Assembly (NCBI GenBank): GCA_046327735.1
Contig: JAXLXZ010000007.1
Location: forward strand, 16,525-80,524
Length of the DNA: 64,000 nucleotides
Origin: Gemmatimonadales bacterium
GTDB lineage: Bacteria; Gemmatimonadota; Gemmatimonadetes; Gemmatimonadales; GWC2-71-9
Direction of reading: 5' to 3'
Shown: positions 1 to 64,000 of the stretch, in pieces
Numbering within the stretch: position 1 is the stretch's first letter
Layout of the letters: each line of letters starts with the position of its first letter
Program-made: the position numbers and the translations under genes
The notes under the pieces: model-generated
What the model was told of the DNA's origin: nothing
Seen by the model: only the letters and a program-made list of their open reading frames with translations
Databases searched by the model: none

Positions 1-61
1 CGATGCGGAACTTCCCGCCCGGGCTGTAGCCCAGATCCTTCGTCTCTGCCGCGTTGCTCAT
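1..61 (-). CDS. 5' end of unidentified gene (partial, continues beyond window)
   Basis: ATG at 59-61 overlaps the stop of the upstream GntR gene (ATGA). Reads MSNAAETKDLGYSPGGKFRI. Only 20 codons are visible. Confidence 0.35.
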   Translation of the reverse strand, partial: MSNAAETKDLGYSPGGKFRI

Positions 62-438
62 CGCGACTCCCCGTCGAGAAGTTTGCCGAGCGCCGCGCGA
101 AGCTCGTCCGGCGAAATGCGGAGCCGCCCCGCTTCCTCCAGCATCCGTTTCACCAGTGCCTGCGCCTGCTGGCTGCGCTCGTCCCCCCGCCGCCGCTCCG
201 GCACCTGCCGCACGAAGGTGCCGGCCCCCTGCTTCATCTCCACGAACCCCTCGGTCTCGAGCTCGCGGTACGCCTGCACCACCGTGGCGGGGTTGATCCG
301 GAGCTGGCTCGCCAGCTGGCGGACCGAGGGGAGCCCTGCACCCGGTGCGAGATCCCCCGCCGCGATGGCCACCTTGATGCGGGTGGCGATCTGGGCGTAG
401 AGCGGGGTGGTGCTCCGGGCGTCGATCTGGCTGAACAG
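58..438 (-). CDS. GntR/YtrA-family winged-helix transcriptional regulator
   Basis: ORF track 58..372. LPSVRQLASQLRINPATVVQAYRELETEGFV is a GntR HTH. The in-frame extension upstream of the GTG at 372 encodes TPLYAQIATRIKV (family helix 1), so the start is probably a CTG at 436-438 or 451-453. Confidence 0.8.
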   Translation of the reverse strand: MFSQIDARSTTPLYAQIATRIKVAIAAGDLAPGAGLPSVRQLASQLRINPATVVQAYRELETEGFVEMKQGAGTFVRQVPERRRGDERSQQAQALVKRMLEEAGRLRISPDELRAALGKLLDGESR

Positions 439-450
439 GTGTGCTGGGCT

Positions 451-480
451 CAGTGTATTAGTGTTGTGATACAGTGATAC
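451..480. promoter_or_regulatory. AT-rich patch with GTGATAC / AGTGT direct repeats; candidate GntR promoter or operator
   Basis: cagtgtattagtgttgtgatacagtgatac is the only AT-rich stretch in the gap and lies at the 5' end of the GntR gene. Confidence 0.3.
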
Positions 481-544
481 GGCGGGCGGGATTTGTCAAG
501 AAGGGCGGGTAGGCGGGCCGACGCTAGGAGGGTCGGGCAAGAAA

Positions 545-707
545 AGGCGTTCGGGCACGCAGCAGGCGGTGGGGGAAGGAAAAGGCGAGGGTGCGGGGTT
601 GGGTGTGCCGCTCAGCGATCTTGCCGATCCCTTGCGGCCACCCACAACCCCGCACCCTTCGCCTTTTCCGACCCCATCAACGACCGATTGCGAAGCGCCC
701 GAACGCC
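545..707. repeat. Nested long hairpin element downstream of the CBS gene
   Basis: Outer stem GGCGTTCGGGC (546-556) pairs with GCCCGAACGCC (697-707). The inner imperfect arms are ~34 nt (578-611 / 634-669). Confidence 0.7.
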
Positions 708-1108
708 TAGACCCGCTGCCCGGCCATGGCCCGCACCAGGTCCGTGGTGGACACGACCCCCACCAGGCGACCATTGTCTTCCACGAACAGCCGGTGCACT
801 TCCAGGTAGAGCATCCGCTGCGCCGCATCCTTCACGCTGGCATCGGAGGTGATCGTCTGCGGGCGCGCGGTCATGACCTCCTGGACCGTGGTCTGGTCGA
901 AGAGCCGCTCCCGCTCCTCCGGGTCCGGCTTGTCGGCCAGCGCCTCGAGGATGTCGGAGTTGGACAGCACGCCGACCAGCCGCCCCCGCTCGGCGATGAC
1001 GGGCACACCGGAGACGTGCGATTCGGCCAGCAGCGCAACCGCCTCACTGATGGTGTCAGTGCCGCGAACCGTCATGAGGTTGGTTTGCATGATGTCGGCG
1101 ACGCGCAT
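707..1108 (-). CDS. CBS domain pair protein
   Basis: ORF 707..1186; likely start is MRVADIM at 1108. Two CBS-like repeats (VSGVPVI..., HRLFVEDNGRLVGVVSTTDL). Confidence 0.85.
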   Translation of the reverse strand: MRVADIMQTNLMTVRGTDTISEAVALLAESHVSGVPVIAERGRLVGVLSNSDILEALADKPDPEERERLFDQTTVQEVMTARPQTITSDASVKDAAQRMLYLEVHRLFVEDNGRLVGVVSTTDLVRAMAGQRV

Positions 1109-1249
1109 GGGGGACCTCCCTGGCAGGGTCTGCTCTATACAATGCTCGGTGGACTGAACGAACCATGAAGAGCCGATGAGAGCCATTCCCTGTCCCGTTT
1201 CCCCGGATCCCCCGGTTCAAACCCCCGGGGCGCCGGCGGCATCCCACCC

Positions 1250-1786
1250 GTGACTGAAGCCACCCCGGGTGTCGTGAACGAAACGGTCCGCCGAGCCCAG
1301 CAGGGCGACCCCGCTGCCTTCCGCACGCTCTACCAGGAGCATGCCGGACGGGTCTACGCCCTCTGCCTCCGGCTCGCGGCCGACCCGGCGGAGGCGGAGG
1401 AGCACGCCCAGGATGTCTTCGTGCGGATGTGGGAGCGGCTCGGCTCCTTCCGGGGGGAGAGCGCCTTCTCGACCTGGCTCCACCGGCTCACGGTGAATGT
1501 CGTGCTCCACGCGCGGCGCACCGCCGGCCGCCGTTCGAACCGGGTCACCCTCGCCGACGACCCGGCTACCCTCGACGCGGTGGCCGCCCCCGCCGGCCCC
1601 CCGGCCGAGGATCTGGGCCAGGCCATCGCCCGGCTGCCGGAAGGGGCCCGGATGGTGTTCGTGCTCCACGATGTCGAGGGCTACCAGCACGACGAGATCG
1701 CCGCGCTGCTCGAGATTGCCGAAGGGACCAGCAAGGCGCAGCTCTTCCGCGCGCGCCGGCTGCTCCGGGAGATACTGAACCGATGA
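1250..1786 (+). CDS. ECF-type RNA polymerase sigma-70 factor
   Basis: Region 2 (FRTLYQEHAGRVYALCLRL) and region 4 (MVFVLHDVEGYQHDEIAALLEIAEGTSKAQLFRAR) motifs. Confidence 0.9.
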   Translation: MTEATPGVVNETVRRAQQGDPAAFRTLYQEHAGRVYALCLRLAADPAEAEEHAQDVFVRMWERLGSFRGESAFSTWLHRLTVNVVLHARRTAGRRSNRVTLADDPATLDAVAAPAGPPAEDLGQAIARLPEGARMVFVLHDVEGYQHDEIAALLEIAEGTSKAQLFRARRLLREILNR

Positions 1787-2406
1787 CCTGCGATACGATT
1801 CGCCCCCGGCTCGACGACTACCTCGACCGCACGCTGCCGCCCGATGCGGCGCGCGAGGTCGAGGCCCACCTCGCCACCTGCGCCTCCTGTCGGCAGGAGG
1901 TCGAGGCGCTCCGGGCCATTCTCGCGGAGGCCCAGGCCCTGCCCCGCTCGGTCGAGCCCCCCGCCGGCCTCTGGCGCGGCATCGAGGGGCGGCTCCCCGT
2001 TCAGGCGCTTCCTTTCGAACGCCCGCCCCGCCCGTTCACCCAGCGGCCGCTGGTGCTGCTCGCCGCCGCGCTCTTCCTGCTGATCGCGGGCGCCACCCTC
2101 GCGACCCTCTACCAGCGGCGCAGCGTGCCATCAGCGTCGGCCTTTGCCGCCGAGCAGGAGCGCTACGCCCGCGCCACCGCCCAGCTCGCCGGCCAGCTCG
2201 CCGCCGACTCCAGCGCCCTCGCCGGCCAGACCCGCGCGGTGGTCGCGCGCAACCTCGCGATCGTCGACCAGGCCATCCAGGAGGCGGAGCGCGCCCTCGC
2301 CACCGACCCCGGCAACACCGAGCTCGAGCAGATGGTGCTGGCGCGCTACGCCCAGCGGCTGGCGCTGCTCAAGCACGCGACCGAGTTCGGAAGGAGGGTG
2401 AGTTGA
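1783..2406 (+). CDS. Membrane anti-sigma factor (zf-HC2 / ZAS type)
   Basis: ATGA overlap with the sigma stop. Has HLATCASC (H-x3-C-x2-C) and one TM segment (LVLLAAALFLLIAGATLATLY). Confidence 0.8.
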   Translation: MTCDTIRPRLDDYLDRTLPPDAAREVEAHLATCASCRQEVEALRAILAEAQALPRSVEPPAGLWRGIEGRLPVQALPFERPPRPFTQRPLVLLAAALFLLIAGATLATLYQRRSVPSASAFAAEQERYARATAQLAGQLAADSSALAGQTRAVVARNLAIVDQAIQEAERALATDPGNTELEQMVLARYAQRLALLKHATEFGRRVS

Positions 2407-3398
2407 TGGGCGGGCAGGCGGCGACCGAGCGCCTTCAGGAGCGCGAAGCGCGACTCGGCGCGAGGGAGTCCCTCGGGGGAGGGCGGGCAGGCGGGCAGTG
2501 GTTCCGTGCCTGCGCCGCGTTCCTCCTCACAAGCACACTGCTGATGGCGAGTACCCTCGCGGCACAGGAGGTGGTGAACGCCGGCCGCGCCGTGGCGCGC
2601 GATGCCGTGGTCCGCGTGATCGTCTACACCGGCTCCCTCCGGGTCTCGGCCTGGACCCGCGACAGCGTCGCGGTGAAGGGCCGGGTGGATCCCTCCGCCG
2701 GCAAGTTCTTCATCGGCGGCACCACCGCCGCCCTCAAGCTGGGCGTCGAACCACCCGCCGGCCGCGCCGCCGAGGGCGAATCGGACCTCGATCTCCGGGT
2801 CCCCGCCGGGGCGAGGGTCTGGGTCAAGTCGCTCGCCGCCGATGTCGAGGTCAGCGCGGCCGGCGGCACGGTGCAGGTCGACGGGACCAGCGGGCGGGTG
2901 CGGGTCGATGGCACCCCCGCCGAGACCGCGGTCGAGACGCTGGACGGGAACGTGGAGCTGGTGATCCACGGCGCCACGGCGCGAGCCCGCACCGCCAGCG
3001 GCACCATCGTGGTGCGCGGCGTGCTCCAGGACCTCGACGCCTCCAGCGTGAGTGGCCCACTGCTGATCGGCATGGAAGGCGACGCCGGGCGCATCCGGCT
3101 GGAGACCGTGAGCAGCGAAATCGCGTTCAAGGGGGGGCTCATTCCCGATGGACGGATCCAGGCCGAAACCCATGCCGGGGACATCGAATTGCGCCTTCCA
3201 CCGGCGCTTGGGGTGTCCTATCACCTGGTCAGCTATGGCGGCGGACTGCACAATGAACTGGTGCCCGCCGGCGCGGTGAAACAGGGACCGGGCAAGGGGG
3301 AGTATCGCGTCACTACCGGCGATGGTCGTGCCACCGTCGATGTGCGCACCTTCAAGGGAACCGTCAGCATCAAGGCGCGGGGACCGGAGCGCTTCTGA
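2403..3398 (+). CDS. DUF4097-like beta-helical putative adhesin
   Basis: Overlaps the anti-sigma stop (TGATG). Signal-like N-terminus. Repetitive G-x-V-x-V / DGxVxL beta-strand pattern typical of DUF4097 proteins found next to ECF modules. Confidence 0.7.
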   Translation: MMGGQAATERLQEREARLGARESLGGGRAGGQWFRACAAFLLTSTLLMASTLAAQEVVNAGRAVARDAVVRVIVYTGSLRVSAWTRDSVAVKGRVDPSAGKFFIGGTTAALKLGVEPPAGRAAEGESDLDLRVPAGARVWVKSLAADVEVSAAGGTVQVDGTSGRVRVDGTPAETAVETLDGNVELVIHGATARARTASGTIVVRGVLQDLDASSVSGPLLIGMEGDAGRIRLETVSSEIAFKGGLIPDGRIQAETHAGDIELRLPPALGVSYHLVSYGGGLHNELVPAGAVKQGPGKGEYRVTTGDGRATVDVRTFKGTVSIKARGPERF

Positions 3399-3443
3399 CC
3401 ACTGGCGCTCCCTAGGCGGGTGTCCGAATAAGCGTATATTGCC

Positions 3444-6400
3444 TTGAACGCCCTTCCCCCGAGGGCGGCAAGGCAGGCCTGGATGGCGCTGACGACTCAC
3501 CGCTCGTCCAATCAACGCACCCGCCTCCTCGTTGTCGGGCCCGGTCACCTCGTCGAGGCCTGGGTTGCTCCCCTCGGTGACCTCGTCGAGGTCACGACCG
3601 CCGCGGATGCCGCGACGGCCCGCGGCCACCTGCATGGGCGGCCCCCCGATGCCATCGTGCTCCTCGCCGAGCACAACGGACCCGAACTGCTGGCGGGCGT
3701 GCAGCTCCTCGCCAGTACCGGGAAATCTCCGCTCCTGCTGGTCGTACCCGGGCTGCATGCCGGCGAGGAACTGGTCGCCCTCCGCCTCGGCGCCGCCGAG
3801 TGCTTCACCGCCCCCTCCCCCACTCCCGACGAGCTCCGCGCCGCGATCGCCCGCGCCGTCGCGCGGGGGGAGCATCTCGCCCAGTGGGCCTCGCGCGCCG
3901 CGCTCTTCGAGGCGCTGATCGAGCGGGACGCCGACGGGCTCGTCGCCCTGGACCACTCCCTGCTCATCACCTACGCCAGTGCCGGCGTCGAGCGCCTGCT
4001 CGGCTACATCCCCGAGGAAGTGATCGGCCGGTCGGTGCTGGAGTTCATTCCCCCGGGGAGCAGCGACGACGCCCTCCGCTACATCAGCCTCGCGCTGCAG
4101 GAGCCGGGCGAGCACATCGCGGGACACGTGCCGGTGATTCACGCCGACGGCACCGTCCGGCAGATGGAAGGGAGCATCGTCAACCTGCTGCACACCCCGC
4201 CGGTCGACGCCTTCATCCTGGGCTTCCGCGATGCGACCGACCGGCACGAGTACGAGCAGGACCTCGCCGACCGGGAGCGCCGCTTCCGGGAGCTGGCGGA
4301 AGCCGCGCCGGTCATGATCTGGATCGAGGACGCGGAGCGGCGGCTCATCTGGGAAAACCGCACCACCCTCGAGTTCACCGGGAGAAGCTGGGAGCAGGAG
4401 GCGGGCTACGGCTGGATGGAGGCGGTGCACCCCGACGACCGCGAGATGGTCCACCGGGAGTACGAGCAGACCACCGCCATGCAGCGCGGCTTCACCCTGG
4501 AGCTCCGCCTCCGCCGGCACGACGGGGTCTACCGCTTCATCCGCCAGGTCGCGATTCCCCGCTGGCACGACGACGGCAGCCTCGAGGGGTTCATCGGGGT
4601 CGATGTCGATGTCACCGAGCTGCGCGAGCGGAGCGCGATCCTCGAGCAGGCCGAGGCGCGCTATCGCAAGCTGGCCGACAGCGTCCCGGCGATCGTCTGG
4701 ATGGACGACGTCCAGCACAACCTGACCTACCAGAACGCCAACGCCGACGCCTACAGCGGCCGCACCCTCGCCGACGAGGTCGGGCTCAACTGGACCGACG
4801 GGCTCCACCCCGAGGACCGCGAGCGGGTGCTGGCCGCCTACCGCGCCTCGAGCGCGCACCCGGTGCCCTACCAGGTGATCTACCGGCTCCGGCGGCACGA
4901 TGGCGTGTTCCGCTGGTTCATCGAGATCGGCGTGCCGCGGTATGCCGACGACGGCGAGTTCGTCGGCTTCACCGGCATCGACGTCGACATCGACGACCTG
5001 ATGCAGGCGAGCACCCGGCTGGAACAGGCGGAGGCGCGCTACCGGCACTTCATCGAGCAGAGCTCGGAGGGGATCTGGCGCATCGAGATGGAGCAGCCGG
5101 TGCCGGTCGACCTCCCCGAGGACGAGCAGATCCGCCGCTGGTACGCGGGCGGCTACTTCGCCGAGTGCAACCGCGCCATGGCGCGGATGTACGGCTTCGA
5201 GGAGCCGGAGGAGATGCTGGGCGCCCGGATGAGCGACGTGCTCCCCGCCGACGACCCGGTGAACCTCGAGATGCTCCGGAGCTTCATCCGCTCGGGCTAC
5301 CGGCTGGTGGGGCTGGAGAGCCACGAGCAGGACCGCCACGGCCGCCGCAAGTACTTCGTCAACAGCATCGTGGGGGTGATCGAGGACGGCTGCCTGGTGC
5401 GGAGCTGGGGCACCCAGCAGGACATCACCGACCGGCGCATCCTCGAGGAGGAAGCCCGCCAGTCCCGGAAGATGGAGGCGGCAGGGCGGCTGGCCGGCGG
5501 GATCGCGCACGACTTCAACAACCTGCTCACCGCCATCCTCGGCACCACCGAGCTGCTCCTCGGCTCGCTCGGCGAGGGCGACCCGGCCCGGGATGACGTG
5601 GAGGAGATCAAGCGGGCCGCCACCCGCGCCGCCAACCTCACCCGCCAGCTCCTCGCCTTCAGCCGCCGCCAGGTGATGCAGCCGCGGATCCTCGAGCTCG
5701 ACACCCTGGTGCACGGCGTGGAGACCCTGCTCCGCCGCCTGATCGGCGAGCACATCACCCTCACCGTCACGAGCGCCGAGGGGCTCTGGCTGGTGCGGGC
5801 CGACCCGGGCCAGATCGAGCAGGTGATCGTGAACCTCTCGGTCAACGCCCGCGACGCGATGCCGACCGGCGGCGCCCTCCGGATCGAGACCGGCAACCTC
5901 GCCTTCCCCGGCGCGGCCCATGGCCCGGAGAGCATCATGCCGCCGGGCGAATACGTCCTCCTCACCGTGGCCGACACCGGGACCGGGATGGACGATGACA
6001 CGATGCACCACATCTTCGAGCCCTTCTTCACCACCAAGGCGCCGGGGCGCGGCACCGGCCTCGGCCTCGCCACGGTGTACGGGATCGTGAAGCAGAGCGG
6101 CGGGTTCATCTACGCCGACAGCGCGCCGGGCCACGGAAGCCGTTTCCGCATCTACCTCCCCCGGGCGCACGGCGAGGTGGAGCGGCCCGAGCCGGCCCAC
6201 GCGGTGCCCGCCGAGGCGGGCGCCCATGGGACCATTCTGCTGGTGGAGGATGAAGAAGCGGTGCGCCGGCTGGCGCGCCGGGTGCTCGAAGGGCTGGGCT
6301 ACCGGGTCATGGAAGCGGCGAGCGGCACCGACGCGCTGGCGATGATGGAGACCTGGGAGGGGCCGCTCGACCTGATGGTCACCGACGTCATCATGCCGGG

Positions 6401-6590
6401 CATGAGCGGGCAGCAGCTCTCCGCCCGCCTCCGGATGAAGCTACCGGACCTGCCGATTCTCTACGTCTCGGGCTACACCGACGACGCGATCCTCCAGCAC
6501 GGCCGCTTCCTGCCGAACACGGCCTTCCTGCAGAAGCCCTTCTCTCCCCGCCTGCTGGCGGAACGGGTACGTGAGGTGCTGGGACACTGA
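3444..6590 (+). CDS. Hybrid sensor histidine kinase (pseudo-receiver, multiple PAS, HisKA, HATPase, receiver)
   Basis: Repeated PAS-like blocks (RRHDGVYRFIRQVAIPRW / RRHDGVFRWFIEIGVPRY). H-box AHDFNNLLTAI. ATP-binding GTGMD...GTGLGLA. C-terminal receiver LDLMVTDVIMPGMSG. Confidence 0.9.
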   Translation: MNALPPRAARQAWMALTTHRSSNQRTRLLVVGPGHLVEAWVAPLGDLVEVTTAADAATARGHLHGRPPDAIVLLAEHNGPELLAGVQLLASTGKSPLLLVVPGLHAGEELVALRLGAAECFTAPSPTPDELRAAIARAVARGEHLAQWASRAALFEALIERDADGLVALDHSLLITYASAGVERLLGYIPEEVIGRSVLEFIPPGSSDDALRYISLALQEPGEHIAGHVPVIHADGTVRQMEGSIVNLLHTPPVDAFILGFRDATDRHEYEQDLADRERRFRELAEAAPVMIWIEDAERRLIWENRTTLEFTGRSWEQEAGYGWMEAVHPDDREMVHREYEQTTAMQRGFTLELRLRRHDGVYRFIRQVAIPRWHDDGSLEGFIGVDVDVTELRERSAILEQAEARYRKLADSVPAIVWMDDVQHNLTYQNANADAYSGRTLADEVGLNWTDGLHPEDRERVLAAYRASSAHPVPYQVIYRLRRHDGVFRWFIEIGVPRYADDGEFVGFTGIDVDIDDLMQASTRLEQAEARYRHFIEQSSEGIWRIEMEQPVPVDLPEDEQIRRWYAGGYFAECNRAMARMYGFEEPEEMLGARMSDVLPADDPVNLEMLRSFIRSGYRLVGLESHEQDRHGRRKYFVNSIVGVIEDGCLVRSWGTQQDITDRRILEEEARQSRKMEAAGRLAGGIAHDFNNLLTAILGTTELLLGSLGEGDPARDDVEEIKRAATRAANLTRQLLAFSRRQVMQPRILELDTLVHGVETLLRRLIGEHITLTVTSAEGLWLVRADPGQIEQVIVNLSVNARDAMPTGGALRIETGNLAFPGAAHGPESIMPPGEYVLLTVADTGTGMDDDTMHHIFEPFFTTKAPGRGTGLGLATVYGIVKQSGGFIYADSAPGHGSRFRIYLPRAHGEVERPEPAHAVPAEAGAHGTILLVEDEEAVRRLARRVLEGLGYRVMEAASGTDALAMMETWEGPLDLMVTDVIMPGMSGQQLSARLRMKLPDLPILYVSGYTDDAILQHGRFLPNTAFLQKPFSPRLLAERVREVLGH

Positions 6591-6607
6591 GGTCGTGAAC
6601 GCAGCCG

Positions 6608-6788
6608 TGTCATCCCGGGGAGCGCAGGTTGTCATCCCAAGGAGCCCAGGTCGGTTGTCATCCCGAGGAGCGCAGGTCGGTTGTCATCCCGAGGAGCGCA
6701 GCGACGAGGGATCTAGCTCGCGGTACGGGAGGCACGCTTCAGGGCAACGTCCAGTAGATCCCTCGGGCCGCTGGCCCTCGGGATGACA
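6608..6788. repeat. REP-like hairpin element (family A) with 4 tandem left-arm copies
   Basis: TGTCATCCCGAGGAGCGCAGG(TCGGT) occurs four times (6608-6714). The right arm AGATCCCTCGGGCCGCTGGCCCTCGGGATGACA is at 6756-6788. Confidence 0.85.
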
Positions 6789-7303
6789 GGGAGAACCCTG
6801 AACGAAACAGAGGTCCGTGTCACCGCGGCATCGCTCGAGTCGGCATCCTCGTCCAGCCCGAAGTACCAGCTCACCTGCTCCAGCAGCTCGTCGTCGGTCG
6901 ACACGCCGGTCAGGATCGTCTCCGGGTATCCCGGCTCCACCAGCACATAGCCGAACGGGTAGTCGAGCCCCGAGAGCCGGATCACCCGCCGGGGACCGTT
7001 CTCCAGCTCCACCACGATCGAGTCGGCGGTGGTGGTCTCCAGCTTGATCCCCTGCTGGTCGAGCAGTGGCGAGACCACCCCGGTGTAAGCCCGGAAGTCA
7101 TCCAGCAGGTCCGCGCCCTCACCCTGCTTGAGGGTGTCGCTGGCCGGCAGCCAGAAAGCCACGACCGTCGCCTCCCGGATGACCGGCGCCTCCTGGATCG
7201 CCCGGGCCGCGGGCGCGGCCGGCTCTTCCCGCCGCTCCTGGCGGGGTGGCGCGGGACGGCACGCCACCGCGGCGACAACGATGAGGAGGTACCTGGAGCG
7301 CAC
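6713..7303 (-). CDS. Hypothetical lipoprotein
   Basis: Signal peptide plus Cys (MRSRYLLIVVAAVAC). No recognisable family. The last ~25 codons are read through the REP element. Confidence 0.6.
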   Translation of the reverse strand: MRSRYLLIVVAAVACRPAPPRQERREEPAAPAARAIQEAPVIREATVVAFWLPASDTLKQGEGADLLDDFRAYTGVVSPLLDQQGIKLETTTADSIVVELENGPRRVIRLSGLDYPFGYVLVEPGYPETILTGVSTDDELLEQVSWYFGLDEDADSSDAAVTRTSVSFRVLPVIPRASGPRDLLDVALKRASRTAS

Positions 7304-7402
7304 GTGGGCCTGGGGTCAGGGACGAAGCGGTAAAGAGTAACCAGCCACGCGAATCCGCCGCTGTGGGCTGAAACCCGAAGACCTTCCCTCCGTACTTTGG
7401 TC

Positions 7403-7422
7403 ATGCAAGTGCGTACTTGCAT
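7403..7422. promoter_or_regulatory. Perfect palindrome ATGCAAGT-N4-ACTTGCAT; candidate TetR operator
   Basis: 8-bp perfect arms about 80 nt upstream of the TetR start, in a lower-GC gap. Confidence 0.45.
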
Positions 7423-7500
7423 CAAAACCGGCTTCCCGTTATCCTAGCCGCCGCTTTATCGGACACCAGACGTCGTCTTTACCCAAGCCCTGTTTGCCCG

Positions 7501-8157
7501 ATGACCATCGATCCCCATCCCATCCCCACCGACCCGGCCCGCCCGGGCGCGGCCCACGATGGGACCACGGAGCGGATTCTCTCCGCGGCCGTGCAGGTCT
7601 ACGCCGAGGCCGGGTTCCGCGGCACGACGACGCGCCGCATCGCCCAGGAAGCGGGCGTGAACGAGATCACGCTCTTCCGCCAGTTCGGCACCAAGGAAGC
7701 CCTGGTCAAGGCCGCCCTTGCGCGGGGCTACCAGGAGGCGGTGCCGGTGGTGCTGAACGAGCCGGTCGACCCGCCCGCCGAGCTCTTTGCCTGGGCCTGG
7801 TCCACCTACAGCCACTGGTTCGAGGGACGGCACGTGATCTCGCGGGTGCTGGGCGACCTCGCGGAGCACCCCGAGCTCGCCCCCGACGTCTGCGAAGAAC
7901 CGGAGTGCAAGCACGGGATGGTGTCGGCCTACTTCGCGCGGATGAAGGCGCAGGGGCTCGCGCCCGCCGAATTTCTTCCCGACGCGGTCGCGGGGATGCT
8001 GATGGGCGCGATCTTCTCGCACGCGATCTGGCGGGAGCATTTCGCCACTCCCGACCTCCCGCCCGCCGAGATGGTGATCCGGCACTATGTCGACCTGGTG
8101 CTCGCCTCGGTCGGGTTCACTCCTCGGACCGCCGCGAAGGCGCAGAGGCACGCATGA
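7501..8157 (+). CDS. TetR/AcrR-family transcriptional regulator
   Basis: TetR HTH FRGTTTRRIAQEAGVNEITLFRQFGTKEAL. Start taken at MTIDPHP. Confidence 0.9.
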   Translation: MTIDPHPIPTDPARPGAAHDGTTERILSAAVQVYAEAGFRGTTTRRIAQEAGVNEITLFRQFGTKEALVKAALARGYQEAVPVVLNEPVDPPAELFAWAWSTYSHWFEGRHVISRVLGDLAEHPELAPDVCEEPECKHGMVSAYFARMKAQGLAPAEFLPDAVAGMLMGAIFSHAIWREHFATPDLPPAEMVIRHYVDLVLASVGFTPRTAAKAQRHA

Positions 8158-9653
8158 TCCGCCGCGCGATGGCTCCCGCACTGTTCGCGCTGGCCCTGGG
8201 CGCCGCGCCCCTCGCCGCCCAGCGCCCGGTGCTCGACACCCTGCCCCAGGCAACCCTCTCGCTCGACGACGCGCTCCGGCTCGCGCTTCCCGCCAGCGAG
8301 GCGGTGTCCCTCGCCCGCTCGGCGGTGCGCCGGGCCCAGGGCGACGTGAAGAAGGCGCGGAGTGAGTTCTTCCCGCAGATCACCGGGACGGCGTCCTACA
8401 CCCGCACCCTCAAGTCGCAGTTCAGCCGCTCGGCGGGCGGCAGCGGCACGACGGACACGACCCAGACCACCACCACGAGCTGCAACCGCTTCCGGGGCGA
8501 TCCCTCGGCGCCGGTAGGCACCCGGCTCGACTCGCTGGAGAGCGCGGTCGGGTGCCTCACCTCGCTCAACCCCTTCGCGGCCTTCGGCAACCTCCCCTTC
8601 GGCCAGAAGAACCAGTATCGCCTCGGCCTCGACGGGAGCCAGATCCTCTATGCCGGCGGCCGGGTGCGAGCCCAGACCCGCGCGGCCCAGGCGGCGGAGC
8701 GCTCGGCGAAGATCGGGCTCACCGCCCAGGAGGCGCAGCTCACGCTGGACGTCACCCAGGCCTACTACGATGCCGCGCTGGCCGACCAGCTGCTCCTGAT
8801 CGCGCGAGGCACGCTGCAGCTCGCCGACTCGACCTACCAGCAGACGGTGCTGGCGCGGAAGGTCGGCTCCCAGCCGGAGTTCGACGTGCTGCGGGCGCAG
8901 GTGTCGCGCGACAACGCCCGCACCGCCGCGATCCAGCGGGAGTCGGACCGGGAGATCGCCTTCCTCCGGCTCAAGCAGCTGCTCAACCTGCCGCTCGCGG
9001 GGCCGCTCACGCTCACCACGCCGGTGGTCGACAGCCTGCTGCCGGTGGTGCCGGCGCTCGACTCGCTGGTGAGCCGCCAGCTCGACACGGTGGTCGATGA
9101 GCGGGCCCCGGTGCGCCAGGCGCAGGCCTCGGTCGACGAACAGGAGCAGCGCTACCGGGTGGCGAAGGCGGAGCGCTATCCGGCGGTGACCCTCTCCTCG
9201 AGCTTTGCCCGGCTGGGCTACCCGAGCGACCTGCTGCCGTCGTGGAGCGACTTCGTCTCCGACTGGACGGTGGGCCTCACGGTGAAGGTGCCGCTCTTCA
9301 CCGGCGGCCGGATCGGCGGGAGCGTGCAGTCGGCGGGGACCAACGCGGAGGATGCGCGCATCCGGCTCCGCCAGGCCCGGGAGCGCGCGGCGGTCGACAC
9401 CCGTTCGGCGCTCGAGCGGCTCCGCGCGGCCGGCGCCGCGTGGGAGGCGAGCCAGGGCACCGTGGCGCAGGCGGAGAAGGCGTACGCCATCGCGGAGATC
9501 CGCTATCGCAACGGGATCAGCACCCAGACCGAGCTGGCCGACTCGCGGATCCTGCTGGAGCAGGCGCGGGCCAACCGGGCGACGGCGGGCCGCGACCTGC
9601 AGACGGCGAGGGTGCGGGTGGCGTTGCTGCCGGAGCTTCCGCTGGCGCAATAG
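8154..9653 (+). CDS. TolC-family outer membrane efflux protein
   Basis: ATGA overlap with the TetR stop. Signal peptide, and two OEP repeats (SEFFPQITGTASY..., ERYPAVTLSSSFARLGY). Confidence 0.9.
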   Translation: MIRRAMAPALFALALGAAPLAAQRPVLDTLPQATLSLDDALRLALPASEAVSLARSAVRRAQGDVKKARSEFFPQITGTASYTRTLKSQFSRSAGGSGTTDTTQTTTTSCNRFRGDPSAPVGTRLDSLESAVGCLTSLNPFAAFGNLPFGQKNQYRLGLDGSQILYAGGRVRAQTRAAQAAERSAKIGLTAQEAQLTLDVTQAYYDAALADQLLLIARGTLQLADSTYQQTVLARKVGSQPEFDVLRAQVSRDNARTAAIQRESDREIAFLRLKQLLNLPLAGPLTLTTPVVDSLLPVVPALDSLVSRQLDTVVDERAPVRQAQASVDEQEQRYRVAKAERYPAVTLSSSFARLGYPSDLLPSWSDFVSDWTVGLTVKVPLFTGGRIGGSVQSAGTNAEDARIRLRQARERAAVDTRSALERLRAAGAAWEASQGTVAQAEKAYAIAEIRYRNGISTQTELADSRILLEQARANRATAGRDLQTARVRVALLPELPLAQ

Positions 9654-9684
9654 TGGGCCAGTGGGCCAGTGGGCCAGTGGGCCA
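9653..9684. repeat. Tandem octamer (GTGGGCCA)x4
   Basis: Four perfect copies starting within the TolC stop codon. Confidence 0.9.
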
Positions 9685-9848
9685 GGCAAAGGTACGGGAG
9701 AGACGCGGCGGACCGGGGGATTCCCGGAGCGGAACGTATGCGCCCGCTCTTCCGCATGGACGCCAGCCCTTTCGCCGAGCGCATCAGTTCCGCGGAGGGG
9801 CTCCCCCGGGACGCCGCGCCGACCTTGGAGCGTAGAAAGCAAAAAGCA

Positions 9849-9960
9849 GGGATTCCTCGCTTCGCTTGGAATGACAGAGTGCATCGGGAAGGAAGAGCCG
9901 GGATTCCTCGCTGCGCTCGGAATGACAGAGTGCATCGGGTCGGAATGACAGCATGCTGTG
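9849..9960. repeat. REP family A, two tandem right-arm copies (51-nt period) plus a partial third
   Basis: GGGATTCCTCGCT(T/G)CGCT(T/C)GGAATGACAGAGTGCATCGGG at 9849-9888 and 9900-9939. A further TCGGAATGACAG is followed by the palindrome ACAGCATGCTGT. Confidence 0.85.
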
Positions 9961-9996
9961 ACGTGTGCAGGACTACATCCATAGGGACTTGAGACG

Positions 9997-11121
9997 ATGC
10001 GGACGCACTACTGGATCCTCGCGACACTCGCGCTCGCGGCCTGCGGCAAGAAGGCCCGGCAGACCGCCACCGGCACCGCGGCGGATAGCGCGGCGTGGGT
10101 CGGCAAGGAGAACATCGCGGTCGCGCGGCAGCAGCCGATCGAGAACGGCCCCGCGGTGAGCGGCACCCTGCAGGCCGAGCGCCAGGCGGTGGTGCGGGCC
10201 GAGATCGGCGCCACCGTGGTGGCGGTGAACGCCGAGCCGGGACAGGCGGTCGCGAGGGGCGCGGTCCTCGCCCGGCTCGACGACACCTCGATCCGCGACG
10301 CCTGGGAGTCGAGCCGCTCCGCGGTGAACACCGCCGAGCTCAACCAGCAGATCGCCGCCAAGGAGCTGGAGCGGGCCAACGCCCTCGTCGGCGCCGGGGC
10401 CATCGCCGAGCGCGATGTCGAGACGGCCCGCCTCGGGCAGACCTCGGCGGCCTCCCAGCTCTCCGAGGCGCGCTCCCGGCTCGCCTCCGCCGAGAAGCAG
10501 CTCGCCCGGACCATCCTGCGGGCGCCCTTCAGCGGCATCGTGAGTGAGCGGCCGGTGAGCCTGGGCGACGTGGTGCAGTCGGGCAACCCGGTCTTCACCG
10601 TGATCGACCCCGCCTCGCTCAAGTTCGAGGGCACCGTTCCGGCGGAGGCGCTGGGCGGCCTCAAGGTGGGAACGCCGGTGAGCTTCACGGTCGGCGGGGT
10701 CGGGGCGCTCAAGGGGAAGGTCACCCGCATCAACCCGGCGGTGGATCCCGCCACCCGGCAGGTGCGGATCACGGTGGGCGTGCCCAACGAGAAGGGGAAG
10801 ATCATCGCGGGGCTCTTCGCCGAGGGGCGGGTGGCGACCACGACCCGCGATGGCGTCGTGGTGCCGGCCGGCGCGGTGGACCGGCGCGGGGTGCGCCCCT
10901 TCGTGGTGCGCATCAAGGGCGGCAAGGTGGAGCGGGTCGAGGTCACCCTCGGCCTGGTGGATGAAGCGGAGGAGCAGATGGAGATCCAGTCCGGACTCGC
11001 CGCCGGCGACACGCTGCTGGTGGGCGGGGCGCGGGGCCTCAACCCCGGCACGCCGGTCCGGATCGGCAGCCCGGCGGAAATCACCGGGGGGCAGGCCGCC
11101 ACGCTCCCCGAGAAGGAGTAA
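9997..11121 (+). CDS. Efflux RND periplasmic adaptor (MFP)
   Basis: Lipoprotein signal (LALAAC), coiled-coil hairpin, and HlyD-like beta-barrel motifs (ILRAPFSGIVSERPVSLGDVV). Confidence 0.9.
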   Translation: MRTHYWILATLALAACGKKARQTATGTAADSAAWVGKENIAVARQQPIENGPAVSGTLQAERQAVVRAEIGATVVAVNAEPGQAVARGAVLARLDDTSIRDAWESSRSAVNTAELNQQIAAKELERANALVGAGAIAERDVETARLGQTSAASQLSEARSRLASAEKQLARTILRAPFSGIVSERPVSLGDVVQSGNPVFTVIDPASLKFEGTVPAEALGGLKVGTPVSFTVGGVGALKGKVTRINPAVDPATRQVRITVGVPNEKGKIIAGLFAEGRVATTTRDGVVVPAGAVDRRGVRPFVVRIKGGKVERVEVTLGLVDEAEEQMEIQSGLAAGDTLLVGGARGLNPGTPVRIGSPAEITGGQAATLPEKE

Positions 11122-11124
11122 GCC

Positions 11125-14100
11125 ATGCTGATCTCGGATTTTGCGATCCGGCGCCCGGTCATCACCGTCGTCACGATGGTGGCGCTCTCGGTCTTCGGCA
11201 TCATCGCGCTGTTCAAGCTCAAGACCGACGAATTCCCCGACGTCGCGCCGCCGTTCGTCTCGGTGGGCATCCCCTACCCCGGCGGCTCACCCGACGCGGT
11301 CGAGCGCGAGGTGCTCGAGCCGATCGAGGAAGTCATCGCCTCGATCAGCGGGGTCAAGAAGATGCAGGGCACGGCGCAGGACGGCTTTGCCCAGATCCTG
11401 ATCGAGTTCCAGTTCGAGAAGCCGCTCCTCGAGGCGACCCAGGACATCCGGGACGCCATCTCCACCATCCGGGCCGACCTGCCGGAGGAGATGAAGGAGC
11501 CGATCATCAAGAAGGTCTCCGACACCGACCGCCCGATCGTCTCGCTGGCGCTCTCGAGCAAGACCCTCAGCGCCGCCGAGCTGACCCGGGTCGCCGACCC
11601 GGGCATCGCGCGCGAGCTGCGCTCGCTCTCGGGCGTGGCGGAGGTGAACGTCGTCGGCAAGCACGAGCGGGAGCTCACCGTGCTGCTCCGCCCCGAGGCG
11701 CTGCAGGGCGCCGGGGTGAGCGTGGCCCAGGTGGTCCAGGCGCTGCGGCTCCAGAACGTGGCCGCGCCGGTGGGACGCATCGAGGCGGACTATGAGGAGC
11801 GGAGCATCCGGCTCCAGGGCCGCCTGAGCGAGCCCAGCGACTTCCTCAAGCTGGTGGTGGCGGAGCGGAACGGGCGGCTGATCCGGCTGGGCGAGGTGGC
11901 CAGCGTCATCGACGGCACCGAGGAGCCCCGCTCGCTCACGCTCTACAACGAGTCCGAGGCGGTCGGCATCGACATCAAGAAGTCGAAGGGCTACAGCACC
12001 ACCGACGTGAGCGACCGGATCAAGGAGCGGGTGGAGCGGATCCAGAAGACCCTGCCCCAGGGCGCCACCCTGGCGATGGTGCGCGACGGCGGTGAGCGGG
12101 TCGACCGGTCGGTGCGGAACGTGGAGGAGACCCTGGTGGAGGGCGCGCTCCTCACGGTGCTGGTGGTCTTCCTGTTCCTCAACTCCTGGCGCTCCACGAT
12201 CATCACCGGCTTGGCGCTGCCGGTGAGCGTGCTCGCGTCGTTCATTGCGGTGTGGGCCTTCGGCTTCACGCTCAACACGATGTCGCTGCTGGGCCTCTCG
12301 CTCGCGATCGGCATCCTGATCGACGACGCCATCGTGGTGCGCGAGAACATCGTGCGGCACGTGGAGATGGGGAAGGATCACCTGACCGCGGCGCGCGAGG
12401 GCACCGACGAGATCGGCCTCGCCGTGGCGGCGACCACCTTCTCGATCCTGGCGGTGTTCGTCCCCATCGCCTTCCTGCCGGGCGTCGCGGGCCAGTGGTT
12501 CAAGCCCTTCGGCCTCACCATCGCCTGCTCGGTGGCGGTGTCGCTCTTCGTCTCCTTCTCGCTCGACCCGATGCTCTCGGCTTACTGGCCCGATCCCCAC
12601 CGCGAGGAGCACCAGAAAGCCTGGATCACCCGGGTGCTGGACCGGTTCAACGCCTGGTTCGACCGGACGGCGAAGCGCTACGAGCGGGTGATCGCCTGGG
12701 CGCTCGATCACCGCTGGAGCATGGTGGCGATCGCCACCGCCTCGTTCGTCTTCGCGCTGGCGATGCCGGCGATGTCGCTGGTGGGTGTCGGCTTCTTCCC
12801 GATCGACGACCGCGGGGAGTTCAACATCCAGATCGAGACCCCGCCGGGGTCGAGCCTGGCCTACACCCGGGTCAAGGCGGAGGAAGTCGCGAAGATCGCC
12901 CGCTCGCTCCCGGAGACGCGCTACACCTACACCACCCTGGGTGGCGGGGCCAACGGCGCCGTCGATGCCGGCGTGATCTACGTGCGGCTGACGCCCAAGA
13001 AGCAACGGAAGCGGAGCGCCGAGGATCTCGCGGCGGTGATGCGGGAGAAGACGGCCAGGCTCACCGGCGCCAAGTTGGCGGTGTTCACCACCGACTTCGG
13101 CGGCGGGCGGAAGCAGCTGCTGCTGGAGGTGCGCGGCAGCGAAGTCGCCGCGATCACGGCCACGGCCGAACAGGTCCTCGCCGAGGTGGCGAAGGTCCCG
13201 AACGTGGTGGACCTGGACCTCTCCAGCAAGGGCCAGAAGCCCGAGGTCACCATCAAGCTCAACCGCGGCCTCGCCGGCTCGCTTGGCATCACCGTGGGGG
13301 ACGTGGCCCAGTCGGTGCGCCCCGCCTTCGCCGGGATCGACGCGGGCGACTGGGTCGACCCGAGCGGGGAGACCCGCGACGTCGAGGTGCGGCTCACCCC
13401 GGAGAGCCGCACCCGCACCGAGGACCTGCGGCGGCTCCCGCTCCTGGTGGTCGGCCCGAACGGCGCGCCCAGCACGGTGCCGCTGATGCAGGTGGCCGAC
13501 ATCACCAGCAGCCTGGGCCCGGCGGTGATCAACCACCTCAACCGCGACCCGGTGGTGAACGTGCAGTGGAACACCCAGGGCCGCTCCACCGGCGAGGTGA
13601 TGACCGACGTGCGGGCCCGGCTCGCGAAGATCCAGCTGCCGCCGGGCGTCCGCATCACCGAGGGTGGCGACGCCGAGTCGCAGACCGAGGTCTTCGGGAA
13701 CATCTTCATCGCCCTGGGCGTCGCGGCGATGCTCATGTACCTGATCCTGGTGATGCAGTTCGGGTCGTTCATCGACCCGCTCGCCATCATGATGTCGCTG
13801 CCGCTCTCCATGATCGGGGTGATGCTCGGGCTGGCGATCACCAAGCTCACGATCAACATCATGAGCCTCATCGGGGTCATCCTGCTGATGGGGATCGTGG
13901 CGAAGAACGCCATCCTGCTCATCGACTTCGCCAAGTGGGCGATGGAGAAGGACGGGCTGCCGCTCCGGGAGGCCCTGATCAAGGCCGGCTCGATCCGGCT
14001 CCGCCCGATCCTGATGACCACCTTCGCGCTGATCGCCGGCATGATCCCGGTCGCGCTCGGCCGCGGGGAGGGGGCCCAGTTCCGGGCGCCCCTCGGCGTG

Positions 14101-14280
14101 GCGGTGATCGGCGGCGTGATCACCTCGACGCTGCTGACCCTGGTGGCGATCCCGACGTTCTACGAGATCCTGGTGGAGTTCAAGCACGGACTCGCGCGGG
14201 TGGCGCGGCGGCTGTTCGGGTCGAGCGCGATCGAGCAGATGATGACCGCGGCGACCGGCGAACATGGGGTGGGGCCGTAA
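11125..14280 (+). CDS. Efflux RND permease (AcrB/HAE1-like)
   Basis: 1051 aa, 12-TM AcrB architecture. N-terminus [16 protein letters not shown] and conserved [16 protein letters not shown]. Confidence 0.95.
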
Positions 14281-14283
14281 GCT

Positions 14284-14419
14284 GGGTTCCGGGTTCCGGG
14301 TTCGGAGTGATGAAGCGATGAGCCGGGTTGTCTAACCCTTGGGTAGCGGTAGCTGGCCAAGTCGAACCCGTGAATCCAGATTAGTCCGCTCGGAACTCGG
14401 AAACCCGGAACTCGGAACT
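14284..14419. repeat. Inverted arrays of GGTTCCG-type heptamers around a small hairpin
   Basis: GGGTTCCGGGTTCCGGGTTCGG (14284-14305) faces CCGCTCGGAACTCGGAAACCCGGAACTCGGAAC (14387-14419). The inner GGGTT-N4-AACCC is at 14325-14338. Confidence 0.6.
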
Positions 14420-14428
14420 GGAGTGATC

Positions 14429-14854
14429 ATGCCTACATCGACGGCAAGCGCGGTCTGGGAAGGCGGACTCAAGGGCGGCAAGGGCGAATTCAAGGGCAAC
14501 TCGGGGCTGGTCGGCGGAGGGTACACCTTCGCGACCCGGTTCGAGAGCGCCAAGGGCACCAACCCCGAGGAACTGATCGCCTCGGCCCACGCGGCCTGTT
14601 ACAGCATGGCCCTCTCGGCGGGCCTCGAAGCCAAGGGCAAGACGCCGACCAGGGTCAGCACGACCGCGGAGGTCATCCTCAGCATGGACGGCGGGCCGCA
14701 CATCTCGAAGATCAAGCTCACCACCCGCGGCACGGTGCCGGGGCTCGACCAGGCGGGGTTTGCGGCGGCGGCGGAGGAAGCGAAGAAGGGCTGCCCGATC
14801 TCGAAGCTGTTCGCGAACAATGCGGTGATCGAGCTGGACGCGAAGCTGGAGTAG
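14429..14854 (+). CDS. osmC: OsmC-family peroxiredoxin
   Basis: MPTSTASAVWEGGLKGGKG..., AHAACYSMAL and KGCPISK motifs. GGAG lies upstream of the ATG at 14429. Confidence 0.9.
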   Translation: MPTSTASAVWEGGLKGGKGEFKGNSGLVGGGYTFATRFESAKGTNPEELIASAHAACYSMALSAGLEAKGKTPTRVSTTAEVILSMDGGPHISKIKLTTRGTVPGLDQAGFAAAAEEAKKGCPISKLFANNAVIELDAKLE

Positions 14855-14901
14855 GGCGGGAAAGCGGGGGCTGGACCGGAGGCGAGGGCCGGCCTCGGCG
14901 C

Positions 14902-17900
14902 TTACTGCTGCCGCAGGGAGACGACCGCCACATCGGCCTCGTCGTCGACCACCGTGAAAAAGAGGTTCCTGCCGTCGGTGTCGAACTCGGGACGCCGGGT
15001 CCGGCGACCCGGCTCGGCCAGGCGGAGAAGTCGGCGCGGCGGGCCGCCGGCCGTCGAGACGGACCAGTAGCTGTAGATCCCACCCGGGTCGCGCGTCTGG
15101 AAGTACAGACGTGAGGCATCCCGCCCCCAGACAACGAAGGTGATGCTCTCGCGAAGACTCCGGCCATCGATCAGGGGGCGAAACGGTCCCCCGTCGATCG
15201 GCTGGAGGCCGAGGCGGGCGTTGTCGACGAGGGCGATGGTGCGTCCGTCGGGTGCCCACCGAACGTCCACGGTGGGAGTGGCGGCAGCATCGATGCGGCG
15301 AGGTTCGGTCCAGGTCGCGTTGGGGCCGCGGGTGGTGACAAGCACATCCCATGCGTACGAAACCTGGGAGCTGAACACGATCTGGTCCCCGTTCGGCTCC
15401 CAGTCGGGGTAATACTCGTTTCCCGGCAGGGTGGTGAGACGGCGCTCGTTGCGTCCGTCCGCATTCACCAGGAAGAGGTCCTTGGTTCCGAAGCGCCGGG
15501 AGTAGAACACCAGTTCACTGTCGCCGGGGGACCACCGGGGCTCGTAGTCGGGCGCCGAGTCGGTGGTAAGCGCCACCGGCGCGCCAGCCAGGCCGGTGCC
15601 ATCGAAGGGCACCTTGTAGATGTCCAGGTTCCCGTTGCGATTGGAGTCGAAGGCCAGCCACTTCCCGTCGTGGGAGACCGCGATCCCCTCGATGGACTGC
15701 CGCTCGGTGGTCACCGCCCGGGCGGCCGACGAGGGCGTCACCCCATCCGCGGCAATCGGCGCCATCCAGATGTTGGACCGGAGTCGCAGGGTGCTGTACG
15801 CCATCTGCGAGCCGTCGGGTGTCAGTGTGAACGTGAACGGGTCCAGTCCGCTGGTGACCCGTTCCGGCGCACCCCGTGGCCGGCCGCTGGAGCTCACCCG
15901 CTGACGATAGACATCGCGAGGGCCATCCCGATCGGAGACGAAGAGGATGCCCCGGCCGTCGGGCCACCAGACCGGCGCGGTGTTGAGGTACTGGGCGTCC
16001 GTGACGAGTGCGGAGTCGCCCCCGGTCGCGCTCGCGGTCCAGATGGCACTGGGGGCGGCGTTGCCGTATCCCGCCGAATTGACGAAGACCAGGTTCTCCA
16101 CCGCAAACGCGATCCGCCGTCCGTCGGGAGACCAGGACGGAGAATGCGCCTCGAGCATGCGGGCCACCCGGTGGGGCGCCCCTCCGCTGATCGCCACGCT
16201 CGAGATGCCACCCGAGTCGGCGTAGACCAACTGGCTGCCATCGGGCGACCACGCGGGCTGGCCACCAAGGTCGCCGAGACTGACGACCCGCTGGGGCACT
16301 CCCCCCAGGACCGGGATCAGGTAGATGGCACGATCGGCAACGAAGGCCAGCCGGGAGCCATCGGGGGACCAGCGGGGCCAGCGATGGTCACCGGAGAGGC
16401 CGGTGACAATGGGCACCGGCGCTGACCCCGAGACCTGCCGCAGCAGCAGGCGCATCTCGCCAGCCGGCCCCGCAGCATAGGCGACGAATCGGCCATCGGG
16501 CGAGATCGCCGCGTCGAAGTTGAGCGTGTCGATCGAGTGCGTGACCGGTGTAATGGCACCCATCACCAGTGGCCTCGCGCCGGGACGCAGCAGGGCGAAC
16601 GCGAGAAGGCTCAGGGCCAGCACGGCGGCGCCAGTGCCGAGCAGTGCCAGGGTCCGCCCCGGGCGGCGCAACTGGGGCGCCGGTCGTGCCCCCGAAGAGG
16701 GCGTGGCCGCCTCGACCAGGGCGCGGGCAAAATCCTGGGCCTCGGGGAACCGGTCGGCCGGGAGCTTGGCCAGCGCGGTGAGCACCGCGGCTTCGACACC
16801 CTCGGGGATGGTGTCCCGCACCGTGCGCGGTGCCACCGGCCGCTCGTTCAGCATCTTGGCGACCACGGCCTGCAGGGTCGAGCCGGTGAACGGCGGATCG
16901 CCGGTCAACATCTCGTAGGCGACCACGCCGAGCGCGTAGATATCGGCCCGCTGGTCGATATCGGCAGAGGCGGACGCCTGCTCCGGTGCCATGTACTCCG
17001 GGGTCCCCAGGGACACGCCGGCCCGGGTCAGCCGCGCGCCGCCGGCTGCCTGCACCGCGAGCGCGATGCCGAAGTCGGTGACCACCGCGTGTCCCCCCTG
17101 GAGGAGGATGTTCTCCGGCTTGATGTCGCGATGGACGATGCCGTGCGCGTGGGCATACCCCAGCGCATCGGCGATCTCACCAGTGAGACGGATCACCTCG
17201 TCGATCGGGAGCTGCTTCTCCCGCGTCAGCCGGTCCCGCAGCGATTCGCCCTCCACGAACGGCATGACGTAGAAGAGCAGCTCGTCCGGTTCTCCCGGGG
17301 CGCCGATACTGCGCGAGTCCAGCAGGGGCAGGATGTGGGGATGCTGCAGCCGTGCGGTGGTTCTGATCTCGGCGAGAAAACGCTCCGCGCCGACCGATGC
17401 GCCCAGGCCCTCGTGCAGGATCTTGATCGCGACCGGACGATCGTGGCGGAGGTCGCGGGCCAGGTACACCGTGGCCATTCCTCCGGCGCCGACTTCCCGT
17501 TCGACCCGGTAGCCCCCGGCGCCGAGCCGCTCCTGCACGGCGCTCAACCGTCGCCGCTGGGGTGATGCCTGGGGCGCGCCGGGAGTGTCGCTCTCCCGGG
17601 AGAGGGCCAGGCTCCGTGAGGTGCGCAGCCGCTTCAGTGCGGTGGCCACGACTTCGGCGGTGGAAAGCTGTGCCGCCAGCCCCCGCGTCGGTGGAACTGG
17701 TGGGGCACCTGCCGGCGGCCGCCGGAGCTCTTCGACCACCGCAGCCACGGCCGGGTCACCGGGGCCGCCGAACTCTTCCTCGACCAGGGCCTGGTACACC
17801 TGCGCCTGACGCAGCGCACCGATCCGGTCACCGGCGTCGGCCAGGGCCCGCATCAGTCCGAGCGTGAGCGCTCCGTTGAGCGGGTCGATGGCCACCAGTT

Positions 17901-18480
17901 TGCGCCACCACCGAACCGCGGTGGCGGCGTCCCGGCTGGCCTCCGCCTTCGCGGCCAGGTGCTGCACCGCGGCGACGTACTCATGGGCCAGCGAAGCCCG
18001 CTCGGTCTCGACCCAGCGCTCGAACTCGGGTGCTTCGGCCAGATAGAACCCGTCGAGGAAGGGGCCGGCGTAGCGGCCCACCGCCGCTTCCCGATCCCCG
18101 CGTGCCAGGTCCGCGAGGAATGCCGCGCGATCGCTGGCCAGTCGTTCAGGATTCAGCCGGATCTCGTTGGTCCCGACGAAGAGATCGTCGTGGCCCAGCC
18201 CCTTCCGCAGTGCGTACAGGGCCTGGGCCAGGGCGTTTCTGGCCTTGTCAGATTCCGACTCGGGCCAGAGGTAGCCCAGCAGCTTGTCGCGTGAGAGGCC
18301 CCGTTCTCCGGCCGAGTCCAGCAGAGCCAGCAGCGCCAGGCGGCGCTTCTGTCCGCCCGCGCCTTCGGCCGGGCGGCCATCGGGCTGGAGGGCCGCCAGG
18401 CCACCGAGCGTGCGGAGGTGAAACGGAGCGGGGGTGGACAGTCGAGCGCTCCAGGCCGGAAGGACGCGCCAATCTATCAT
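14902..18480 (-). CDS. BTAD/SARP-like wHTH - Ser/Thr protein kinase - TM - TolB/PD40 beta-propeller fusion protein
   Basis: N-terminal winged helix plus BTAD (LLGYLWPESESDKARNALAQALYALRK; FLDGFYLAEAPEFERWV). Kinase motifs GAGGMATVYLA, HRDIKPENIL, DFGIA, GTPEYMAPE. One TM segment. C-terminal repeated SPDG / WSPDG PD40 units. Confidence 0.9.
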   Translation of the reverse strand: MIDWRVLPAWSARLSTPAPFHLRTLGGLAALQPDGRPAEGAGGQKRRLALLALLDSAGERGLSRDKLLGYLWPESESDKARNALAQALYALRKGLGHDDLFVGTNEIRLNPERLASDRAAFLADLARGDREAAVGRYAGPFLDGFYLAEAPEFERWVETERASLAHEYVAAVQHLAAKAEASRDAATAVRWWRKLVAIDPLNGALTLGLMRALADAGDRIGALRQAQVYQALVEEEFGGPGDPAVAAVVEELRRPPAGAPPVPPTRGLAAQLSTAEVVATALKRLRTSRSLALSRESDTPGAPQASPQRRRLSAVQERLGAGGYRVEREVGAGGMATVYLARDLRHDRPVAIKILHEGLGASVGAERFLAEIRTTARLQHPHILPLLDSRSIGAPGEPDELLFYVMPFVEGESLRDRLTREKQLPIDEVIRLTGEIADALGYAHAHGIVHRDIKPENILLQGGHAVVTDFGIALAVQAAGGARLTRAGVSLGTPEYMAPEQASASADIDQRADIYALGVVAYEMLTGDPPFTGSTLQAVVAKMLNERPVAPRTVRDTIPEGVEAAVLTALAKLPADRFPEAQDFARALVEAATPSSGARPAPQLRRPGRTLALLGTGAAVLALSLLAFALLRPGARPLVMGAITPVTHSIDTLNFDAAISPDGRFVAYAAGPAGEMRLLLRQVSGSAPVPIVTGLSGDHRWPRWSPDGSRLAFVADRAIYLIPVLGGVPQRVVSLGDLGGQPAWSPDGSQLVYADSGGISSVAISGGAPHRVARMLEAHSPSWSPDGRRIAFAVENLVFVNSAGYGNAAPSAIWTASATGGDSALVTDAQYLNTAPVWWPDGRGILFVSDRDGPRDVYRQRVSSSGRPRGAPERVTSGLDPFTFTLTPDGSQMAYSTLRLRSNIWMAPIAADGVTPSSAARAVTTERQSIEGIAVSHDGKWLAFDSNRNGNLDIYKVPFDGTGLAGAPVALTTDSAPDYEPRWSPGDSELVFYSRRFGTKDLFLVNADGRNERRLTTLPGNEYYPDWEPNGDQIVFSSQVSYAWDVLVTTRGPNATWTEPRRIDAAATPTVDVRWAPDGRTIALVDNARLGLQPIDGGPFRPLIDGRSLRESITFVVWGRDASRLYFQTRDPGGIYSYWSVSTAGGPPRRLLRLAEPGRRTRRPEFDTDGRNLFFTVVDDEADVAVVSLRQQ

Positions 18481-18701
18481 CGTCCCATGCCCGCCGCGAG
18501 CGCGCGACCGCTCTGCTTCGTCCCTGCCTCACCGGCAGCTTCACGGAGCGACGCGCGCTCCGGGGCCGGGCTCCCAGGGATAGAACGCGAGCTCCTCGTC
18601 GAGTTCCCCGTTCCCCGATGGCCGCGCCCGACCCACCCCCCCGGCGCGTGAGGCTCGGCGGGGTCGAGCCCCGGCGAGCCTCACTACTGGGCAACGCGGT
18701 G

Positions 18702-19289
18702 TCAGCGCGTCCGATGGATCTCGGCCGAAGTCACAGTGATGGCGCCGAGCGCCTGGTCCGCGGCGAACGTCCCGGTCACGGTGATCGCGAGGGTGTTGCC
18801 GGGATTCGCGAACAGGGCCCCGGTCGCCTGGAAGGTGAAGCTCCCCGCGAGACGGCTGCCGGAGCTGCTCGTCACCTTGAGGCTGCCGCCGCTCCCCACG
18901 AACATCGCGGTCAGCTGGTTCCCGTCCGAATCGGTCAGGAAGACCTCCACATCGCCATCGGCCGGAGCGCCGTTGGCGGCGTCGACAATCGGATAGGTGC
19001 CGGCGCCGAAGCCCTGGGCCCCGGTCCGGGCGAACCGGATCAACCCACCAGGGGCGGAGCCGGTCTCGCTCAGCTGGATCATGTGAAGAGTGTTGCCGTT
19101 GCCGTCGGTCCCGGACCCGAACGTTGCGGCGCCGCTGATCTGGGATTGCACATCACCGGTCACCTGGGCTTCGAAAGCCGCGCTCCCACCACCTGGACCA
19201 CCACCGGGCCCGGTGCCGTCGCTGCTCCCGCCGCATCCAGTCAGTACCAGGGCCACCGCCAGCATGCTCCAGCTCGTCGTCGATCGCAT
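18702..19289 (-). CDS. Hypothetical lipoprotein
   Basis: Signal peptide plus lipobox (LVLTGC) and a Gly/Ser-rich linker. No recognisable family. Confidence 0.6.
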   Translation of the reverse strand: MRSTTSWSMLAVALVLTGCGGSSDGTGPGGGPGGGSAAFEAQVTGDVQSQISGAATFGSGTDGNGNTLHMIQLSETGSAPGGLIRFARTGAQGFGAGTYPIVDAANGAPADGDVEVFLTDSDGNQLTAMFVGSGGSLKVTSSSGSRLAGSFTFQATGALFANPGNTLAITVTGTFAADQALGAITVTSAEIHRTR

Positions 19290-19646
19290 TGGGCTACCCT
19301 CCGTCGTGGGGTAAGAGAATCAGGCGACCTCGCCTGTCGGACGGTGGCAGCATAGGAACCGACCCTCACCCCGGGATGAGATCTCCATCTCGCCCCGATC
19401 ACCCCCCGGTGATCTCAAGTAATCATTTACCCCAGAAGCACTTGCAGTTCGGACGGGCGGGCGGGGCGGTAAGGCGGCTCCCCTCTGAGAATTGGCCCGC
19501 CGGTTGCCCGTATATCCCTGTAGGAACCGCGCTGCTCTCGCTGGCGTTCATGATCTCCGCGCTGTTCCTTGGCTGGGGTTTGCAGGGCAACCTTTTGGAA
19601 TACAAGCACTTACGCTGTGTTCCGCCGCGAAGGACGTCACGCAGAA

Positions 19647-20639
19647 ATGTCGCGCAACTGGTCGGTGAAGGTGAAGGCTGGACGGGGAACCAGCGCGCTG
19701 AAGGCGCTGGGTGTGTTGAGTCTGGGGGCGGTGATGTTGGCGGCGCACCACAGGGAACGGCACGCCAGCCTGACCCCCATGCCGGTGCCGGAAGTGCTTC
19801 CCGCCCCCATCCTCGACGGGGCCGGGGCCGCCAGCGCCTCGCACACGTCCTGGAGCGCGGCCCGGAACTACCGGCTGCTGCCCTTCGACCAGTGGGGCCG
19901 GTTTGCCGGGCTCGATTCGGCCCAGCAGGTGACGGTGCTCAAGCTCAACCGGATCGACCGCGACCACGCGAAGCGGAAGAACCTGGTGGTGCCCGATTCC
20001 ATCGCCGAGGAACTGACCTACGCGCCGCTCCCCGCCGAGGTGCGCGAGCTGCGCGACATCCCGAAGTTCATCGCCGTCTCCCGCCGGGTGCAGGCGTTCG
20101 GCGCGTACGAATATGGCAAGCTGGTGCGCTGGGGCCCGACCAGCACCGGGAAGCTCGCGACCCCGACCGACAGCGGGCTGTTCTTCACCAACTGGAAGTC
20201 GCGCACCGCGATCAGCACCGATGACCCGAAGTGGATCCTGAACTGGTACTTCAACATCATCGCCCTCAAGGGCGTGGCGTTCCACCAGTATGAGCTGCCC
20301 GGCCGGCCCGCGAGCCACGGCTGCGTCCGGCTCCTCGAGGACGATGCGCAGTGGATCTACGGCTGGGCCGAGCAGTGGGTCCCCGGCCGCGGGTCGAAGG
20401 TGAAGGAGTACGGCACGCCGGTCCTGATCTTCGGCGACTATGCCTATGGCCAGCCTGCCCCCTGGCTGGGCCTGGTGAACGGGAATGACGATGCGGTGGT
20501 GTCGGACGCGGAGCTCGGGGCAGCCCTCTCCCCGAACCTCACGGTGATTGCGGAACGTGCCGGACCGGAGAACCCGCGGGAGCGCTGGCAGGCGTTTCTC
20601 GCCCTGAACCAGGTGCAGGGGACTGCTTCGTCGAACTGA
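19647..20639 (+). CDS. L,D-transpeptidase (YkuD domain) family protein
   Basis: Catalytic motif ASHGCVRLLEDDAQWIY. Start taken at MSRNW (19647). Confidence 0.8.
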   Translation: MSRNWSVKVKAGRGTSALKALGVLSLGAVMLAAHHRERHASLTPMPVPEVLPAPILDGAGAASASHTSWSAARNYRLLPFDQWGRFAGLDSAQQVTVLKLNRIDRDHAKRKNLVVPDSIAEELTYAPLPAEVRELRDIPKFIAVSRRVQAFGAYEYGKLVRWGPTSTGKLATPTDSGLFFTNWKSRTAISTDDPKWILNWYFNIIALKGVAFHQYELPGRPASHGCVRLLEDDAQWIYGWAEQWVPGRGSKVKEYGTPVLIFGDYAYGQPAPWLGLVNGNDDAVVSDAELGAALSPNLTVIAERAGPENPRERWQAFLALNQVQGTASSN

Positions 20640-20641
20640 GT

Positions 20642-20781
20642 CAGGATTTGGGGATTGATGATGGATGAGGGGATTGGTCGTTCAGGAGTTCGGCAGGAAC
20701 GTGATTGGGGGATTGAAGCGTGGTTGGTCTCGCGACCACCCGTTCAATCCCCCAATCGCTTTTCAGAATCCCCTAATCCTG
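20642..20781. repeat. Nested hairpin element built from GGGGATT/CAGGATT heptamers (family B)
   Basis: Outer arm CAGGATTTGGGGATTG (20642-20657) pairs with CAGAATCCCCTAATCCTG (20764-20781). The inner stem is a perfect 15 bp, GATTGGGGGATTGAA (20703-20717) with TTCAATCCCCCAATC (20743-20757). Confidence 0.8.
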
Positions 20782-21036
20782 CTCCGTACCTCCCTCGCCC
20801 TCACGAGGTGCCTGCTCGGGAGCCGATGCCCGCATCGCAGCGCGGAGCAGGTCGAACTCCTTCTTGCTCTCGGGGTCGGCCAGGATCTGGTTGAGGATCT
20901 CCCGGCGGCGCTCCTCCGTGCCGGTGTGCTCCAGCACCTCGAGCATCGCCTCGAGTGGCACCACGGCGCCGTCCCTGAGCAAGGCGTGCACCGCCGTGTG
21001 CCTCGTGAACAGCGCACGGAGCCGGTCCTCGTTCAT
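20773..21036 (-). CDS. Hypothetical protein; ligand-less paralog of the adjacent anti-sigma factor
   Basis: MNEDRLRALFTR...LEAML...ILNQILADPESKKEFDLLRAA aligns with MSDERLRLSYDR...VEAMM...LLDHIMACPFCQAEFALLKTA of the upstream gene. Confidence 0.55.
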   Translation of the reverse strand: MNEDRLRALFTRHTAVHALLRDGAVVPLEAMLEVLEHTGTEERRREILNQILADPESKKEFDLLRAAMRASAPEQAPREGEGGTEQD

Positions 21037-21043
21037 GGACGGA

Positions 21044-21274
21044 TCATTCCGGCGGCTGGGCGGTGCCGGCGGTCTTGAGGAGGGCGAACTCGGCCTGGCA
21101 GAAGGGGCAGGCCATGATGTGATCGAGCAGGCCGAGGCGGGTGTCCTCCTCGCCTTCGCGGCGGATCAGGGTCATCATCGCCTCCACGTCGGGGCAGCCG
21201 TCGCGGTTGCCCGCCATGGCCGCCCGCACGCCCATCATCCGGTCGTAGCTCAGCCTGAGCCGCTCGTCGCTCAT
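21044..21274 (-). CDS. Short soluble zinc-finger (ZAS) anti-sigma factor
   Basis: ATGA overlap with the sigma stop. 77 aa with C27 plus H52-x3-C56-x2-C59. No TM segment. Confidence 0.7.
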   Translation of the reverse strand: MSDERLRLSYDRMMGVRAAMAGNRDGCPDVEAMMTLIRREGEEDTRLGLLDHIMACPFCQAEFALLKTAGTAQPPE

Positions 21275-21822
21275 CCCAGCGCCTCCGGTCCGATGCCCAT
21301 CGCCGTCAGCTTCTCGCGCAGGTCGGCGAGGCCGCGGTAGAGCAGGTTGCGGGTCTTGGGCTCGCTCCATCCCAGCAGGTCGGCGATCTCCTCCCGGCTG
21401 TACCCGGTGAGATACATCCGCACCACCGAGCGGCGCGCGGGGATCAGCGATTCCACCGCCTTGCCCACCTGTTCCTGGAGCTCCAGCTCCTCCAGCATCC
21501 GGTCGGCACTGGCGGATTCCCCCAGCATGGCGAGCCCGCTCGGCCGGCTCAGCCTGGCCGGCGTCTCGCGCCGGGCCCGCCGGCGCCGGAGCAGGTCCAG
21601 CGCCGCCGAGACCGCGGTGCGATGGATATAAGACGCAGGAGCCGCGAGGATCTTCTCGCCGCTCTCGAGCGCCTTCCAGAGCCGGAGCCGCACCTCCTGC
21701 ACCAGGTCCTCGACGTCGGACCCCGCAAGACCGTGCTGGACGCCGATGTAGCGGACCCGCTCGGCGAATTTGGCGACCATCGCCTCGAGCGCGGGAGAGA
21801 CTTTGTCGGAGGGTCGGGACAT
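21271..21822 (-). CDS. ECF-type RNA polymerase sigma factor
   Basis: Region 2 (DVEDLVQEVRLRLWKAL) and region 4 (VVRMYLTGYSREEIADLLGWSEPKTRNLLYRGL). Confidence 0.9.
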   Translation of the reverse strand: MSRPSDKVSPALEAMVAKFAERVRYIGVQHGLAGSDVEDLVQEVRLRLWKALESGEKILAAPASYIHRTAVSAALDLLRRRRARRETPARLSRPSGLAMLGESASADRMLEELELQEQVGKAVESLIPARRSVVRMYLTGYSREEIADLLGWSEPKTRNLLYRGLADLREKLTAMGIGPEALG

Positions 21823-22032
21823 GCGCCCAAGGTAGTGAAAATCCGGGTGGCTCGAAAGACGCCCACGCTGGTGAGCAGCCCGGGCTCCCAGCCTGCCCCG
21901 GGGCGTCCGCCATGAAGGAGATCCGCTGGGAACGCCGCCCGCTCCGGTGCGTCACTCTCATGCACACCCCTTGTGCGGGTGTGGGCCGGACATCGGGGCC
22001 AACGGGCATCTTCTCGAAGGATCGGAGGGTCT

Positions 22033-22179
22033 ATGTGTCGACGGATCGCACTGCGTCACTGGGTTCTGCTGCTGGGCCTGCTCGCGGGAAGCGTGCTCGC
22101 CTCGGCCTGCGACGAGAGCAAGGAAGGCCCCACCGGGACCGACTACTGCGTCCCCGGTAGCCCCGGGTGCCCGCAGTAA
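22033..22179 (+). CDS. Candidate small lipoprotein (48 aa)
   Basis: GGAGGG lies upstream of the ATG at 22033. MCRRIALRHWVLLLGLLAGSVLASAC has a signal peptide and lipobox. Short, with no family assignment. Confidence 0.4.
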   Translation: MCRRIALRHWVLLLGLLAGSVLASACDESKEGPTGTDYCVPGSPGCPQ

Positions 22180-22285
22180 CACCGACGCCCGGCGGCGGCT
22201 TTCACGGGCGCTTCAGACCGACTTCACCGCCCGACCGGGATCTTGCTCCCGCGTGGGATTCCCCCCGCGCGGGAGCGAGCGCGTC

Positions 22286-22819
22286 ATGGCCTATCTCTGG
22301 TGGAAAGCGGTCCACATCATCGGGGTGGTGAGCTGGTTCGCGGGGTTGTTCTACCTTGTCCGGCTCTTCATTTACCACGCCGAGGCCCACGAGACCCCGG
22401 GCCCCGCCCGTGACGTGCTGATGCCGCAGTACTCGCTGATGGAGCGGCGGCTCTACTACATGATCACCTATCCGGCGATGGTGATCACCGTCGTCACCGC
22501 CGTCGCGCTGCTGATCCTCCAGCCGGGGTGGCTGTCGGAGCGGTGGATGTGGGTGAAGCTGGCGGTGGTGGGGTTCCTGGTGGCCTACCACTTCTGGTGC
22601 GAGATCACCCTCAAGCGGATGGCCCGGGGAGACATCCGCTGGACCGGCCAGCAGCTCCGGTGGGCCAACGAGGTGCCGACCCTGCTGCTGATCCTGGGCG
22701 TGTCGCTCGCCGTGCTCAAGGGCATGACCCCGCTGGGGACCCTCGTGCTGGTGATCGTGGGGATCAGCGCGCTGTTCGGGGTGAGCATCCGGCTGTACGC
22801 CAGGCTCCGGACGAACTGA
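22286..22819 (+). CDS. hemJ: HemJ-type protoporphyrinogen IX oxidase (UPF0093 / CopD-like membrane protein)
   Basis: MAYLWWKAVHIIGVVSWFAGLFYLVRLFIYH and later WMWVKLAVVGFLVAYH are typical of HemJ. Confidence 0.8.
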   Translation: MAYLWWKAVHIIGVVSWFAGLFYLVRLFIYHAEAHETPGPARDVLMPQYSLMERRLYYMITYPAMVITVVTAVALLILQPGWLSERWMWVKLAVVGFLVAYHFWCEITLKRMARGDIRWTGQQLRWANEVPTLLLILGVSLAVLKGMTPLGTLVLVIVGISALFGVSIRLYARLRTN

Positions 22820-22833
22820 TATCCCGCACAGGA

Positions 22834-22869
22834 AAAACCGCAGGGGCGCTTCCGCGCCCCTGCGGTTTT
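22834..22869. terminator. Bidirectional intrinsic terminator between convergent hemJ and S9 peptidase genes
   Basis: AAAACCGCAGGGGCGC-ttcc-GCGCCCCTGCGGTTTT. A perfect 16-bp stem flanked by A and T runs. Confidence 0.8.
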
Positions 22870-22886
22870 ACGCACTCACGGGGGAA

Positions 22887-25226
22887 CTACGGCACCAGCG
22901 GCCGGGGGCGCCCGATCTGGTACTCCTTCGGCGGGACGTTCCCCTGCAGGTTGCTGATGAAGTAGTCCCACCGCCGCCGCATGATGTACGCCGCGTCCTT
23001 CCCGTATCCGTGCCGTGCATCCGGCAGCATGATCTGGTCGAAGTCCTTCCCCGCCCGCATCAGCGCGTTCACCACCAGCTGGGTGTTGTACGGCGGCACG
23101 TTGTCATCCATCATGCCGTGAATCAGGAAGAGCTTCCCCTTGAGCTTCGCCGCCCGTGACTGGTTGGCGGCGCTGTTGTACCCGGCGCTGTCCTGCGCAG
23201 TGACCATCGGGCCCTGGTAGCGCTCGCCCCAGTCGTCCTCGTAGACCCGGTTGTCGTGATTGCCGCTCTCCGAGATCCCGACCTTGAAGAAATCGGGGAA
23301 GTCGAACATCGCCGAGGCGGTGGCGAACCCGCCCCCCGAGTGGCCCCAGATCCCCACCTTGTCGATGTCGATGAACCCGTATCGCCTGCCCAGCTCCTTC
23401 AATCCCGCGACCTGGTCGGGGATGGTGTTGTCACCCATGTTGCCGTAGTAGAAATCGTGGAACGCCTTCGAGCGCCACGGCGTCCCCATCCCGTCCAGCT
23501 CCACCACGATGAAGCCCAGCTCCGCCAGCGACTGGTTGTCGCCCCGGGCGGGGATGAACGACCGCGGCCCCACGCTCCCCGCCTGCGGGCCCGGGTAGAT
23601 GTGGTCGATCACCGGGTACTTCTTCGTCGAGTCGAGCTTGCTCGGCACGTACATCAGCCCGTAGAGATCGGTCTTCCCGTCCCGCGCCTTCACCGTCACC
23701 GGGATCGGCGCCCGCCACCCCGAGGTCAGGAGCCGGCCGATGTCGGCCTTCTCCAGCGGCTGGAGGATCTTCCCCGCGGCGTTCCGCAGCACTGTCACCG
23801 GCGGGGTATCCGGGGTCGACCAGGTGTCGACGAAGTACTTCCCGTCGGGCGAGACCGACACCGCGTGGTTGCCGTTGTCCGGCGTCAGCAGCGTGAGGCC
23901 CTTCCCGTCGAACCCGACCCGGTAGAGATAGTTGAAGTAGGGATCGCTCTTCGGCTCCCGGCCCACCGCGGTGAACCAGATCTGCCGCGCCTTCTCGTCG
24001 ACCTTGACCAGCCGGGAGACGTTCCCGTCGCCGGTGGTGATCCGGTTCTTGAGCGCCCCGGTCCGCAGGTCGTACAGGTAGAGCTGGATCCAGTTGTCCC
24101 GCTCCGACCACCAGATCAGCTCGTTCGTGGCCGGCAGCACCTTCCAGAGATTCTCGGTCAGCGACGCGTCGCCGATCTGGGTCTTGCTCTCCTCGTGGAG
24201 CACCTCCCGCACCTCGCCGGTCACCGCATCGGCCACCCGGAACCACACCTGCCGGTGGTCGCGCGAGCTGGAGATGAACGCGACGTGCGAGCCGTCGGGA
24301 TACCACTGGAGGTCGCAGACGTTGCCGTCGTCGCAGGCGATGTGGTCGCTCACGGTCGAGCGGTGCGCGTCGGGGGCCATCTTGAGCCGCACCACCTCGG
24401 GCGTGCCGCCGCCGAGGTTGATCACTACCCGCTGCACCGAGAAGACCACGCTGTCCCCCGGGAGGGGATACTTCCACTGCTCCAGCCGCGGATGGCCCGG
24501 CTCGGTCCCGCCCAGCACCATGTCGCGCACCCCGCGCCCGTCATGCTGGAAGGTGGCGATGTGCTTGCTGTCGTCCGACCAGGTGAGCACCGGGCTGTCG
24601 CTGTGCACCCAGCCGGCGTTGTTGGTCGCGTACCCGAAGTCCTTGACCCCGTCGGTGGTGAGCTGGGTCTCGGTCCCGGTCCGGAGGTCCTTCGCCCAGA
24701 GGTTGTAGTCCTTGATGTAGGCCACCGTGCTGCTGTCGGGCGAGAGGCTCGCGTCCCGCGGAATCACCGGCGCCGGCTTCCCCGCCGTGCACCCTTTCCC
24801 CGCCAGGTCGCAGGTCCAGGGCTTCCCCCGCACCGAGACGCTGATCGCGGTGCCGCCATTGGCGAACGCGAATCCGCCGAAGGGGAGGCTGTCCGCCTTG
24901 TAGCTGCCCCCCGCCGCGGAGGAGAGCGCCGCCGCCAGCTTCGCCTTGTCGAAGGCCGAGACCCGGGCGGGCTTGGCGGGGTTCACCAGGATGTAATCCC
25001 ACCCGCTCGCCGTGGTGGCGCGGTACCAGAATCGCCCGTCCGGCAGCCACGTCGCCTGGCCCGCCGTGCCGCTCACCAGCGGGAAGGTGCTCGGCGCGAG
25101 CATCCGCTCCGCCCGGGCATAGTCCTCGATGGTGAACTGGTAGGGCTTGGGGGCGCCGTTCTGCGCCTGGAGCGCCGGGGGAAGTGCCGCGACCAGCAGG
25201 ACAAGACCAACGGAGCGAAAGCGCAT
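22887..25226 (-). CDS. S9-family serine peptidase, dipeptidyl-peptidase IV-like
   Basis: Signal peptide (MRFRSVGLVLLVAALPPALQAQ), DPP-IV N-terminal propeller, nucleophile elbow GIWGHSGGG, and C-terminal D...H. Confidence 0.9.
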   Translation of the reverse strand: MRFRSVGLVLLVAALPPALQAQNGAPKPYQFTIEDYARAERMLAPSTFPLVSGTAGQATWLPDGRFWYRATTASGWDYILVNPAKPARVSAFDKAKLAAALSSAAGGSYKADSLPFGGFAFANGGTAISVSVRGKPWTCDLAGKGCTAGKPAPVIPRDASLSPDSSTVAYIKDYNLWAKDLRTGTETQLTTDGVKDFGYATNNAGWVHSDSPVLTWSDDSKHIATFQHDGRGVRDMVLGGTEPGHPRLEQWKYPLPGDSVVFSVQRVVINLGGGTPEVVRLKMAPDAHRSTVSDHIACDDGNVCDLQWYPDGSHVAFISSSRDHRQVWFRVADAVTGEVREVLHEESKTQIGDASLTENLWKVLPATNELIWWSERDNWIQLYLYDLRTGALKNRITTGDGNVSRLVKVDEKARQIWFTAVGREPKSDPYFNYLYRVGFDGKGLTLLTPDNGNHAVSVSPDGKYFVDTWSTPDTPPVTVLRNAAGKILQPLEKADIGRLLTSGWRAPIPVTVKARDGKTDLYGLMYVPSKLDSTKKYPVIDHIYPGPQAGSVGPRSFIPARGDNQSLAELGFIVVELDGMGTPWRSKAFHDFYYGNMGDNTIPDQVAGLKELGRRYGFIDIDKVGIWGHSGGGFATASAMFDFPDFFKVGISESGNHDNRVYEDDWGERYQGPMVTAQDSAGYNSAANQSRAAKLKGKLFLIHGMMDDNVPPYNTQLVVNALMRAGKDFDQIMLPDARHGYGKDAAYIMRRRWDYFISNLQGNVPPKEYQIGRPRPLVP

Positions 25227-25327
25227 GGCGATTGGCGTGGAGGAGTGGGACTGGGTTGGCCCGGGAACGGGCTGGAAGCTAGCAGCCGGAACGCGCCCCC
25301 GTAGCCCCCGGGATGTTGCAGACGGCA

Positions 25328-26401
25328 TCAGCGGCGATAGGGGAGCGCGAGGACGCTGTCCCAGACGGCCAGCGCCGCCTTGGGATTCAGGAGGGTGTCG
25401 ACCAGCCCCAGCCGGGAGAAGGGACCCAGGTTGGGCGCCAGATTTTCGACCAGGTCGGTGAAGGTGATCTGGTGCAGGGCCACGCCCCGTGCCGCTGTCA
25501 GGAGCTCGGCCTGCCGGGCGATGTAGCGGGCCTGGACCGCCGGGGAACTACCATAGCCATCCGAGGGCCAGCCTCCCTCGAGCACCACCGGCCGGAGGCC
25601 GGTGCCGCCGGTCAGGCGGGAGTAGTAATCGAGGGGAATGGCCTCCGGCGTGGCGAACCCGCCGAGATACGGGTACGACGACAACCCGATCGCGGTCATG
25701 AAAGGGAAGTCGGTCAGGTCGGTGGCGATCCCGAGGAAGGGGCCGTTGAGGAGCTTTCCCCACGCCGTCTCCACCTGCACGCTGATCATCAGCGGCGTGG
25801 TGCTGCCATGCGCCTTCCGCTCGGCGGCCGCGGCGTTGGTCATCTGGACCACCGCCTGATAGACCGGCGCCGGCGCGAGTGCCCGGATCAGGTTGGTTTC
25901 CGCGGCGAGGCTGAGATAGTCGGGGTGCAGGATCGAGTCGACCGCCGCGACATACTCGCGGTAGCGACGCTGCACCGCGGTGTCGGTGATGCTCCGGCCC
26001 GCATCGACCAGCGGCTGGGCCTCGGCCGCGCGGTTGAGGCCGTTGGTGACATCGAGCGCGACCGTGACGAGGCGATGAGTGGCGCGATAGTACTGCACCA
26101 GCGGCAGGCGCACGACCCGGACCTCGGTTGCCGCGGCGGTATCGGCGAGCAGCACCGTCCAGGGAATCTCGAGCTGCACCAGCCCGGCATCGGAGTGCTG
26201 CGCCGTGAGGGTGAGGACCGGGACGATCAGCGAGGTATCGACCGCCGGCGGGATCGGGGAGAAGCCCATGTGAAAGGACCGGCTCGCCCCCGAGCCGTCG
26301 TCTCCACCGCACGCGACGCCGCCAACGACAAGCATCGTCAGAACTGCTTTCCGCAGATTACGCAGATTAGAAAGATTTCGATCGCGGACTGGATGGGTCA
26401 T
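25328..26401 (-). CDS. Hypothetical lipoprotein (possible TIM-barrel glycosidase-like fold)
   Basis: RKAVLTMLVVGGVAC lipoprotein signal. The start is uncertain (26401, 26335 or 26473) because a long hairpin spans 26347-26464. Confidence 0.55.
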   Translation of the reverse strand: MTHPVRDRNLSNLRNLRKAVLTMLVVGGVACGGDDGSGASRSFHMGFSPIPPAVDTSLIVPVLTLTAQHSDAGLVQLEIPWTVLLADTAAATEVRVVRLPLVQYYRATHRLVTVALDVTNGLNRAAEAQPLVDAGRSITDTAVQRRYREYVAAVDSILHPDYLSLAAETNLIRALAPAPVYQAVVQMTNAAAAERKAHGSTTPLMISVQVETAWGKLLNGPFLGIATDLTDFPFMTAIGLSSYPYLGGFATPEAIPLDYYSRLTGGTGLRPVVLEGGWPSDGYGSSPAVQARYIARQAELLTAARGVALHQITFTDLVENLAPNLGPFSRLGLVDTLLNPKAALAVWDSVLALPYRR

Positions 26402-26464
26402 TCGCTGCGAGCCCTGATCCCTCTGGGACCGTAATCCCCTGCAATCTGCGTAACCTGCGGAAAG
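26347..26464. repeat. Long hairpin built from GCAGATTAC repeats
   Basis: CTTTCCGCAGATTACGCAGATT (26347-26368) pairs with AATCTGCGTAACCTGCGGAAAG (26443-26464), 21 of 22 complementary. Confidence 0.75.
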
Positions 26465-26469
26465 CTGTT

Positions 26470-27207
26470 TCAACGGTTACCCCCGCGCTCGAGTTCAGGC
26501 AGCAGCACCCGCCACACATTCGCGGCGACAATTCTCGCCCCGGCCTCGGTCGGATGAATCCCGTCCTGCTGATTGAGCGAGTCCACTCCCCCCACATCCT
26601 GTAACAGGAACGGCACCAGCGGCAGGCTGTTCTGCCGGGCGAGCGCCGGATACACCTGGTGGAACCGGCGAGTGTACTCGGCCCCGAGGTTCGGCAGGGC
26701 CTCCATTCCCGTCAGGATCACGCGGGTCGACGGCGACGCCTTCCGCACCTGGTCGATGATCGCCTGGATGTTGGCCTTGAGGGAATCGGGGTCCTGCCCC
26801 CGCAGCCCGTCGTTGGCGCCGGTTTCGATGACGAGGATTGCCGGCGGCTGCCGGAGGATCCAGTCCAGCCGCCGGACCGCCCCGGCCGAGCTTTCGCCGC
26901 TCACCCCGGCGTTGACCACGCTGTAGTCGAGGCCGGCCGAGTCGATCTTCCGCTGGATCACCGCGGGGTAGGCGTCGTCGGGATCGAGGCCGAGCCCCGC
27001 CGTCAGGCTGGTGCCGAGGAAGACGATGGTCGGCGCATTGGCGGAGTGCCGCACCGCGGGCGTGGCCGGCCGCTCGGCACGCTCCGCCGAGGGCCCCGGG
27101 CCGTCCGGCGGACCGCGCCGGGACTCGGGGCGCCTCTCCCCGCCGCCGCCGCACCCGGCCAGCAGCGCCACCAAGGCCCCCGCTATGATTCTACCCGTCC
27201 ACGCCAT
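26470..27207 (-). CDS. SGNH/GDSL arylesterase-lysophospholipase (TesA-like) lipoprotein
   Basis: Block I FLGTSLTAG, GANDGL, and DGIHPT (catalytic D-x-x-H). Lipobox LLAGC. Confidence 0.85.
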   Translation of the reverse strand: MAWTGRIIAGALVALLAGCGGGGERRPESRRGPPDGPGPSAERAERPATPAVRHSANAPTIVFLGTSLTAGLGLDPDDAYPAVIQRKIDSAGLDYSVVNAGVSGESSAGAVRRLDWILRQPPAILVIETGANDGLRGQDPDSLKANIQAIIDQVRKASPSTRVILTGMEALPNLGAEYTRRFHQVYPALARQNSLPLVPFLLQDVGGVDSLNQQDGIHPTEAGARIVAANVWRVLLPELERGGNR

Positions 27208-27234
27208 GATCCCACTCACCGGTTTCTTCGGTCC

Positions 27235-27911
<677 letters not shown>

Positions 27912-27915
<4 letters not shown>

Positions 27916-30533
27916 GCCGCAACCGCTTCGTCTGGAACCTGGCGCTCCGCGAGTCCCGCGCCGCGGGGCGGCGGCTCTTTCTCCTGACCGCCGCCATCTC
28001 CATCGGTGTCGGCGCCCTGGTGGCCATCGAGTCGTTCACCGACAACCTGCGCATCGCCGTCGAGAACCAGTCGCGCGGCCTCCTCGGCGGCGACGTGTCC
28101 CTCGGCACCCGGAGCGAGCCGGCCCCGCCTCTCAAGGCCGCCATCGACTCCGCCATCGCCGCCACCGGCGCCGACCGCGCCCGCGACGTCTCCCAGGTCA
28201 CCAGCTTCAGCGGGATGGCCTACGTCCCCCGCACCGCCGGCGCGCCGCGCATGGTGCAGGTGAACGCCGTCGAGGGAGGCTACCCCTTCTACGGAACCGT
28301 CCAGACCCAGCCGGCGGGTACCTGGCCCAGGCTGCAGCAGGAACGGGTCGCCCTGGTCGATCCCTCGTTCCTCACTGCGATGAGCGCCGAGGTGGGAGAC
28401 ACCATGGCGCTGGGCGAGACGCGCTACCTCATCGCCGGGACCGTCACCGCCTTCCCGGGTGACGCGGGCATCCGCTCCGCCTTCGGCTCCCGGGTCTTCA
28501 TCCCGGCGAACACCCTCCCGGAGACGAAGCTGCTTGGCTTCGGCAGCCGGGTGGAGTACGAGTGGTTCATCCGCACGCCGCGCAACTTCGACACGAAGAA
28601 CTACGCCACTACCTGGCGCGACAAGCTCCGCCCCCTCACCGGCCGGCTCCGCACCGCGGAAGAAGAAGAGCGCGACCTCAAGCGCAACTTCGACCAGCTG
28701 GGCCGCTACCTCGGGCTGGTGGCGCTCATCGCGCTGCTGCTGGGCGGCATCGGGGTCGGCAGCGCGGTGCAGGTGTTCATCCGCCGCAAGCGCGACTCCA
28801 TCGCGGTACTCCGCTGCCTCGGCGCCACCAGCGGGCAGGTCTTTGCCGCCTACCTGCTCCAGGCGGCGGCGATGGGCCTCGCGGGGAGCGGCCTCGGCGT
28901 CGTGCTGGGGCTGGTCATCCAGCTGGCCCTGCCGAAGGTGTTCGGCGCGTTCATGCCGCTCGACGTCGCGGTGACACCGTCCCTCGGCGCGATCCTGACG
29001 GGGCTGGGCGTGGGACTCTGGGTCTCCACGATCTTCGCCCTGCTGCCGCTGCTCGGCATCCGGCAGGTGCCGCCCCTGGCGGTGCTCCGCCGGGACGTGG
29101 AAACGAACCCCGCCGAGAAGAGCGACCGCTGGGCCCTGCTCGCGCGCCTCGGCCTGGGGGTCAGCGTCATCGGGCTGGCCAGCCTCGAGGTGCGAAACCT
29201 CGCCAAGGGCGCCGGCTTCTCGGTCGCGATCGGCATCGCGCTCCTGATCCTGTACCTCGCCGCGCGGGGACTCACCGCCGGGCTCAAGCGCTGGTTCCCG
29301 CACGGGCTCACCTACACCCTGCGGCAGGGACTCTCGAATCTCTACCGCCCCGCCAACCAGACGGTGGCGGTGGTGCTCTCCCTCGGCTTCGGCGCCTTTC
29401 TCCTCGGGGCGCTGGCGGTGAGCCAGCACAACCTGCTCAATCAGCTCAAGCTCGACGGCGGGCTCAACCGCCCCAACCTGCTCTTCTTCGATATCCAGCC
29501 GGACCAGCTCCAGCCGGTCGAGGCAATCATCCGGGAACACAAGCTCGAGGCCCAGGCCCCGGTGCCGATCGTGCCGATGCGACTCTACGCCATCAACGGC
29601 AAGACCGTCTCCGAGCTCCTCGCCGACACGGCGCGGAAGGATCGCGACGGCGAGCGGATCCCGGGCTGGGCCCTGCGTCGGGAGTTCCGCTCGACCTACC
29701 GCGACACGTCGGTGGGGTCGGAGAAGGTGCTGGTGGGGGACTGGTGGAAGAAGGCGGACAGGCGGTCAGGCGGGCAGGCGGGAAGTGACTCCGTGACCGC
29801 TCCCGGCTCTGCTGAAGTCGTTCCGCTTTCTCTGGAAACCGGCATTGCCGGGGACCTCGGCGTCACCGTGCGCGACACGCTCGTGTGGGATGTCCAGGGC
29901 GTCCGCATTGCCAGCGTGATCGTGAACCTGCGCGAGGTGAACTGGGCCAGGTTCGAGCCTAATTTCTTCGCCGTCTTCCCGACCGGCCCGCTCAACGATG
30001 CGCCCCAGAGCTTCGTCCTCCTGACCCGGGCCGATGACCCGGCCCAGATCGGCCAGGTGCAGCGGGCGGCGGTGCAGCGCTACCCCAACGTCACCTCGAT
30101 CGACCTCCGCTCGATCCAGCAGACCATCGAGCGCATCGTCTCCAGCGTGGCGCTCGCGATCCGGTTCATGGCCCTGCTCAGTCTCGCGACCGGGGTGGTG
30201 GTGCTGATCGGCGCCCTGGCCACCAGCCGCTTCCAGCGGATGCGGGAGGCGGCGCTGCTCAAGACCCTCGGCGCCACCCGGAGCCAGGTGGTCCGGATCA
30301 TGGTGACCGAGTACGCCGCCCTCGGCATCCTCGCCTCGGTGGTGGCCACGGGGCTTTCCGCGGTGGGCGGGTGGGCCCTGATGAAGTGGGTCTTCGAGAT
30401 CCCCTTCACCGTGCCGTGGGCCGGCTTCGGGATTCTCGCCCTGACCATGGTGGGGCTGACGATCGCCACCGGGCTCTGGAACAGCCTGGACGTCTTCCGG
30501 CGGCCCCCGCTGGAGACGCTCCGGACCGACTGA
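27912..30533 (+). CDS. FtsX-family ABC transporter permease (YbbP-like, duplicated FtsX domains)
   Basis: 873 aa with two 4-TM FtsX modules. 4-nt overlap with the ATPase gene. Confidence 0.9.
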
Positions 30534-30590
30534 GACCTACCCCCCGGGCGCGCTTCGGATAGCTTTCCTCGACCCTTTCTCCCCCACTTC

Positions 30591-31496
30591 ATGCTTCCCA
30601 TCGATCTGACAGGCAAGCGAGCGTTCATCGCGGGTGTCGCCGACGACGGCGGCTTCGGCTTCGCCATCGCCAAGGCCATGGCCCAGGCGGGCGCCACCGT
30701 GTGCGTGGGCACCTGGCCCCCGGCCATGAACATCTTCCAGAACCTGCTGGAGCGGGGGAAGATGGATGCCTCGCTGGCGCTCGCCGGCGGCGGGAAGATG
30801 AGCTTCGAGAAGATCTATCCCCTCGACGCCGCCTTCGACACGATGGCGGAGGTCCCCGCCGACATCCTGGAGAACAAGCGCTACAAGGAGCGGGGGGACT
30901 TCACCATCGAGGGCGTGGTCAAGTCGATGGTGGCGGACTTCGGGGACAAGCCGCTCGACATCGTGGTGCACAGCCTCGCCAACGGCCCCGAGGTGAAGAA
31001 GCCGCTCATGGAGACCAGCCGCGCCGGCTACCTCGCCGCGGTGAGCGTGAGCGCGTACAGCCTCACCTCGATGGTCCGGAGTTTCGGGCCGCTGATGCGG
31101 CCCGGGGGGTCGTTCTGCTCGCTCACGTTCATGGCAGGCGAGCGGGTGGTCCCGGGCTACGGCGGCGGGATGTCGAGCGCCAAGGCCGCCCTCGAGGCCG
31201 ACACCCGCACCCTCGCCTACGAAGCCGGCCGCCGCTACGGCGTGCGGGTGAACACCATCTCCGCCGGCCCCTGGGCCTCGCGGGCCGCGAGCGCCATCGG
31301 GTTCATCGACACCATGGTCCGCTATTCCCGCGCGAACTCCCCGCTCCCCAAGGACCTCGAGGCCACCGAGGTGGGCAGCACCGCCGCCTTCCTGGCCTCT
31401 CCCCTCGCCTCCGCCATCACCGGCAGCACGGTGTACGTCGACAACGGCTACCACGCGATGGGCATCGCGGTCGATCCCACCGCCCTCGGGGGCTAG
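30591..31496 (+). CDS. fabI: Enoyl-[acyl-carrier-protein] reductase, FabI (plant/chlamydia-like long form)
   Basis: [21 protein letters not shown] glycine-rich NAD motif. [13 protein letters not shown] (Y-x6-K). Confidence 0.85.
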
Positions 31497-31575
31497 CGGC
31501 ACCCCGCCTCGCGGGGAGCGGAACCGGCGGTATCTTACGCCCAGACCCCGTTCCGCTCCCCCACGAGGCACCGGC

Positions 31576-32130
31576 ATGCGTTCGCGACTGCTGCTCCTGC
31601 TCCTCGCCCTTCCCTCGATTGCCCTGGCCCAGCAGGCCCCGCCGATCCGGGTGGCCTTCCCGATGCCGCCGGAGTACCGCGAGATCCAGGTCCGGGCCCA
31701 GGAGACCCAGCGGAACCTGCTCCTCTCGATGGTCGACTCGATGCCGGAGCGGGCCTACCGCATCCCCGCCGCCGCCGGACAGCGCGACTTCGCCGAGCAG
31801 ATTCACCACGCCGCCAACGCCGACCTCTACATCGTCTCGCACTACATCCTTGGCTGGGACAGCCTCCCCTTCAAGGCCGACACCGCGCAGGTCCTCAACT
31901 CCCGCGACGGGCTGCGCCGCTTCGTCGACCAGGCCTACGGCTTTTCCCTCCGGGTCCTGAAGGAGGAGACCGCCGACGACCGGCAGGTCACCATCTGGTA
32001 CTTCGGGCAAAAGATGCCCAAGTGGATGGTGTGGGACGAGCTCAACCAGCACACCATCTGGACCGCCGGCCAGATCGTCGCCAACTTCCGCGCCCAGGGG
32101 ATGGCTCCGCCGCCGTTCCTCTACTTCTGA
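31576..32130 (+). CDS. Secreted DinB-superfamily-like protein
   Basis: Signal peptide MRSRLLLLLLALPSIALAQQ. A four-helix DinB-like His pattern (FAEQIHHAA..., ELNQHTIWTAGQ). Weak assignment. Confidence 0.55.
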   Translation: MRSRLLLLLLALPSIALAQQAPPIRVAFPMPPEYREIQVRAQETQRNLLLSMVDSMPERAYRIPAAAGQRDFAEQIHHAANADLYIVSHYILGWDSLPFKADTAQVLNSRDGLRRFVDQAYGFSLRVLKEETADDRQVTIWYFGQKMPKWMVWDELNQHTIWTAGQIVANFRAQGMAPPPFLYF

Positions 32131-32139
32131 CCGCCAGCC

Positions 32140-32514
32140 ATGCCGCTCTCCCGGTACTTCACCTCGATCGCCGCGATGTCCGCGTTCCTGAGCGTCGCCG
32201 CGGGCGCCTTCGGCGCCCATGCCCTGCGCGCCCGGCTCGAGCCTGACCTCCTCGCGGTCTTCGAGACCGGCGCCCGCTACCAGATGTACCACGCCCTGGC
32301 GCTCTTCGTCTGCGCCTGGCAGCTCACCCAGGGAGGCTCACCCTGGGCCGCGCGGGCCGGGTGGGCGTTCATCGCCGGCACCCTGCTCTTCTCCGGCAGC
32401 CTCTACGCCCTCGCCCTCACCGGCACCCGCGGCCTCGGCGCCATCACCCCGTTCGGCGGGGTGTGCTTCCTGGCCGGCTGGATCATGCTCGCCGTCGCCG
32501 GCCGGCCCCGCTGA
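32140..32514 (+). CDS. DUF423 (YgdD-like) membrane protein
   Basis: LSVAAGAFGAHAL...YQMYHALAL, four TM helices. Confidence 0.8.
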   Translation: MPLSRYFTSIAAMSAFLSVAAGAFGAHALRARLEPDLLAVFETGARYQMYHALALFVCAWQLTQGGSPWAARAGWAFIAGTLLFSGSLYALALTGTRGLGAITPFGGVCFLAGWIMLAVAGRPR

Positions 32515-32516
32515 GC

Positions 32517-33152
32517 ATGGATCCCGTCGCCCTGGCCTATCGCGAGACGCTCGGGCGGCTCGATCGCTGGTTCGACGAGGCGGTGGCGCGGAACCCCGGG
32601 GTCATCCCCTGCCGCGCGGGCTGCTCCGCCTGCTGTCACGGCCCCTTCGACATCTCCGCCGCCGACGCCCTCCTGCTTCGCGAAGCCCTCGCCGAGCTGC
32701 CGCCGGCGGACCGGGCCGACATCCGGGCCCGCGCCGTCGAGACGCTCGAGCAGGTGAAGGAACAGGCCCCGGAGTGGCGGGCGCCGTGGGACATCGCCGA
32801 CCTGGGGGAGGAGCGGTTCGACGGCATCTCCGAGTCGCTGTACGATGTCCCCTGCCCCTGCCTCGACGGCGAGGGACGCTGCCGGGTCTACGCCTCCCGG
32901 CCGCTGGTCTGCCGCCTGATCGGGCTGCCGATGATGACCGCCGAGGGGGAGCTGCTGGAGAACGCCTGCCCGATCCAGGAGGACTTCCCCGACTACGCCC
33001 TGCTCGACCCGCAGCTCTTCGACCTGGGGGCACTGGAGCAGCGGGAGAGCGGCCACAAGGAGGCGGCGGCGGAGAAGCTGTTCGGCGGGTGGAACCGGGC
33101 GGGATTCGAGACGATCATCGCGGCGGTGGCTTCAGAGGCGGAAAGGCGGTAA
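32517..33152 (+). CDS. YkgJ-family cysteine-cluster protein (UPF0153)
   Basis: CRAGCSACCHGPF and later CPCLDGEGRCRVYASRPLVCR. Confidence 0.75.
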   Translation: MDPVALAYRETLGRLDRWFDEAVARNPGVIPCRAGCSACCHGPFDISAADALLLREALAELPPADRADIRARAVETLEQVKEQAPEWRAPWDIADLGEERFDGISESLYDVPCPCLDGEGRCRVYASRPLVCRLIGLPMMTAEGELLENACPIQEDFPDYALLDPQLFDLGALEQRESGHKEAAAEKLFGGWNRAGFETIIAAVASEAERR

Positions 33153-33247
33153 GGCGGTCGGGCGGTCAGTGAAAACTCGAAAGGGTGAGCTTCTCTCGGA
33201 GCTCACCCTTTCAACGTTGCGGCTGTCCGCCCGACCGCCTGACCGCC
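33145..33247. repeat. Nested hairpin: inverted GGCGGTN heptamer arrays around a perfect 12-bp hairpin
   Basis: GGCGGTAAGGCGGTCGGGCGGTCAG (33145-33169) pairs with CTGTCCGCCCGACCGCCTGACCGCC (33223-33247). Inner AAAGGGTGAGCT (33180-33191) pairs with AGCTCACCCTTT (33200-33211). Confidence 0.85.
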
Positions 33248-33622
33248 CTATTTGAGCGGATTCGCCGTCGGCGCGTGGAAGTACTGGTAGGCGAAGATGA
33301 TCATCAGCCCGGTCACGATCACCGCCGCCAGCAGCAGCGAGAACCCGAAGATGCTCTGGAGCAGGCGGCCGTCGGTCTTCAGGTGCATGTAGAACATCGC
33401 CACCAGGAAGAACTTGATGGCCGACAGGCCGAGCAGCACCTCCACCACGATCGGCTCGAGCATCGTGGCGAGGGCGGCGGGCTGGTGCTTCTCCACCACG
33501 TCGTAGGCCGCCACCTCGAGGAACGTCAGGATGAAGAGGGTGACGGCGATCTTGGTATAGGTCTGCCAGGTCGGGTGCGCGTGCCCGTGGTCGGCAGTGG
33601 TCGCGTGCGCGGTAGCGTGCAT
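33248..33622 (-). CDS. Cytochrome c oxidase subunit IV (prokaryotic caa3-type small subunit)
   Basis: Three TM helices and an His-rich N-terminus. Lies directly downstream of subunit III. Confidence 0.7.
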   Translation of the reverse strand: MHATAHATTADHGHAHPTWQTYTKIAVTLFILTFLEVAAYDVVEKHQPAALATMLEPIVVEVLLGLSAIKFFLVAMFYMHLKTDGRLLQSIFGFSLLLAAVIVTGLMIIFAYQYFHAPTANPLK

Positions 33623-33632
33623 GTTCGCCGGC

Positions 33633-34268
33633 TCAGCGGATGAGGTAGACGACGGGGAAGATCACGATCCAGACCACGTCCACGAAGTGCCAGTAGAGCG
33701 CGGCCATCTCCAGGTTGAGGGCCTTCTCCGGCGGCAGCTTGCCGCGGAGCGCCACCACCAGGACCGAGATCAGCCAGACCAGGCCCAGCGTCACGTGGGT
33801 GCCGTGGAAGCCGGTCAGGGTGAAGAAGGTGCTGGAGAAGAGGTTGGTGGTGTACCCCATCCCCCGGTGCACGAAGTGGGTGAACTCGAACACCTGCATC
33901 CCCACGAAGAAGATGCCGCAGAAGATCGTGGCGACGAGCCAGCCGATCAGCTGCTTGCGATTCCCCTTCTGGGCCCCGTTCAGCGCCAGCACCACGAAGA
34001 AGGAGCTGAAGAGGAGCAGCGCGGTGCCGAAGGTCACCAGCGGAATCTCCAGCATCTGCTCCTGCGGCGCGCCGTTGAGCAGCCACTCGGCGTGCGGCTT
34101 CGGCCCCACGATGTCCCGGCCCTTGTAGACCAGGTAGGTGCCGATGAGCGAGGCGAAGAACATGCATTCGGACCCGATGAAGGTCCAAATGGCGAGCTTC
34201 CGGTTGTCGATCCCCGTCGCCGTGTAGTGATGATCGTCGGCGTGGGCAGCGTGTGCGTGGTCGGCCAA
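33633..34268 (-). CDS. ctaE: Cytochrome c oxidase subunit III
   Basis: KLAIWTFIGSECMFFASLI...FHGTHVTLG...YWHFVDVVWI. The ORF-track start (34340) lies inside a repeat element. An in-frame TTG at 34268 (LADHAHAAH...) is more plausible. Confidence 0.85.
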   Translation of the reverse strand: MADHAHAAHADDHHYTATGIDNRKLAIWTFIGSECMFFASLIGTYLVYKGRDIVGPKPHAEWLLNGAPQEQMLEIPLVTFGTALLLFSSFFVVLALNGAQKGNRKQLIGWLVATIFCGIFFVGMQVFEFTHFVHRGMGYTTNLFSSTFFTLTGFHGTHVTLGLVWLISVLVVALRGKLPPEKALNLEMAALYWHFVDVVWIVIFPVVYLIR

Positions 34269-34301
34269 GGGTCGGGCTCGAATGTTAGGGGCCGGGCTGG
34301 T

Positions 34302-34419
34302 GGCCGTTAGCCATAAGCCGCAAGCCGTAAGGAATTGCACTCAGTTTGAGCTTCGTCTCAACTCACCCTCTTCATACCGCTCACCGCACGGCCAATGGCT
34401 TACGGCTTACGGCTTACGG

Positions 34420-34426
<7 letters not shown>
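34302..34426. repeat. Inverted arrays of GCCGTAA heptamers between ctaD and ctaE
   Basis: GCCGTTAGCCATAAGCCGCAAGCCGTAAGG (34303-34332) faces (GGCTTAC)x3 plus flanks (34392-34426). The inner small hairpin is TTGAG-N6-CTCAA. Confidence 0.85.
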
Positions 34427-36243
<1,817 letters not shown>

Positions 36244-36268
36244 GAGTCTCGGGTTCCCGGTTGGAGCG

Positions 36269-37315
36269 TTACTTGTTGGCGCGCAGGTAGGCCACCACCG
36301 AGGCGACTTCCTCGTCGGTGAGCGGCGGCACGATCATCAGCACGCCCTGCTTCCAGGCCTGCGGATTCTTGATCCACTTGGCCAGGTTCTCGTCGGTATT
36401 CTTGAGGGTGCCGGCGGCGATGTAGCTCCGCGACCCCACGTGGTGCAGGTTCGGGCCGGTGAGCGGCAGCGCGGGCACCATCGAGTGACAGCCGGCACAG
36501 GCGCCCTTCCCCTTGAAGATCGCCTCGCCCGCCCTGGCCTGGGCGTTGGCCGCGCTGCTGTCGTTGGCGAAGGTGGGCGGTGCGTTGTTGAAGCTGGCGG
36601 CCCAGGCGTTGAACTCGGTCGAGTCCATCGACACGACCCGGTACGCCATCTTGCCGTGCTGGATCCCGCAGAACTCCACACACTGCGCCGGGAAGTTCCC
36701 CGTCACTTCGGCCTTGAACCAGAGGTTGTTGAACCGGTTGGGGAAGACGTCGCGCTTGCCGGCGAAGGCGGGGAGCCAGAAGGAGTGCAGCACGTCCTTG
36801 GTGGTCATCTCCAGGCTCACCGTGCGGCCCATCGGGATGCGGAGCTCGCCGGCGGTGGTGATGCCCAGCTGGGGATACTTGAACTCCCACCACCACTGGT
36901 GCCCGATCACCTCGACCTGGAGCGCGTCGGCGCCCGGCTTGACCGAGGTCTTGAAGATGGTGCGGACCGTCGGCACCGCGATCATCGCGAGGATGAACGC
37001 AGGGATGATGGTCCACACGATCTCGAGCGTGGTGTTGCCGTGGGTCTGCACCGGCTCCGCCGCGCCCGGGCGGTTGCGGAACTTCCACATCGCGAGGAGG
37101 AGCGCCCCCTCGACCAGCACGAACACCACCGTCGCGGCGATCAGCGTGAGCCGGAAGATGTGATCCGACTCGCGGGCGAAGTCAGCGCGAGGGTCCAGCG
37201 TCGTCTGGGGGTACTGAGCCGGCGAACAGGCGAGCAGCAACAGCGGGAGGAGGGCGAAAAGACAGGCCGGGACGTGGCGAAACAGCCGCCGGCGAGACGC
37301 CGTCTGGTCGGGCAT
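36269..37315 (-). CDS. ctaC: Cytochrome c oxidase subunit II with C-terminal cytochrome c domain (caa3-type)
   Basis: CuA site HSFWLP...CVEFCGIQHGKM. C-terminal heme motif CAGCHSM. Confidence 0.9.
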   Translation of the reverse strand: MPDQTASRRRLFRHVPACLFALLPLLLLACSPAQYPQTTLDPRADFARESDHIFRLTLIAATVVFVLVEGALLLAMWKFRNRPGAAEPVQTHGNTTLEIVWTIIPAFILAMIAVPTVRTIFKTSVKPGADALQVEVIGHQWWWEFKYPQLGITTAGELRIPMGRTVSLEMTTKDVLHSFWLPAFAGKRDVFPNRFNNLWFKAEVTGNFPAQCVEFCGIQHGKMAYRVVSMDSTEFNAWAASFNNAPPTFANDSSAANAQARAGEAIFKGKGACAGCHSMVPALPLTGPNLHHVGSRSYIAAGTLKNTDENLAKWIKNPQAWKQGVLMIVPPLTDEEVASVVAYLRANK

Positions 37316-37527
37316 CAGGGCGAAATCCTGTCAGCGGGAATACACGCGGGGTATCGACAGCCGCGCGGACGATACGTATTCATGGAGCGCCAGTCAAGGA
37401 AAAACTCAGGCGAGTCTCATAAATTTAGGATCGTCAAACCCCATCGCAAGCTGAGTACTTGCAGTGCACCTATCGCTCGATAGATCATGCATATAGCCGA
37501 AATCCCGGCTCTCATTTACGCAATCGC

Positions 37528-38073
37528 ATGTCAACAGCGATTGACAGCCCCTCCGCGGCACTCGCCCCTCTACACTCTGAACTCTGGACAAACATGACGC
37601 CCGCCGAGCGCAGCGCTTTCATCGATCGGTACGCCAACGGCCCGACACTTCTTGAAGCGGCCTTCACAAAATTCCCCGTCGAGGCCCGCCAATGGCGCCC
37701 CGCCCCGGGAAAGTGGAGCGCTCACGAGATCATCGTGCACTGTGCCGACAGCGAAGCCAATGCCCACATGCGGATCCGTTTCCTCGTGACCGAGAAGGAA
37801 CCGCTCATCGTGGGGTACGACCAGGATGCCTGGGCCACCGACCAGGACTACCACGCCCACCCGCTCGACCTCGCCTTCGCCACCATCCGGGCGGTCCGTG
37901 CCAACACCGTCCCACTCCTGCGCCGCCTGACGGAGACCCAGTGGGCCAAGGTCGGCCGGCACACCGAGAGCGGGACCTACGGGGCGGAGAAGTGGCTGGC
38001 GACCTACGCCGAGCACCTCGAAGTGCACGTCCGACAACTGGCGCGAGTGCTGGGGGCGTGGGAGAAGCGGTGA
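37528..38073 (+). CDS. DinB-family protein
   Basis: WSAHEIIVHCADSE...YAEHLEVHVRQL, a DinB metal-binding His triad pattern. Confidence 0.8.
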   Translation: MSTAIDSPSAALAPLHSELWTNMTPAERSAFIDRYANGPTLLEAAFTKFPVEARQWRPAPGKWSAHEIIVHCADSEANAHMRIRFLVTEKEPLIVGYDQDAWATDQDYHAHPLDLAFATIRAVRANTVPLLRRLTETQWAKVGRHTESGTYGAEKWLATYAEHLEVHVRQLARVLGAWEKR

Positions 38074-38276
38074 GCGGTGAGCGGTGAACGGTGAGCGGTG
38101 AGCGGTGAGCGGTGAGCGGTGAGCGGTGAGCGGTGAGCGGACCGAAGGTACCGTCCACCGGTGTCATCCCGAGGAGCGTCAGCGACGAGGGATCTACTTG
38201 CCTCGACTAGATCCCTCGCTTCGCTCGGGATGACAGCCGTATCGCAGGTCCCGCTCACCGCTTACCGCTCACCGCC
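38067..38276. repeat. Composite palindromic element: (GCGGTGA)x10 - REP family A hairpin - (TCACCGC)x3.5
   Basis: Heptamer array 38067-38140. REP left arm 38162-38195, loop 38196-38208, right arm 38209-38235. Inverted heptamers 38251-38276. Confidence 0.9.
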
Positions 38277-38287
38277 CACGTAGTTTG

Positions 38288-38950
38288 TTACTTCACCACC
38301 ATGTCGAACGCCACCGGCTCCCCCGGCACCTCGAAGGAGTAGTGCCACCACTCCTGGTCGTACTGCTTGAACCCCTCCTTCTCCATCGCGGTCCGAAGCA
38401 GCTGCCGGTAGCGCATCGTGCGCCCGGTCGCATTGGCCCAGTGCGCCGATTCGGCGAAGGTGTCGTACGGCGTGCCCATGTCGACCTCGCGTCCGCCCAT
38501 GCTCCAGTCCACCAGCGTCAGGTCGACCGCGAGCCCCAGGTTGTGTCGGCTGTGGCTCGCGATGTACCCGTCCTGGATGAAGTGCATCTGGTCGGTGCGC
38601 CGGGCCCACTCCACCATGCCGAGGGTCGCGCGCACCGGGCGGTAGCCGTCGAAGACCTTGAGCCCCATCCCCCCGCTCCGCAGCCGCTTCTGTACCCGCG
38701 CCAGTGCCTCGGCCGCTTCCTTCCGGAGAAAGGCCCGGTTGGCGAGATAGCCCGGAAGGGGAGCGCCAGTGAAGTTGTTGGCGGTGGCGTACCGCACCTC
38801 CACCAGGATGGTGCTGTCCTTCGCCCGCACGTCGGCGAGGAACTCGTGGGCCAGCGAGTCGCTCGCGACCCGCGGGCCGTCATCGGTAGCCTGTGCCAGC
38901 GCCGGGTGCGCAGCGAGGCTGAGCGTGAGAAGCAGGACGGGAATTCTCAT
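38288..38950 (-). CDS. D-alanyl-D-alanine dipeptidase (VanX/DdpX, peptidase M15D), secreted
   Basis: Signal peptide. VEVRYATANNFTG, DGYRP, SRHNLGLAVDLTL and EWWHY motifs. Confidence 0.85.
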   Translation of the reverse strand: MRIPVLLLTLSLAAHPALAQATDDGPRVASDSLAHEFLADVRAKDSTILVEVRYATANNFTGAPLPGYLANRAFLRKEAAEALARVQKRLRSGGMGLKVFDGYRPVRATLGMVEWARRTDQMHFIQDGYIASHSRHNLGLAVDLTLVDWSMGGREVDMGTPYDTFAESAHWANATGRTMRYRQLLRTAMEKEGFKQYDQEWWHYSFEVPGEPVAFDMVVK

Positions 38951-38978
38951 CAGGAATGGGCTCGGGTACTGGGCTGGG

Positions 38979-39070
38979 CAGAATCAGGATTGGCGGATGA
39001 TTGATGGATTTGGGGATTACAACGACATTGGACAGCAATCCTGCTAATCCATCAGAATCCCCGAATCCTG
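38979..39070. repeat. Family B heptamer hairpin (CAGGATT/GGGGATT/GATGGAT)
   Basis: Left arm 38979-39018 and right arm 39037-39070 are imperfectly complementary and share heptamers with 20642-20781 and 48932-49016. Confidence 0.7.
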
Positions 39071-39086
39071 TTCCCCCTGAAGCCGG

Positions 39087-39163
39087 TTGAAAATATGTAA
39101 GCCGTTGTAAGAAAACGATTTCAGGCCGTATCTATGGCCCGGGACTGGAATCGACGCTATAAT
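39087..39163 (+). promoter_or_regulatory. AT-rich promoter-like region upstream of greA
   Basis: TTGAAA (39087-39092), TTGTAA (39105-39110), and a perfect TATAAT (39158-39163). Which hexamers pair is unresolved. Confidence 0.35.
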
Positions 39164-39186
39164 ATGAAAGGTGTAAGCTATCGGCG

Positions 39187-39222
39187 CCCCGGGCAGACAG
39201 CGGCCCGGGCCGTTCCTTTTTT
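39187..39222 (+). terminator. Terminator-like hairpin plus T6 in the greA leader (possible attenuator)
   Basis: CCCGGGC (39188-39194) pairs with GCCCGGG (39203-39209). T6 at 39217-39222, 12 nt before the greA ATG. Confidence 0.4.
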
Positions 39223-39233
39223 GTGAGCCATAC

Positions 39234-39692
39234 ATGCTGAGCGAAATGCGGGCAAAGCTGGGCAAGGAAATCGAACAGCTCAGCCACGAACTCAATGTGG
39301 TCATCCCCCAGGCCATTGCCCAGGCGGTGGAGCTGGGCGACCTGCGTGAGAATTCCGAATACAAGGCGGCGCTCGAGCGGCAGCAGTTCGTCCAGGCCCG
39401 GCTGGGCCAGCTGCACCAGCGGCTCGCCCAGGTGAGCCAGCTCTCGACCACCGATACCCCCGCCGACCAGGTGGGGCTCGGCTCCAGCGTGACCGTGATC
39501 GACCTCGCCACCAACGAGCGGGAGACCTTCCAGCTGGTGCTGGCCGAGATGATGGATATCGAGGCAGGGCATATTTCCCTGGCCAGCCCGCTTGGCCGCG
39601 CCCTCAAGGGACGCAAGGTGGGCGACGACGTGGAGCTCAAGCTCCCCCGCGGCACCCGTGCCCTGAAGGTCGTCGAAATCCAGCAGGCTTAG
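39234..39692 (+). CDS. greA: Transcription elongation factor GreA
   Basis: GDLRENSEYKAALERQ coiled-coil tip, and C-terminal domain ISLASPLGRALKGRKVGD. Confidence 0.9.
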   Translation: MLSEMRAKLGKEIEQLSHELNVVIPQAIAQAVELGDLRENSEYKAALERQQFVQARLGQLHQRLAQVSQLSTTDTPADQVGLGSSVTVIDLATNERETFQLVLAEMMDIEAGHISLASPLGRALKGRKVGDDVELKLPRGTRALKVVEIQQA

Positions 39693-39701
39693 TTTCCAGT
39701 C

Positions 39702-40070
39702 ATGGAATTTCCCCGCAAGCAACTCATCCTGGTCGGTGACCGAGTCCTGATCGCACCTGAAGAGGGTGAAGAACGGACCCGGGTCGGGCTCTATCTCCCC
39801 GCCACCGCGATCGACACCCAGCAGGTGCAGAGCGGCCTCGTGATCGCCGTCGGTCCGGGCGACCCCGCGCCCGAGCTGGGCGGGATGGATGACGAGCCCT
39901 GGAAACTGAGCGAGCGCCAGCTGCGCTGGCGCCCGATGCAGGCGAAGGTGGGCGACCACGCCATCTTCTTCCGGAAGGCCGCGGTGGAAATCACCTTCGA
40001 GGAAAAGAAGTACCTGGTCGTGCCACAGGCCGCCATTCTCGCGCTGGTGCGGGAGGATCTGCCGATCTAG
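39702..40070 (+). CDS. GroES/Cpn10-like protein (long form, no adjacent groEL)
   Basis: LILVGDRVLIAPEE...GLYLP...GLVIAVGPG...VGDHAIF follows the Cpn10 beta-barrel pattern with an insertion. Confidence 0.65.
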   Translation: MEFPRKQLILVGDRVLIAPEEGEERTRVGLYLPATAIDTQQVQSGLVIAVGPGDPAPELGGMDDEPWKLSERQLRWRPMQAKVGDHAIFFRKAAVEITFEEKKYLVVPQAAILALVREDLPI

Positions 40071-40081
40071 CCGGGGTCCTT

Positions 40082-40594
40082 GTGCCACTCACCCGTTTTC
40101 CCGATCTCGAAGAGAAGCGCGTCTTTCTCTCCACCGTGCCGGCACTGAACCTCCCGCCGGCTCCGGGGGCCTACAGCGACCGCCTGTCGGTCGCGGTCCT
40201 CTGGATCGACGAGGGGACGCCGGCCGCCAGCGAGCTGAGCCAGGAATTCGCCCTGAGCCTCATCGAGAAGGGCGCGCTCACCATCGTGCTGGGCGGCAGC
40301 GCCGCCGAGGCCGCCGCGGTCATCTTCGACGAAGCCGCCGCCGAGACCACCCACGCCGAGCGGGACGACGAGGCGGTGGTGCTCTGGACCGACGCCGAAG
40401 CGACCATCGAGGACCTGCTCTTCACCGCCGCCGAGGAAGCGATGCCTCCCGACGCCTTCGCCGACCAGCCCTGGGACATCGTGATCTGGGCCCGGAGCGG
40501 GGATGCCGCGGTGCCGAAGCTCCGGACCGCCCTCGGCCGGCTCGCCACGATCATCGACGATCGCTACGAGCTGGGCGGGGAGGACGATGCGTAG
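40082..40594 (+). CDS. Hypothetical acidic protein
   Basis: GTG start, 170 aa, Ala/Glu/Asp-rich, no recognisable family. High GC3 is consistent with coding. Confidence 0.5.
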   Translation: MPLTRFPDLEEKRVFLSTVPALNLPPAPGAYSDRLSVAVLWIDEGTPAASELSQEFALSLIEKGALTIVLGGSAAEAAAVIFDEAAAETTHAERDDEAVVLWTDAEATIEDLLFTAAEEAMPPDAFADQPWDIVIWARSGDAAVPKLRTALGRLATIIDDRYELGGEDDA

Positions 40595-40997
40595 CAGCAG
40601 GCCCGAATCACCCCTCAGCGAAACCGCCCGGGACTACAAGGGCGCCACCCGGGTGCTCACCTGGTTCTCCGTGCTCCTGGGCGCGGGTGTCCTTGCGGCG
40701 GTCAAGGGCTGGATCCCCCGCCCCTTCGGCCCGTTCTTCACCGGCCTCTTCACCGCCTCCGCACTCTCGACCATCTGGATGGGCAGCAAGGCCCACAAGC
40801 GCGCGCTCGAGGACCGGGAGAAGGAAGGCAGCCGGTTCATGATCATCGCGATCGCCGCCCAGCTGGCCAAGCAGGACGATGAGGCGCTGGAGCGAATCAA
40901 GGCCAAGGGTGGGCCGGCGGGCGAGGCGGCGGCTATGATACTGGTGGGACGCAGCGAGAAACGCACCCGCGCCGAAAGCCGCAAGTCCAACACCTGA
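40587..40997 (+). CDS. Hypothetical membrane protein
   Basis: The ATG at 40587 overlaps the upstream stop by 8 nt. Two TM helices, then a charged helical tail. Confidence 0.5.
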   Translation: MRSSRPESPLSETARDYKGATRVLTWFSVLLGAGVLAAVKGWIPRPFGPFFTGLFTASALSTIWMGSKAHKRALEDREKEGSRFMIIAIAAQLAKQDDEALERIKAKGGPAGEAAAMILVGRSEKRTRAESRKSNT

Positions 40998-41006
40998 GCA
41001 GCATCC

Positions 41007-41423
41007 GTGGCCCAGACCCGCACCCGCTTCCTGAACGCCCTCCGTCTCCGTTGCCCCAACTGCGGCAGCGGGCCGGTCTTCGTGTCGTGGGTGAAGATGT
41101 GCCCGAGCTGTCCGGCGTGCGGGATGCGATTCGACCGGGAGCCGGAGGGCGGCTACTGGGTGGGATCCAACGCCATCAACCTCTTCACCACCGAGGCGGT
41201 GTTCGCGCTGGTCTTCCTCGGGGCGCTGCTGCTCACCTGGCCGGACGTGCCCTGGGAGGTGATCACCTGGGGCGACATTCTCCTGATGGTCCTCTTCCCG
41301 GTCTTCTTCTACCCGTTCAGCAAGACCCTCTTCGTCGCCGTCGACCTGACCTTCCGTCCGCGGGAGCCGGGCGACTTCGTCCAGCCGGAAGAACCGGCAC
41401 CACGGCCGAGCGGGCGGCGCTAG
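41007..41423 (+). CDS. DUF983-like zinc-ribbon membrane protein
   Basis: CPNCGSG...CPSCPACG zinc ribbon followed by two TM helices. Confidence 0.7.
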   Translation: MAQTRTRFLNALRLRCPNCGSGPVFVSWVKMCPSCPACGMRFDREPEGGYWVGSNAINLFTTEAVFALVFLGALLLTWPDVPWEVITWGDILLMVLFPVFFYPFSKTLFVAVDLTFRPREPGDFVQPEEPAPRPSGRR

Positions 41424-41427
41424 CTAG

Positions 41428-41688
41428 CTAGCGGGCCAGCTCCCGCTCGAGCCGCGCCTGGAGCCGGAGGGTCCGCCCGGCATCGTCCTCCGCCACCGCC
41501 GAGCGGCGCAGCGCGGTGATCGCCTCGGCAAACCGCCCGCCGAACCGCCCGCAGTTGTCGCAGGCCGCCGCGTGGGCCTCGACCGCCGCGAGTTCCTCCC
41601 CCTGCAGTTCCCCATCGAGGTAGGCGGAGAGCAGCGCCAGCACTTCGCTGCAGGTCACGCCCCCGATCAGACGGTTGAGCTCAGCCAT
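41428..41688 (-). CDS. Short soluble RsrA-like ZAS anti-sigma factor
   Basis: 86 aa with C13 plus H39-x3-C43-x2-C46 and no TM segment. Overlaps the sigma stop by 8 nt. Confidence 0.7.
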   Translation of the reverse strand: MAELNRLIGGVTCSEVLALLSAYLDGELQGEELAAVEAHAAACDNCGRFGGRFAEAITALRRSAVAEDDAGRTLRLQARLERELAR

Positions 41689-42235
41689 CGTCCCTCCTCA
41701 CTTCCGCCACGAACCGGAGCCGCGCGCGGTGCAGCCGTGTCTTCATGGCCGGCAGCGAGAGCCCGAGCAGTTCGGCGGTCTCCTCGCCACTGAAGCCCTC
41801 GAGGTCGCGCAGCACGATGACCTCGCGTTCCCCGGGGGTGAGCCGGTCGAGCGCGCCGCGGACCAGGTCCCGTCCCGCCTCGCCCGAGGCAGGCATAGGC
41901 TCCAGCTCCTGGCCCCACCCGGCGTCGAGTCCCAGCTGATCGATCGATTCCAGGCGCTCCGGCTCATCGGTCCGCCGGCGGCGAAGGCGGCTCGCCGCAT
42001 GGCGCGCGATGGTGAACAGCCACGCCCGGGGCGCGCCCTGGCCACGATAGCCCGCGGCGTTCCGCCACGCGGCCAGGAAGGTTTCCTGCAGGGCGTCCTC
42101 GGCGTCCGCCGCCTGTCCCAGGAGCGCGGCCAGGTAGCGGTAGACGGCGGCCTGGTTCGCGGTGACGAACCGGGTGAAGGCCCCGTGGTCGCCGGCGGCG
42201 CTCCGTTCGAGGAGCGCCGCGTCGGTCTCGCTCAG
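41681..42235 (-). CDS. ECF-type RNA polymerase sigma factor
   Basis: Region 2 (AFTRFVTANQAAVYRYL) and region 4 (VIVLRDLEGFSGEETAELLGLSLPAMKTRLHRAR). The ATG at 42334 would overlap DUF2892 by 103 nt. A CTG at 42233-42235 forms a CTGA junction with the upstream stop. Confidence 0.8.
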   Translation of the reverse strand: MSETDAALLERSAAGDHGAFTRFVTANQAAVYRYLAALLGQAADAEDALQETFLAAWRNAAGYRGQGAPRAWLFTIARHAASRLRRRRTDEPERLESIDQLGLDAGWGQELEPMPASGEAGRDLVRGALDRLTPGEREVIVLRDLEGFSGEETAELLGLSLPAMKTRLHRARLRFVAEVRRDDG

Positions 42236-42438
42236 CGCGCCTTGGCCGGACAGGTGCTGAACCCGAACACGGTGTAGAGCGGGCAGCTGCCGAGGAGTCC
42301 GGTCGCGAGGGGCACCACGCCGAGGAAGCCCCACGGGGTCTTCGGGCCCACCAGGGCGATGGTGATGAGGCCGAGGCCCAGGATCACGCGACCGGCGCGT
42401 TCGATCGGATGCTCATTGGTTGGCAGGAGCTTGGACAC
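42232..42438 (-). CDS. DUF2892 (YgaP-like) small membrane protein
   Basis: GTG start at 42438 preceded by GGAGAA. Reads ERAGRVILGLGLI...PLATGLLGSCPLYTVFGFSTC. Confidence 0.7.
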   Translation of the reverse strand: MSKLLPTNEHPIERAGRVILGLGLITIALVGPKTPWGFLGVVPLATGLLGSCPLYTVFGFSTCPAKAR

Positions 42439-42602
42439 GGAGTTCTCCAGGTCGGGGGGAACGGAAGGCTTCACTCCGAATGAGCCGGATTGGGGGCAGA
42501 AGGATTCACCCCCCTGGGGAGGTATTGCCACCCCACCGTCCATGAAAGCACCTTCACTGCAGGTTCAGTCGGGTATCAACCGCACGCCCCGAAGATTCGA
42601 GC

Positions 42603-42959
42603 ATGCATCCTCTCGCGCGCCTCACCGCGCTGTGCCTGGCCGTTCTCCTGGTGCTCCAGGGGAGCTGGACCATGCCCGGGTGCGAAGAGCGTGCGGGCCA
42701 GCAGACGGCAGCCATGCACCATGATGGGATGCCCGGCATGCCGATGGACCATTCAGAGCATCCGGCCCCCTCGCGGCACCACGCGACCTGCGAGCTGGCG
42801 CTCTGCGCCATGATGACGTCGTGCGGACCCGTCGCGCTGGTCACGCACGCGCCCCGGCTCGTGCCGTCACTCGAGGCGGCACAGCTCAAGAGCACCTGGA
42901 TCGCCACCAGCAATCCCGTCGGTCCCACCGCACCGGAACCACCCCCTCCTCGCGCCTGA
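42603..42959 (+). CDS. Secreted Cys/His/Met-rich protein of unknown family (putative metal-binding)
   Basis: Signal peptide, then MHHDGMPGMPMDHSEHPAPSRHHATCELALCAMMTSC. Lies directly upstream of the heavy-metal RND operon. Confidence 0.55.
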   Translation: MHPLARLTALCLAVLLVLQGSWTMPGCEERAGQQTAAMHHDGMPGMPMDHSEHPAPSRHHATCELALCAMMTSCGPVALVTHAPRLVPSLEAAQLKSTWIATSNPVGPTAPEPPPPRA

Positions 42960-43061
42960 GTCTCGCTTGACCATTCGCCGGACCTGAGCCGCTGGCCAGG
43001 TCCCGTCGTTGCTCGTCCGGCCCCGCCGGCGGGCAGTCACCGAGGCACAGGAACAGCAGTC

Positions 43062-44351
43062 ATGCGCATTCCATCGATGGTCCTGGCGGGAGCCCTGCTC
43101 GCCACTACCGCGCTCATGGCGCAGGGACCCGCACCACTCACGCTCGCGCAGGTCTATGACGGCGTGGCGGGGACGAGCCCGCGGCTCGCCGCCGCCCGCG
43201 CCCAGGTCGCCGCTGCCGATGCGCGGGTGCGGCCCGCGGGGAAGTGGCCCGATCCCGAGATCCAGCTCGGCCTGATGAACCGGAACCTTCCCGGCCTTGG
43301 CCTCCAGGACCCACTCGGCATGAACCAGATCCAGGTCATGCAGATGATCCCGACGGCGGGCAAGACCGGCCTGGCGGTGAAGGCCGCCCGGGCCGAGGCG
43401 AAGGCGGAAGCCGCACGCGCCGATGAGACCGGGTGGGAAGTGCGCTCACGGGCGGCGATGGTCTTCTACGACCTCTACCAGGCCGACGGCACGCTGGCCG
43501 AAATGCAGCGGGGCCGGCGGCTGCTCGAAGACATCAATCGCACCGCCTCGGCGATGTACGCCGAGGGCCAGGGGCCGCAGGTGGCGGCGCTCCGGGCCCA
43601 GATGGAGCTCGCCCGGATGGACGAAGACATCCTCCGCATGAGCGCGATGCGCGAGGGGATGGCGGCGCGGCTCAATGCCCTGCTGGCGCGGCCCTCGGAG
43701 GCGGCGCTGGGGTCGCCGGTGCTCCCTCGGATTCCCGACTCGCTCCCCTCGCGCGATTCACTCGAGGCGCTCGCGCTCGGGCGGCGGCCGATGCTGGCGG
43801 CGGGCGCGGCGAGGATCGAGGCGGCGAATGCCATGGCACGACGGGCGAGGCGGGAGATCTGGCCCGACGTGACCGTGGGCGTGATCTACGGCCAGCGGCC
43901 GATGGACGGTGGCACCGACCGGATGGCCAGCTTCATGCTCGGGTTCACCCTGCCGATTTCGGCCGGCGGCAAGCAGCGGCAGATGGCGCTCGAGGCCCGC
44001 GCCATGGAGGCGATGTCGGCGGCGGACCTGAGCGACATGCAGGCCGAGACCCGCGGGCGGATCGGCGAGGTGTACGCCGACCTGCAGCGGGCGCGCCGCC
44101 TCGCCGGTCTCTATCGCCGCACCCTCCTTCCCCAGGCCGACGCGGTCAGCGTGTCGGCGCTCACCGGCTACCGGAGCGGCTCGGTCGACTTCATGGCGCT
44201 GCTCGATGCCCAGATGGCGCTGCTCCGGGTCCGGCAGGACATCGTCCGGCTCGACGCCGAGGCCGGCAAGGCGGTCGCGGAACTGGAGATGCTCACCGCG
44301 TCGCCGCTGCTCGATCCCGCATCCACGAACAACGCAGGAGTGGCACGATGA
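43062..44351 (+). CDS. Outer membrane efflux protein (CusC/CzcC-like)
   Basis: Signal peptide and two OEP repeats. First gene of the OMF-MFP-RND operon. Confidence 0.9.
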   Translation: MRIPSMVLAGALLATTALMAQGPAPLTLAQVYDGVAGTSPRLAAARAQVAAADARVRPAGKWPDPEIQLGLMNRNLPGLGLQDPLGMNQIQVMQMIPTAGKTGLAVKAARAEAKAEAARADETGWEVRSRAAMVFYDLYQADGTLAEMQRGRRLLEDINRTASAMYAEGQGPQVAALRAQMELARMDEDILRMSAMREGMAARLNALLARPSEAALGSPVLPRIPDSLPSRDSLEALALGRRPMLAAGAARIEAANAMARRARREIWPDVTVGVIYGQRPMDGGTDRMASFMLGFTLPISAGGKQRQMALEARAMEAMSAADLSDMQAETRGRIGEVYADLQRARRLAGLYRRTLLPQADAVSVSALTGYRSGSVDFMALLDAQMALLRVRQDIVRLDAEAGKAVAELEMLTASPLLDPASTNNAGVAR

Positions 44352-45712
44352 ACACCAACCAGAACCGGGCGGTGGCCATCGCCCTGCGCGCGGGACTCGT
44401 GGTGCTGGCGGCGGGAGCGGCATGGTGGTTCACCCGCACCCCTGCCCCGGCGGCGGCTCCCTCGGGCCACAACCATGCCGCGATGGCCACGGCGGAGAAT
44501 GGCGGCGGGCCGGTGGCACTCGACGACGAGGAGCAGCGGCGGATCGGGGTCACGTTCGCCCCGGTGGAGTCGGGCGACCTCGGGCACAAGGTCCGGGTGG
44601 TAGCACAGGTCACCTGGGACGAGACCCGGGTGACGGCCATCTCGCCGCGGATCGAGGGGTGGGTCGACCGGCTGCTGGTGGACTTCACCGGCCGCACGGT
44701 GCGGGCGGGGGAGCCGCTGATGGCGGTGTACTCGCCGATGGTGGTCGCGACGGTGCAGGAGATCGGGATCGCGCGCCGGCTCGCGGGGGAAGTATCGGAG
44801 GGCAGCAGCGATGCCCGGACCCAGGCGGAAGGGCTGGTCCACTCCGGGCACCAGCGGCTCGCGGCCTGGGGCATCTCGGCGGCGGACATCGACCGGCTGG
44901 AGCAGGGTGGCGACGTGCGCACGGTGCTGCTGCGCTCGCCGGTGAACGGCGTGGTGGTCGAGAAGAACGTGGTGGCGGGCCAGCGGATCATGCCGGGCGA
45001 TGCGCTCTACCGCATCGCCGACCTCAGCACGGTCTGGCTCGAGGGCGAAGTCTTCGAGCAGGATCTCGCGTCGGCGAAGGTCGGGCTCCAGGTGACGGCG
45101 GAGTTCCAGGCGCTCCCGGGCGTCGAGCGCACCGGCCGGATCACCTACGTCTACCCGATGCTCAACCCGGAGACGCGGACCGGGAAGATCCGGGTCTCGC
45201 TTGCCAATCCGGGACTGCAACTCAAGCCGGGAATGTTCGCGACGATCCGCTTTACGACTCCGGCGCAGGCGGTGCTCTCGGTCCCCCGCTCGGCAGTGCT
45301 CTCGACCGGTGCCCGGAACCTCGTCTTCCTCAAGCGGGCCGACGGACGGTTCACGCCGACCGATGTGGTGCTGGGGCGGCAGAGCGAAGAGCGGATCGAG
45401 ATCCTGCGGGGGCTTTCGGCGGGCGACACGGTGGTGGCGTCGGCGACGTTCCTGCTCGATGCGGAGTCGAACCTGGGCACGCTGATGGGCGGGATGGGTG
45501 ACATGCCGGGGATGGACATGACGGCACCGGGCGGCGCCGGGCAAGGGAGTGCGCCGGCGACGAATCCCGCGCCGGCGGCGAAGGCGCCGGGCAAGGCCAC
45601 GACGAAGGCCAAGCCAGACACCGGCATGGGAGACATGCCCGGCATGGACATGCCGGGAATGGACATGTCGAAGCCGGACAGCAGCCAACATCAGCATCAG
45701 CACCAGGAGTAG
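44348..45712 (+). CDS. Heavy-metal efflux periplasmic adaptor (CusB/CzcB-like) with Met-rich C-terminal tail
   Basis: ATGA overlap with the OMF stop. HlyD-like core (LRSPVNGVVVEKNVVAGQRI). Tail GGMGDMPGMDM...GMGDMPGMDMPGMDM...QHQHQHQE. Confidence 0.9.
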   Translation: MNTNQNRAVAIALRAGLVVLAAGAAWWFTRTPAPAAAPSGHNHAAMATAENGGGPVALDDEEQRRIGVTFAPVESGDLGHKVRVVAQVTWDETRVTAISPRIEGWVDRLLVDFTGRTVRAGEPLMAVYSPMVVATVQEIGIARRLAGEVSEGSSDARTQAEGLVHSGHQRLAAWGISAADIDRLEQGGDVRTVLLRSPVNGVVVEKNVVAGQRIMPGDALYRIADLSTVWLEGEVFEQDLASAKVGLQVTAEFQALPGVERTGRITYVYPMLNPETRTGKIRVSLANPGLQLKPGMFATIRFTTPAQAVLSVPRSAVLSTGARNLVFLKRADGRFTPTDVVLGRQSEERIEILRGLSAGDTVVASATFLLDAESNLGTLMGGMGDMPGMDMTAPGGAGQGSAPATNPAPAAKAPGKATTKAKPDTGMGDMPGMDMPGMDMSKPDSSQHQHQHQE

Positions 45713-45715
45713 ACC

Positions 45716-48700
45716 ATGCTCGCGAAACTGATCGACTGGTCGATCCGGAACCGGGTGGTGGTGCTGCTCCTCACCATCGCGGCGGTGGCGGGCGGGTTCT
45801 GGGCGGTGCGGCACACGCCGCTCGAGGCGCTCCCCGACCTCTCGGATGTGCAGGTGATCGTGCAGGCGGATTTCGGGGAGCAGGCGCCGCGCATCGTCGA
45901 GGACCAGGTCACCTACCCGATCACGGCGGAGATGCTCAAGGTGCCCGGAGCCCGCACGGTACGGGGGTATTCGTTCTTCGGGGTCTCGTTCGTCTACGTG
46001 ATCTTCGACGACGGCACCGACCTCTACTGGGCACGGAGCCGGGTGCTCGAGTACCTCAACGGCATCAAGGGCAAGCTCCCCGCCACGGTGACGCCGACGC
46101 TCGGCCCCGATGCGACCGGGCTCGGCTGGGTGTACCAGTACGCGCTGGAGGACACGACGGGCCGGCTCAACCTCGCCGACCTCCGGAGTCTCCAGGACTG
46201 GTATCTCCGGTACGCGCTCACGGCGGTGCCCGGCGTCTCGGAAGTGGCGTCGGTGGGCGGGTTCGAGAAGCAGTACCAGGTGGACCTCGACCCGGCACGG
46301 CTCCAGGCGTACGGCATCCCCATCACCCGCGTCATGTCGGCGATCCAGAACGCCAACTCGGATGTGGGGGCGATGGTGGTGGAGCTGGCGGAGCGGGAGC
46401 ACATGGTCCGGGGCCTCGGGTACCTCAAGAACATCGGCGACATCGAGAACGTGGTGGTGGGCGCCACGGCGAGCGGGACGCCGATCCGGCTGGCGGAACT
46501 GGGCCGGGTCACGGTGGGGCCCGCGGTCCGGCGCGGCATCGCCGACCTTGATGGCCGGGGTGACGCCGTCGGTGGGATCGTGGTGATGCGCTTCGGGGAG
46601 AACGCGCTGACGACGATCGCCGGCATCAAGGAGAAGATGCGGACGATCGCGGCGGGGCTCCCGCCCGGGGTGGTCATCCGGCCGGTGTACGACCGGAGCG
46701 ACCTGATCCATCGTGCCATCGAGACACTCCGGGGCAAGCTCCTCGAGGAGAGCCTGATCGTGGCGCTGGTCTGCCTCGCCTTCCTGGTGCATGCCCGGTC
46801 GGCGCTCGTTGCCATCCTCACGCTACCGGTGGGGATCCTGCTCGCCTTCCTCGCCATGCGGACGCTGGGCGTCAACGCCGACATCATGTCACTGGGCGGG
46901 ATCGCCATCGCGATCGGGGCAATGATCGACGCCGCGATCGTCATGATCGAGAACATGCACAAGCACCTCGAGCGGGCGGCGATCGCGCGGGGCGCCGACC
47001 CGGCGGCCACGTCGTTCGAGACCAGCGGGCTCACCGCCGAGGAGCGGTGGCAGGTGGTGAGCCGCGCGGCGCGGGAGGTGGGACCGGCGCTCTTCTTCTC
47101 GCTCCTGATCATCACCGTCTCGTTCCTGCCGGTGTTCACGCTGGAGGGCCAGGAGGGGCGGCTCTTCAAGCCACTCGCGTTCACCAAGACCTTCGCCATG
47201 GCGGCGGCGAGCCTCCTCTCGGTGACGCTGGTGCCGGTGGCGATGGGGCTGTTCATCCGCGGGCGGATCCACCGGGAGCATGCCAACCCGATCAACCGAG
47301 TGCTCATCCGGCTCTACCGTCCGGTGATCGGCGTGGTGCTCCGGCAGCGCTGGACGGTGGTGGCGCTATCGGCGGCGGCGGTGATCCTCACCTGGATTCC
47401 GTGGCGCCGGATCGGGAGCGAGTTCATGCCGCCGCTCGACGAGGGGACGGTGCTCTTCATGCCGACCACGCTGCCCGGGGCGAGCGTGGCGCGGGCGCGG
47501 GAGATCCTCCGGATCCAGGACGAGGCGCTGCGGCGGATTCCCGAGGTGGCGACGGTGTGGGGCAAGGCGGGACGGGCGGAAACCGCCACCGATCCCGCCG
47601 GCCTCGACATGTTCGAGACCACCATCGCGCTCAAGCCGGAGTCGGAGTGGCGGCCGGGGATGACCAGCGAGGGGATCATCGCGGCGATGGACTCGGTGGT
47701 GCGGCTGCCCGGCGTCACCAACGCGTGGACGATGCCGATCAAGGGCCGCATCGACATGCTCGCGACCGGCATCCGCACGCCGGTGGGCGTCAAGATCTTC
47801 GGGCCGGACCTGGCGGTGCTGGAGCGGCTCGGCCGGGAGGTGGAGAAGGCGGTGAAGATGGTGCCGGGAACACGCAGCGCCTTCGCCGAACGGGCGGAGT
47901 CGGGGTACTACCTCGACATCGACATCGACCGGGAAGCGGCGGCACGGCACGGTCTCAACGTGGGCGACGTCCAGACCGTGATCGCCACGGCGATCGGTGG
48001 CATGACCGTCACCCAGACCGTGGAAGGGCGGGAGCGCTACGGTGTGCGAATCCGCTACCCCCACGAGTTGCGCGACAACCCGGAGAAGCTGCTGGACGTG
48101 CTGATCCCGGCGGCGCACGGTGGCGTGGGTGGAGAGGCGTCGCGGGGTGGTGCATCAGCCGGGATGTCGGTCATGGCGGCCGCGAGCAGCCGCGCGCAAC
48201 CGGCCTACGTGCCGCTGGGCCAGGTCGCCCGGATCAGCCAGACCGCCGGCCCGATGGTGGTCCGCACCGAGGGGGCCATGCCGACGGCGTGGGTCTATGT
48301 CGACGTGACCGGCCGCGACGTCGGCAGCTACGTCGCCGAGGCGCAGCGCATGGTGCAGGGGATGGTGGAACTGCCGCAGGGCTACACGATGGTGTGGAGT
48401 GGCCAGTACGAATACATGCAGCGCGCCGCGGCCCGGCTCCGGCTGGTGGTGCCGGCGACCCTCGGGATCATCTTCCTGCTGCTGTACCTCAACTTCCGGA
48501 ACGTGGGCGCGAGCCTGATCGTGATGCTCTCGCTGCCATTCGCGCTGGTGGGCGGGATCTGGTTCCTCTACCTGCTCGGCTACCACTGGTCGGTCGCGGT
48601 GGCGGTCGGGTTCATCGCGCTGGCCGGCGTGGCCGCGGAGACCGGCGTGGTGATGCTGCTCTACCTGGAGCAGGCCTGGGGCGAGCGCCCGGGCCGGACC

Positions 48701-48988
48701 GCCGCCGATCTCCGCGCCGCGGTCATCGAGGGCGCGGTCGAGCGGGTGCGCCCGAAGATGATGACAGTCACGGCGATCATGGCGGGGCTCCTGCCGATTC
48801 TCTGGGGCAATGGCGCGGGGGCGAGCGTGATGAAGCGGATCGCGGCGCCGATGGTGGGCGGGATGATCAGCAGCACGCTGCTGACGCTGGTGGTGATTCC
48901 GGCGGTGTATTCGCTGTGGAAGGAGAACGAGACAGGATTCCAGGATTCAACAACAGATCTGGGGATTACTGCTGGATCAGGGGCTTGA
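45716..48988 (+). CDS. CusA/CzcA-family heavy-metal efflux RND permease
   Basis: 1090 aa. MLAKLIDWSIRNRVVVL N-terminus and HME-type motifs (GGIAIAIGAMIDAAIVMIEN). Confidence 0.95.
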   Translation: MLAKLIDWSIRNRVVVLLLTIAAVAGGFWAVRHTPLEALPDLSDVQVIVQADFGEQAPRIVEDQVTYPITAEMLKVPGARTVRGYSFFGVSFVYVIFDDGTDLYWARSRVLEYLNGIKGKLPATVTPTLGPDATGLGWVYQYALEDTTGRLNLADLRSLQDWYLRYALTAVPGVSEVASVGGFEKQYQVDLDPARLQAYGIPITRVMSAIQNANSDVGAMVVELAEREHMVRGLGYLKNIGDIENVVVGATASGTPIRLAELGRVTVGPAVRRGIADLDGRGDAVGGIVVMRFGENALTTIAGIKEKMRTIAAGLPPGVVIRPVYDRSDLIHRAIETLRGKLLEESLIVALVCLAFLVHARSALVAILTLPVGILLAFLAMRTLGVNADIMSLGGIAIAIGAMIDAAIVMIENMHKHLERAAIARGADPAATSFETSGLTAEERWQVVSRAAREVGPALFFSLLIITVSFLPVFTLEGQEGRLFKPLAFTKTFAMAAASLLSVTLVPVAMGLFIRGRIHREHANPINRVLIRLYRPVIGVVLRQRWTVVALSAAAVILTWIPWRRIGSEFMPPLDEGTVLFMPTTLPGASVARAREILRIQDEALRRIPEVATVWGKAGRAETATDPAGLDMFETTIALKPESEWRPGMTSEGIIAAMDSVVRLPGVTNAWTMPIKGRIDMLATGIRTPVGVKIFGPDLAVLERLGREVEKAVKMVPGTRSAFAERAESGYYLDIDIDREAAARHGLNVGDVQTVIATAIGGMTVTQTVEGRERYGVRIRYPHELRDNPEKLLDVLIPAAHGGVGGEASRGGASAGMSVMAAASSRAQPAYVPLGQVARISQTAGPMVVRTEGAMPTAWVYVDVTGRDVGSYVAEAQRMVQGMVELPQGYTMVWSGQYEYMQRAAARLRLVVPATLGIIFLLLYLNFRNVGASLIVMLSLPFALVGGIWFLYLLGYHWSVAVAVGFIALAGVAAETGVVMLLYLEQAWGERPGRTAADLRAAVIEGAVERVRPKMMTVTAIMAGLLPILWGNGAGASVMKRIAAPMVGGMISSTLLTLVVIPAVYSLWKENETGFQDSTTDLGITAGSGA

Positions 48989-49016
48989 ACCCTCTAATCC
49001 GTCCCCAGATCCTGTT
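48932..49016. repeat. Family B heptamer hairpin overlapping the cusA 3' end
   Basis: The ACAGGATTCCAGGATTC...CTGGGGATT... left arm faces CCCTCTAATCCGTCCCCAGATCCTGT (48991-49016). Confidence 0.65.
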
Positions 49017-49956
49017 ACCAGCGGGCGGGAGTGCCCCTGACGTCGACGTGCACGAACGGCCCATGCACGGCGTTCGCGCGATAGACGCCGATCCCGCCGG
49101 TCATGGCGGGGTATTCGGATTCGACCTGCTCAGCCACGCGGGCGAGCCAGCCGGCATCCTTGATCGTCACGCGGCCATCGCCATCGAGGTCGTCCATGCG
49201 GCCGTCGCCGTCGGCATCGACGAAGATGTCGGCGGCGTCGCCGTACATGTGGCGGCTGTCGCGGGCGCGGCCACCACGCGGCCCGACACCGAGGGCGTTG
49301 TACTGCGGGGTGCGGAAGCCGGACATCACGTGGACGGCGTCGGAACGCCCCCGGAGGACCAGGGCCTGGCGGATCAGCTCGAGCTTGTCGAGCAGCGGGA
49401 GGCGGAGCACCAGGACCTTGGGCCAGGTGTCCTGCTGGTCGTGGGTCAGGAAGTCGCGGAGCCTGAAGTGCTCGGAGATCGGGAGATCGGCGTTCTCGGG
49501 GGTGACCTCGATGAAGCCGTCGGGCAGCAGGTAGCGGGCGGAGCGGCCGGCGGGACGCTCGCCGGGCCAGTAGCCGATCCGGTACCCGCGCCAGGTGGGG
49601 CCGGCCTTCCGGCTCAGCGGCACCAGCGAGATCAGGTGAATCGGCTCGCCATCGGGCGCTTCGAGACCGGTCTCACGCACGCCGGGCGAGGTGGGGGCGA
49701 GCGCCGGCACCAGTGCCGCGATGGGCGACTCGGCTTCCTTCCCGTGCGGCACCGAGATGGCGCGCAGCCGTCCGCTCAGGCCGAGGAGCGACTTCACCGG
49801 GGAGACGAGCGAATCGAAGCGGGGCACGGAGTCGCGCGCGACCAGCCGCGGCGCCACCGGCTCGGCCATCGCGAGCACGCTCACGAGACCGGTGGTGACG
49901 ACCGCGGCGACCGCGGTGCCGGCTGCGATTTTCCTCAGCATCTTCCCGAACTGCAT
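49015..49956 (-). CDS. Peptidase M15A family protein (YcbK/MepK-like, DUF882)
   Basis: VMSGFRTPQYN...SRHMYGDAADI...HVDVRG zinc-ligand pattern. N-terminal signal or anchor. Confidence 0.8.
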   Translation of the reverse strand: MQFGKMLRKIAAGTAVAAVVTTGLVSVLAMAEPVAPRLVARDSVPRFDSLVSPVKSLLGLSGRLRAISVPHGKEAESPIAALVPALAPTSPGVRETGLEAPDGEPIHLISLVPLSRKAGPTWRGYRIGYWPGERPAGRSARYLLPDGFIEVTPENADLPISEHFRLRDFLTHDQQDTWPKVLVLRLPLLDKLELIRQALVLRGRSDAVHVMSGFRTPQYNALGVGPRGGRARDSRHMYGDAADIFVDADGDGRMDDLDGDGRVTIKDAGWLARVAEQVESEYPAMTGGIGVYRANAVHGPFVHVDVRGTPARW

Positions 49957-50016
49957 ATCGCTCTCCTGACTCCAGCCTGCTGCAGGGCCGGGGAAGCTAA
50001 TCCATGGCGACCGATC

Positions 50017-50130
50017 CTGTCATCCCCGAGCAGCGCGACAAGGTCTGTCATTCCGAGCCGCGGAGCGGCGAGGAATCCCTGATTCTCTTCAAGAAAGAGC
50101 AGGGATCCCTCGCTGCGCTCGGGATGACAG
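50017..50130. repeat. REP family A hairpin (plus a partial extra left arm)
   Basis: Partial arm 50017-50044. Left arm CTGTCATTCCGAGCCGCGGAGCGGCGAGGAATCCCTG at 50045-50081. Loop 50082-50099. Right arm CAGGGATCCCTCGCTGCGCTCGGGATGACAG at 50100-50130. Confidence 0.85.
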
Positions 50131-50164
50131 AATTTCCCTGCTCCGCTACCGTGCGGCTCGAACC

Positions 50165-51811
50165 TCAGCGCCGGTACGGGTACCCCTTCTTCAAGAGCTG
50201 GTTCAGCCGCCGGTCGTGGCCGTAGATGTCACTGTATAGAAGCACGTCACCATTTTCCCTTGCGATGGCCGTGCCATAGACGATGAAGACCGGGATGGGG
50301 TGGGAGAGGTCTACCCGGATCGGGGTCTCCCCTTTCATGGCCTCCCGGATCCGGTCGTCGGTCCACTCGGGCTGGTCGCGCAAGACGAAGCGGGCCAAGG
50401 CGAAAGGGTCCCCCAGCCGGATGCAGCCGTGACTTGCGTCACGCTTGCTCCGCTCGAAGAGGGAGCGGGAGGGGGTATCGTGAAGGTAGACCTGGTAATC
50501 GTTCGGGAGCAGGAACTTCACCCCGCCCAGTGCATTGTGCGCCCCCGGGGTCTGCCGGACCCGGACGCCGTTGCCGATGGCGGCGATGTTCTCCGGGGTG
50601 CCGGGCACGACGTCGTTCCCGCGGATCAGCTCCATGTGGTTCTTCACGAGCCAGGCGGGGTTCTTCGTGGCGGCGGGCTTCACCTCGTCGGCGGCGATGG
50701 TCGGGGTGACTTCCCAGTGGGGCGCGAAGATCAGGTAGGTCATGTCCGCGGCGAAGACCGGGGTCTCGGTCTTGAAGGCGGTCCCGACCACCACGTTCAT
50801 GCGGAGCAGGCTCGACTCGTCGCTCTGGTCCCCGCTGAAGGCGTAGAGCCGGAAGGCGGGAATGTTCACGAAGATGGGCGGCGCGGAGAACTTCCGCGGC
50901 ATCCAGCGGAAGCGCTCGAGGGTCAGCTCCATCTGCCGGATGGCGCCCTCGAAGGGATGCTGCATGCGGGCACGGGTCGAGTCGCCGATCACGCCATCGG
51001 GGGTGAACCCCTGGCGCGCCTGGAAACGCTTGACGGCATCGACGAGCGTCCCGGCATAGGCCGTGTCGCCGGCCTGGGTCACCACCGAGTCGCGGTCGTC
51101 GCCCAGGAGCCGGAGGAGGCGGCGGAGTGCCGGTACCCCCTCGTACCGGTCGCCCGGCCGGAGCCGGCGCGGCATCGGGGGGAGCTGGACCAGGAGCGAG
51201 TCTTTCGCGAGCTCTCGATAGCGGACCAGTGCGCCGATCAGCAGGTAGTAATGCAGCAGCGACGGCTCGAGGGGCGAGAGCACGTTGTTGGGCTGCGCCG
51301 CGGTGCTGAGGCGGACGAGGGTGCTGTCGACGGTAAAGCTGTCGACCGGGAGCTTGAAGGTCGCGTGGACCGCGGCGGGATTCACCCGGCCCTTCCGGAG
51401 GGCATAGGCGAAGCGGCTGGCGGCGACCGAGAGGCCGACCTCGAGCCGGGCCACGCGGCTCGAGTCGCCGCTCAGGATCGGGCGGTCGGCCTCGGCCCGG
51501 AACCAGCCGGCATCGTAGTCGCGGGGGTCGAGGCCCCGGTTCGCGGCCTCGCCAAGGACCCGGATGAGGGCGCGCGCCGGGGCGGTGAGGGTGTCGTCGG
51601 AAAACCAGAGGGGCCGCCACCCGCGCGCGGCGTAGACCCGTTCGAGATCGGGCTGGACGTCGGTGAAGACCGGCCAGCGCAGTCCGGGGAGCCGCCCGGC
51701 CGCGACCAGGGTCTCGACCTGCTGCTCGACCGGGGTGGCCTGCGGGAGAAGCGGGTGCGTCGCCGGGAGCAGGGCCCCGGCGAGGGCAAGGACCGCGAGT
51801 GATCGGTGCAT
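50165..51811 (-). CDS. L,D-transpeptidase, YcbB/LdtD-like (PG-binding domain plus YkuD domain)
   Basis: PG-binding motif (AVKRFQARQGFTPDGVIG). Catalytic SHGCIRLGDPFALA. Confidence 0.85.
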   Translation of the reverse strand: MHRSLAVLALAGALLPATHPLLPQATPVEQQVETLVAAGRLPGLRWPVFTDVQPDLERVYAARGWRPLWFSDDTLTAPARALIRVLGEAANRGLDPRDYDAGWFRAEADRPILSGDSSRVARLEVGLSVAASRFAYALRKGRVNPAAVHATFKLPVDSFTVDSTLVRLSTAAQPNNVLSPLEPSLLHYYLLIGALVRYRELAKDSLLVQLPPMPRRLRPGDRYEGVPALRRLLRLLGDDRDSVVTQAGDTAYAGTLVDAVKRFQARQGFTPDGVIGDSTRARMQHPFEGAIRQMELTLERFRWMPRKFSAPPIFVNIPAFRLYAFSGDQSDESSLLRMNVVVGTAFKTETPVFAADMTYLIFAPHWEVTPTIAADEVKPAATKNPAWLVKNHMELIRGNDVVPGTPENIAAIGNGVRVRQTPGAHNALGGVKFLLPNDYQVYLHDTPSRSLFERSKRDASHGCIRLGDPFALARFVLRDQPEWTDDRIREAMKGETPIRVDLSHPIPVFIVYGTAIARENGDVLLYSDIYGHDRRLNQLLKKGYPYRR

Positions 51812-51813
51812 TG

Positions 51814-52111
51814 CCCGGAACTTAGCTCGGGGTTGCGGGACTTGCTAAGGTTCATGCCTGAGGCGGCAGATTTCAGGTCGCTGAGTTTGTCTCGTGGCTG
51901 AGCTGGGCAAACCGACAAACACAGATGTTCACAGATGGGACCGGATGTGTTCCTTGCGCGCGAACAGCTCCGTCGTGTCAGGTCGCTGAGATCGAGCGTG
52001 CTGCCAATTGCAAGTCAAACCGACCAGCGCAGCGAGCCAGCGCCGGATCTGTGCGGCACATGGATGGGATCCGGTCCCATCTGCAGTTATCTGTGTTAGT
52101 CAGTTGACCAA
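51814..52111. repeat. Copy 1 of tandem ~300-bp structured low-GC module (candidate ncRNA or MITE-like element)
   Basis: Near-identical to 52112-52411. Bipartite inverted repeat 51914-51947 / 52068-52101. Confidence 0.9.
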
Positions 52112-52411
52112 GCCCGTGACTTAGCTCGGGGTTGCGGAGACTTGCTAAGGTTCATGCCTGAGGCGGCAGATTTCAGGTCGCTGAGTTTGTCTCGTGGCTG
52201 AGCTGGGCAAACCGACTAACACAGATGTTCACAGATGGGACCGGATGTGTTCCTTGTGCGCGAACAGCTCCGTCGTGTCAGGTCGCTGAGATCAAGCACT
52301 TTGTTACCAACAAATCGAACCAACCAGCTCAGCGAGCCAGCGCCGGATCTGTGCGGTTCATGGATGGCATCCGGTCCCATCTGCAGTTATCTGTGTTAGT
52401 CAGTTGACCAA
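52112..52411. repeat. Copy 2 of tandem ~300-bp structured low-GC module
   Basis: Bipartite inverted repeat 52214-52247 / 52368-52401 (13 + 16 bp perfect, with a 5x5 bubble). Confidence 0.9.
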
Positions 52412-52429
52412 CCGGAGCGAGAGACAGAC

Positions 52430-53578
52430 TTGAGCCGCGACGAACCGTTGACCCCCGACGAGCTGGCAAGGTACAGCCGGCACCTGATCCTTCCCGATGT
52501 CGGGATGGAGGGGCAGCTGCGTCTCAAGGAATCGAGTGTGCTGCTGGTGGGCGCGGGGGGACTCGGGTCGCCGCTCGGGCTGTATCTCGCGGCTGCGGGC
52601 GTCGGGCGGATCGGGATCGTGGACTTCGACCGGGTGGATGCGTCGAACCTGCAGCGGCAGGTCATCCACCGTACCGCCGACATCGGCCGCCCCAAGCTCG
52701 ACTCCGCCCGCGACGCGATCGCCGCGCTCAACCCGCACGTGCGGGTCGAGCCCCACCCGGTGCGGCTCACCTCGGCGAACGCCCTCGAGATCGCGCGCGG
52801 CTACGACGTGGTGATCGACGGCAGCGACAACTTCCCCACCCGCTACCTGATCAACGACACCTGCGTGCTGCTGGGGAAGCCCTACGTCTATGGGAGCGTA
52901 TTCCGCTTCGAGGGCCAGGTCGCGATCCTCGCCACGAAGGATGGCCCCTGCTACCGTTGTCTCTTCCGGGAACCGCCGCCGCCCGGCATGGTGCCCGGCT
53001 GCGCCGAGGGCGGGGTGCTGGGCGTGCTGCCGGGACTGGTGGGGATCATCCAGGCAACCGAGGCGATCAAGCTCCTGCTGGGGATCGGGGAGACCCTCGC
53101 CGGCCGGCTGCTCCTGGTCGATGCGCTCACGATGCGGTTCAGGACCCTCACCCTCTCGCGCGACCCCGAGTGCCCCGCCTGCGGAACCCGGACCCTGACG
53201 GAACTCATCGATTACGAACGTTTCTGCGGACTCACCCCGGAGCCAACCAGCATGACTGACGGAGCAGACCTGACCCCGCCCGAACTGGCCGAGAAGCTGA
53301 AGCGCGGAGACGACTTCGACCTGATCGATGTGCGGGAGATGCACGAGTGGAACATGGGCCATATCGAAGGGGCCCGGCACATCCCGCTGGGAAGCCTGGC
53401 GCAGGCGACGGCGGAGCTGGACCCGTCCCGGGAAATCGTGGTCTACTGCAAGAGCGGCGGGCGGAGCGGGCGGGCCAAGGCCCACCTGGTGGCGAGCGGG
53501 TTCGGGCGGGTGCGGAACCTCCTGGGGGGGGTGCTTCGGTGGAGTGACGAGGTGGATCCGCGAATGCCGAAGTACTGA
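52430..53578 (+). CDS. moeB: Molybdopterin-synthase / sulfur-carrier adenylyltransferase with C-terminal rhodanese domain (MoeB/MoeZ-type)
   Basis: YSRHLILPDVG, GAGGLGSP, CxxC pairs (CYRC, CPAC). Rhodanese CKSGGRS active-site loop. Confidence 0.9.
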   Translation: MSRDEPLTPDELARYSRHLILPDVGMEGQLRLKESSVLLVGAGGLGSPLGLYLAAAGVGRIGIVDFDRVDASNLQRQVIHRTADIGRPKLDSARDAIAALNPHVRVEPHPVRLTSANALEIARGYDVVIDGSDNFPTRYLINDTCVLLGKPYVYGSVFRFEGQVAILATKDGPCYRCLFREPPPPGMVPGCAEGGVLGVLPGLVGIIQATEAIKLLLGIGETLAGRLLLVDALTMRFRTLTLSRDPECPACGTRTLTELIDYERFCGLTPEPTSMTDGADLTPPELAEKLKRGDDFDLIDVREMHEWNMGHIEGARHIPLGSLAQATAELDPSREIVVYCKSGGRSGRAKAHLVASGFGRVRNLLGGVLRWSDEVDPRMPKY

Positions 53579-53624
53579 GGGCGGCAACAAAGCGGCAAAG
53601 CGGCACTACGACATTCGGGGTTCG

Positions 53625-53654
53625 GGGGGCGGCCAGGGTGGCCGCCCCCTTTTT
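53625..53654 (+). terminator. Intrinsic terminator after moeB
   Basis: GGGGGCGGCC-agggt-GGCCGCCCCC followed by TTTTT. Confidence 0.85.
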
Positions 53655-53675
53655 CTTGTGTCAATCGACCGCCAA

Positions 53676-53802
53676 TGTGTTGCAGGAACTCAACACATAG
53701 TGACGCTATAGCCGACCACTTGAGCATAAAAGCAGCGTTTTTTCGCAAAACTGAACACAAAACTGTGCATGAAATGCAGATTTTGATGTGCACTACTATT
53801 GC
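53676..53802 (+). promoter_or_regulatory. Low-GC regulatory region upstream of amt-glnK
   Basis: Palindromes TGTGTTG-N8-CAACACA (53676-53697) and TGCAT-GAA-ATGCA (53766-53778). Imperfect -24/-12-like GTGCAC-N5-TTGC (53788-53802). Confidence 0.3.
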
Positions 53803-53887
53803 GAAAGGTGGTACCGCTGGGTATCGTGTCCCCAGACAAGACTGTTCCCCCATTTGCCCGAACACCGCCACGGAGGAGCCAGCCCCC

Positions 53888-55207
53888 ATGACGATGTCCC
53901 TGTTGTTCGCCGTTCAGGACGCCACCCCCGCCATCGTACCGGCGGACACCGCGTGGATGCTCGTCTCCACCGCGCTCGTCCTCCTGATGACCCCCGCCCT
54001 CGCCTTCTTCTACGGCGGCCTGGTCCGCTCGAAGAACTCGCTCAACACCATGATGATGAGCTTCGTGGCGCTGGGGGCGGTGGGGATCCTCTGGGCGGTG
54101 GTCGCCTACAGCCTCGCCTTCGCGGATGGCAGCCCCTGGCTCGGCGGACTCGGCAACGCGCTCCTCACCGGCGTCGGCACCGAGGCGAAGGGCACCATCC
54201 CGCACATCCTCTTCATGGCCTACCAGGGCACCTTCGCGATCATCACCGCGGCGCTGATCTCGGGCGCCATCGTCGAGCGGATGCGCTTCGGCCCCTACGT
54301 CGCCTTCATCGTGCTCTGGACCCTGCTGGTCTACGCCCCGGTGGCGCACTGGGTCTGGGGTGGCGGCTTCCTCGGCAAGCTGGGCGTGCTCGACTTCGCC
54401 GGCGGCACCGTGGTGCACATCAACGCCGGCATCTCGGCGCTGGTGGCGGCGCTGGTCCTCGGCAGCCGCAAGGACTATCACCGGCAGGCGATCCTACCCC
54501 ACAACGTCCCCTTCGTGCTGCTGGGTGCCGGGCTCCTCTGGTTCGGCTGGTTCGGGTTCAACGGCGGCTCGGCCCTCGCGGCCAACGGCTCGGCGGCGAC
54601 GGCCTTCGTCAACACCTTCCTGGCCCCGATGGCCACGCTGGTGGTCTGGGCCCTGCTCGACGGGTTCCGCAACGGCCACGTGACGGCCGTGGGTGGCGCG
54701 ACCGGCATCGTGGTGGGCCTGGTGGCGATCACCCCGGCGGCCGGCTTCGTCAGCCCGCTCGGCGCGATCGCGATCGGCGCCATCGCCACCTTCCCGAGCT
54801 ACTTCATGATCCTCTTCCGGGCGCGCACCCGGGTGGACGATTCGCTCGACGTGTTCGCCGGCCACGGCATCGGCGGGATCACCGGCGCGCTCCTGACCGG
54901 CGTCTTCGCCGAGAAGGCGTGGGGCGGCACCGACGGCCTGCTGGCGGGGAACGCCGCGCAGTTCGGCCTGCAGGCGATGGGCGTGGCCGCCTCGCTGGTG
55001 TACGCCGGCGTGGTGACCCTGGTGATTCTCAAGGTGCTCGGGGCGGTGATGGTGCTCCGCGCCGAACCGAAGGCGGAAGGGCTGGGCATGGACGTGACCC
55101 AGCACGGCGAGGAGGCCTACACCAGCGGCGAGGGCTCGATCCTGGTGCTGCCGCCGGAGTCCTCCGCCCCCGCCCCGTCCCCCAAGCTTGCGCCCGCGTC
55201 GCGCTGA
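53888..55207 (+). CDS. amt: Ammonium transporter (Amt family)
   Basis: GGAGGAG lies upstream of the ATG. DTAWMLVSTALVLLMTPALAFFYGGLVR, DFAGGTVVHINAG, HGIGGITGALLTG. Confidence 0.95.
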   Translation: MTMSLLFAVQDATPAIVPADTAWMLVSTALVLLMTPALAFFYGGLVRSKNSLNTMMMSFVALGAVGILWAVVAYSLAFADGSPWLGGLGNALLTGVGTEAKGTIPHILFMAYQGTFAIITAALISGAIVERMRFGPYVAFIVLWTLLVYAPVAHWVWGGGFLGKLGVLDFAGGTVVHINAGISALVAALVLGSRKDYHRQAILPHNVPFVLLGAGLLWFGWFGFNGGSALAANGSAATAFVNTFLAPMATLVVWALLDGFRNGHVTAVGGATGIVVGLVAITPAAGFVSPLGAIAIGAIATFPSYFMILFRARTRVDDSLDVFAGHGIGGITGALLTGVFAEKAWGGTDGLLAGNAAQFGLQAMGVAASLVYAGVVTLVILKVLGAVMVLRAEPKAEGLGMDVTQHGEEAYTSGEGSILVLPPESSAPAPSPKLAPASR

Positions 55208-55224
55208 CCACGAGGAATCGACCC

Positions 55225-55587
55225 ATGAAACTGATCATCGCAGTCATCCGCCCGGACAAGCTCAACGACGTCCTCGAGGCGCTGTACCATGCGGAAGTGC
55301 GGGGCCTGACCGCCTCGCGGGTGATGGGCCACGGCGGCGAAACCGAGCGGGTGGAGACCTACCGCGGCACCACGGTGAAGATGGGGCTCCAGGAGAAGGT
55401 GCGTCTCGAGATCGGCGTGTCGGAGCCGTTCGTCGACGTGACCGTGAAGGCGATCCTGGGCGCGGCGCGCACCGGCGACGTGGGCGACGGGAAGGTCTTC
55501 GTCGTCGATGTGGAGCAGGTGCACCGGATCCGCACCGGCGAGCGGGACGAGTCGGCAGTCACGCCGGCGGTCCCGGTGGGGGCCTGA
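55225..55587 (+). CDS. glnK: Nitrogen regulatory protein P-II
   Basis: MKLIIAVIRPDKLNDVLEAL..., a T-loop with YRG, and GDGKVFV. Adjacent to amt. Confidence 0.95.
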   Translation: MKLIIAVIRPDKLNDVLEALYHAEVRGLTASRVMGHGGETERVETYRGTTVKMGLQEKVRLEIGVSEPFVDVTVKAILGAARTGDVGDGKVFVVDVEQVHRIRTGERDESAVTPAVPVGA

Positions 55588-55688
55588 GAAAACCCCACGG
55601 TTTCCCTGAGGGCAGTTTCAGGGAGTAGTCATCCCCCCGTTGCCCCCTCCGTGCTAGCGTGCGTGTGCTCGCCAGCAAGGAGGGGGCA

Positions 55689-56471
55689 ATGCTGGAAGTA
55701 CTGATCGCCTCCCGTCCGCAGCGCCAGGCCGCACCCGCGGCATACGCCGGCGCATTCCTCTTCCACGCCGTGATGCTCAGCCTCGGAATCGTGACCACGG
55801 GAGTCACGGTTCATGCGGTGTCGCGGCAAGTGGATGACACCACGCTCATCTTCCTCCCGCGACTGGACCCGGTACGCAGCAGCCAGGTGTCCCGTCCCGG
55901 CGTTCCCGGAGGCGGCGGCCCCGGATCGGGGGGCTCCGGGATCGTGATGGCGGTGGATCCCCCGGCGCTCGGGTTCCAGGTGATCGACGTGGTCAGCGCG
56001 GTCCCGACGGGACTGCCCTCGCTCAACGAGGGCGGGACCCGTTTCGACCCGCGGGACTACACCGGTCGCGGGGTGGAAGGGGGCGCAGGGTGGGGCGTGG
56101 TCGGCGGGACGGGCTCGGCGGACCAGGACCGGCCGCCCGAGGGCAACACCGGGCTGGTGTATTCGATGAGCCTGGTGGATGAGCGGTTCGTGCCGGCGGA
56201 GATGCTGGTGCAGCCGAAACTGGTCTATCCCGCGGCGCTGCAGGCGGCGGGGATCCCCGGCCGGGCGGAGCTCCAGTTCGTGATCGACACGACCGGGCTG
56301 ATCGAGGCGCCGTCGGTGACGGTCCTCACCGCCACCCACGAGGCCTTCGCGAATGCAGCCCGGGAGAGCATCGCGGAGGTGCGCTTCGCGCCGGCCCGTT
56401 ACGGTGGACGCGCGGTGCGGCAGCTGAGCCGCCTGCCCATCAAGTTCGTGCTCCACGCCGGGACCGGCTGA
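55689..56471 (+). CDS. TonB-like energy transducer (C-terminal TonB domain)
   Basis: AAGGAGG lies upstream of the ATG at 55689. N-terminal TM, Pro/Gly linker, and C-terminal PKLVYPAALQAAGIPGRAELQFVIDTTG. Confidence 0.65.
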   Translation: MLEVLIASRPQRQAAPAAYAGAFLFHAVMLSLGIVTTGVTVHAVSRQVDDTTLIFLPRLDPVRSSQVSRPGVPGGGGPGSGGSGIVMAVDPPALGFQVIDVVSAVPTGLPSLNEGGTRFDPRDYTGRGVEGGAGWGVVGGTGSADQDRPPEGNTGLVYSMSLVDERFVPAEMLVQPKLVYPAALQAAGIPGRAELQFVIDTTGLIEAPSVTVLTATHEAFANAARESIAEVRFAPARYGGRAVRQLSRLPIKFVLHAGTG

Positions 56472-56568
56472 GCGGCTGCGGGCTCGCGGGCATGGACAAA
56501 CCGGGTCGGAGATTCTAGTGTAACGAACCCGTTACGGGTGTCGTTTCCACTCCGGCCCGGAAGGTTTC

Positions 56569-56742
56569 GTGCTGCTGTCCCTCGCGTTCCTCTACATCGA
56601 TCCGGTCTCAGGCTCCATCGTCGTGCAGGCGCTGGTGGCCGGCGTCGTGGGAGGCATGGCCTTCTTCCGCCGCTCCATTGCCCGCCTCTTGCGGGGGCTG
56701 ACGGGCCGCGGCTCGGGCGACCAGGACTCCTCGAATACATGA
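56569..56742 (+). CDS. Candidate small membrane protein (57 aa)
   Basis: GTG preceded by GGAAGG. MLLSLAFLYIDPVSGSIVVQALVAGVVGGMAFF has one TM. Its stop overlaps the next ATG (ATGA). Not in the ORF track (under 60 aa). Confidence 0.4.
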   Translation: MLLSLAFLYIDPVSGSIVVQALVAGVVGGMAFFRRSIARLLRGLTGRGSGDQDSSNT

Positions 56743-58169
56743 CGGCACCCGGCGGACGCCTCGCGGCGTCATTCCGGGATCCCGAGGGCTACGTCTTCCT
56801 GCACGCGGACCGGGTGTTCCGCGCGCTGGCCCCGGGATTCGTGCCGCTGCTCAGCGAGATCGAGCAGGGCGGTCTCCTGGCCACGCTGGTCCAGGACGGC
56901 CTCGTCGTTCCCTCCCACCGGGTGACCGACCCGGTCCTGCGGGCCGAGCTGCTGCGGCACCACCCCGAGGCAGCCGAGTTCGTCGAGCACCAGCGGATCG
57001 CGCCGATCACCTATCCCTATGAGTGGTCGGTCTCGATGCTGGCGGACGCCGGCGTCCTCACGCTCGACCTCCAGCTCCGGCTCCTCAAGCACCGGCTCTC
57101 CCTCAAGGACGCCACCGCCTACAACGTGCAGTTCCGGCAGGGGAAGCCGGTGTTCATCGACCTGACGTCGATCGAGCGCCCGGAACGGCTCGACATCTGG
57201 AAGGCGCTGGGGCAGTTCAACCAGATGTTCACCTTCCCGCTGCTGCTCAACCGGGAGCGGGGGTGGGACCTGCGGTCGTTCTTCCTGGGGAGCCTGGGGG
57301 GGCGGACGCTGGAGGACGTGGCGAAGAGCTTCGGCACGCTGGCGCGCTGGCGGCCGAGCCTGCTGCTCGACCTCACGCTGCCACTGCTGCTGGGACGCCG
57401 GGTGGAGAAGCAGGCCCCGGCGGAGAGCCGCGCCGCCACGGCGCCGAAGGGGGCCACCTCGCCGGACGCGCAGCGGGCGAATCTCGGCCGCCTCAAGAAC
57501 AAGCTCCGGGCGCTCGCCGCCGACTACAAGCCCTCCGGTGTCTGGGCCGGCTACACCGCGACCTGCACCTACGACGCGTCAGCCTCGAATGCGAAGCGGG
57601 ACCTGGTGGGGCGCTGCCTCGAGCGGGCCAGGCCGCGCCAGGTGCTCGACCTCGGCTGCAACACCGGGGAGTACAGCTACCTCGCGGCCGCGAGCGGGGC
57701 GAGCGTGATCGCGGTGGACCAGGATCACGACGCGATCGAGATGCTCTATCGCCGGCTGCGGAAGGAGCCGGCGGCGATCACGCCGATGGTGGCCGACCTC
57801 TCGCACCCGAGCCCGGGCATCGGGTTCCGCAACACCGAGCGCGATCCGCTGCTCGCCCGGGTGGAGTCGGACCTGGTGCTCGCCCTGGCGCTCCTGCACC
57901 ACCTGCTGGTGAGCGCGAACCTCTCGCTCCCCGCCGCGCGCGACCTGCTCTTCGACCTGAGCCGGGACGCGGTGGTCCTCGAGTTCGTCCCGATCGACGA
58001 CCCGATGTTCCAGCGGCTGCTCCGCTTCCGGAGCGAAGACTTCAGCTGGCTCACGCTCGACCACTGCCGCGCGGTGCTGGCGGAGCGATTCACGGTGGTG
58101 GACGAGCAGCCGGTGCCGGGCACCCCGCGGACCCTCTTCTTCCTGCGCAAACGGGGCGGACCGGCCTGA
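56739..58169 (+). CDS. Class I SAM-dependent methyltransferase with large N-terminal domain (NoeA-like)
   Basis: C-terminal VLDLGCNTGEYS (motif I) ...VIAVDQD...LALALLHHL. The N-terminal ~300 aa are uncharacterised. Confidence 0.75.
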   Translation: MTAPGGRLAASFRDPEGYVFLHADRVFRALAPGFVPLLSEIEQGGLLATLVQDGLVVPSHRVTDPVLRAELLRHHPEAAEFVEHQRIAPITYPYEWSVSMLADAGVLTLDLQLRLLKHRLSLKDATAYNVQFRQGKPVFIDLTSIERPERLDIWKALGQFNQMFTFPLLLNRERGWDLRSFFLGSLGGRTLEDVAKSFGTLARWRPSLLLDLTLPLLLGRRVEKQAPAESRAATAPKGATSPDAQRANLGRLKNKLRALAADYKPSGVWAGYTATCTYDASASNAKRDLVGRCLERARPRQVLDLGCNTGEYSYLAAASGASVIAVDQDHDAIEMLYRRLRKEPAAITPMVADLSHPSPGIGFRNTERDPLLARVESDLVLALALLHHLLVSANLSLPAARDLLFDLSRDAVVLEFVPIDDPMFQRLLRFRSEDFSWLTLDHCRAVLAERFTVVDEQPVPGTPRTLFFLRKRGGPA

Positions 58170-59716
58170 TGGATGCAGGGCGGCTCGGGCGGGCGGCGGC
58201 GACCGCGCTGGTCCTGGGGACCGCGCTCAGCGGCCGGCAGATCGCATCCTGGACCACGCCCCGCAACCGCTGGGATTATTTCTGGCAGCGGAGCGATTCG
58301 GTCGACCTGATCCTCGCGGTGCTGCTCCTGTCCGCGCTCCTGTTCGCGGGCGGGCTCCTGCTCTCCCGCTGGCGGGTGACCCGGGAGCGCCGGGTGCATG
58401 AGCTCGCGATCGTAGTTGCGATCGTCGCGGCCATCCTTTCGCAGTTCCCGGCGCTGGGCAAGGACACCACGCTGACGCGCGCCGCCCTGGTGTGGGCCGG
58501 GGTGGCGGTGGTCGTGGGGCTCCTCTGGTGGACGTGGCGGGACCGGCTGGCGCGCGGGGCCCGGGCCCTCTGCCTCATCATGGTTCCGCTGGTCCCCATC
58601 CTCTTCCTCCAGATCCTCTCCTGGAAATCGTGGGACATCCGCACCGAGGGCACCGGGCCGATGCCCCAGGCAGCAAACGGCACCGGCCGGCCGCTGGTGG
58701 TCTTCGTCATCTTCGACGAGTGGTCGTGGTTCCGGCTCGCGCCCGCGGGGATGCCGGCCGAGGATTTCCCCAACGCGCGGCGGCTGGCTTCGCAATCGGT
58801 GCTGGTGACGGAGGCGCGGTCGGCGGGACCGGCGACACGCTACGCGATCCCGCGGCTCCTCTTCGAACGGCATGGCGAGGTGGTGCCGGGCAACGGGGAA
58901 GCGAGGTGGCAGGACACGGCGGGGACGGTGCCGTCCGCGGAGGTGCCGTCGATCTTCGACCGCCTGCACCGGCTGGGCTATCGCTCCTCCGTGACCGGCT
59001 TCTACATCAACTATCGCGGCCTGCTGGGCGCCGATGGGCCGGACCAGGCCTGGAGCCGCTCCTACACCTACAAGCGCAGCACCCGGCCCGAGGAAGTCGG
59101 GCTGATGCTGCTGCAGAACCTGCAGCACTGGACCGACCCGCTGAGCCAGGCGCTGTGGACGCCGCTCTCCACCGCGGTGTACAGCGACAGCTGGGTGACG
59201 CTCTTCCGGTCGATGCGGGAACGGGCCCTGGCCTCGCTGGCGAGCGAACCGGACAACACCTTCCTGCTCCTGCACCTGCCCCTGCCCCACGCACCCTTCG
59301 TCTTCAACGCCGACGGCAGCTTCCGCGGCCGCTACCAAGGCATGCGGATGTCGGAGGATACGGCCGGATATCACCGGCACCTCCAGTATGCCGATCACGT
59401 GCTGGGAGAAATCCTCCAGACCCTCGACAGCACCGGGCGCTTCGACCAGAGCCTGGTGGTGGTCACCTCCGATCATTCGTGGCGCAAGGAACCGGACAGC
59501 GCGCTGACCCGGCTGCCGGATGCCGGCCTCCGGGTGCCGCTGCTGGTGAAGTGGCCGGGGCAGAAGACCGCGATGGTGAGCGGCGAGCCGTTCTGCGCGC
59601 TGGGGCTGTGGCCGGTGATCGAAGCCGCGATCGATGGCCCGGCGCCGCCGCCGATGAGCGATTCGCTCTGGCTGTCGATCTCGCGGGCGGGACGGGAGAA
59701 GCGGTGCCGGGTGTGA
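58169..59716 (+). CDS. Membrane-anchored sulfatase / alkaline-phosphatase-superfamily protein
   Basis: TGATG junction. About 5 N-terminal TM helices. VVFVIFDEWSW and VVVTSDHSW resemble the metal-binding and SDH motifs of the superfamily. Confidence 0.65.
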   Translation: MDAGRLGRAAATALVLGTALSGRQIASWTTPRNRWDYFWQRSDSVDLILAVLLLSALLFAGGLLLSRWRVTRERRVHELAIVVAIVAAILSQFPALGKDTTLTRAALVWAGVAVVVGLLWWTWRDRLARGARALCLIMVPLVPILFLQILSWKSWDIRTEGTGPMPQAANGTGRPLVVFVIFDEWSWFRLAPAGMPAEDFPNARRLASQSVLVTEARSAGPATRYAIPRLLFERHGEVVPGNGEARWQDTAGTVPSAEVPSIFDRLHRLGYRSSVTGFYINYRGLLGADGPDQAWSRSYTYKRSTRPEEVGLMLLQNLQHWTDPLSQALWTPLSTAVYSDSWVTLFRSMRERALASLASEPDNTFLLLHLPLPHAPFVFNADGSFRGRYQGMRMSEDTAGYHRHLQYADHVLGEILQTLDSTGRFDQSLVVVTSDHSWRKEPDSALTRLPDAGLRVPLLVKWPGQKTAMVSGEPFCALGLWPVIEAAIDGPAPPPMSDSLWLSISRAGREKRCRV

Positions 59717-59738
59717 GTGGCAGGGCGGTGAAGCGGCA

Positions 59739-59866
59739 GAGCCGGGAGGGCGGAGCGGGAGCGGGGGCTCCGCGGAACTGACGTTCGCTCTCCGGCACCC
59801 ACCTCGCGCGGGATGGGCTCACTGACGTTCCGCTCCGCCCCCGCCCCCGCTCCGCCCTCCCGGCTC
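59739..59866. repeat. GC-rich long hairpin with GGAGCGG-type repeats
   Basis: GAGCCGGGAGGGCGGAGCGGGAGCGGGGGC (from 59739) pairs with GCCCCCGCCCCCGCTCCGCCCTCCCGGCTC (to 59866). ACTGACGTTC is present as a direct repeat at 59777 and 59821. Confidence 0.75.
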
Positions 59867-59919
59867 CTCCCTGCTCCTGGCCCTCTGTTTTCCGAAACCA
59901 CCACGAAGGGAAAAACAAA

Positions 59920-59941
59920 CCGCGCCGATCGCTCGGCGCGG
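59920..59941. terminator. Bidirectional terminator-like hairpin
   Basis: CCGCGCCGA-tcgc-TCGGCGCGG, flanked by AAAAACAAA upstream and GGTTTT a few nt downstream. Lies between the convergent sulfatase-like and ADH genes. Confidence 0.6.
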
Positions 59942-59982
59942 CCCCGGTTTTCTGACACGGCCAGTTGAGTGTGATGAGTTCC

Positions 59983-60005
59983 CGCTCACCGCTCACCGCT
60001 CACGC
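59983..60005. repeat. (CGCTCAC)x3 heptamer array
   Basis: The same heptamer (reverse complement of GGTGAGC) as the array at 38067-38140. Confidence 0.8.
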
Positions 60006-60020
60006 TTTTCCTCTGCCCGC

Positions 60021-61118
60021 CTACCCCAGCGTCGCGTTGTCAATCACGAAGCGGTACTTCACGTCGCTCTTGAGCATCCGCTCGTAGGCTTCGTTGATCT
60101 TCTGGATCGGGATGAGCTCGATGTCCGAGACGATGGCATGCTCGGCACAGAAGTCGAGCATCTCCTGGGTCTCCCGGATCCCGCCGATGAGCGAGCCCGC
60201 GAGCGAGCGGCGGCGCATGATGAGGTTGAAGGCGCTGGGTGACGGGTGCGGCCGGTCGGGCACGCCGACGAGGCACATCGTCCCGTCCCGCTTGAGCAGC
60301 GTGAGGTAGGCGTCGAGGTTGTGGGGCGCCGCGACGGTATTCAGGATGAAGTCGAGCCGGTTGGCGTGCCGCTTCATCGCCTCCGGGTTCTTCGTGATCA
60401 CCACGTCCTCGGCGCCGAAGCGGCGGGCATCCTGCTCCTTGCCGGGTGAGGTGGTGAAGAGCACGGGGTGAGCTCCGAACGCCTTGGCGAACTTGAGCGC
60501 CATGTGGCCGAGGCCGCCCAGGCCCACGATACCGACATGGTCACCCTTCCCCACCTTCCAGTGCCGGAGCGGCGAGTACGTGGTGATGCCGGCGCAGAGG
60601 AGCGGCGCCGCGGCGGCGGCATCGAGCGTCGGAGAGACCCGGAGCACGAAATCCTGGTCGACCACGACGCGATCGGAGTAGCCGCCGTAGGTCATCCCGC
60701 CGAGGATCGGGTCGGGGCTGTTGTAGGTGAAGATCCCGCCGCCGTTGCAGAACTGTTCTTCCCCCGCCCTGCAGTTCTCGCAGGTCCGGCAGGAATCGAC
60801 CATGCAGCCCACCGCGGCGAGTTCGCCGGGCACGAACTTCGAGACGGCACTGCCCACCGCCACGACCTTGCCGACGATCTCGTGGCCCGGCACGATCGGG
60901 AAGGTGGAGCCGGCCCATTCGTCGCGGGCCTGGTGCAGGTCGGAGTGACAGACGCCGCAGTACTGGATCTCGATATGTACGTCCTTCGGCCCGGGGGTCC
61001 GGCGCTCGAAGGAGAATGGCGTGAGCGGACTGGTGGAGCTCTGGGCCGCGAAGCCCTTCGCGGCGATCCGGGTGCCGGCGGCCGCGGTGCGCGACGCCTG
61101 GGTGCTGGGTGTGCTCAT
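60021..61118 (-). CDS. Zinc-dependent NAD(P) alcohol dehydrogenase (YahK / cinnamyl-ADH-like)
   Basis: GVCHSDLH, GHEIVGKV, structural Zn site CRTCENCRAGEEQFC, GLGGLGH Rossmann motif. Confidence 0.9.
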   Translation of the reverse strand: MSTPSTQASRTAAAGTRIAAKGFAAQSSTSPLTPFSFERRTPGPKDVHIEIQYCGVCHSDLHQARDEWAGSTFPIVPGHEIVGKVVAVGSAVSKFVPGELAAVGCMVDSCRTCENCRAGEEQFCNGGGIFTYNSPDPILGGMTYGGYSDRVVVDQDFVLRVSPTLDAAAAAPLLCAGITTYSPLRHWKVGKGDHVGIVGLGGLGHMALKFAKAFGAHPVLFTTSPGKEQDARRFGAEDVVITKNPEAMKRHANRLDFILNTVAAPHNLDAYLTLLKRDGTMCLVGVPDRPHPSPSAFNLIMRRRSLAGSLIGGIRETQEMLDFCAEHAIVSDIELIPIQKINEAYERMLKSDVKYRFVIDNATLG

Positions 61119-61264
61119 GAGGCCATCCCCCGTGTTGGTGTGCTTCCCATCCCCTGCCATGGCGGGGGCGCCACCAGTCCGCCTGGTGTCGCTCCCGGAT
61201 CATCTATTAGGAAAGCTGGAAGGCTCCGGGTCAAGACTCCCGGAAGCCCGGATGAACCTCTTCC

Positions 61265-62686
61265 CTAGGCGGGAAGCGTGGTGCCGGCGTACAGGGCGAT
61301 CCGAAGGGGGCGGGAAGGTTCGACAACGCTCTCCAGGATCACCCGGACCCGCAGGACCGGGGTCGGGGCCACCGCCTGCAACCGGCGGTAGCCGATGGTG
61401 GTGCCACGCGCGAGCTGGCGCCACCCCTGCCGGGTGAGTCCCTCCACCCGGTACTGCGCCACCCGCTGCCCCTCGGCGATCTCCTCGCGGAGATCCACCA
61501 GCCCCACCACCTGTTCACGGTCCAGGATCACCTCGCCCACCAGCTGGTCGGCGGCGTTCTTCGCCCAGCCTGGCTTGCGGCCCTTCGCGAGATCGTCATG
61601 AAAGATCGCATCGAGGGCGCCACGCACCTCGGCAAGCCGCGAGACATCGGTGGCATGCAGCAGCCCCTCGCGCGTCGGCGGGACGTTGAGGAGCAGCTTC
61701 GAATTGCGTCCCACCGAGGCGAAGTAGAGCCGGACCAGTTCGTCGACCGGCTTGACCTTGTCGTCCTCGGCGGGATGATAGAACCAGCCGGGACGGATGG
61801 AGGTATCGCTCTCGCCGGGGCGCCAGACGCTTCCCTCGGGAGAACCGTGCTGCAGGGCGGAGATGATGTCGGGGCCGTCGGCACCGGGGAACGGCACCGC
61901 CGCGGGATCGATGGTCGACCAGCAGGGATCGCCGGCCTCGCCCTTCTCGTTGCCGATCCAGCGCACGTCGGGGCCCGCGTCCGAGAAGATCACCGCATCG
62001 GGCTGGAGTCGCTTCACGTGGCCGAAGAAGCGGGGCCAGTCGTAGACCTGCTTCTTCCCTTTGGGCCCTTCGCCGTTGGCGCCGTCGAACCAGACCTCGG
62101 CCAGCGGACCGTAGTTGCCGAGCAGCTCGCTCAGCTGGGCCAGGTACATCTCGTTGTAGGCGGGGGAATCTCCGTAGGCCGGGGCGTTGCGGTCCCACGG
62201 CGAGCAGTAGAGGCCGGGCCGGAGCCCCTCGGCGCGGCAGGCATCGACGAACTCCCGGACCACATCGCCCTGGCCGCCCTTCCAGGGGCTGCTCGCCACC
62301 GAGTGCCGGCTCGTGGCGGTGGGCCAGAGGCAGAAGCCGTCGTGATGCTTGGCGGTGAGGATGAGGGACGTGAAGCCGCCCGCCCTGGCGGCCCGCGCCC
62401 ACTGCCGCGCATCAAGAGATGCGGGGGTGAAGATCGCGGGTGACTCGGTGCCTTCCCCCCACTCACGATCGGTGAAGGTGTTCACCCCGAAGTGCACGAA
62501 GAGCGCCATTTCGTCCTGCTGCCAGCGCAGCTGCGCGGGCGTCGGGCGGGGCCGGCGGGGACCTGACCGATCTGTCACCCGCGCGACCCAGGGTGACACG
62601 GCGAGCGCCGCGGCGGCGGCAGACAGAAAGTCCCGGCGGGGAAGGGACGCGCAGTGTGTGCGGGGCATGGTCGCAAGGTGCGTCAT
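61265..62686 (-). CDS. Alpha-L-fucosidase (GH29), Tat-signal
   Basis: RRDFLSAAAAALA twin-arginine signal. FGVNTFTDREWG, ILTAKHHDGFCLWPT, VWFDGANGEG. Confidence 0.85.
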   Translation of the reverse strand: MTHLATMPRTHCASLPRRDFLSAAAAALAVSPWVARVTDRSGPRRPRPTPAQLRWQQDEMALFVHFGVNTFTDREWGEGTESPAIFTPASLDARQWARAARAGGFTSLILTAKHHDGFCLWPTATSRHSVASSPWKGGQGDVVREFVDACRAEGLRPGLYCSPWDRNAPAYGDSPAYNEMYLAQLSELLGNYGPLAEVWFDGANGEGPKGKKQVYDWPRFFGHVKRLQPDAVIFSDAGPDVRWIGNEKGEAGDPCWSTIDPAAVPFPGADGPDIISALQHGSPEGSVWRPGESDTSIRPGWFYHPAEDDKVKPVDELVRLYFASVGRNSKLLLNVPPTREGLLHATDVSRLAEVRGALDAIFHDDLAKGRKPGWAKNAADQLVGEVILDREQVVGLVDLREEIAEGQRVAQYRVEGLTRQGWRQLARGTTIGYRRLQAVAPTPVLRVRVILESVVEPSRPLRIALYAGTTLPA

Positions 62687-62792
62687 CCCTGCGGGGGATG
62701 CAATCCTCCCGGGTCTTCGCGAATCCTTCTCCCGCGTGATCCGTCGTTGGCGCCATGGGTGGAGTCGCAGGTCTGAGCGGAGGAGTGGGAGC

Positions 62793-63950
62793 ATGACGAG
62801 CGCGGAACGGATTCCGGTGGTGGTGGTCGGCGGCGGCCAGGCGGGACTGGCGGTGGGGTACTACCTGCAGCAGGCGCGCATGCCGTTCGTGATCCTCGAG
62901 GCGGGCCGGCGGGTCGGGGACAGCTGGCGGGAGCGGTGGGACTCGCTCCGGCTCTTCAGTCCGTCCTTCTACGACGGCCTGCCGGGGATGCGCTTTCCGG
63001 GGCCGGCGTTCACCTGGCCGACCAAGGACCAGATGGCCGACTACCTCGAGCAGTACGCCGGCGCCTTTCAGCTGCCGGTGCGCTTCGGCGCGAGGGTCAC
63101 CCACATCCGCCGGCAGGACAACGGCTACCTGGTGCAGACCACCGGCGGCGATTTCCTCGCGGGCCAGGTGGTGATCGCGATGAGCAGCTACCGGGCGCCG
63201 CGGATTCCGCGCTTCGCCGACCAGCTCGACAGCGGCATCCTCCAGGTCCACTCGCACAACTACCGGAACCCGGCGCAGCTCCATCCGGGGCCGGTGCTGG
63301 TGGTGGGCGCGGGGAATTCCGGCGCCGACATCGCGATGGACCTGGTCGCCACGCGGCCGACCTGGCTCGCCGGCCGGGAGGTCGGCCACATCCCCTTCCG
63401 GATCGAGACGCCGCAGGCGCGCTACCTCCTGGTGCACGCGGTGCGATTCGTCGGTCACATGGTCCTGACGGTCGACACACCGATGGGGCGGAAGGCGCGG
63501 CCGAAGATGCTGCACGCCGCGACGCCGCTGGTGCGGATCAAGCCGCGCGACCTGGTGAAGGCGGGCGTGCAGCGGGTGCCGCGGGTGACGGGCGCGGTGC
63601 ACGGCAAGCCGCAGCTCGAGGACGGCCGGGTGCTGGAGGTGAGCAACGTCGTCTGGTCCACCGGGTATCAGCAGGACTGGTCGTGGATCGACCTGCCGAT
63701 CTTCGATGCCAATGGCGAGCCGCGGCACGAGAAGGGGACCGTCGAGGAGGCACCGGGGTTCTACTTCGTCGGGCTCCATTTCCAGTACAGCGCCACCTCG
63801 GCGACGGTGAACGGCGTGGGGCGGGATGCGCGCCGGGTGGTGCGCGAGATCGTCGGCACGGGGGCGGGAGGCGCGATCATGCAGCCCGTCTCCCTCCGTG
63901 AGCGTCGATGGAAACCCGCCCCCCTGGCCGCGGCGGTCTCCCGGTCCTGA
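62793..63950 (+). CDS. FAD/NAD(P)-dependent oxidoreductase (flavin monooxygenase / CzcO-like)
   Basis: VVVVGGGQAGLA and VLVVGAGNSGADIA dinucleotide motifs. Has FYFVGLHFQY rather than the canonical FxGxxxHxxxY. Confidence 0.85.
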   Translation: MTSAERIPVVVVGGGQAGLAVGYYLQQARMPFVILEAGRRVGDSWRERWDSLRLFSPSFYDGLPGMRFPGPAFTWPTKDQMADYLEQYAGAFQLPVRFGARVTHIRRQDNGYLVQTTGGDFLAGQVVIAMSSYRAPRIPRFADQLDSGILQVHSHNYRNPAQLHPGPVLVVGAGNSGADIAMDLVATRPTWLAGREVGHIPFRIETPQARYLLVHAVRFVGHMVLTVDTPMGRKARPKMLHAATPLVRIKPRDLVKAGVQRVPRVTGAVHGKPQLEDGRVLEVSNVVWSTGYQQDWSWIDLPIFDANGEPRHEKGTVEEAPGFYFVGLHFQYSATSATVNGVGRDARRVVREIVGTGAGGAIMQPVSLRERRWKPAPLAAAVSRS

Positions 63951-64000
63951 GCGACCCGCGTTGGCATCTCGCGATTCCCGCGACCTCCCGCCCCGAGCGG

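Follow-up and report, generated by a model that had tools for sequence, protein, structure and literature searches.

What kind of element fills the gap between two convergent protein genes at 38066-38279 of the window (the whole 64-kb stretch of DNA that was analysed), where two arrays of one heptamer face each other in mirror orientation around a hairpin? It had been put forward as the best example of a shared architecture of inverted 7-8-nt tandem arrays, each locus with a word of its own, lying at gene 3′ ends and shaped by slippage. The window comes from a soil bacterium, whose genome of 4.48 Mb we term G000; other G-numbers denote its congeners.

The upstream gene (37594-38073, plus strand) had been called dinB. 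Its product falls in the DinB_2 superfamily (Pfam PF12867, E 2.4e-16) and is not DNA polymerase IV, but the placement of the first repeat unit was right: this open reading frame takes its final Arg codon and its TGA stop (38071-38073) from GCGGTGA. The left arm (38066-38140) consists of 10.7 copies of AGCGGTG, a phase of the word that we write GTGAGCG (TRF score 143, 97% matches, period 7), with one variant unit, GAACGGT; it is unusually long for its family, whose median arm is 29 nt. A linker (ACCGAAGGTACCGTCCACCGG, 38141-38161), found in similar form in sibling composite copies (e.g. C12:252554), leads to a 74-nt REP-like hairpin (TGTCATCCCGAGG ... CCTCGGGATGACA, 38162-38235) that belongs to a separate repeat family nested within the loop and has inverted arms at 38157-38173/38224-38240 and 38186-38196/38208-38218. 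It was predicted to be a complete family copy and is one, the genome holding 149 complete hairpins of the family; about ten loci in G000 match the composite at 77-83% identity. The right arm (38251-38279) is (CCGCTCA)x4.1, the reverse complement of the left word (TRF, period 7, 86%), and the two arms are 93% complementary over 29 nt. Nine nucleotides from it is the stop of the convergent neighbour, a D-Ala-D-Ala dipeptidase gene from the ORF list (Peptidase_M15, PF01427, E 3.2e-28; 38288-38950, minus strand). TRF thus reproduces the layout claimed: (GCGGTGA)x10.7 from the stop codon, the 74-nt hairpin, then (TCACCGC)x4.1. The whole 226-nt element folds at -135.5 kcal/mol, against -94.2 ± 5.2 for shuffles (z -7.9). 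An Rfam search with the main element gave no family match and nothing near a gathering score.

The same design had been expected elsewhere in the window, and this held at some sites only. True inverted tandem-word pairs are found at 14284-14419 ((GGGTTCC)x2.9 ... (CTCGGAA)x4.3, of the GTTCC superfamily), at 33136-33247 ((AGGCGGTA)x3.9 ... (CTGACCGC)x3.1 by TRF, with a family-specific inner hairpin GAAAGGGTGAGC...GCTCACCCTTTC and a loop from a cluster of 11) and at 34314-34421 (an imperfect GCCGTAA-type left arm facing (GGCTTAC)x3.6). TRF also finds one-sided arrays at 9652-9685 ((AGTGGGCC)x4.2, beginning at a stop codon) and at 59982-60003 ((CCGCTCA)x3.1, the word of the main example). The remaining sites drop out: 26347-26464 has two copies of a 9-mer and no more, and at 545-707, 20642-20781, 38979-39070, 48932-49016 and 59739-59866 there are imperfect palindromes in which copies of the word are scattered or irregular and make up no regular tandem array.

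Genome-wide, arrays of at least three copies number 422 with period 7 and 245 with period 8, against ~92 and ~52 in a third-order Markov genome. An inverted partner lies within 400 nt of 378 of 806 arrays, a direct partner of 11. The architecture does recur, as proposed, in 287 inverted pairs of a 7- or 8-nt word. Like those pairs, the main element repeats a 7-9-nt word at least three times on either flank, in reverse complement and within a few hundred nt, and one word occurs at many loci of a genome and differs between related species. The words are not locus-specific, six heptamers making up 389 of 473 heptamer arrays (82%). Each word also keeps its left form on the left, in 69/69, 37/37, 28/28, 26/26 and 24/24 paired elements of successive families, the 28 being those of GTGAGCG. 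The vocabulary is small and each word is of fixed polarity. A universal rule that the G/T-rich arm comes first fits most words, not all; polarity is reversed for GTTCCCC vs GTTCCTC, and again in another Gemmatimonadaceae MAG.

In all families the arms have medians of 29-33 nt, about four units. Copy numbers within pairs are unequal, as had been noticed, and uncorrelated (r = 0.04). Variant units are barely mirrored between arms (1.81 vs 1.93 mismatches), so marginally that we rejected the idea of arms copied from each other. Loops are mostly unique, of ~45-85 nt; 142 of 196 are singletons, and they do not form one diverged family. Nor is an inner hairpin a general part of the design: it is present in only 9 of 25 GTGAGCG elements, and of the 149 REP-like hairpins 137 are not enclosed by an array pair. 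Several readings of the words themselves failed. GTGAGCG, GTTCCTC and GTTAGCC have no runs of three or more G and so lack the tracts of a G-quadruplex; attC-like core sites (GTTRRRY/RYYYAAC) were rejected because their order is the reverse of that in attC; and CsrA- or SD-type motifs in GGA-containing words concern some words only and are too far from start codons. The exact paired pattern had no match in reference genomes, and the plain, unpaired array is present there in many phyla.

On haplotigs 1-6% apart, assembled independently, 60 of 80 arrays are of equal length and 2 differ by clean multiples of the unit; one whole element is present in one and absent from the other of two haplotypes ~5% apart. 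The neighbours of the elements are housekeeping genes, and with such stable copy numbers these are not phase-variable simple sequence repeats at contingency genes. The assembly, a noisy long-read metagenome product, is not free of error: its blocks of (GA)n, (TG)n, (GC)n and homopolymers are artefacts, and its 1-nt indels run into the thousands. But an assembly or polishing artefact, which had been raised as a danger, has next to no credence when arrays recur at equal length on haplotigs, as ordered inverted pairs at gene boundaries, and in over 20 assemblies made independently within the genus.

Slippage asks for more discussion. In its local form, replication slippage would expand a local heptamer in place, and hairpin-templated switching would make the mirror arm. 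Arm copy numbers are indeed unequal, and haplotigs show a few differences by whole units, but slippage of this sort is slow. The gap after the DinB_2 gene also offers a candidate seed: that gene mostly ends in GCGGTAG among 16 congeners, and the words present in this gap in G000, G016 and G008 resemble that ancestral gene end. Four word families occupy the gap in four species; elsewhere it holds simple GC hairpins or almost nothing. Two sites in G037 that are otherwise 'empty' hold a single unit. Against an origin of this kind, arrays keep their length from one haplotype to the other, neither arm is a copy of its partner, and the same words stand at hundreds of loci and inside the gene cassettes described below. 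A small vocabulary and absolute polarity throughout the genome are not what independent slippage and inversion at each locus would produce; these counts already contradict the local view, which we take to be very improbable.

The elements had been placed nearly all at gene 3′ ends. They lie in 55 convergent, 117 tandem and 46 divergent gaps against a background of 593, 1571 and 732, which are the same proportions; these counts are approximate, resting as they do on home-made gene calls in an assembly with many 1-nt indels. Elements occupy 17% of intergenic gaps, those between operon genes included, and one of 111 nt lies in frame inside a photolyase-like gene, where G016 and G049 have array-armed elements with other words. 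Elements occur wherever insertion is tolerable.

Their spacing from genes bears on the view that these are functional 3′-end elements, either bidirectional intrinsic terminators or mRNA stabilisers, in which tandem words merely lengthen the stem. Outer ends of elements adjoin stop codons at a median of 5 nt and leave a median of 55 nt before start codons. Solo arrays adjoin genes by their 'outer' end in 93 vs 38 cases, and 3′ ends by that side in 59 vs 12. The fold of the main element is very stable, simple GC hairpins take its place at the dinB gap of other species, and mixed arms in G037 (GTTCCGG opposite TCGGAAC) would still pair by G-U in RNA. But no terminator-like site is found in 37800-38500 and the element has no U-tract, which sets it apart from intrinsic (Rho-independent) terminators. 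Nor would such a role lead one to expect background shares of the gap types with 46 elements between divergent genes, an element in frame inside a gene, insertions at operon junctions that are tight (about 12-28 nt) or overlapping in relatives, variant units that are barely mirrored, or the lack of surveyed arrays in at least 15 of 39 congeners. We consider a dedicated 3′-end function unlikely.

Comparison with relatives shows how the elements come and go. Across 39 species-level genomes, array load runs from none to ~800, and vocabularies are patchy and genome-specific. At several sites, operon junctions included, relatives have spacers of 0-28 nt where G000 has elements of 100-170 nt. Whole elements are gained or lost, and single units are sometimes left. 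Junctions with relatives are untidy: the comparison gave one possible 6-nt duplication and otherwise neither a target-site duplication nor a clean empty site. At loci that are kept, 8 of 13 GTTCCTC elements of G000 have a counterpart in G037, with significant loop homology at 4 of the 8 (z 2.9-7.2); an element can be passed down at a single locus across species. Arms at these orthologous elements read GTTCCTC in G000 and GTTCCGN in its closest relative while the loops stay homologous: among GTTCCTC-type units, TC is found in 46/53 in G000 and ~4/50 in G037, and at two loci of the outgroup G011 the sixth base of the word is G. The loop drifts, and the arms stay clean at ~4 units but take on different words from genome to genome.

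One gene family is packaged in the same arrays. PF05635, the '23S rRNA intervening-sequence protein' (S23p/IVP), is an Avd-like four-helix bundle (PDB 2GSC, chains A-E, from X. campestris). Its genes lie between inverted arrays in 25 of 26 cases examined in the genus; the arrays are of 7-9-nt words in 3/3 cases in G000 and 22/23 in relatives. The G000 cassettes (C9:68174-68691, C23:211280-211845 and C37:104030-104545) use three of the abundant words of the genome. Protein clade co-varies with word and with its period, one clade holding all 8-9-nt words, and protein distance tracks word distance (Mantel r 0.52, 0/5000 permutations), a relation that may be plain co-inheritance. Four congeners without PF05635, which may form one clade, gave zero matches for both surveyed word superfamilies, and 160 kb sampled from three of them contained no array-armed hairpins. 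The gene is not sufficient, since G031 has two PF05635 genes and no array hairpins in a 60-kb sample. For the word GTGAGCG no PF05635 cassette exists in G000 or in the GTGAGCG-rich G036, and the loop of the main element has no PF05635 ORF, only the REP-like hairpin. Gene-less loops resemble neither the resident cassettes, of which they might have been remnants, nor the rest of the G000 genome; as patchworks of genomic fragments they also fail, their best off-site matches being no better than those of control intergenic and coding segments. Descent of the gene-less form by internal deletion is therefore conjectural. The single 23S gene of G000 has no insert, since it measures 2936 nt against a 2925-position model, and the main element, lying between protein genes, is not an insertion in a 23S rRNA helix.

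Arms of fixed polarity, constant at ~4 units in all families and with genome-specific words, could also be operators: four words per arm, in inverted arms, for a nucleoid-associated protein or global regulator encoded on the chromosome. The authors of the Geobacter study proposed IHF/HU-type binders for sites that have IS elements at fixed distance (PMC2700814). For G000 we hold such a role to be decidedly doubtful: with ten or more words, a genome would have to encode many binders, and no candidate protein emerged except PF05635. The elements have no link to gene function or promoter position, lie inside coding sequence and operons, and are missing in many congeners whose housekeeping genes are the same.

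Tentatively, PF05635 proteins may themselves be the trans-acting partner of the arrays, each clade reading its own word and period. Each clade would read ~4-5 units per arm, on DNA or RNA, and would maintain, homogenise or spread its own cassette together with hundreds of gene-less hairpins. Such a partnership would explain genome-specific vocabularies, concerted arm change at orthologous loci and the absence of arrays where the gene is absent.

On balance, the main element is probably a gene-less member of a class of heptamer hairpins and IVS-protein cassettes, insertional and tolerated, and neither one of a terminator family nor an artefact of slippage. An element of this class has a loop flanked by two ~30-nt arms that repeat the same 7- or 8-nt word in tandem, one arm being oriented as the mirror image of the other; in the main copy, with the word GTGAGCG, the left arm has grown to 10.7 units and an unrelated REP-like hairpin has also taken up the loop. 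The full form would be the cassette, a PF05635 gene between like inverted arrays, built as ORF-bearing 23S rRNA intervening sequences are. Homogenisation of arms among loci may be due to a trans-acting factor or to ectopic copying in short patches, through gene conversion or through template switching from one 30-nt array to another. When transcribed, the perfect stems of 25-35 bp may act in the way of the stems that RNase III cuts in intervening sequences, or as inert 3′ stem-loops, which would account for their tolerance behind stop codons and inside operons. We read the elements as selfish or near-neutral passengers and not as a dedicated set of terminators or regulators.

New here are the homology of loops at orthologous elements while arms change word genome by genome; the packaging of PF05635 genes in inverted arrays, with clade co-varying with word and period; and the finding that four PF05635-less congeners are also without arrays (two surveyed superfamilies; 160 kb sampled). 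The genus is a useful natural experiment, with its range of array load, its own vocabularies, loops kept while arms are rewritten, and one packaged gene family; it makes testable the binding of PF05635 proteins to their own word and the decay of arrays after gene loss. The elements also matter in practice for the annotation of genomes from soil metagenomes: besides taking up intergenic space, they provide genes with stop codons, can lengthen or split ORFs, and cause short-read assemblies to break. Such repeats are known already from Xanthomonas, Geobacter and cyanobacteria, where they are still unexplained; to our knowledge the excess of heptamer repeats in bacterial genomes, noted since 1990, has never been explained.

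REPs and REPINs are short intergenic palindromes in species-specific families with long vertical persistence, and a single-copy protein partner has been proposed for them. The present elements resemble them in being short intergenic palindromes, in their species-specific sequence families and in their long vertical persistence, but their arms are tandem words, not one conserved palindrome, and the true REP-like family of G000, with its 149 hairpins, is distinct from them and lies nested within an array element only in some cases. A RAYT (Y1 HUH transposase, PF01797) was rejected as mobiliser, the gene having 0 matches in the 98.5%-complete G000 and matches in control genomes. No transposase-sized unit lies between like arrays, as the parent of a MITE would, and the arrays are not IS terminal repeats: among 5 long-spacer pairs two are PF05635 cassettes and none has a transposase.

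Heptamers of the STRR type were reportedly described from cyanobacteria by Mazel in 1990. The original prediction likened the repeats to these, and the parallel is apt: several tandem-heptamer families are dispersed in intergenic DNA, patchy across phyla and unexplained in function, as are the TAACTGA repeats of Beggiatoa. We count this as likeness and not membership because the host is not a cyanobacterium. Inverted pairing of arrays is rare in Nostoc, whose words are G-quadruplex-capable, and the Beggiatoa repeats differ from the inverted pairs found here in being almost all direct and just upstream of start codons (MacGregor 2015, PMC4679880).

No equivalent had been thought to be described in GC-rich bacteria, but two are. 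Xanthomonas, also GC-rich, has ~190 intergenic arrays of the heptamer GGGAATC, mostly of at least 4 units, among them 70-75 convergent pairs on opposite strands; single or paired type is conserved between species while lengths differ, and the repeats have no IS link and no known function (Rehm et al. 2015, PMC4692102). Intergenic heptamer arrays in inverted pairs are thus common to both. There, however, one G-rich, G4-capable word is used, and here ten or more, most without G-tracts, in ~four times as many arrays; the Xanthomonas paper reports no polarity, arm turnover or PF05635 link. In Geobacter metallireducens, 'global regulator binding sites' of classes 1-3 are 3-5 tandem 7-9-mers (GTTGCTYN, TCTCCGTS[Y], MTYCTGA), mostly paired on opposite strands at variable distance, lying between operon genes such as proBA, and present in one species while absent from its congener (Aklujkar et al. 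2009, PMC2700814). Short tandem words, opposite-strand pairs, operon gaps and patchiness between congeners are shared; the Geobacter sites were read as protein-binding, number 8-24 pairs per class, fewer than here, and have IS elements at fixed distance from class 1, an association not seen in G000.

The nearest design for the full form is that of the ORF-bearing 23S intervening sequences of Coxiella and Leptospira, with a PF05635 ORF of ~400 nt in the loop; they are sporadic and regarded as selfish, and that of Coxiella has an S23p ORF, and RNase III cuts its terminal stem of 28 bp (Warrier et al. 2016, PMC4990558). The three cassettes of G000 and 22/23 in relatives share the hairpin with a PF05635 ORF in its loop, and the main element has the one long terminal stem of 25-35 bp (29-nt arms, 93% complementary). 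They differ in that the main element is without an ORF, that cassettes here lie between protein genes and not in rRNA, and that cutting by RNase III is known for the Coxiella stem and conjectural for the stems of G000. If PF05635 proteins do partner the arrays, then STRR, the Xanthomonas and Geobacter repeats and the rRNA intervening sequences would be united as one transposase-less protein-repeat system.

The element 3′ of the DinB_2-family gene has a left arm of unit AGCGGTG (38066-38140; period 7, 10.7 copies, 97% matches) and a right arm that is the reverse complement of the left array (38251-38279; 4.1 copies), with 93% complementarity across 29 nt. Its loop contains a 74-nt hairpin, TGTCATCCCGAGG...CCTCGGGATGACA. 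The (GCGGTGA) array starting at the dinB stop, the hairpin and the inverse array of the original prediction are therefore real. The CGG-TGA end of the upstream ORF (37594-38073) falls inside the first repeat unit; its product belongs to the DinB_2 superfamily and is not polymerase IV, and the gene convergent with it encodes a Peptidase_M15 dipeptidase. Taken as RNA, the 226 nt of the element have a folding energy of -135.5 kcal/mol, with a z-score of -7.9 relative to shuffled sequences. No Rfam family matched it, and neither a promoter-like site nor a terminator-like site with a U-tract was found in its region. The same design had been thought to recur elsewhere in the window: the inverted tandem-word pairs are genuine at the sites starting at 14284, 33136 and 34314, as are the one-sided (solo) arrays at 9652 and 59982; 26347 is marginal, and the sites at 545, 20642, 38979, 48932 and 59739 are irregular palindromes, not tandem arrays. 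The palindrome at 545-707 is imperfect, ~160 nt long, without tandem words and different in kind from the array elements, and 20642-20781, 38979-39070 and 48932-49016 form a dispersed palindrome family of irregularly spaced GGGGATT/CAGGATT words.

Periods 7 and 8 dominate the tandem repeats of the source genome (assembly of 4.99 Mb, 69.7% GC, 37 contigs, in which the window is C35:16525-80524): there are 415 and 181 arrays with 4 or more copies, compared with 96, 114 and 4 for periods 6, 9 and 10, and with 3 or more copies the period-7/8 excess is ~4.6-fold over a Markov null. The words are not specific to their loci, as had been supposed, since six of them (in left-arm form GTTCCTC, GTTAGCT, GTGAGCG, GTTAGCC, GTTCCGA and GTTCCGC) make up 389 of 473 heptamer arrays; most of the remaining arrays come from a small set of octamers that share a GGCGG core. 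An inverted partner lies within 400 nt of 378 of the 806 arrays, a direct partner of only 11. Polarity is absolute for every word across 287 paired elements; CCTCGTT, for example, forms the left arm in all 69 of its pairs. Loops have a median length of 59 nt (IQR 45-83), arms have family medians of 29-33 nt throughout, and the copy numbers of left and right arms are uncorrelated. Arrays occur in 17% of intergenic gaps.

Nor do the elements favour gene 3′ ends. Paired elements fall in 55 convergent, 117 tandem and 46 divergent gaps, essentially equal to the background of 593, 1571 and 732, all approximate counts from a home-made gene caller on an assembly with many 1-nt indels. Outer ends lie a median of 5 nt from stop codons and 55 nt before start codons, and solo arrays turn their ‘outer’ end toward the nearest gene in 93 cases versus 38. 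This spacing arises because the elements occupy sites where relatives have short spacers: 0–28 nt at many of the source-genome sites, including operon-gene junctions. One GTTCCTC element of 111 nt, outside the window at C6:6117-6227, lies in frame and without a stop in a photolyase-like gene; G016 and G049 (G001-G050 being other genomes of the genus) also carry elements at this position, with the words GGGGAAC and GTACCGN respectively. In G018 that position holds a plain palindrome. The context pattern matches insertions that selection has filtered and does not match a 3′-end device.

The inner hairpin, proposed as part of the shared architecture, is in the best example a nested second repeat and not a general design. 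The REP-like hairpin is a separate family of 149 members, 137 of them outside any array pair, and it lies inside only 9 of the 25 GTGAGCG elements. Spacer lengths in GTGAGCG elements are bimodal (7–59 or 92–121 nt). Three word families have a conserved inner hairpin of their own, with compensatory changes: the GTTAGCY family (inner stem GACCCTCC), the GGCGGTCA family (GAAGGGYGAGC) and the GTGAGCG family (REP-like). Loops are singletons in 142 of 196 cases, and those of the largest family matched nothing in the rest of the genome above control level. Many REP-like arms are unpaired, since 302 left-arm and 342 right-arm matches accompany only 149 complete hairpins; at 6608-6788 in the window the left arm occurs four times in tandem and the right arm once.

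The assembly contains ~510 kb of haplotigs (C5, C11, C15, C16, C20, C21, C24-C26 and C29-C31; identity 93–99.7%), second haplotypes of regions of C1, C12, C23, C34, C36, C7 and C14. Their extent fits the 6.4% contamination estimate, and they can serve as a built-in strain comparison. Slippage, suggested as the source of unequal copy numbers, finds little trace there: 60 of 80 period-7/8 arrays have equal length on both haplotypes and only two differ by a clean multiple of the unit. A whole GGTCGAG element (C23:140483-140601), present on one haplotype and absent from the other, takes the place of 19 nt that separate two translationally coupled genes. The haplotig alignments also contain ~4100 small indels, most of them single-nucleotide. 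At C34:181530-181980, C23:189824-189944 and C7:94948-95111, outside the window, primary contigs carry (GA)n, (TG)n, (GC)n, poly-A and poly-G blocks where the matching haplotigs have normal coding sequence; these blocks are assembly or polishing artefacts.

Among 17 genomes of the genus compared at the dinB gap, the source genome has GCGGTGA arrays, G016 GGGCGGTA arrays, G008 GGACGGCA arrays and G017 a GGGGAAC inverted pair; others have plain hairpins or gaps down to 8–10 nt. Across 39 genomes, (CCTCGTT)3 is abundant only in the source genome (229 matches) and G049 (42), and GTTCCNN x3 is present in 23 with 0 matches in 16. The closest relative, G037 (~85% nucleotide identity in flanking genes), has 394 such matches, in the words GTTCCGA, GTTCCGG and GTTCCGC; GTTCCCC with opposite polarity occurs in G009, G017 and G034. 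GTKAGCN x3 is abundant in the source genome, G046, G036 and G041; G037 has none. Arrays of one source-genome word also occur in Acidobacteriota, Chloroflexota, Myxococcota, Xanthomonadales and cyanobacteria, and in reverse polarity in another Gemmatimonadaceae MAG; other genomes rich in it are labelled Gemmatimonadaceae.

Tracing 13 GTTCCTC elements into G037 gave a counterpart of similar size for 8 and none for 5. Two of these ‘empty’ sites keep exactly one unit (AGTTCCGGC, ACGCGGAAC), which looks like a hairpin-deletion remnant or a seed. Four of the eight counterparts show significant loop homology (z 4.4, 2.9, 4.2 and 7.2), and the units differ by genome: TC units are 46 of 53 in the source genome and ~4 of 50 in G037, and at two loci of the outgroup G011 the sixth position of the word is G. 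Arms are therefore rewritten in a genome-specific direction and the loop is inherited. Copying of one arm from the other is ruled out by variants that often differ between left and right arms in G037 and are scarcely mirrored in the source genome; each arm instead follows a genome-wide pool. At one locus, where new TC arms adjoin older GA ones, 6 nt are duplicated around the new left arm, consistent with short-patch copying templated by another array. The simplest cause of arm rewriting would be ectopic copying from one 30-nt array to another.

A mobiliser was sought in the source genome; neither a Y1/RAYT transposase nor a transposase-bearing unit between like arrays was found. All three of its genes for PF05635, the ‘23S rRNA intervening-sequence protein’, lie between inverted arrays of three abundant words: C9:68174-68691, outside the window (GTTCCTC), C23 (GTTAGCC and GTAAGCC, nested in mirror order) and C37 (AAGGCGGC). 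Two of these cassettes are previously unexplained long-spacer array pairs. The C9 ORF runs into the array without a stop, so that the repeat arm encodes the C-terminus of its product (...RGTRNEERGT). Of 23 further PF05635 genes in relatives, 22 are array-bracketed, each with its own 7-9-nt word. Protein and word distances correlate (Mantel r 0.52, 0 of 5000 permutations), which may reflect co-inheritance, and all nine 8-9-nt words fall in one protein clade. The gene is present in 35 of 39 genomes. The four without it (G006, G001, G050 and G014) have 0 matches for both word superfamilies, a coincidence of ~1.7% by chance if genomes are treated as independent, and 160 kb sampled from three of them held no array-armed hairpin (~10 expected at source-genome density). 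The gene is not sufficient for arrays, because G031 (two PF05635 genes) and G043 (a decayed copy only) had no array hairpin in 60 kb. GTGAGCG, the word of the main example, has no PF05635 cassette in the source genome or G036, gene-less loops do not resemble cassettes, and the genome's only 23S rRNA gene is free of inserts. Among solved structures the nearest is 2GSC, from Xanthomonas campestris. Loci L190 (G046 C5:320760-321780) and L172 (G009 C5) share a chromosomal site and carry cassettes with words GTTCAGC and AGGTGGC and only distantly related PF05635 proteins, which suggests replacement or repeated insertion.

The main feature is real and of a published but unexplained kind; its word specificity, 3′ bias, slippage and novelty, as originally predicted, need correction. 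The reading we slightly favour as the most likely is that the main example is a tolerated insertion that carries no gene and belongs to the heptamer-hairpin / IVS-protein cassette class. We found no paper linking heptamer arrays with PF05635. Equivalents in GC-rich bacteria, thought to be undescribed, have been published. Xanthomonas has ~190 GGGAATC arrays, 70–75 in convergent pairs, with the type kept between species, lengths variable and function not known (Rehm et al. 2015, PMC4692102). Geobacter metallireducens has three classes of paired sites with 3–5 tandem 7-9-mers per site, missing in G. sulfurreducens and interpreted as regulator sites (Aklujkar et al. 2009, PMC2700814). TAACTGA repeats are direct (MacGregor 2015, PMC4679880). 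The GGGGATT/CAGGATT palindromes of the window are like the Nostoc GGGGA(T/C)T unit but non-tandem. The Coxiella intervening sequence has a 28-bp terminal stem, within which RNase III cuts, and an S23p ORF (Warrier et al. 2016, PMC4990558).

Follow-up and report, generated by a model that had tools for sequence, protein, structure and literature searches.

A tandem 300-bp repeat in the divergent ldt-moeB gap of a Gemmatimonadales bacterium and its possible origin by local expansion and duplication

The gap between the divergent genes ldt and moeB in the genome of the uncultured Gemmatimonadales bacterium studied here is 618 nt long and is filled by two head-to-tail units of 300 nt. Both are housekeeping genes. 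The gap lies within the window, the stretch of 64,000 nucleotides that was analysed. With a probability of about 0.5, the feature is specific to this lineage and arose by local growth and duplication of the control region between the divergent ldt and moeB, and is not an imported element or a separate gene. Each unit would consist of three parts: an ancestral promoter block, about 50 nt of ancestral leader and a 212-nt quasi-palindrome. This assignment to the features that arise in situ relies on two results, the homology of the unit and of the palindrome arms to ancestral sequence of the locus and the centring of the copy differences on the symmetry axis (p = 3e-9). An earlier note on this DNA had called the flanking genes ldtD-like and moeB-like, which agrees with their YkuD and ThiF/rhodanese domains. 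The genes and units are as follows.

50165 to 51811, minus strand: ldt, a YkuD L,D-transpeptidase with Scaffold and PG_binding_1 domains (Pfam), start codon at 51809-51811
51812 to 52111, no strand: tandem unit 1, 300 nt, adjoining the ldt start codon (TRF, alignment)
52112 to 52411, no strand: tandem unit 2, 300 nt, ending 18 nt before the moeB TTG (TRF, alignment)
52430 to 53578, plus strand: moeB/moeZ-like gene, ThiF and rhodanese domains (Pfam), TTG start

The tandem duplication of about 300 bp that had been noticed from sequence alone was recovered by TRF as a single array at 51813-52411 with a period of 300, 2.0 copies and 92% matches. Pairwise alignment of unit 1 and unit 2 gives a mean column identity of 96% and places a 1-nt indel at 51838/39, where one had been proposed near 51838/52137. 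The repeat fills the gap as had been claimed, but it begins 1-2 nt past the ldt start codon, not 3, and it ends 18 nt, not 19, before the nearby moeB TTG. Its GC content (0.55-0.58) is below that of the flanks (0.66-0.77), also as described. Repeats are error-prone in MAG assemblies, and in the related MAG L092 the same ldt-moeB site is bridged by a 100-N gap, both of which favour an assembly artefact in which one copy was falsely duplicated. This explanation is highly improbable, as each copy has variants of its own and the 36-nt core in which they differ is structured. An identical Ldt or MoeB is encoded on Logan contigs of three further sequencing runs, and these contigs end 56-57 nt and 30 nt inside the ldt-moeB repeat. 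A k = 31 graph that contained two copies with these copy-specific variants would fork at those very points, and the unitigs of the three independent runs stop where two distinct contexts would diverge. The tandem 300-bp repeat is real and not an artefact of this assembly, and the Logan contig ends and the gap in the related MAG identify a site that breaks short-read assemblies.

The gene order AcrB-M15-Ldt<>MoeB-Amt is kept in Gemmatimonadales relatives (the closest six of the nine compared, Ldt identity 72-82%). The ldt-moeB gap of relatives measures only 52-246 nt, and 52-138 nt in close relatives, compared with 618 nt here. A neighbour-joining tree places the window lineage as sister to L089, with L092 branching outside; the row of L009 was disregarded in the MoeB tree for its wrong coordinates. 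Unit positions 1-100 align to the ldt-moeB gaps of L089, L092 and L093, and from these alignments each unit is read as beginning with ~100 nt of the ancestral ldt/moeB control region, including a conserved ldt -10 box. The unit is consequently not one homogeneous non-coding module. The earlier description of each copy as a single non-coding module is correct as to non-coding, but its first ~100 nt is old intergenic control region.

51819 to 51824, minus strand: probable -10 box of ldt, ldt-sense TAAGTT, 7 nt upstream of the ATG (GCTAnnnT conservation)
51822 to 51848, no strand: copy 1 of the promoter module, TTAGC-N17-GCTAA (block with homologs in L089, L092 and L093)
52118 to 52148, no strand: promoter module copy 2, ldt-sense -10 now TAAGTC with the final T lost and a spacer 1 nt longer (sequence reading)

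In ten lineages, the window and nine relatives, a -10-like GCTAnnnT box precedes the true ldt ATG by 7-10 nt, and this conservation suggests a probable promoter role of the leaderless type for the ldt -10 box. Gene callers place the ldt start of relatives upstream of this conserved box, which is a mis-call. Promoter module copy 1 reads TTAGCA-18 nt-TAAGTT on the minus strand and TTAGCT-18 nt-TAAGGT on the plus strand, and its TTAGC-N17-GCTAA pattern occurs twice in the window, where 0.02 occurrences are expected. The distal ldt promoter copy is probably inactive, judging from the lost final T of its -10. The block probably holds the moeB promoter on the other strand as well, since the gap of one relative is only 52 nt. 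A scan of sigma-70 and terminator consensus sequences returned 0 sites, and the plus-strand promoter is only a weak consensus match; such scans are limited by the fact that promoter types of Gemmatimonadota are poorly known. Sigma-54 and ECF motifs were considered by eye and rejected, as their spacing was wrong or the motif was not conserved in relatives.

The remainder of each unit is dominated by an inverted repeat whose arms are built of short tandem 10-mers that share a CAGATG motif, and the units also contain a recurrent 13-nt motif.

51918 to 51947, plus strand: 5' arm, three tandem 10-mers AACACAGATG TTCACAGATG GGACCGGATG (sequence reading)
51873 to 51885, plus strand: 13-nt motif TCAGGTCGCTGAG, site 'a' of unit 1 (exact match)

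The array of three 10-mers is repeated in unit 2 at 52218-52247 and has its inverted counterpart in the 3' arms. At the same site L092 carries the orthologous array ACCACAGATG AGCATAGATC AGAACGGATG, which aligns to both arms with scores of 42 and 45, neither of which is reached by any of 300 shuffles. It is identical to the window array at 23 of 30 positions (77%, unit-specific variants included), and is conserved at least as well as the promoter block. L093 has a lone ACAACAGATG directly before moeB, and the sister L089 has no CAGATG motif; about 40 nt of unrelated sequence lie at that site, with no clean empty site. The similarity between the hairpin arms and the tail of the L089 gap was rejected as not significant, so that L092 is the single relative from which the ancestry of the arms is drawn. 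As the window lineage is sister to L089 and L092 lies outside in the neighbour-joining tree, the CAGATG array is taken to predate this clade. The 13-nt motif TCAGGTCGCTGAG is also found at 51978-51990, 52173-52185 and 52278-52290, which makes four exact sites where 0.1 are expected (0 of 2000 shuffles), and in unit 1 each site is followed 22-25 nt downstream by CAAACCGAC.

51902 to 52113, no strand: quasi-palindrome 1, rod-like hairpin of 212 nt, helix A 51914-51926/52089-52101 and helix B 51932-51947/52068-52083
52202 to 52413, no strand: quasi-palindrome 2, 212 nt, helix A 52214-52226/52389-52401 (13/13) and helix B 52232-52247/52368-52383 (16/16)
51994 to 52029, no strand: variable core of unit 1, straddling the axis of symmetry, centre CAATTG at 52005-52010 (alignment, p = 3e-9)
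52294 to 52329, no strand: variable core of unit 2, on the same axis, centre TTTGTT-ACC-AACAAA at 52300-52314 (alignment)

Two helices separated by a 5x5 bubble had been proposed for each copy, and the bubble is present. Helix B pairs at 15/16 positions in copy 1 and 16/16 in copy 2, as proposed, and helix A has its 13 bp in copy 2 but only 12/13 in copy 1, which features an A.A mismatch at 51917. Pairing reaches past helices A and B to form an imperfect palindrome of 212 nt in each copy; its arms of 58-60 nt are 72-76% complementary and contain the perfect blocks of 13 and 15-16 bp, so that terminal inverted repeats are present. The clean bubble, with five consecutive mismatches between perfect helices, looks more designed than decayed, which is a point against the local expansion model. 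The fold is very stable (z = -4.8 on the plus strand and -5.3 on the minus strand; none of 200 shuffles folds as well), and the consensus fold is about equal on both strands, -89.6 versus -92.2 kcal/mol. Since folding is equally good on both strands, the modelled palindrome looks like a DNA-level feature. The full element is known from two sequences, both of them the copies described here.

The copies had been described as differing at about six positions outside a 36-nt core. The clustering is significant, with differences at 14/36 core columns (51994-52029) versus 9/268 elsewhere (Fisher p = 3e-9), but the number outside the core is 9 columns rather than six positions. Between the tips there are about 8 substitutions, most of them from GC to AT, as well as two 3-nt indels; both copies are nonetheless palindromic about the same axis with differing sequence. 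One C-G to T-A double change is found among the tip changes and three further changes make new pairs, and two of the four substitutions inside the palindrome but outside the core sit at helix ends and alter pairing. Such a concentration at the tip is not predicted by plain duplication and drift. It needs an additional assumption, namely gene conversion with an escaped island, hypermutation or template switching at the hairpin tip, or selection.

Quasi-palindromes are described in PMC7202029 as mutation hotspots that act via template switching. The present elements resemble them in that their inverted repeat is imperfect but has a defined axis, the changes cluster at that axis and are partly complementary, and the arms derive from neighbouring sequence. 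They differ from classic quasi-palindromes in their larger scale, 212 nt inside a 300-nt tandem duplication, and in that two copies do not fix the direction or the mechanism of change. A short CCGGA homology recurs in both arms and at the unit boundaries on the left (51815-51819) and on the right (52412-52416), as in tandem duplications by unequal or illegitimate recombination. According to the local expansion model, the arms would be inverted copies of the ancestral 3x10-nt CAGATG array formerly upstream of moeB. The quasi-palindrome would have grown in situ, after which almost the whole gap would have been duplicated in tandem, and recency or gene conversion would have kept the two copies about 97% alike except at the palindrome tip.

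A protein-binding array had also been proposed earlier, and the same 10-mers may instead be operator sites of such an array at the DNA level, three per arm, direct and inverted in both units, for a regulator that would control ldt and/or moeB, possibly via DNA looping. A response regulator of the OmpR/CpxR type, whose binding sites are direct repeats spaced by about a turn of the helix, is one candidate, and in E. coli ldtD is under Cpx control. The sequence itself displays the 10-mer periodicity, the array is 77% conserved in L092, one copy stands directly before moeB in L093, and folding is without strand preference; the periodic CAGATG conserved in L092 gives this explanation, which is compatible with an in-situ origin, some support. 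It is doubtful nonetheless, because Pfam annotation of the neighbours found no regulator gene adjoining the ldt/moeB locus, the CAGATG motif is missing in the sister L089, operators do not need 28 near-perfect bp of inverted symmetry 120 nt apart, and the variable tip is left unexplained.

Mobile elements offer another account of the inverted repeats. The earlier note had considered tandem MITE-like elements, and a MITE/REPIN-like element of ~190-212 nt with terminal inverted repeats of ~34-58 nt, inserted and later duplicated with its flank, would fit the long inverted termini, the lower GC, the intergenic site, the lack of the full element in L089 and L093, and the breaking of contigs of other assemblies at the element. 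MITEs, Correia/NEMIS elements and REPINs are likewise intergenic, about 200 nt long and of lower GC, with long inverted termini and long RNA hairpins. The repeat differs from them in that neither a target-site duplication nor dispersed copies were detected, its arms are homologous to resident sequence of a relative, and the unit includes promoter DNA that is not part of the element. No direct repeat flanks 51902/52113 or 51910/52105, and no further copy of the hairpin or the unit is present in the 64-kb window. The exact 19-base arm pattern ACAGATNNNNNCAGATGGGACCGG required in the pattern scans gave four single chance-level matches in 185,579 representative genomes (~4 expected, an own estimate rather than a computed value) and one chance-level match in IMG/VR; blastn did not extend these matches past ~30 nt, and no copy was found in ~100 related loci. 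A blastn search of the 600-nt region against plasmids and phages gave no match, and the full hairpin is missing from L089, L093, L008, L009 and L096-L100. The genome has a genuine dispersed palindromic family of its own (GTCATCCCGAGG...), which is unrelated to the repeat. The homology of the short tandem repeats in the arms to L092 resident sequence also does not fit an import. A mobile element is thus an unlikely source, and this earlier hypothesis was not upheld.

Database searches agree with the earlier exclusion of a tRNA, a CRISPR array, a known riboswitch and an IS element. An Rfam cmscan of 51000-53200 at E ≤ 10 gave only a chance miRNA match inside ldt, with RF01055, HEARO and 6S not matched, a gathering-threshold scan of the whole window gave 0 matches, and a tRNA/tmRNA scan gave none; the Rfam check that had been suggested earlier therefore yields no known family for the repeat (E ≤ 10). 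A CRISPR array, with several units and repeats of about 23-55 nt, was rejected because the repeat portion common to both units is 264 nt, there are two units only, and no cas-like neighbours are present. Compared with the window, phages (best E = 0.09) and IMG/VR, the variable cores gave no match above chance level, and a guide or spacer reading of the cores was rejected for want of a significant match in these three sets.

Tandem sRNA paralogs such as OmrA/OmrB, PrrF1/PrrF2 and AbcR1/2 are head-to-tail duplicates with near-identical ends and a divergent centre, and the two units share this arrangement. Two paralogous structured sRNAs, each a rod hairpin of ~210 nt whose apical 36 nt set target specificity, would account for the very stable structure (z about -5), for the differences at the tip (p = 3e-9) between alike ends, for a tip that has kept its hairpin form in either copy, where one pair is compensatory and several are new, and for the two of four substitutions outside the core that alter pairing at helix ends. 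The units differ from the known paralogs in lacking a promoter and terminator per unit in the consensus scan, in carrying the promoter of a neighbouring gene, in not being conserved across relatives and in a structure without strand bias. There is no Rfam match, no U-tract after the hairpin on either strand and no complementary target beyond chance in the window, and the full element is missing in the relatives examined (the L092 gap is of unknown length). A unit that contains the ldt promoter is not a self-contained sRNA gene, and an sRNA pair is improbable. It is quite improbable that the hairpins are functional RNAs, free or processed from the moeB leader, with the hypervariable 36-nt apex as an exchangeable antisense or guide-like specificity loop; if true, the pair would represent a family of RNA regulators that arose recently at this locus and is seen while diversifying.

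An invertible promoter switch, in which a recombinase flips the ~120-nt segment and thereby causes phase variation of ldt or moeB, is suggested by inverted repeats that flank a short segment in a promoter region beside a cell-envelope gene. It is very unlikely, given that Pfam annotation found no recombinase gene among the immediate neighbours of the gap, the copy-2 core is not the reverse complement of the copy-1 core, the arms are bipartite and imperfect, and no promoter-like site is present inside the segment. Two copies of a small protein gene have also been considered, with 60-aa ORFs on the plus strand at 51925-52107 and 52225-52407 and a variable middle. The frame is open in both copies and 5/13 changed codons are synonymous, but these changes are not significant and the palindrome itself creates mirror ORFs on both strands. 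GC3 of the repeat frames is 0.55-0.63, and 0.55-0.57 for these ORFs, versus 0.86-0.93 in seven of the eight window genes (about 0.9 in most host genes; 0.75 in the HlyD ORF), and the codon scores are negative. A search of 5.8 billion proteins with the concatenated six-frame peptides yielded no homolog for any frame at E ≤ 10. The repeat is non-coding, and a small-protein pair, effectively refuted by codon statistics, mirror ORFs and the lack of homologs, is extremely unlikely. Long direct repeats of type I toxin-antitoxin systems (LDR, Sib/Ibs, zor-orz) are similar in that they are intergenic, arranged in tandem and a few hundred nt long, and in the long-range pairing of their RNA. The units differ in that six-frame translation reveals no TM-like or small hydrophobic ORF common to both copies, and in their flat GC3 and non-coding statistics.

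The local expansion model may have a consequence for the moeB transcript, which would involve the following sites.

52414 to 52432, plus strand: moeB ribosome-binding region, GGAG 52414-52417 and TTG 52430-52432 (unique; homologous to L089 moeB upstream)
52176 to 52195, plus strand: unit-2 site 'a' with GTTTGTCTC, which pairs with the moeB start region 52421-52441 in the modelled leader

The hairpins would be transcribed in a long moeB 5' leader, which would measure at least ~270 nt if it began at the promoter block of unit 2 and ~570 nt if it began at that of unit 1. At its base the 'a' motif would pair with the TTG start region, leaving the rod hairpin in the loop of the base stem, and moeB translation or mRNA stability would then hinge on opening or processing of the structure. 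In the modelled leader P(unpaired) is ~0 for 52421-52429 and the duplex has -24.3 kcal/mol, with a shuffle p of 0.027 for a comparison chosen post hoc; a conserved start-codon pairing was rejected, with marginal support in the window and none in the sister lineage L089 (p = 0.37). The model tentatively suggests that the hairpins probably lie within a long moeB 5' leader whose base may be able to occlude the TTG. Riboswitches and other structured leaders of molybdenum-cofactor genes (Moco RNA motif, RF01055) are comparable in lying upstream of a moeB-type gene and in that the leader modelled here can occlude the start codon. The repeat differs from this motif in giving no Rfam match at E ≤ 10, in forming a simple rod hairpin and in not being conserved even in the sister lineage.

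If the local expansion model is true, the locus would show clearly how, in nature, the compact region of a bidirectional promoter can balloon, from the 52-138 nt seen in close relatives to 618 nt. Growth would have occurred via short tandem arrays, inverted duplication and tandem duplication, and the outcome would be a duplicated promoter and a long structured leader before the gene of a sulfur-carrier-activating enzyme. The feature opens no new element class and makes no long-standing question testable; it is a local curiosity. Other hairpins in the 64-kb window also have arms of short tandem repeats, and heptamer arrays are present in the same ldt-moeB gap of relatives. Based on these two observations, local generation of tandem-repeat hairpins appears to be routine in this lineage.

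The repeat between the divergent L,D-transpeptidase (ldt) and MoeB/MoeZ-like (moeB) genes is best read as a new orphan case of processes already known, namely a quasi-palindrome combined with tandem duplication of the divergent control region. TRF recovers the ~300-bp duplication described in the earlier note as a single array (51813-52411, period 300, 2.0 copies, 92% matches). MAFFT aligns the two units with 96% mean column identity and locates the 1-nt indel claimed between them at 51838/39. The GC content of the repeat is 0.55-0.58 and, as had been noticed, lower than that of its flanks (0.66-0.77). The genes, with domains assigned by Pfam, and the parts of the repeat are as follows.

50165-51811, − strand: ldt, YkuD L,D-transpeptidase with Scaffold and PG_binding_1 domains
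51812-52111: unit 1 (copy 1)
51902-52113: long imperfect palindrome of unit 1, two near-perfect blocks
52005-52010: core centre of copy 1, CAATTG
52112-52411: unit 2 (copy 2)
52202-52413: long imperfect palindrome of unit 2, two near-perfect blocks
52300-52314: core centre of copy 2, TTTGTT-ACC-AACAAA
52430-53578, + strand: moeB, ThiF and rhodanese MoeB/MoeZ-type protein, TTG start

An Amt transporter gene (Pfam) lies next after moeB. The feature is real and its earlier structural description correct, with one adjustment in the paired blocks. Helix B, given as 15-16 bp, is paired at 15/16 positions in copy 1 and 16/16 in copy 2, and the 5x5 bubble between the helices is present, while the 13 bp given for helix A hold in copy 2 (13/13) and drop to 12/13 in copy 1. 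The palindromes fold much more stably than shuffled sequences on either strand (z = -4.8 and -5.3; 0/200 shuffles equal). Differences between the copies are strongly clustered in the 36-nt core at the palindrome tip, where 14 of 36 columns differ vs 9 of the 268 others (Fisher p = 3e-9).

The feature is most likely not a MITE, and it falls outside the CRISPR, riboswitch and type I toxin-antitoxin families. The Rfam search that had been suggested gave no match, which agrees with the view that it is no recognised riboswitch or known RNA family, and a scan found no tRNA or tmRNA. The proposal of a MITE-like element is not borne out: there is no target-site duplication, no second locus in the 64-kb window, no copy in 100 loci of related bacteria (the BLASTN check), no plasmid or phage match, and only chance-level matches of the arm pattern in 185,579 genomes and IMG/VR. 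The cores are not spacer-like: searches of the window, phages and IMG/VR gave no significant match to them, and the exclusion of a CRISPR array stands. A coding reading was also rejected, the 60- and 54-codon ORFs arising as mirror images from the palindrome. They have negative codon scores, GC that is flat by codon position, and a GC3 of 0.55-0.63 vs 0.86-0.93 in 7/8 window genes compared (0.75 in the HlyD ORF); a concatenated six-frame query against 5.8 billion proteins found no homologs at E ≤ 10.

An assembly artefact is an unlikely source of the duplication. Identical MoeB or Ldt proteins are encoded by Logan contigs of three other runs (exact-protein look-up), and these contigs break off inside the repeat, after 30 nt of unit 2 when entered from the right and after 56-57 nt of unit 1 when entered from the left. 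A k=31 graph is forced to branch at these points if both copies exist and carry the copy-specific variants seen here, and an artefact is considered unlikely for this reason.

All close relatives retrieved share the gene order AcrB - M15 peptidase - Ldt <> MoeB - Amt, and source names of the Ldt homologs include 'Gemmatimonadales bacterium'. The ldt-moeB gap of 618 nt in the window is much longer than in relatives, where it measures 52 nt in L093 (Ldt identity 80%), 138 nt in L089 (82%), 246 nt in L092 (79%; 100-N scaffold gap included) and about 60-190 nt in more distant relatives (72-78%). In NJ trees built from Ldt and from MoeB, the sister of the window is L089, and L093 and L092 branch outside this pair. 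The moeB start at 52430 is TTG in the window and ATG at the orthologous codon in these three loci. In L092 (GCA_964642475.1, CAZXRC010000019.1) the 100-N gap (2782-2881) lies directly after a 3x10-mer CAGATG array and may hide a homologous palindrome.

Sequence comparison now largely explains the structural history of the feature. Unit positions 1 to about 100 can be aligned to the gaps of L089, L092 and L093, sharing the block AA(A/C)TTAGC-N17/18-GCTAA(CC/GG)TTCA, and the window and L089 have the further block CAGTTTGTCTCG(A/T)(T/G)GCTG in common. A GCTAnnnT box (TAAGTT, TAATTT, TATTTT or TATACT) is found on the ldt-sense strand 7-10 nt 5' of the true ATG in the window and nine relatives, none of which has a Shine-Dalgarno sequence before this ATG. 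We infer that the box serves a leaderless-type ldt promoter as its conserved -10 element. On the + strand, the palindromic TTAGC...GCTAA block can also be read as TTAGCT / TAAGGT with an 18-nt spacer, and since the entire gap of L093 is 52 nt, the moeB promoter must overlap the promoter block there. The ldt-sense -10 of unit 2 is TAAGTC; with the final T gone and one extra nt in the spacer, the distal ldt promoter copy is probably crippled. The ldt gene calls in L008 (506-545), L096 and L097 (2501-2539) are placed 13 codons too far 5' (MVRSAARSYFPPP-MK...). This extra stretch spans the conserved -10-like box GCTATTTT, and the true start is likely the signal-peptide-like MK(Q/P)P....

The 5' arm (51918-51947) consists of three tandem 10-mers, AACACAGATG TTCACAGATG GGACCGGATG. 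L092 has ACCACAGATG AGCATAGATC AGAACGGATG at the matching place, identical at 23/30 positions, unit-specific variants included, and both window arms align significantly to it (scores 42 and 45; 0/300 shuffles). One ACAACAGATG is retained in L093 directly 5' of the moeB ATG, and similarity of the L089 gap tail to the arms is not significant. On this evidence the arms are resident ancestral sequence that was inverted-duplicated, and not imported termini. The 13-mer TCAGGTCGCTGAG has two sites per unit spaced 105 nt apart, each followed in unit 1 by CAAACCGAC after 22-25 nt; this arrangement shows an extra internal direct duplication within the palindrome. CCGGA occurs at the left (51815-51819) and right (52412-52416) boundaries and in both arms, and the duplication boundaries are consistent with microhomology-mediated rearrangement.

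The core lies exactly on the symmetry axis in both copies. A gapped alignment accounts for the core differences with two 3-nt indels and about 8 substitutions, of which seven turn GC into AT going from copy 1 to copy 2. Within the apical 15 nt, a C-G pair has become T-A by a double change, and new pairs arise from three more changes. Of the substitutions inside the palindrome and outside the core, 2/4 are at helix ends (51917, 52068) and both improve the copy 2 hairpin. This pattern fits selection that keeps a hairpin while leaving its tip free; it also fits quasi-palindrome template-switch mutagenesis, described in PMC7202029 as a known mutation hotspot mechanism, with gene conversion keeping the remainder alike. 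Two sequences are too few to separate these readings, and in our view the core is the one aspect left without a single explanation.

Beyond the established composition and ancestry of the units, the conserved ldt -10 box and the stable palindromes, a cis-regulatory role is possible. Transcription of moeB from the promoter block, which the compact relatives imply, would give a leader of about 270 nt (starting in unit 2) or about 570 nt (starting in unit 1) with the hairpin(s) inside. The predicted fold of 52157-52470 pairs the 13-mer/'a' motif (52176-52195) with GAGACAGAC-UUG and GCGAC of the moeB start region (modelled P(unpaired) about 0; duplex energy -24.3 kcal/mol), and places the rod hairpin in the loop of the base stem so formed. 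Translation of moeB or stability of its mRNA would then depend on opening or cleaving the leader structure. The start-region pairing is only marginally stronger than in shuffles (p = 0.027, chosen post hoc) and is not reproduced in L089 (p = 0.37). A serious rival, compatible with the leader model, is a regulator that binds the helically phased CAGATG repeats at the DNA level. The consensus structure is equally good on either strand (-89.6 and -92.2 kcal/mol), and this equality favours a recent DNA-level palindrome over an RNA selected on one strand. That the units are a young RNA pair with an exchangeable apical specificity loop seems very improbable to us.

Short-tandem-repeat-armed hairpins are common in the window (38066-38279, 33145-33247, 26342-26469 and 59739-59866), which makes the ldt/moeB finding less surprising. 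At 38066-38140 an (AGCGGTG)x10.7 heptamer array is paired with an inverted (CGCTCAC)n array (38251-38279), and both enclose a REP-like palindrome, giving a nested hairpin with microsatellite arms. The other three are intergenic inverted repeats: 33145-33247 encloses an inner hairpin between (GGCGGTx)n arms, 26342-26469 has 27-nt arms with CGCAGATTACGCAGATT, and 59739-59866, in a convergent gene gap, has 40-nt GC-rich arms with 90% complementarity. The ldt-moeB gaps of L008 (440-490), L096, L097, L098, L009 and L100 contain the heptamer arrays (CGGAACT)x7, (GAGTACC/GAGTTCC)n and (GCGTTCC)x4, which are mutually inverted in L009 and L100 and differ in length among lineages, like contingency-type simple repeats. 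From these hairpins and arrays, the local birth of repeat-armed hairpins seems to be a general property of the lineage's intergenic DNA.

Additionally, the window contains a dispersed REP-like palindromic family (GTCATCCCGAGG...) of the form TGTCATCCCGAGGAGCGCAGCGACGAGGGATCTA ... TAGATCCCTCG..CTCGGGATGACA, with 9 sites at ≤1 mismatch vs 0.95 expected, unrelated in sequence to the ldt/moeB repeat. Its sites are at 6608-6788, 38163-38237 and 50020-50130, and also at 35469-35480; a GTCATTCCGAGC variant lies in the ldt-M15 gap, and the element at 6608-6701 is tandem (26-nt period, 3.8 copies). None of the 100 related loci carries the element, and it has no Rfam entry. The HlyD/CusB-like ORF (43433-45712) has GC3 0.75 and GC2 0.60 vs about 0.9 and 0.47-0.53 in seven other genes compared, and its Pfam match begins at residue 383. 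The start listed for it probably lies too far 5', with the first ~380 codons running over the OEP gene (43062-44351) in a different frame.

Follow-up and report, generated by a model that had tools for sequence, protein, structure and literature searches.

Two tandem 300-bp copies of a promoter-plus-hairpin block lie upstream of the sulfur-transfer gene moeZ in a soil Gemmatimonadales bacterium. The copies are nearly identical except for 36 nt at the tip of the longer hairpin. Is this tip, or core, a swapped specificity cassette carried on a conserved scaffold, or can the same pattern arise from the way in which tandem copies evolve? The locus is considered here within the window (the whole 64-kb stretch of DNA that was analysed) and alongside related loci.

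The duplicated block upstream of moeZ

The array at 51813-52411 has a period of 300, 2.0 copies and 92% matches, and is the only one reported by TRF. The gap between the divergent genes ldt and moeZ is wholly occupied by the two units, which lie in the presumed 5' leader of moeZ. The genes and the parts of the units are as follows.

50165-51811, minus strand: ldt, L,D-transpeptidase of the YkuD family (Pfam Scaffold, PG_binding_1 and YkuD)
51813-52112, plus strand: tandem unit 1 (copy 1), starting 1 nt after the ldt start codon (TRF, alignment, direct repeats D1-D3)
51821-51849, no strand assigned: promoter-like palindrome P1, CTTAGC-N17-GCTAAG, adjoining the ldt ATG
51843-51910, plus strand: hp2 copy 1, a 68-nt hairpin with a good fold on the plus strand only
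51909-52106, no strand assigned: hp3 copy 1, an imperfect palindrome of ~198 nt (inverted repeats I4, folding)
51978-51990, plus strand: 13-nt repeat TCAGGTCGCTGAG, 5' side of the apex-closing helix in copy 1
51873-51885 (hp2 loop), 52173-52185 and 52278-52290 (copy 2), plus strand: further copies of TCAGGTCGCTGAG (pattern search)
51994-52029, no strand assigned: core at the apex of hp3 copy 1, GAGCGTGCTGCCAATTGCAAGTCAAACCGACCAGCG, 58% GC, without a strong terminal hairpin
52028-52038, plus strand: 3' side of the apex-closing helix in copy 1, CGCAGCGAGCC
52113-52412, plus strand: tandem unit 2 (copy 2), ending 18 nt before the moeZ TTG start (TRF, alignment, direct repeats)
52120-52149, no strand assigned: promoter-like palindrome P2, a duplicate of P1 with an 18-nt spacer (alignment)
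52143-52210, plus strand: hp2 copy 2, 100% identical to hp2 copy 1
52209-52406, no strand assigned: hp3 copy 2 (inverted repeats, folding, consensus structure)
52294-52329, no strand assigned: core at the apex of hp3 copy 2, AAGCACTTTGTTACCAACAAATCGAACCAACCAGCT, 42% GC, with a TTTGTT-ACC-AACAAA mini-hairpin
52328-52338, plus strand: 3' side of the apex-closing helix in copy 2, CTCAGCGAGCC
52430-53578, plus strand: moeZ (moeB-like), ThiF adenylyltransferase plus rhodanese (Pfam ThiF 2e-83, Rhodanese 4e-20), with conserved ldt/moeZ synteny

The duplication is real and does not stem from assembly. An independent NCBI MAG contig (L166), encoding a MoeZ protein 99.7% identical to that of the window, holds the same two units with both cores identical to those of the window. 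The contig begins after the first ~38 nt of unit 1 and carries the novel junction (GACCAA joined to GCCCGTGAC), with the cores in the window order. Logan contigs on the ldt side (L090 and L091) end 30 nt from the last copy-specific base, and a Logan contig on the moeZ side (L001) ends 30 nt from the first base beyond the array. For an assumed Logan k of 31, 30 nt equals k-1, and contigs stopping at this distance from copy-specific and array-edge bases are expected if the reads contain two copies.

P1 may consist of overlapping divergent promoters, with a -35 TTAGCT and a -10 TAAGGT directed to moeZ, and a -35 TTAGCA and a -10 TAAGTT directed to ldt. The -35 element of each strand would then complement the -10 element of the other strand, and ldt would be nearly leaderless. 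A generic sigma-70 consensus scan called no promoter at P1 or P2. The motif (A/C)TTAGC...GCTAAnnTTCA is found beside the ldt ATG in seven relatives (L003, L083, L086, L092, L164, L165 and L166), including single-base variants in L083 and L165. It persists in some relatives without hp2 and hp3, even where the ldt-moeZ spacer measures 52-138 nt. A diverged version, TATAGCC...GGCTATCGTTC, is present in L089, and L087 and L095 do not contain P1. The hairpin hp2 has a minimum free energy of -28.4 kcal/mol on the plus strand, where 7 of 27 pairs are G-U, versus -13.2 kcal/mol on the minus strand. Its counterparts in the orthologous loci L164 and L165 have a like bias for plus-strand folding and are rich in G-U pairs. 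The folding bias of hp2 suggests transcription toward moeZ.

The longer hairpin, hp3, folds equally well on either strand at -95 to -100 kcal/mol, and its arms carry CAGATG, CAGATG and CGGATG phased every 11 nt. A consensus structure from both window copies, L164 and L165 contains 58 pairs with 92.6% of cells paired, whereas slid controls fall to 30-42%. Seven pairs are compensatory, a number reached by 3 of 500 shuffles. Plus-strand G-U cells number about 16 versus 7 A-C cells, which mildly favors a plus-strand RNA. The basal arms are conserved in their sequence itself, beyond mere pairing, and the inner helices are conserved in structure. The compensatory changes in the inner helices suggest selection on the structure rather than on the ends alone. 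The apex is unpaired in the consensus.

A preliminary description of the locus had placed the core at the apex of this hairpin, above a closing helix of GGTCGCTGAG and CTCAGCGA(G)CC, and had noted the mini-hairpin of copy 2. All three features were recovered, with one mismatch in the copy-1 helix (G at 52029). The closing helix pairs at alignment columns 87-92/165-170 and is kept in the orthologs, with one compensatory pair in L164 (U-A to C-G). The pattern search for TCAGGTCGCTGAG returned four matches versus 0.8 expected by chance. An ORF of 60 aa spans hp3 in both copies. It was rejected as a small protein gene because it has no Shine-Dalgarno sequence and is broken after 10 codons in the hp3 of L102, a locus described below.

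Core, scaffold and orthologous units

An ungapped comparison of the copies at an offset of 300, spanning 51840-52111, yields 20 mismatches, 15 in the core and 5 outside. The core mismatches all fall within 51994-52029, exactly as first reported. The initial 26 nt of the unit add two substitutions and one 1-nt indel. Differences outside the core are indeed few, but the earlier count of about six should read seven substitutions and one indel. The core thus holds 15 of 22 substitutions, and none of 200,000 permutations placed at least 15 in any 36-nt window (p<5e-6). Core divergence of 42% over 36 nt versus about 2.7% elsewhere rules out uniform neutral drift after a single duplication.

A gapped alignment of the cores replaces the 15 substitutions by 8 substitutions, one 3-nt insertion and one 3-nt deletion. 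Part of the mismatch count thus reflects a shift in register. Even with gaps, about 10 events remain in 36 nt versus 8 in the other ~264 nt. Misalignment across indels, a cause raised at the outset, accounts for part of the mismatch count but not for the clustering. Inversion of the core, and with it an invertible promoter (inverton) at the apex, was rejected as the reverse-complement alignment scores -1 versus 44 for the forward one. Homology of the two cores is clear (z=6.5 versus shuffles). Both apexes contain a small palindrome of their own: CAATTG/TTGCAA for copy 1, TTTGTT-N3-AACAAA for copy 2. The apexes of L164 and L165 weakly share the TTGTT...ACAA motif of the copy-2 apex (z about 2), hence the apex may not be fully neutral. 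Support from the same two loci for the copy-2 apex as the ancestral one is marginal (z about 2). Ten of the 15 changes swap a G/C for an A/T base, with copy 2 always having the A/T. The core changes show no strand coordination and are not adenine-specific.

Comparisons with relatives reveal what the near-identity of the scaffold means. L164 and L165, two sister species of the same 90% MoeZ cluster, encode MoeZ proteins 94% identical to that of the window and contain a single unit each, with hp3 at the same place between ldt and moeZ. L003, a close relative by its ldt protein (79% identity) with the same synteny, has a recognizable hp3-type arm (CCACAGATGAGCATAGATCAGAACGGATG) in the spacer, followed at L003 positions 3782-3881 (CAZXRC010000019.1) by a run of 100 N exactly where the remainder is expected. 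Other relatives with ldt identities of 74-82% have short spacers without hp3. The hairpin is absent from L083, L086, L089 and L092, where the ldt-moeZ intergenic regions measure 52-138 nt, and in relatives without hp3 the flanks have diverged too far for an empty site to be placed exactly. Identities between the window copies and the orthologous units are as follows.

hp2: copy 1 versus copy 2, 100%; copy 2 versus L164, 51%; copy 2 versus L165, 35%
hp3 arms: copy 1 versus copy 2, 97-100%; copy 2 versus L164, 82%; copy 2 versus L165, 76-78%
hp3 interior: copy 1 versus copy 2, 98% (5') and 90% (3'); copy 2 versus L164, 58-64%; copy 2 versus L165, 65-70%
Apex: copy 1 versus copy 2, 63%; copy 2 versus L164, 50%; copy 2 versus L165, 34% (31 gap columns)

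Variation is confined to the core only between the window copies; in the orthologs it is spread elsewhere too. Among orthologs, conservation is lowest in the apex and in hp2, and the apex also varies in length, being about 30 nt longer in L165. Because hp2 is 100% identical between copies yet 35-51% identical between species, the identity of the scaffold reflects recency or gene conversion and not constraint. The preliminary description had preferred a cassette to neutral drift after duplication. Its case against uniform drift stands, whereas its proposal of an exchanged module for specificity, guiding or recognition, set on a conserved scaffold, finds no support.

The age of the apex divergence points in a similar direction. 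The Jukes-Cantor distance between the apexes is 0.61 ungapped and 0.29 gapped, and four-fold-site divergence between the window and L164 or L165 is 0.38-0.58. By these distances, the apex divergence between the copies equals neutral divergence between species. Alignment column 69 is A in both window copies and G in both L166 copies, with L091 also having G. A strain-specific SNP shared by the copies is a signature of gene conversion between them after the strain split, and it is this one SNP that suggests conversion of the two copies.

The strains also inform on the stability of the core. Both apexes are identical between the window and L166 (38/38), at a strain K4 of 0.03. All 15 core differences and the five scaffold substitutions covered by L166 are fixed paralog differences in both strains. 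A core rate ~16-fold higher would give about 30 strain differences, and as none was seen, ongoing hypermutation is disfavored. As a test of core constraint, the comparison of strains has no power, with about two differences expected. The cores have equal lengths (36 nt) despite the variation in apex length between species. The equal length, or the conservation of both cores between strains, could hint at constraint.

The hairpin is not restricted to the moeZ leader. L102 came from a metagenome scan that used an arm pattern kept in both the window and L003. Downstream of a NUDIX gene, this contig carries an hp3 that has the same termini (AACTGACTAACACAGATG...CATCTGTGTTAGTCAGTT) but encloses a different, self-complementary interior. 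Homologs of this gene are annotated as Gemmatimonadales, and the window has no ortholog of the NUDIX locus. The arms AAC(C/T)GACTAACACAGATG... / ...CATCTGTGTTAGTCAGTT are found in both window copies and in L102, and with one or two substitutions in the sister species (L164 AACTGAGTAAC...; L165 ...CACCGAT; ...CATCGGTG...). The presence of hp3 in the moeZ leader and, with a different interior, at the unrelated L102 locus suggests a dispersed, modular hairpin element of Gemmatimonadales. Neither the 64-kb window nor 1.28 Mb of fetched loci yielded a further hp3 copy, and no direct repeat indicating a target-site duplication is evident at the hp3 termini in the window or L102. With no target-site duplication found, and no cognate transposase within about 14 kb, "MITE-like" is used for hp3 as a label of architecture only.

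Origin of the divergent apex

We suggest, with a probability of roughly 0.55, that the core forms the tip of a REP/MITE-like hairpin, that this hairpin belongs to a duplicated moeZ leader, and that the leader became a mosaic through concerted evolution. The evidence points to an old divergence that escaped correction between copies, not to a demonstrable guide or specificity cassette. On this reading, hp3 is an intergenic hairpin with arms conserved in sequence, inner helices conserved in structure and a poorly constrained tip. In a small clade of Gemmatimonadales, the hairpin lies between the divergent ldt/moeZ promoter palindrome and the moeZ start, and is thus most likely transcribed within a long structured moeZ 5' leader. 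In the window species, the 300-bp block with the promoter palindrome, hp2 and hp3 was tandemly duplicated, and gene conversion would homogenize the two copies. The apex might escape homogenization if a heteroduplex with about 40% mismatch is rejected, as is plausible, and conversion tracts stop on either side. The apex would thus retain old divergence and mimic a swapped cassette on a conserved scaffold. The tip may either predate the last homogenization or have been patched from a diverged copy, and would now resist conversion. The initial divergence could come from an old duplication or from an imported diverged allele. The locus would then be a clear case of concerted evolution imitating a "conserved scaffold plus swapped cassette", and near-identity of tandem copies is no evidence of constraint unless orthologs are checked. 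Also notable is that a hairpin of ~200 nt, its helices covarying, keeps a stable place in the moeZ leader across a Gemmatimonadales clade. It may serve as leader structure, as a processing site or as a platform for protein binding; our working guess for hp3 is a structured element of this leader. It could be a cis-regulatory or processing element for the sulfur-carrier-activating enzyme.

A one-off replacement of the apex is a possible but clearly less probable course. After a recent duplication, the apex of one copy, probably copy 1, would have been overwritten in a single event by short-patch ectopic gene conversion or template switching, with a diverged hp3-family element or a diverged allele of a relative as the donor. 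Elements of the hp3 family do occur at non-homologous loci of Gemmatimonadales (L102), and the cores are homologous yet as diverged as orthologs from other species. The additional scaffold differences within about 40 nt of the core (51957, 52057-58 and 52068) fit a tract of ~110 nt, and the paired 3-nt indels required by the gapped alignment are consistent with a patch. However, the 64-kb window and the 1.28 Mb of fetched loci revealed no donor, and neither core is clearly nearer to L164 or L165 than to the other core. If a donor had a diverged apex on a matching scaffold, that donor would call for the same explanation.

That the apexes are functional specificity loops appears doubtful. The apical 36 nt would set the partner of each unit, by addressing a target through antisense or kissing-loop pairing or by serving as operator for a different dimeric protein, and selection would keep the apexes distinct against conversion. 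The unit could act as a structured RNA or as a DNA palindrome. Distinct apexes between homogenized flanks, both versions being identical in two strains, would fit such a role, as would the equal core lengths, the small palindrome in each apex, the conserved and covarying closing helix, and the promoter-like palindrome of each unit. The sister species though have one unit with an unrelated apex of different length. The copy-1 apex has no mini-hairpin and a weakened closing helix, which looks like decay. No intrinsic terminator was detected after hp3. Searches for partners and targets also returned nothing in favor of specificity loops. The longest exact matches of the cores in the 64-kb window are 9-10 nt, when shuffled cores average 10-11 nt, and duplex energies in the window fall within the range of shuffled cores. 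Rfam 15 gave no gathering-score match in the window and nothing relevant at E<=10 in 51700-52500, and no match in 15 of the 17 loci with the arm motif (L106 and L110 left out).

Genes nearby offer no effector either. The larger ORFs with GC3 support within about 14 kb were scanned, not counting several small ones on the ldt side. No Cas, TnpB/IscB, IS110-type recombinase, reverse transcriptase, integrase, transposase or RAYT gene was found in this set. Neighbors with Pfam matches encode AcrB, OEP, peptidase M15, Ldt, MoeZ, Amt, TonB_C, a methyltransferase, ADH and an FMO-like protein, and two ORFs at 44293-45666 have no Pfam match. RNA-guided systems (CRISPR, TnpB/IscB omega-RNA, IS110 bridge RNA and TIGR arrays) were rejected because no adjacent effector or recombinase gene was seen among these ORFs. 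A diversity-generating retroelement was rejected, since in copy 1 all four bases occur at the differing positions, in copy 2 only 6 of 15 are A, and no reverse transcriptase was found nearby. BLASTN of the unit against plasmids and phages returned no match, pattern scans of viral contigs gave chance matches only, and a metagenome scan with the closing-helix pattern found nothing. Literature searches by sequence words and topic found nothing relevant.

Slightly more doubtful still is that hp3 represents an undescribed class of structured elements, in which the phased CAGATG basal arms dock a widely conserved protein and the apical ~36 nt form a free specificity module, with the two apexes kept distinct by selection in spite of gene conversion. 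The ldt/moeZ promoter would then carry one regulatory element, RNA or DNA, in two versions with different addresses.

Local hypermutation of a single-stranded hairpin or cruciform tip, through deamination, error-prone repair or quasi-palindrome template switching, is very improbable. The differences sit exactly at the unpaired tip and the spectrum leans toward A/T in copy 2, but the cores did not change between strains, the changes are not strand-coordinated, and reverse-complementing a copy-1 arm gives neither arm of the mini-hairpin in copy 2, so one template switch is insufficient. A false tandem repeat, concatenated from two strain alleles of a single-copy region, is more improbable again: the window source is MAG-like, short-read assemblies break here (L001, L090, L091 and L166 begin or end inside the repeat) and the homologous site in L003 holds the 100-N gap, but L166 independently has the junction and both cores in the same order, and the Logan contig ends place both contexts in the reads. 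Hypermutation and artefact together deserve next to no weight.

Known elements and the arm motif elsewhere

REP, BIME and REPIN sequences are repetitive extragenic palindromes mobilized by RAYT transposases. Like hp3, they are intergenic, imperfect palindromes that form long hairpins on either strand, with conserved arms, a variable spacer between the inverted halves, and unrelated intergenic sites within a lineage. The hairpin hp3 is longer (~200 nt, compared to 20-40 nt for REP and about 100 nt for REPIN), and its arms are CAGATG arrays with a phase of 10-11 nt instead of the GTAG-headed palindrome of REP. No RAYT gene was seen within about 14 kb, and hp3 occupies one locus in 64 kb. The MITEs Correia/NEMIS of Neisseria and ERIC/IRU of enterobacteria resemble hp3 in being 100-200 bp long with terminal inverted repeats, in inserting between promoter and gene to become part of 5' leaders, and in their presence-absence polymorphism among close relatives. 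In contrast to these MITEs, hp3 has no recognizable target-site duplication, no parent IS or transposase was identified, and its inner helices carry compensatory changes.

Concerted evolution by gene conversion is classic for duplicated tuf genes and rRNA operons. The window shares with these systems paralogs that are far closer than orthologs, a strain SNP shared by the copies, and mosaic tracts. The tract that was not homogenized is here a 36-nt island at the apex of a non-coding hairpin, and a single site is of the conversion type. The sRNA paralogs OmrA and OmrB are also adjacent and near-identical, with a differing central segment and a promoter-like element before each. As candidate tandem sRNA genes, the window units do have a promoter-like palindrome each and lack a detected intrinsic terminator. 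They further differ from OmrA/OmrB in being 300 nt long, in lying in the moeZ leader, in having no Hfq-type features or targets identified, and in that the sister species have a single unit.

Integron attC sites and CALIN arrays share with hp3 the imperfect palindrome, conserved outer boxes and a variable center. The outer boxes GACTAAC...GTTAGTC of hp3 fit the attC consensus RYYYAAC...GTTRRRY with one deviation. An attC identity was rejected because hp3 is ~200 nt long versus 57-141 nt for known attC sites, because there are no cassette ORFs, and because the ORFs scanned within about 14 kb include no tyrosine recombinase (integrase). The repeat boundaries also do not fall between G and TT. 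Phased CAGATG arm arrays are not known from attC sites. Among known phased-repeat operators and similar motifs, the arm motif does not appear to fit DnaA, Pho or TorR boxes, CsrA GGA motifs or E. coli REP.

The scan with the arm motif also returned 16 unrelated metagenome contigs with GC contents of 48-66%. No Rfam family and no literature was found for CAGATG-type phased arrays. Pfam searches of ORFs near the arrays in L103, L109 and L102 revealed no transposase and no common neighbor. A CAGATG-type motif phased one helical turn apart recurs with hardly any change in the intergenic DNA of widely differing metagenomic organisms. Should a protein that reads such arrays exist, they would define a broad, undescribed repeat class. 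Some of the arrays are solo, others form inverted pairs enclosing 16-110 nt (L098, L100, L106 and L108). The two inverted copies in L106 were set aside, as mirrored frameshifted ORFs make the contig look like a fold-back chimera. The metagenome arrays are almost invariant, reading (C)CACAGATG(A/G)ACACAGATAA(A/G)AGCGGATGAACAC(A/G)GAT with a 10-nt phase. The fourth and fifth phased units lie outside the search pattern and thus provide an unbiased confirmation of the arrays.

Phased arrays beyond the clade

The 10-11-nt phased repeats of the hp3 arms, (C)CACAGATGAACACAGATAAGAGCGGATGAACACAGAT, form a cross-phylum intergenic array found in the fetched loci L096-L112, either solo or as inverted pairs with 16-110 nt enclosed. 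The host metagenome contigs have a GC content of 48-66%. Neither an Rfam family for the arrays nor a neighbouring gene common to them was found, and a literature search gave no match. In L104, one array lies directly upstream of an ORF whose product, going by its sequence, may be a GxxExxY-type protein. A weaker relative of the array occurs on an Anabaena plasmid (L162 1500-1545).

Examples of (C)CACAGATGAACACAGATAAGAGCGGATGAACACAGAT-type arrays
Window 51911-51949 and 52066-52106: arrays in unit 1
L100 375-460: array
L098 1443-1550, minus strand: array
L104 171-210: array
L108: array

The contig L106 carries an arm-motif copy on the minus strand (563-590) and another on the plus strand (3729-3756). 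It is a near-perfect fold-back, in which the same ORFs (possibly a kbl-like gene, by eye only) recur in mirrored, frameshifted copies. L106 is probably a chimeric assembly rather than a transposon with inverted ends.

Motifs within the units

The 13-nt motif TCAGGTCGCTGAG occurs twice per unit, in the loop of hp2 and on the 5' side of the helix that closes the hp3 apex, and by itself forms a mini-hairpin, UCAG-GUCG-CUGA. Given this double occurrence, the 3' strand CTCAGCGAGCC could pair with either copy, making alternative structures possible. At a distance of 7-11 nt from the ATG of ldt, a palindrome of the form TTAGC-N17/18-GCTAA is conserved in the window, in relatives without hp3 (L083, L086, L092), in the close relative L003 and in the sister-species loci with a single hp3 (L164, L165). 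The palindrome looks like two overlapping divergent promoters with common hexamers; ldt would then have almost no leader, and the same would hold for moeZ in L083. Through the unit duplication, ldt and moeZ each have two such elements in the window.

Motif and palindrome positions in the window
51873-51885, 51978-51990, 52173-52185, 52278-52290: TCAGGTCGCTGAG
51821-51849 and 52120-52149: TTAGC-N17/18-GCTAA

The hp3 position in two relatives

Comparison of L092, the closest relative without hp3 (1985-2060, minus strand), with window 51880-51925 reveals that TTTGTCTCG..GCTG, the 3' half of hp2, is retained. It is followed by AACTGACT, an octamer that exactly matches the bases at the very end of hp3 and could be either a remnant single arm or the pre-insertion site. 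In L003, the closest genome relative, exactly 100 N (3782-3881) sit precisely at the expected place of the hp3/repeat homolog. This sole N run among all 161 fetched loci probably marks a gap that the repeat or hairpin left in the scaffold, though it could be a deliberate mask by the collection.

Other repeats in the window

Two intergenic sites hold members of another family of dispersed repeats, GTCATCCCGAGGAGCGCAG(C)GACGAGGGATCT. Non-coding DNA separating the predicted ORFs 36269-37315 and 38288-38950 contains a perfect heptamer microsatellite; units complementary to it follow ~120 nt downstream, flanking the GTCATCCCGAG hairpin.

Repeats in the window
6608-6701: GTCATCCCGAGGAGCGCAG(C)GACGAGGGATCT, 26-nt tandem array, 3.8 copies
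38162-38235 (within 38160-38240): GTCATCCCGAGGAGCGCAG(C)GACGAGGGATCT, inverted pair forming a hairpin
38066-38140: (AGCGGTG) x 10.7
38255-38280: CACCGCT-type units, strand opposite to the AGCGGTG array
9652-9685: short array, AGTGGGCC x 4.2
34397-34421: another short array
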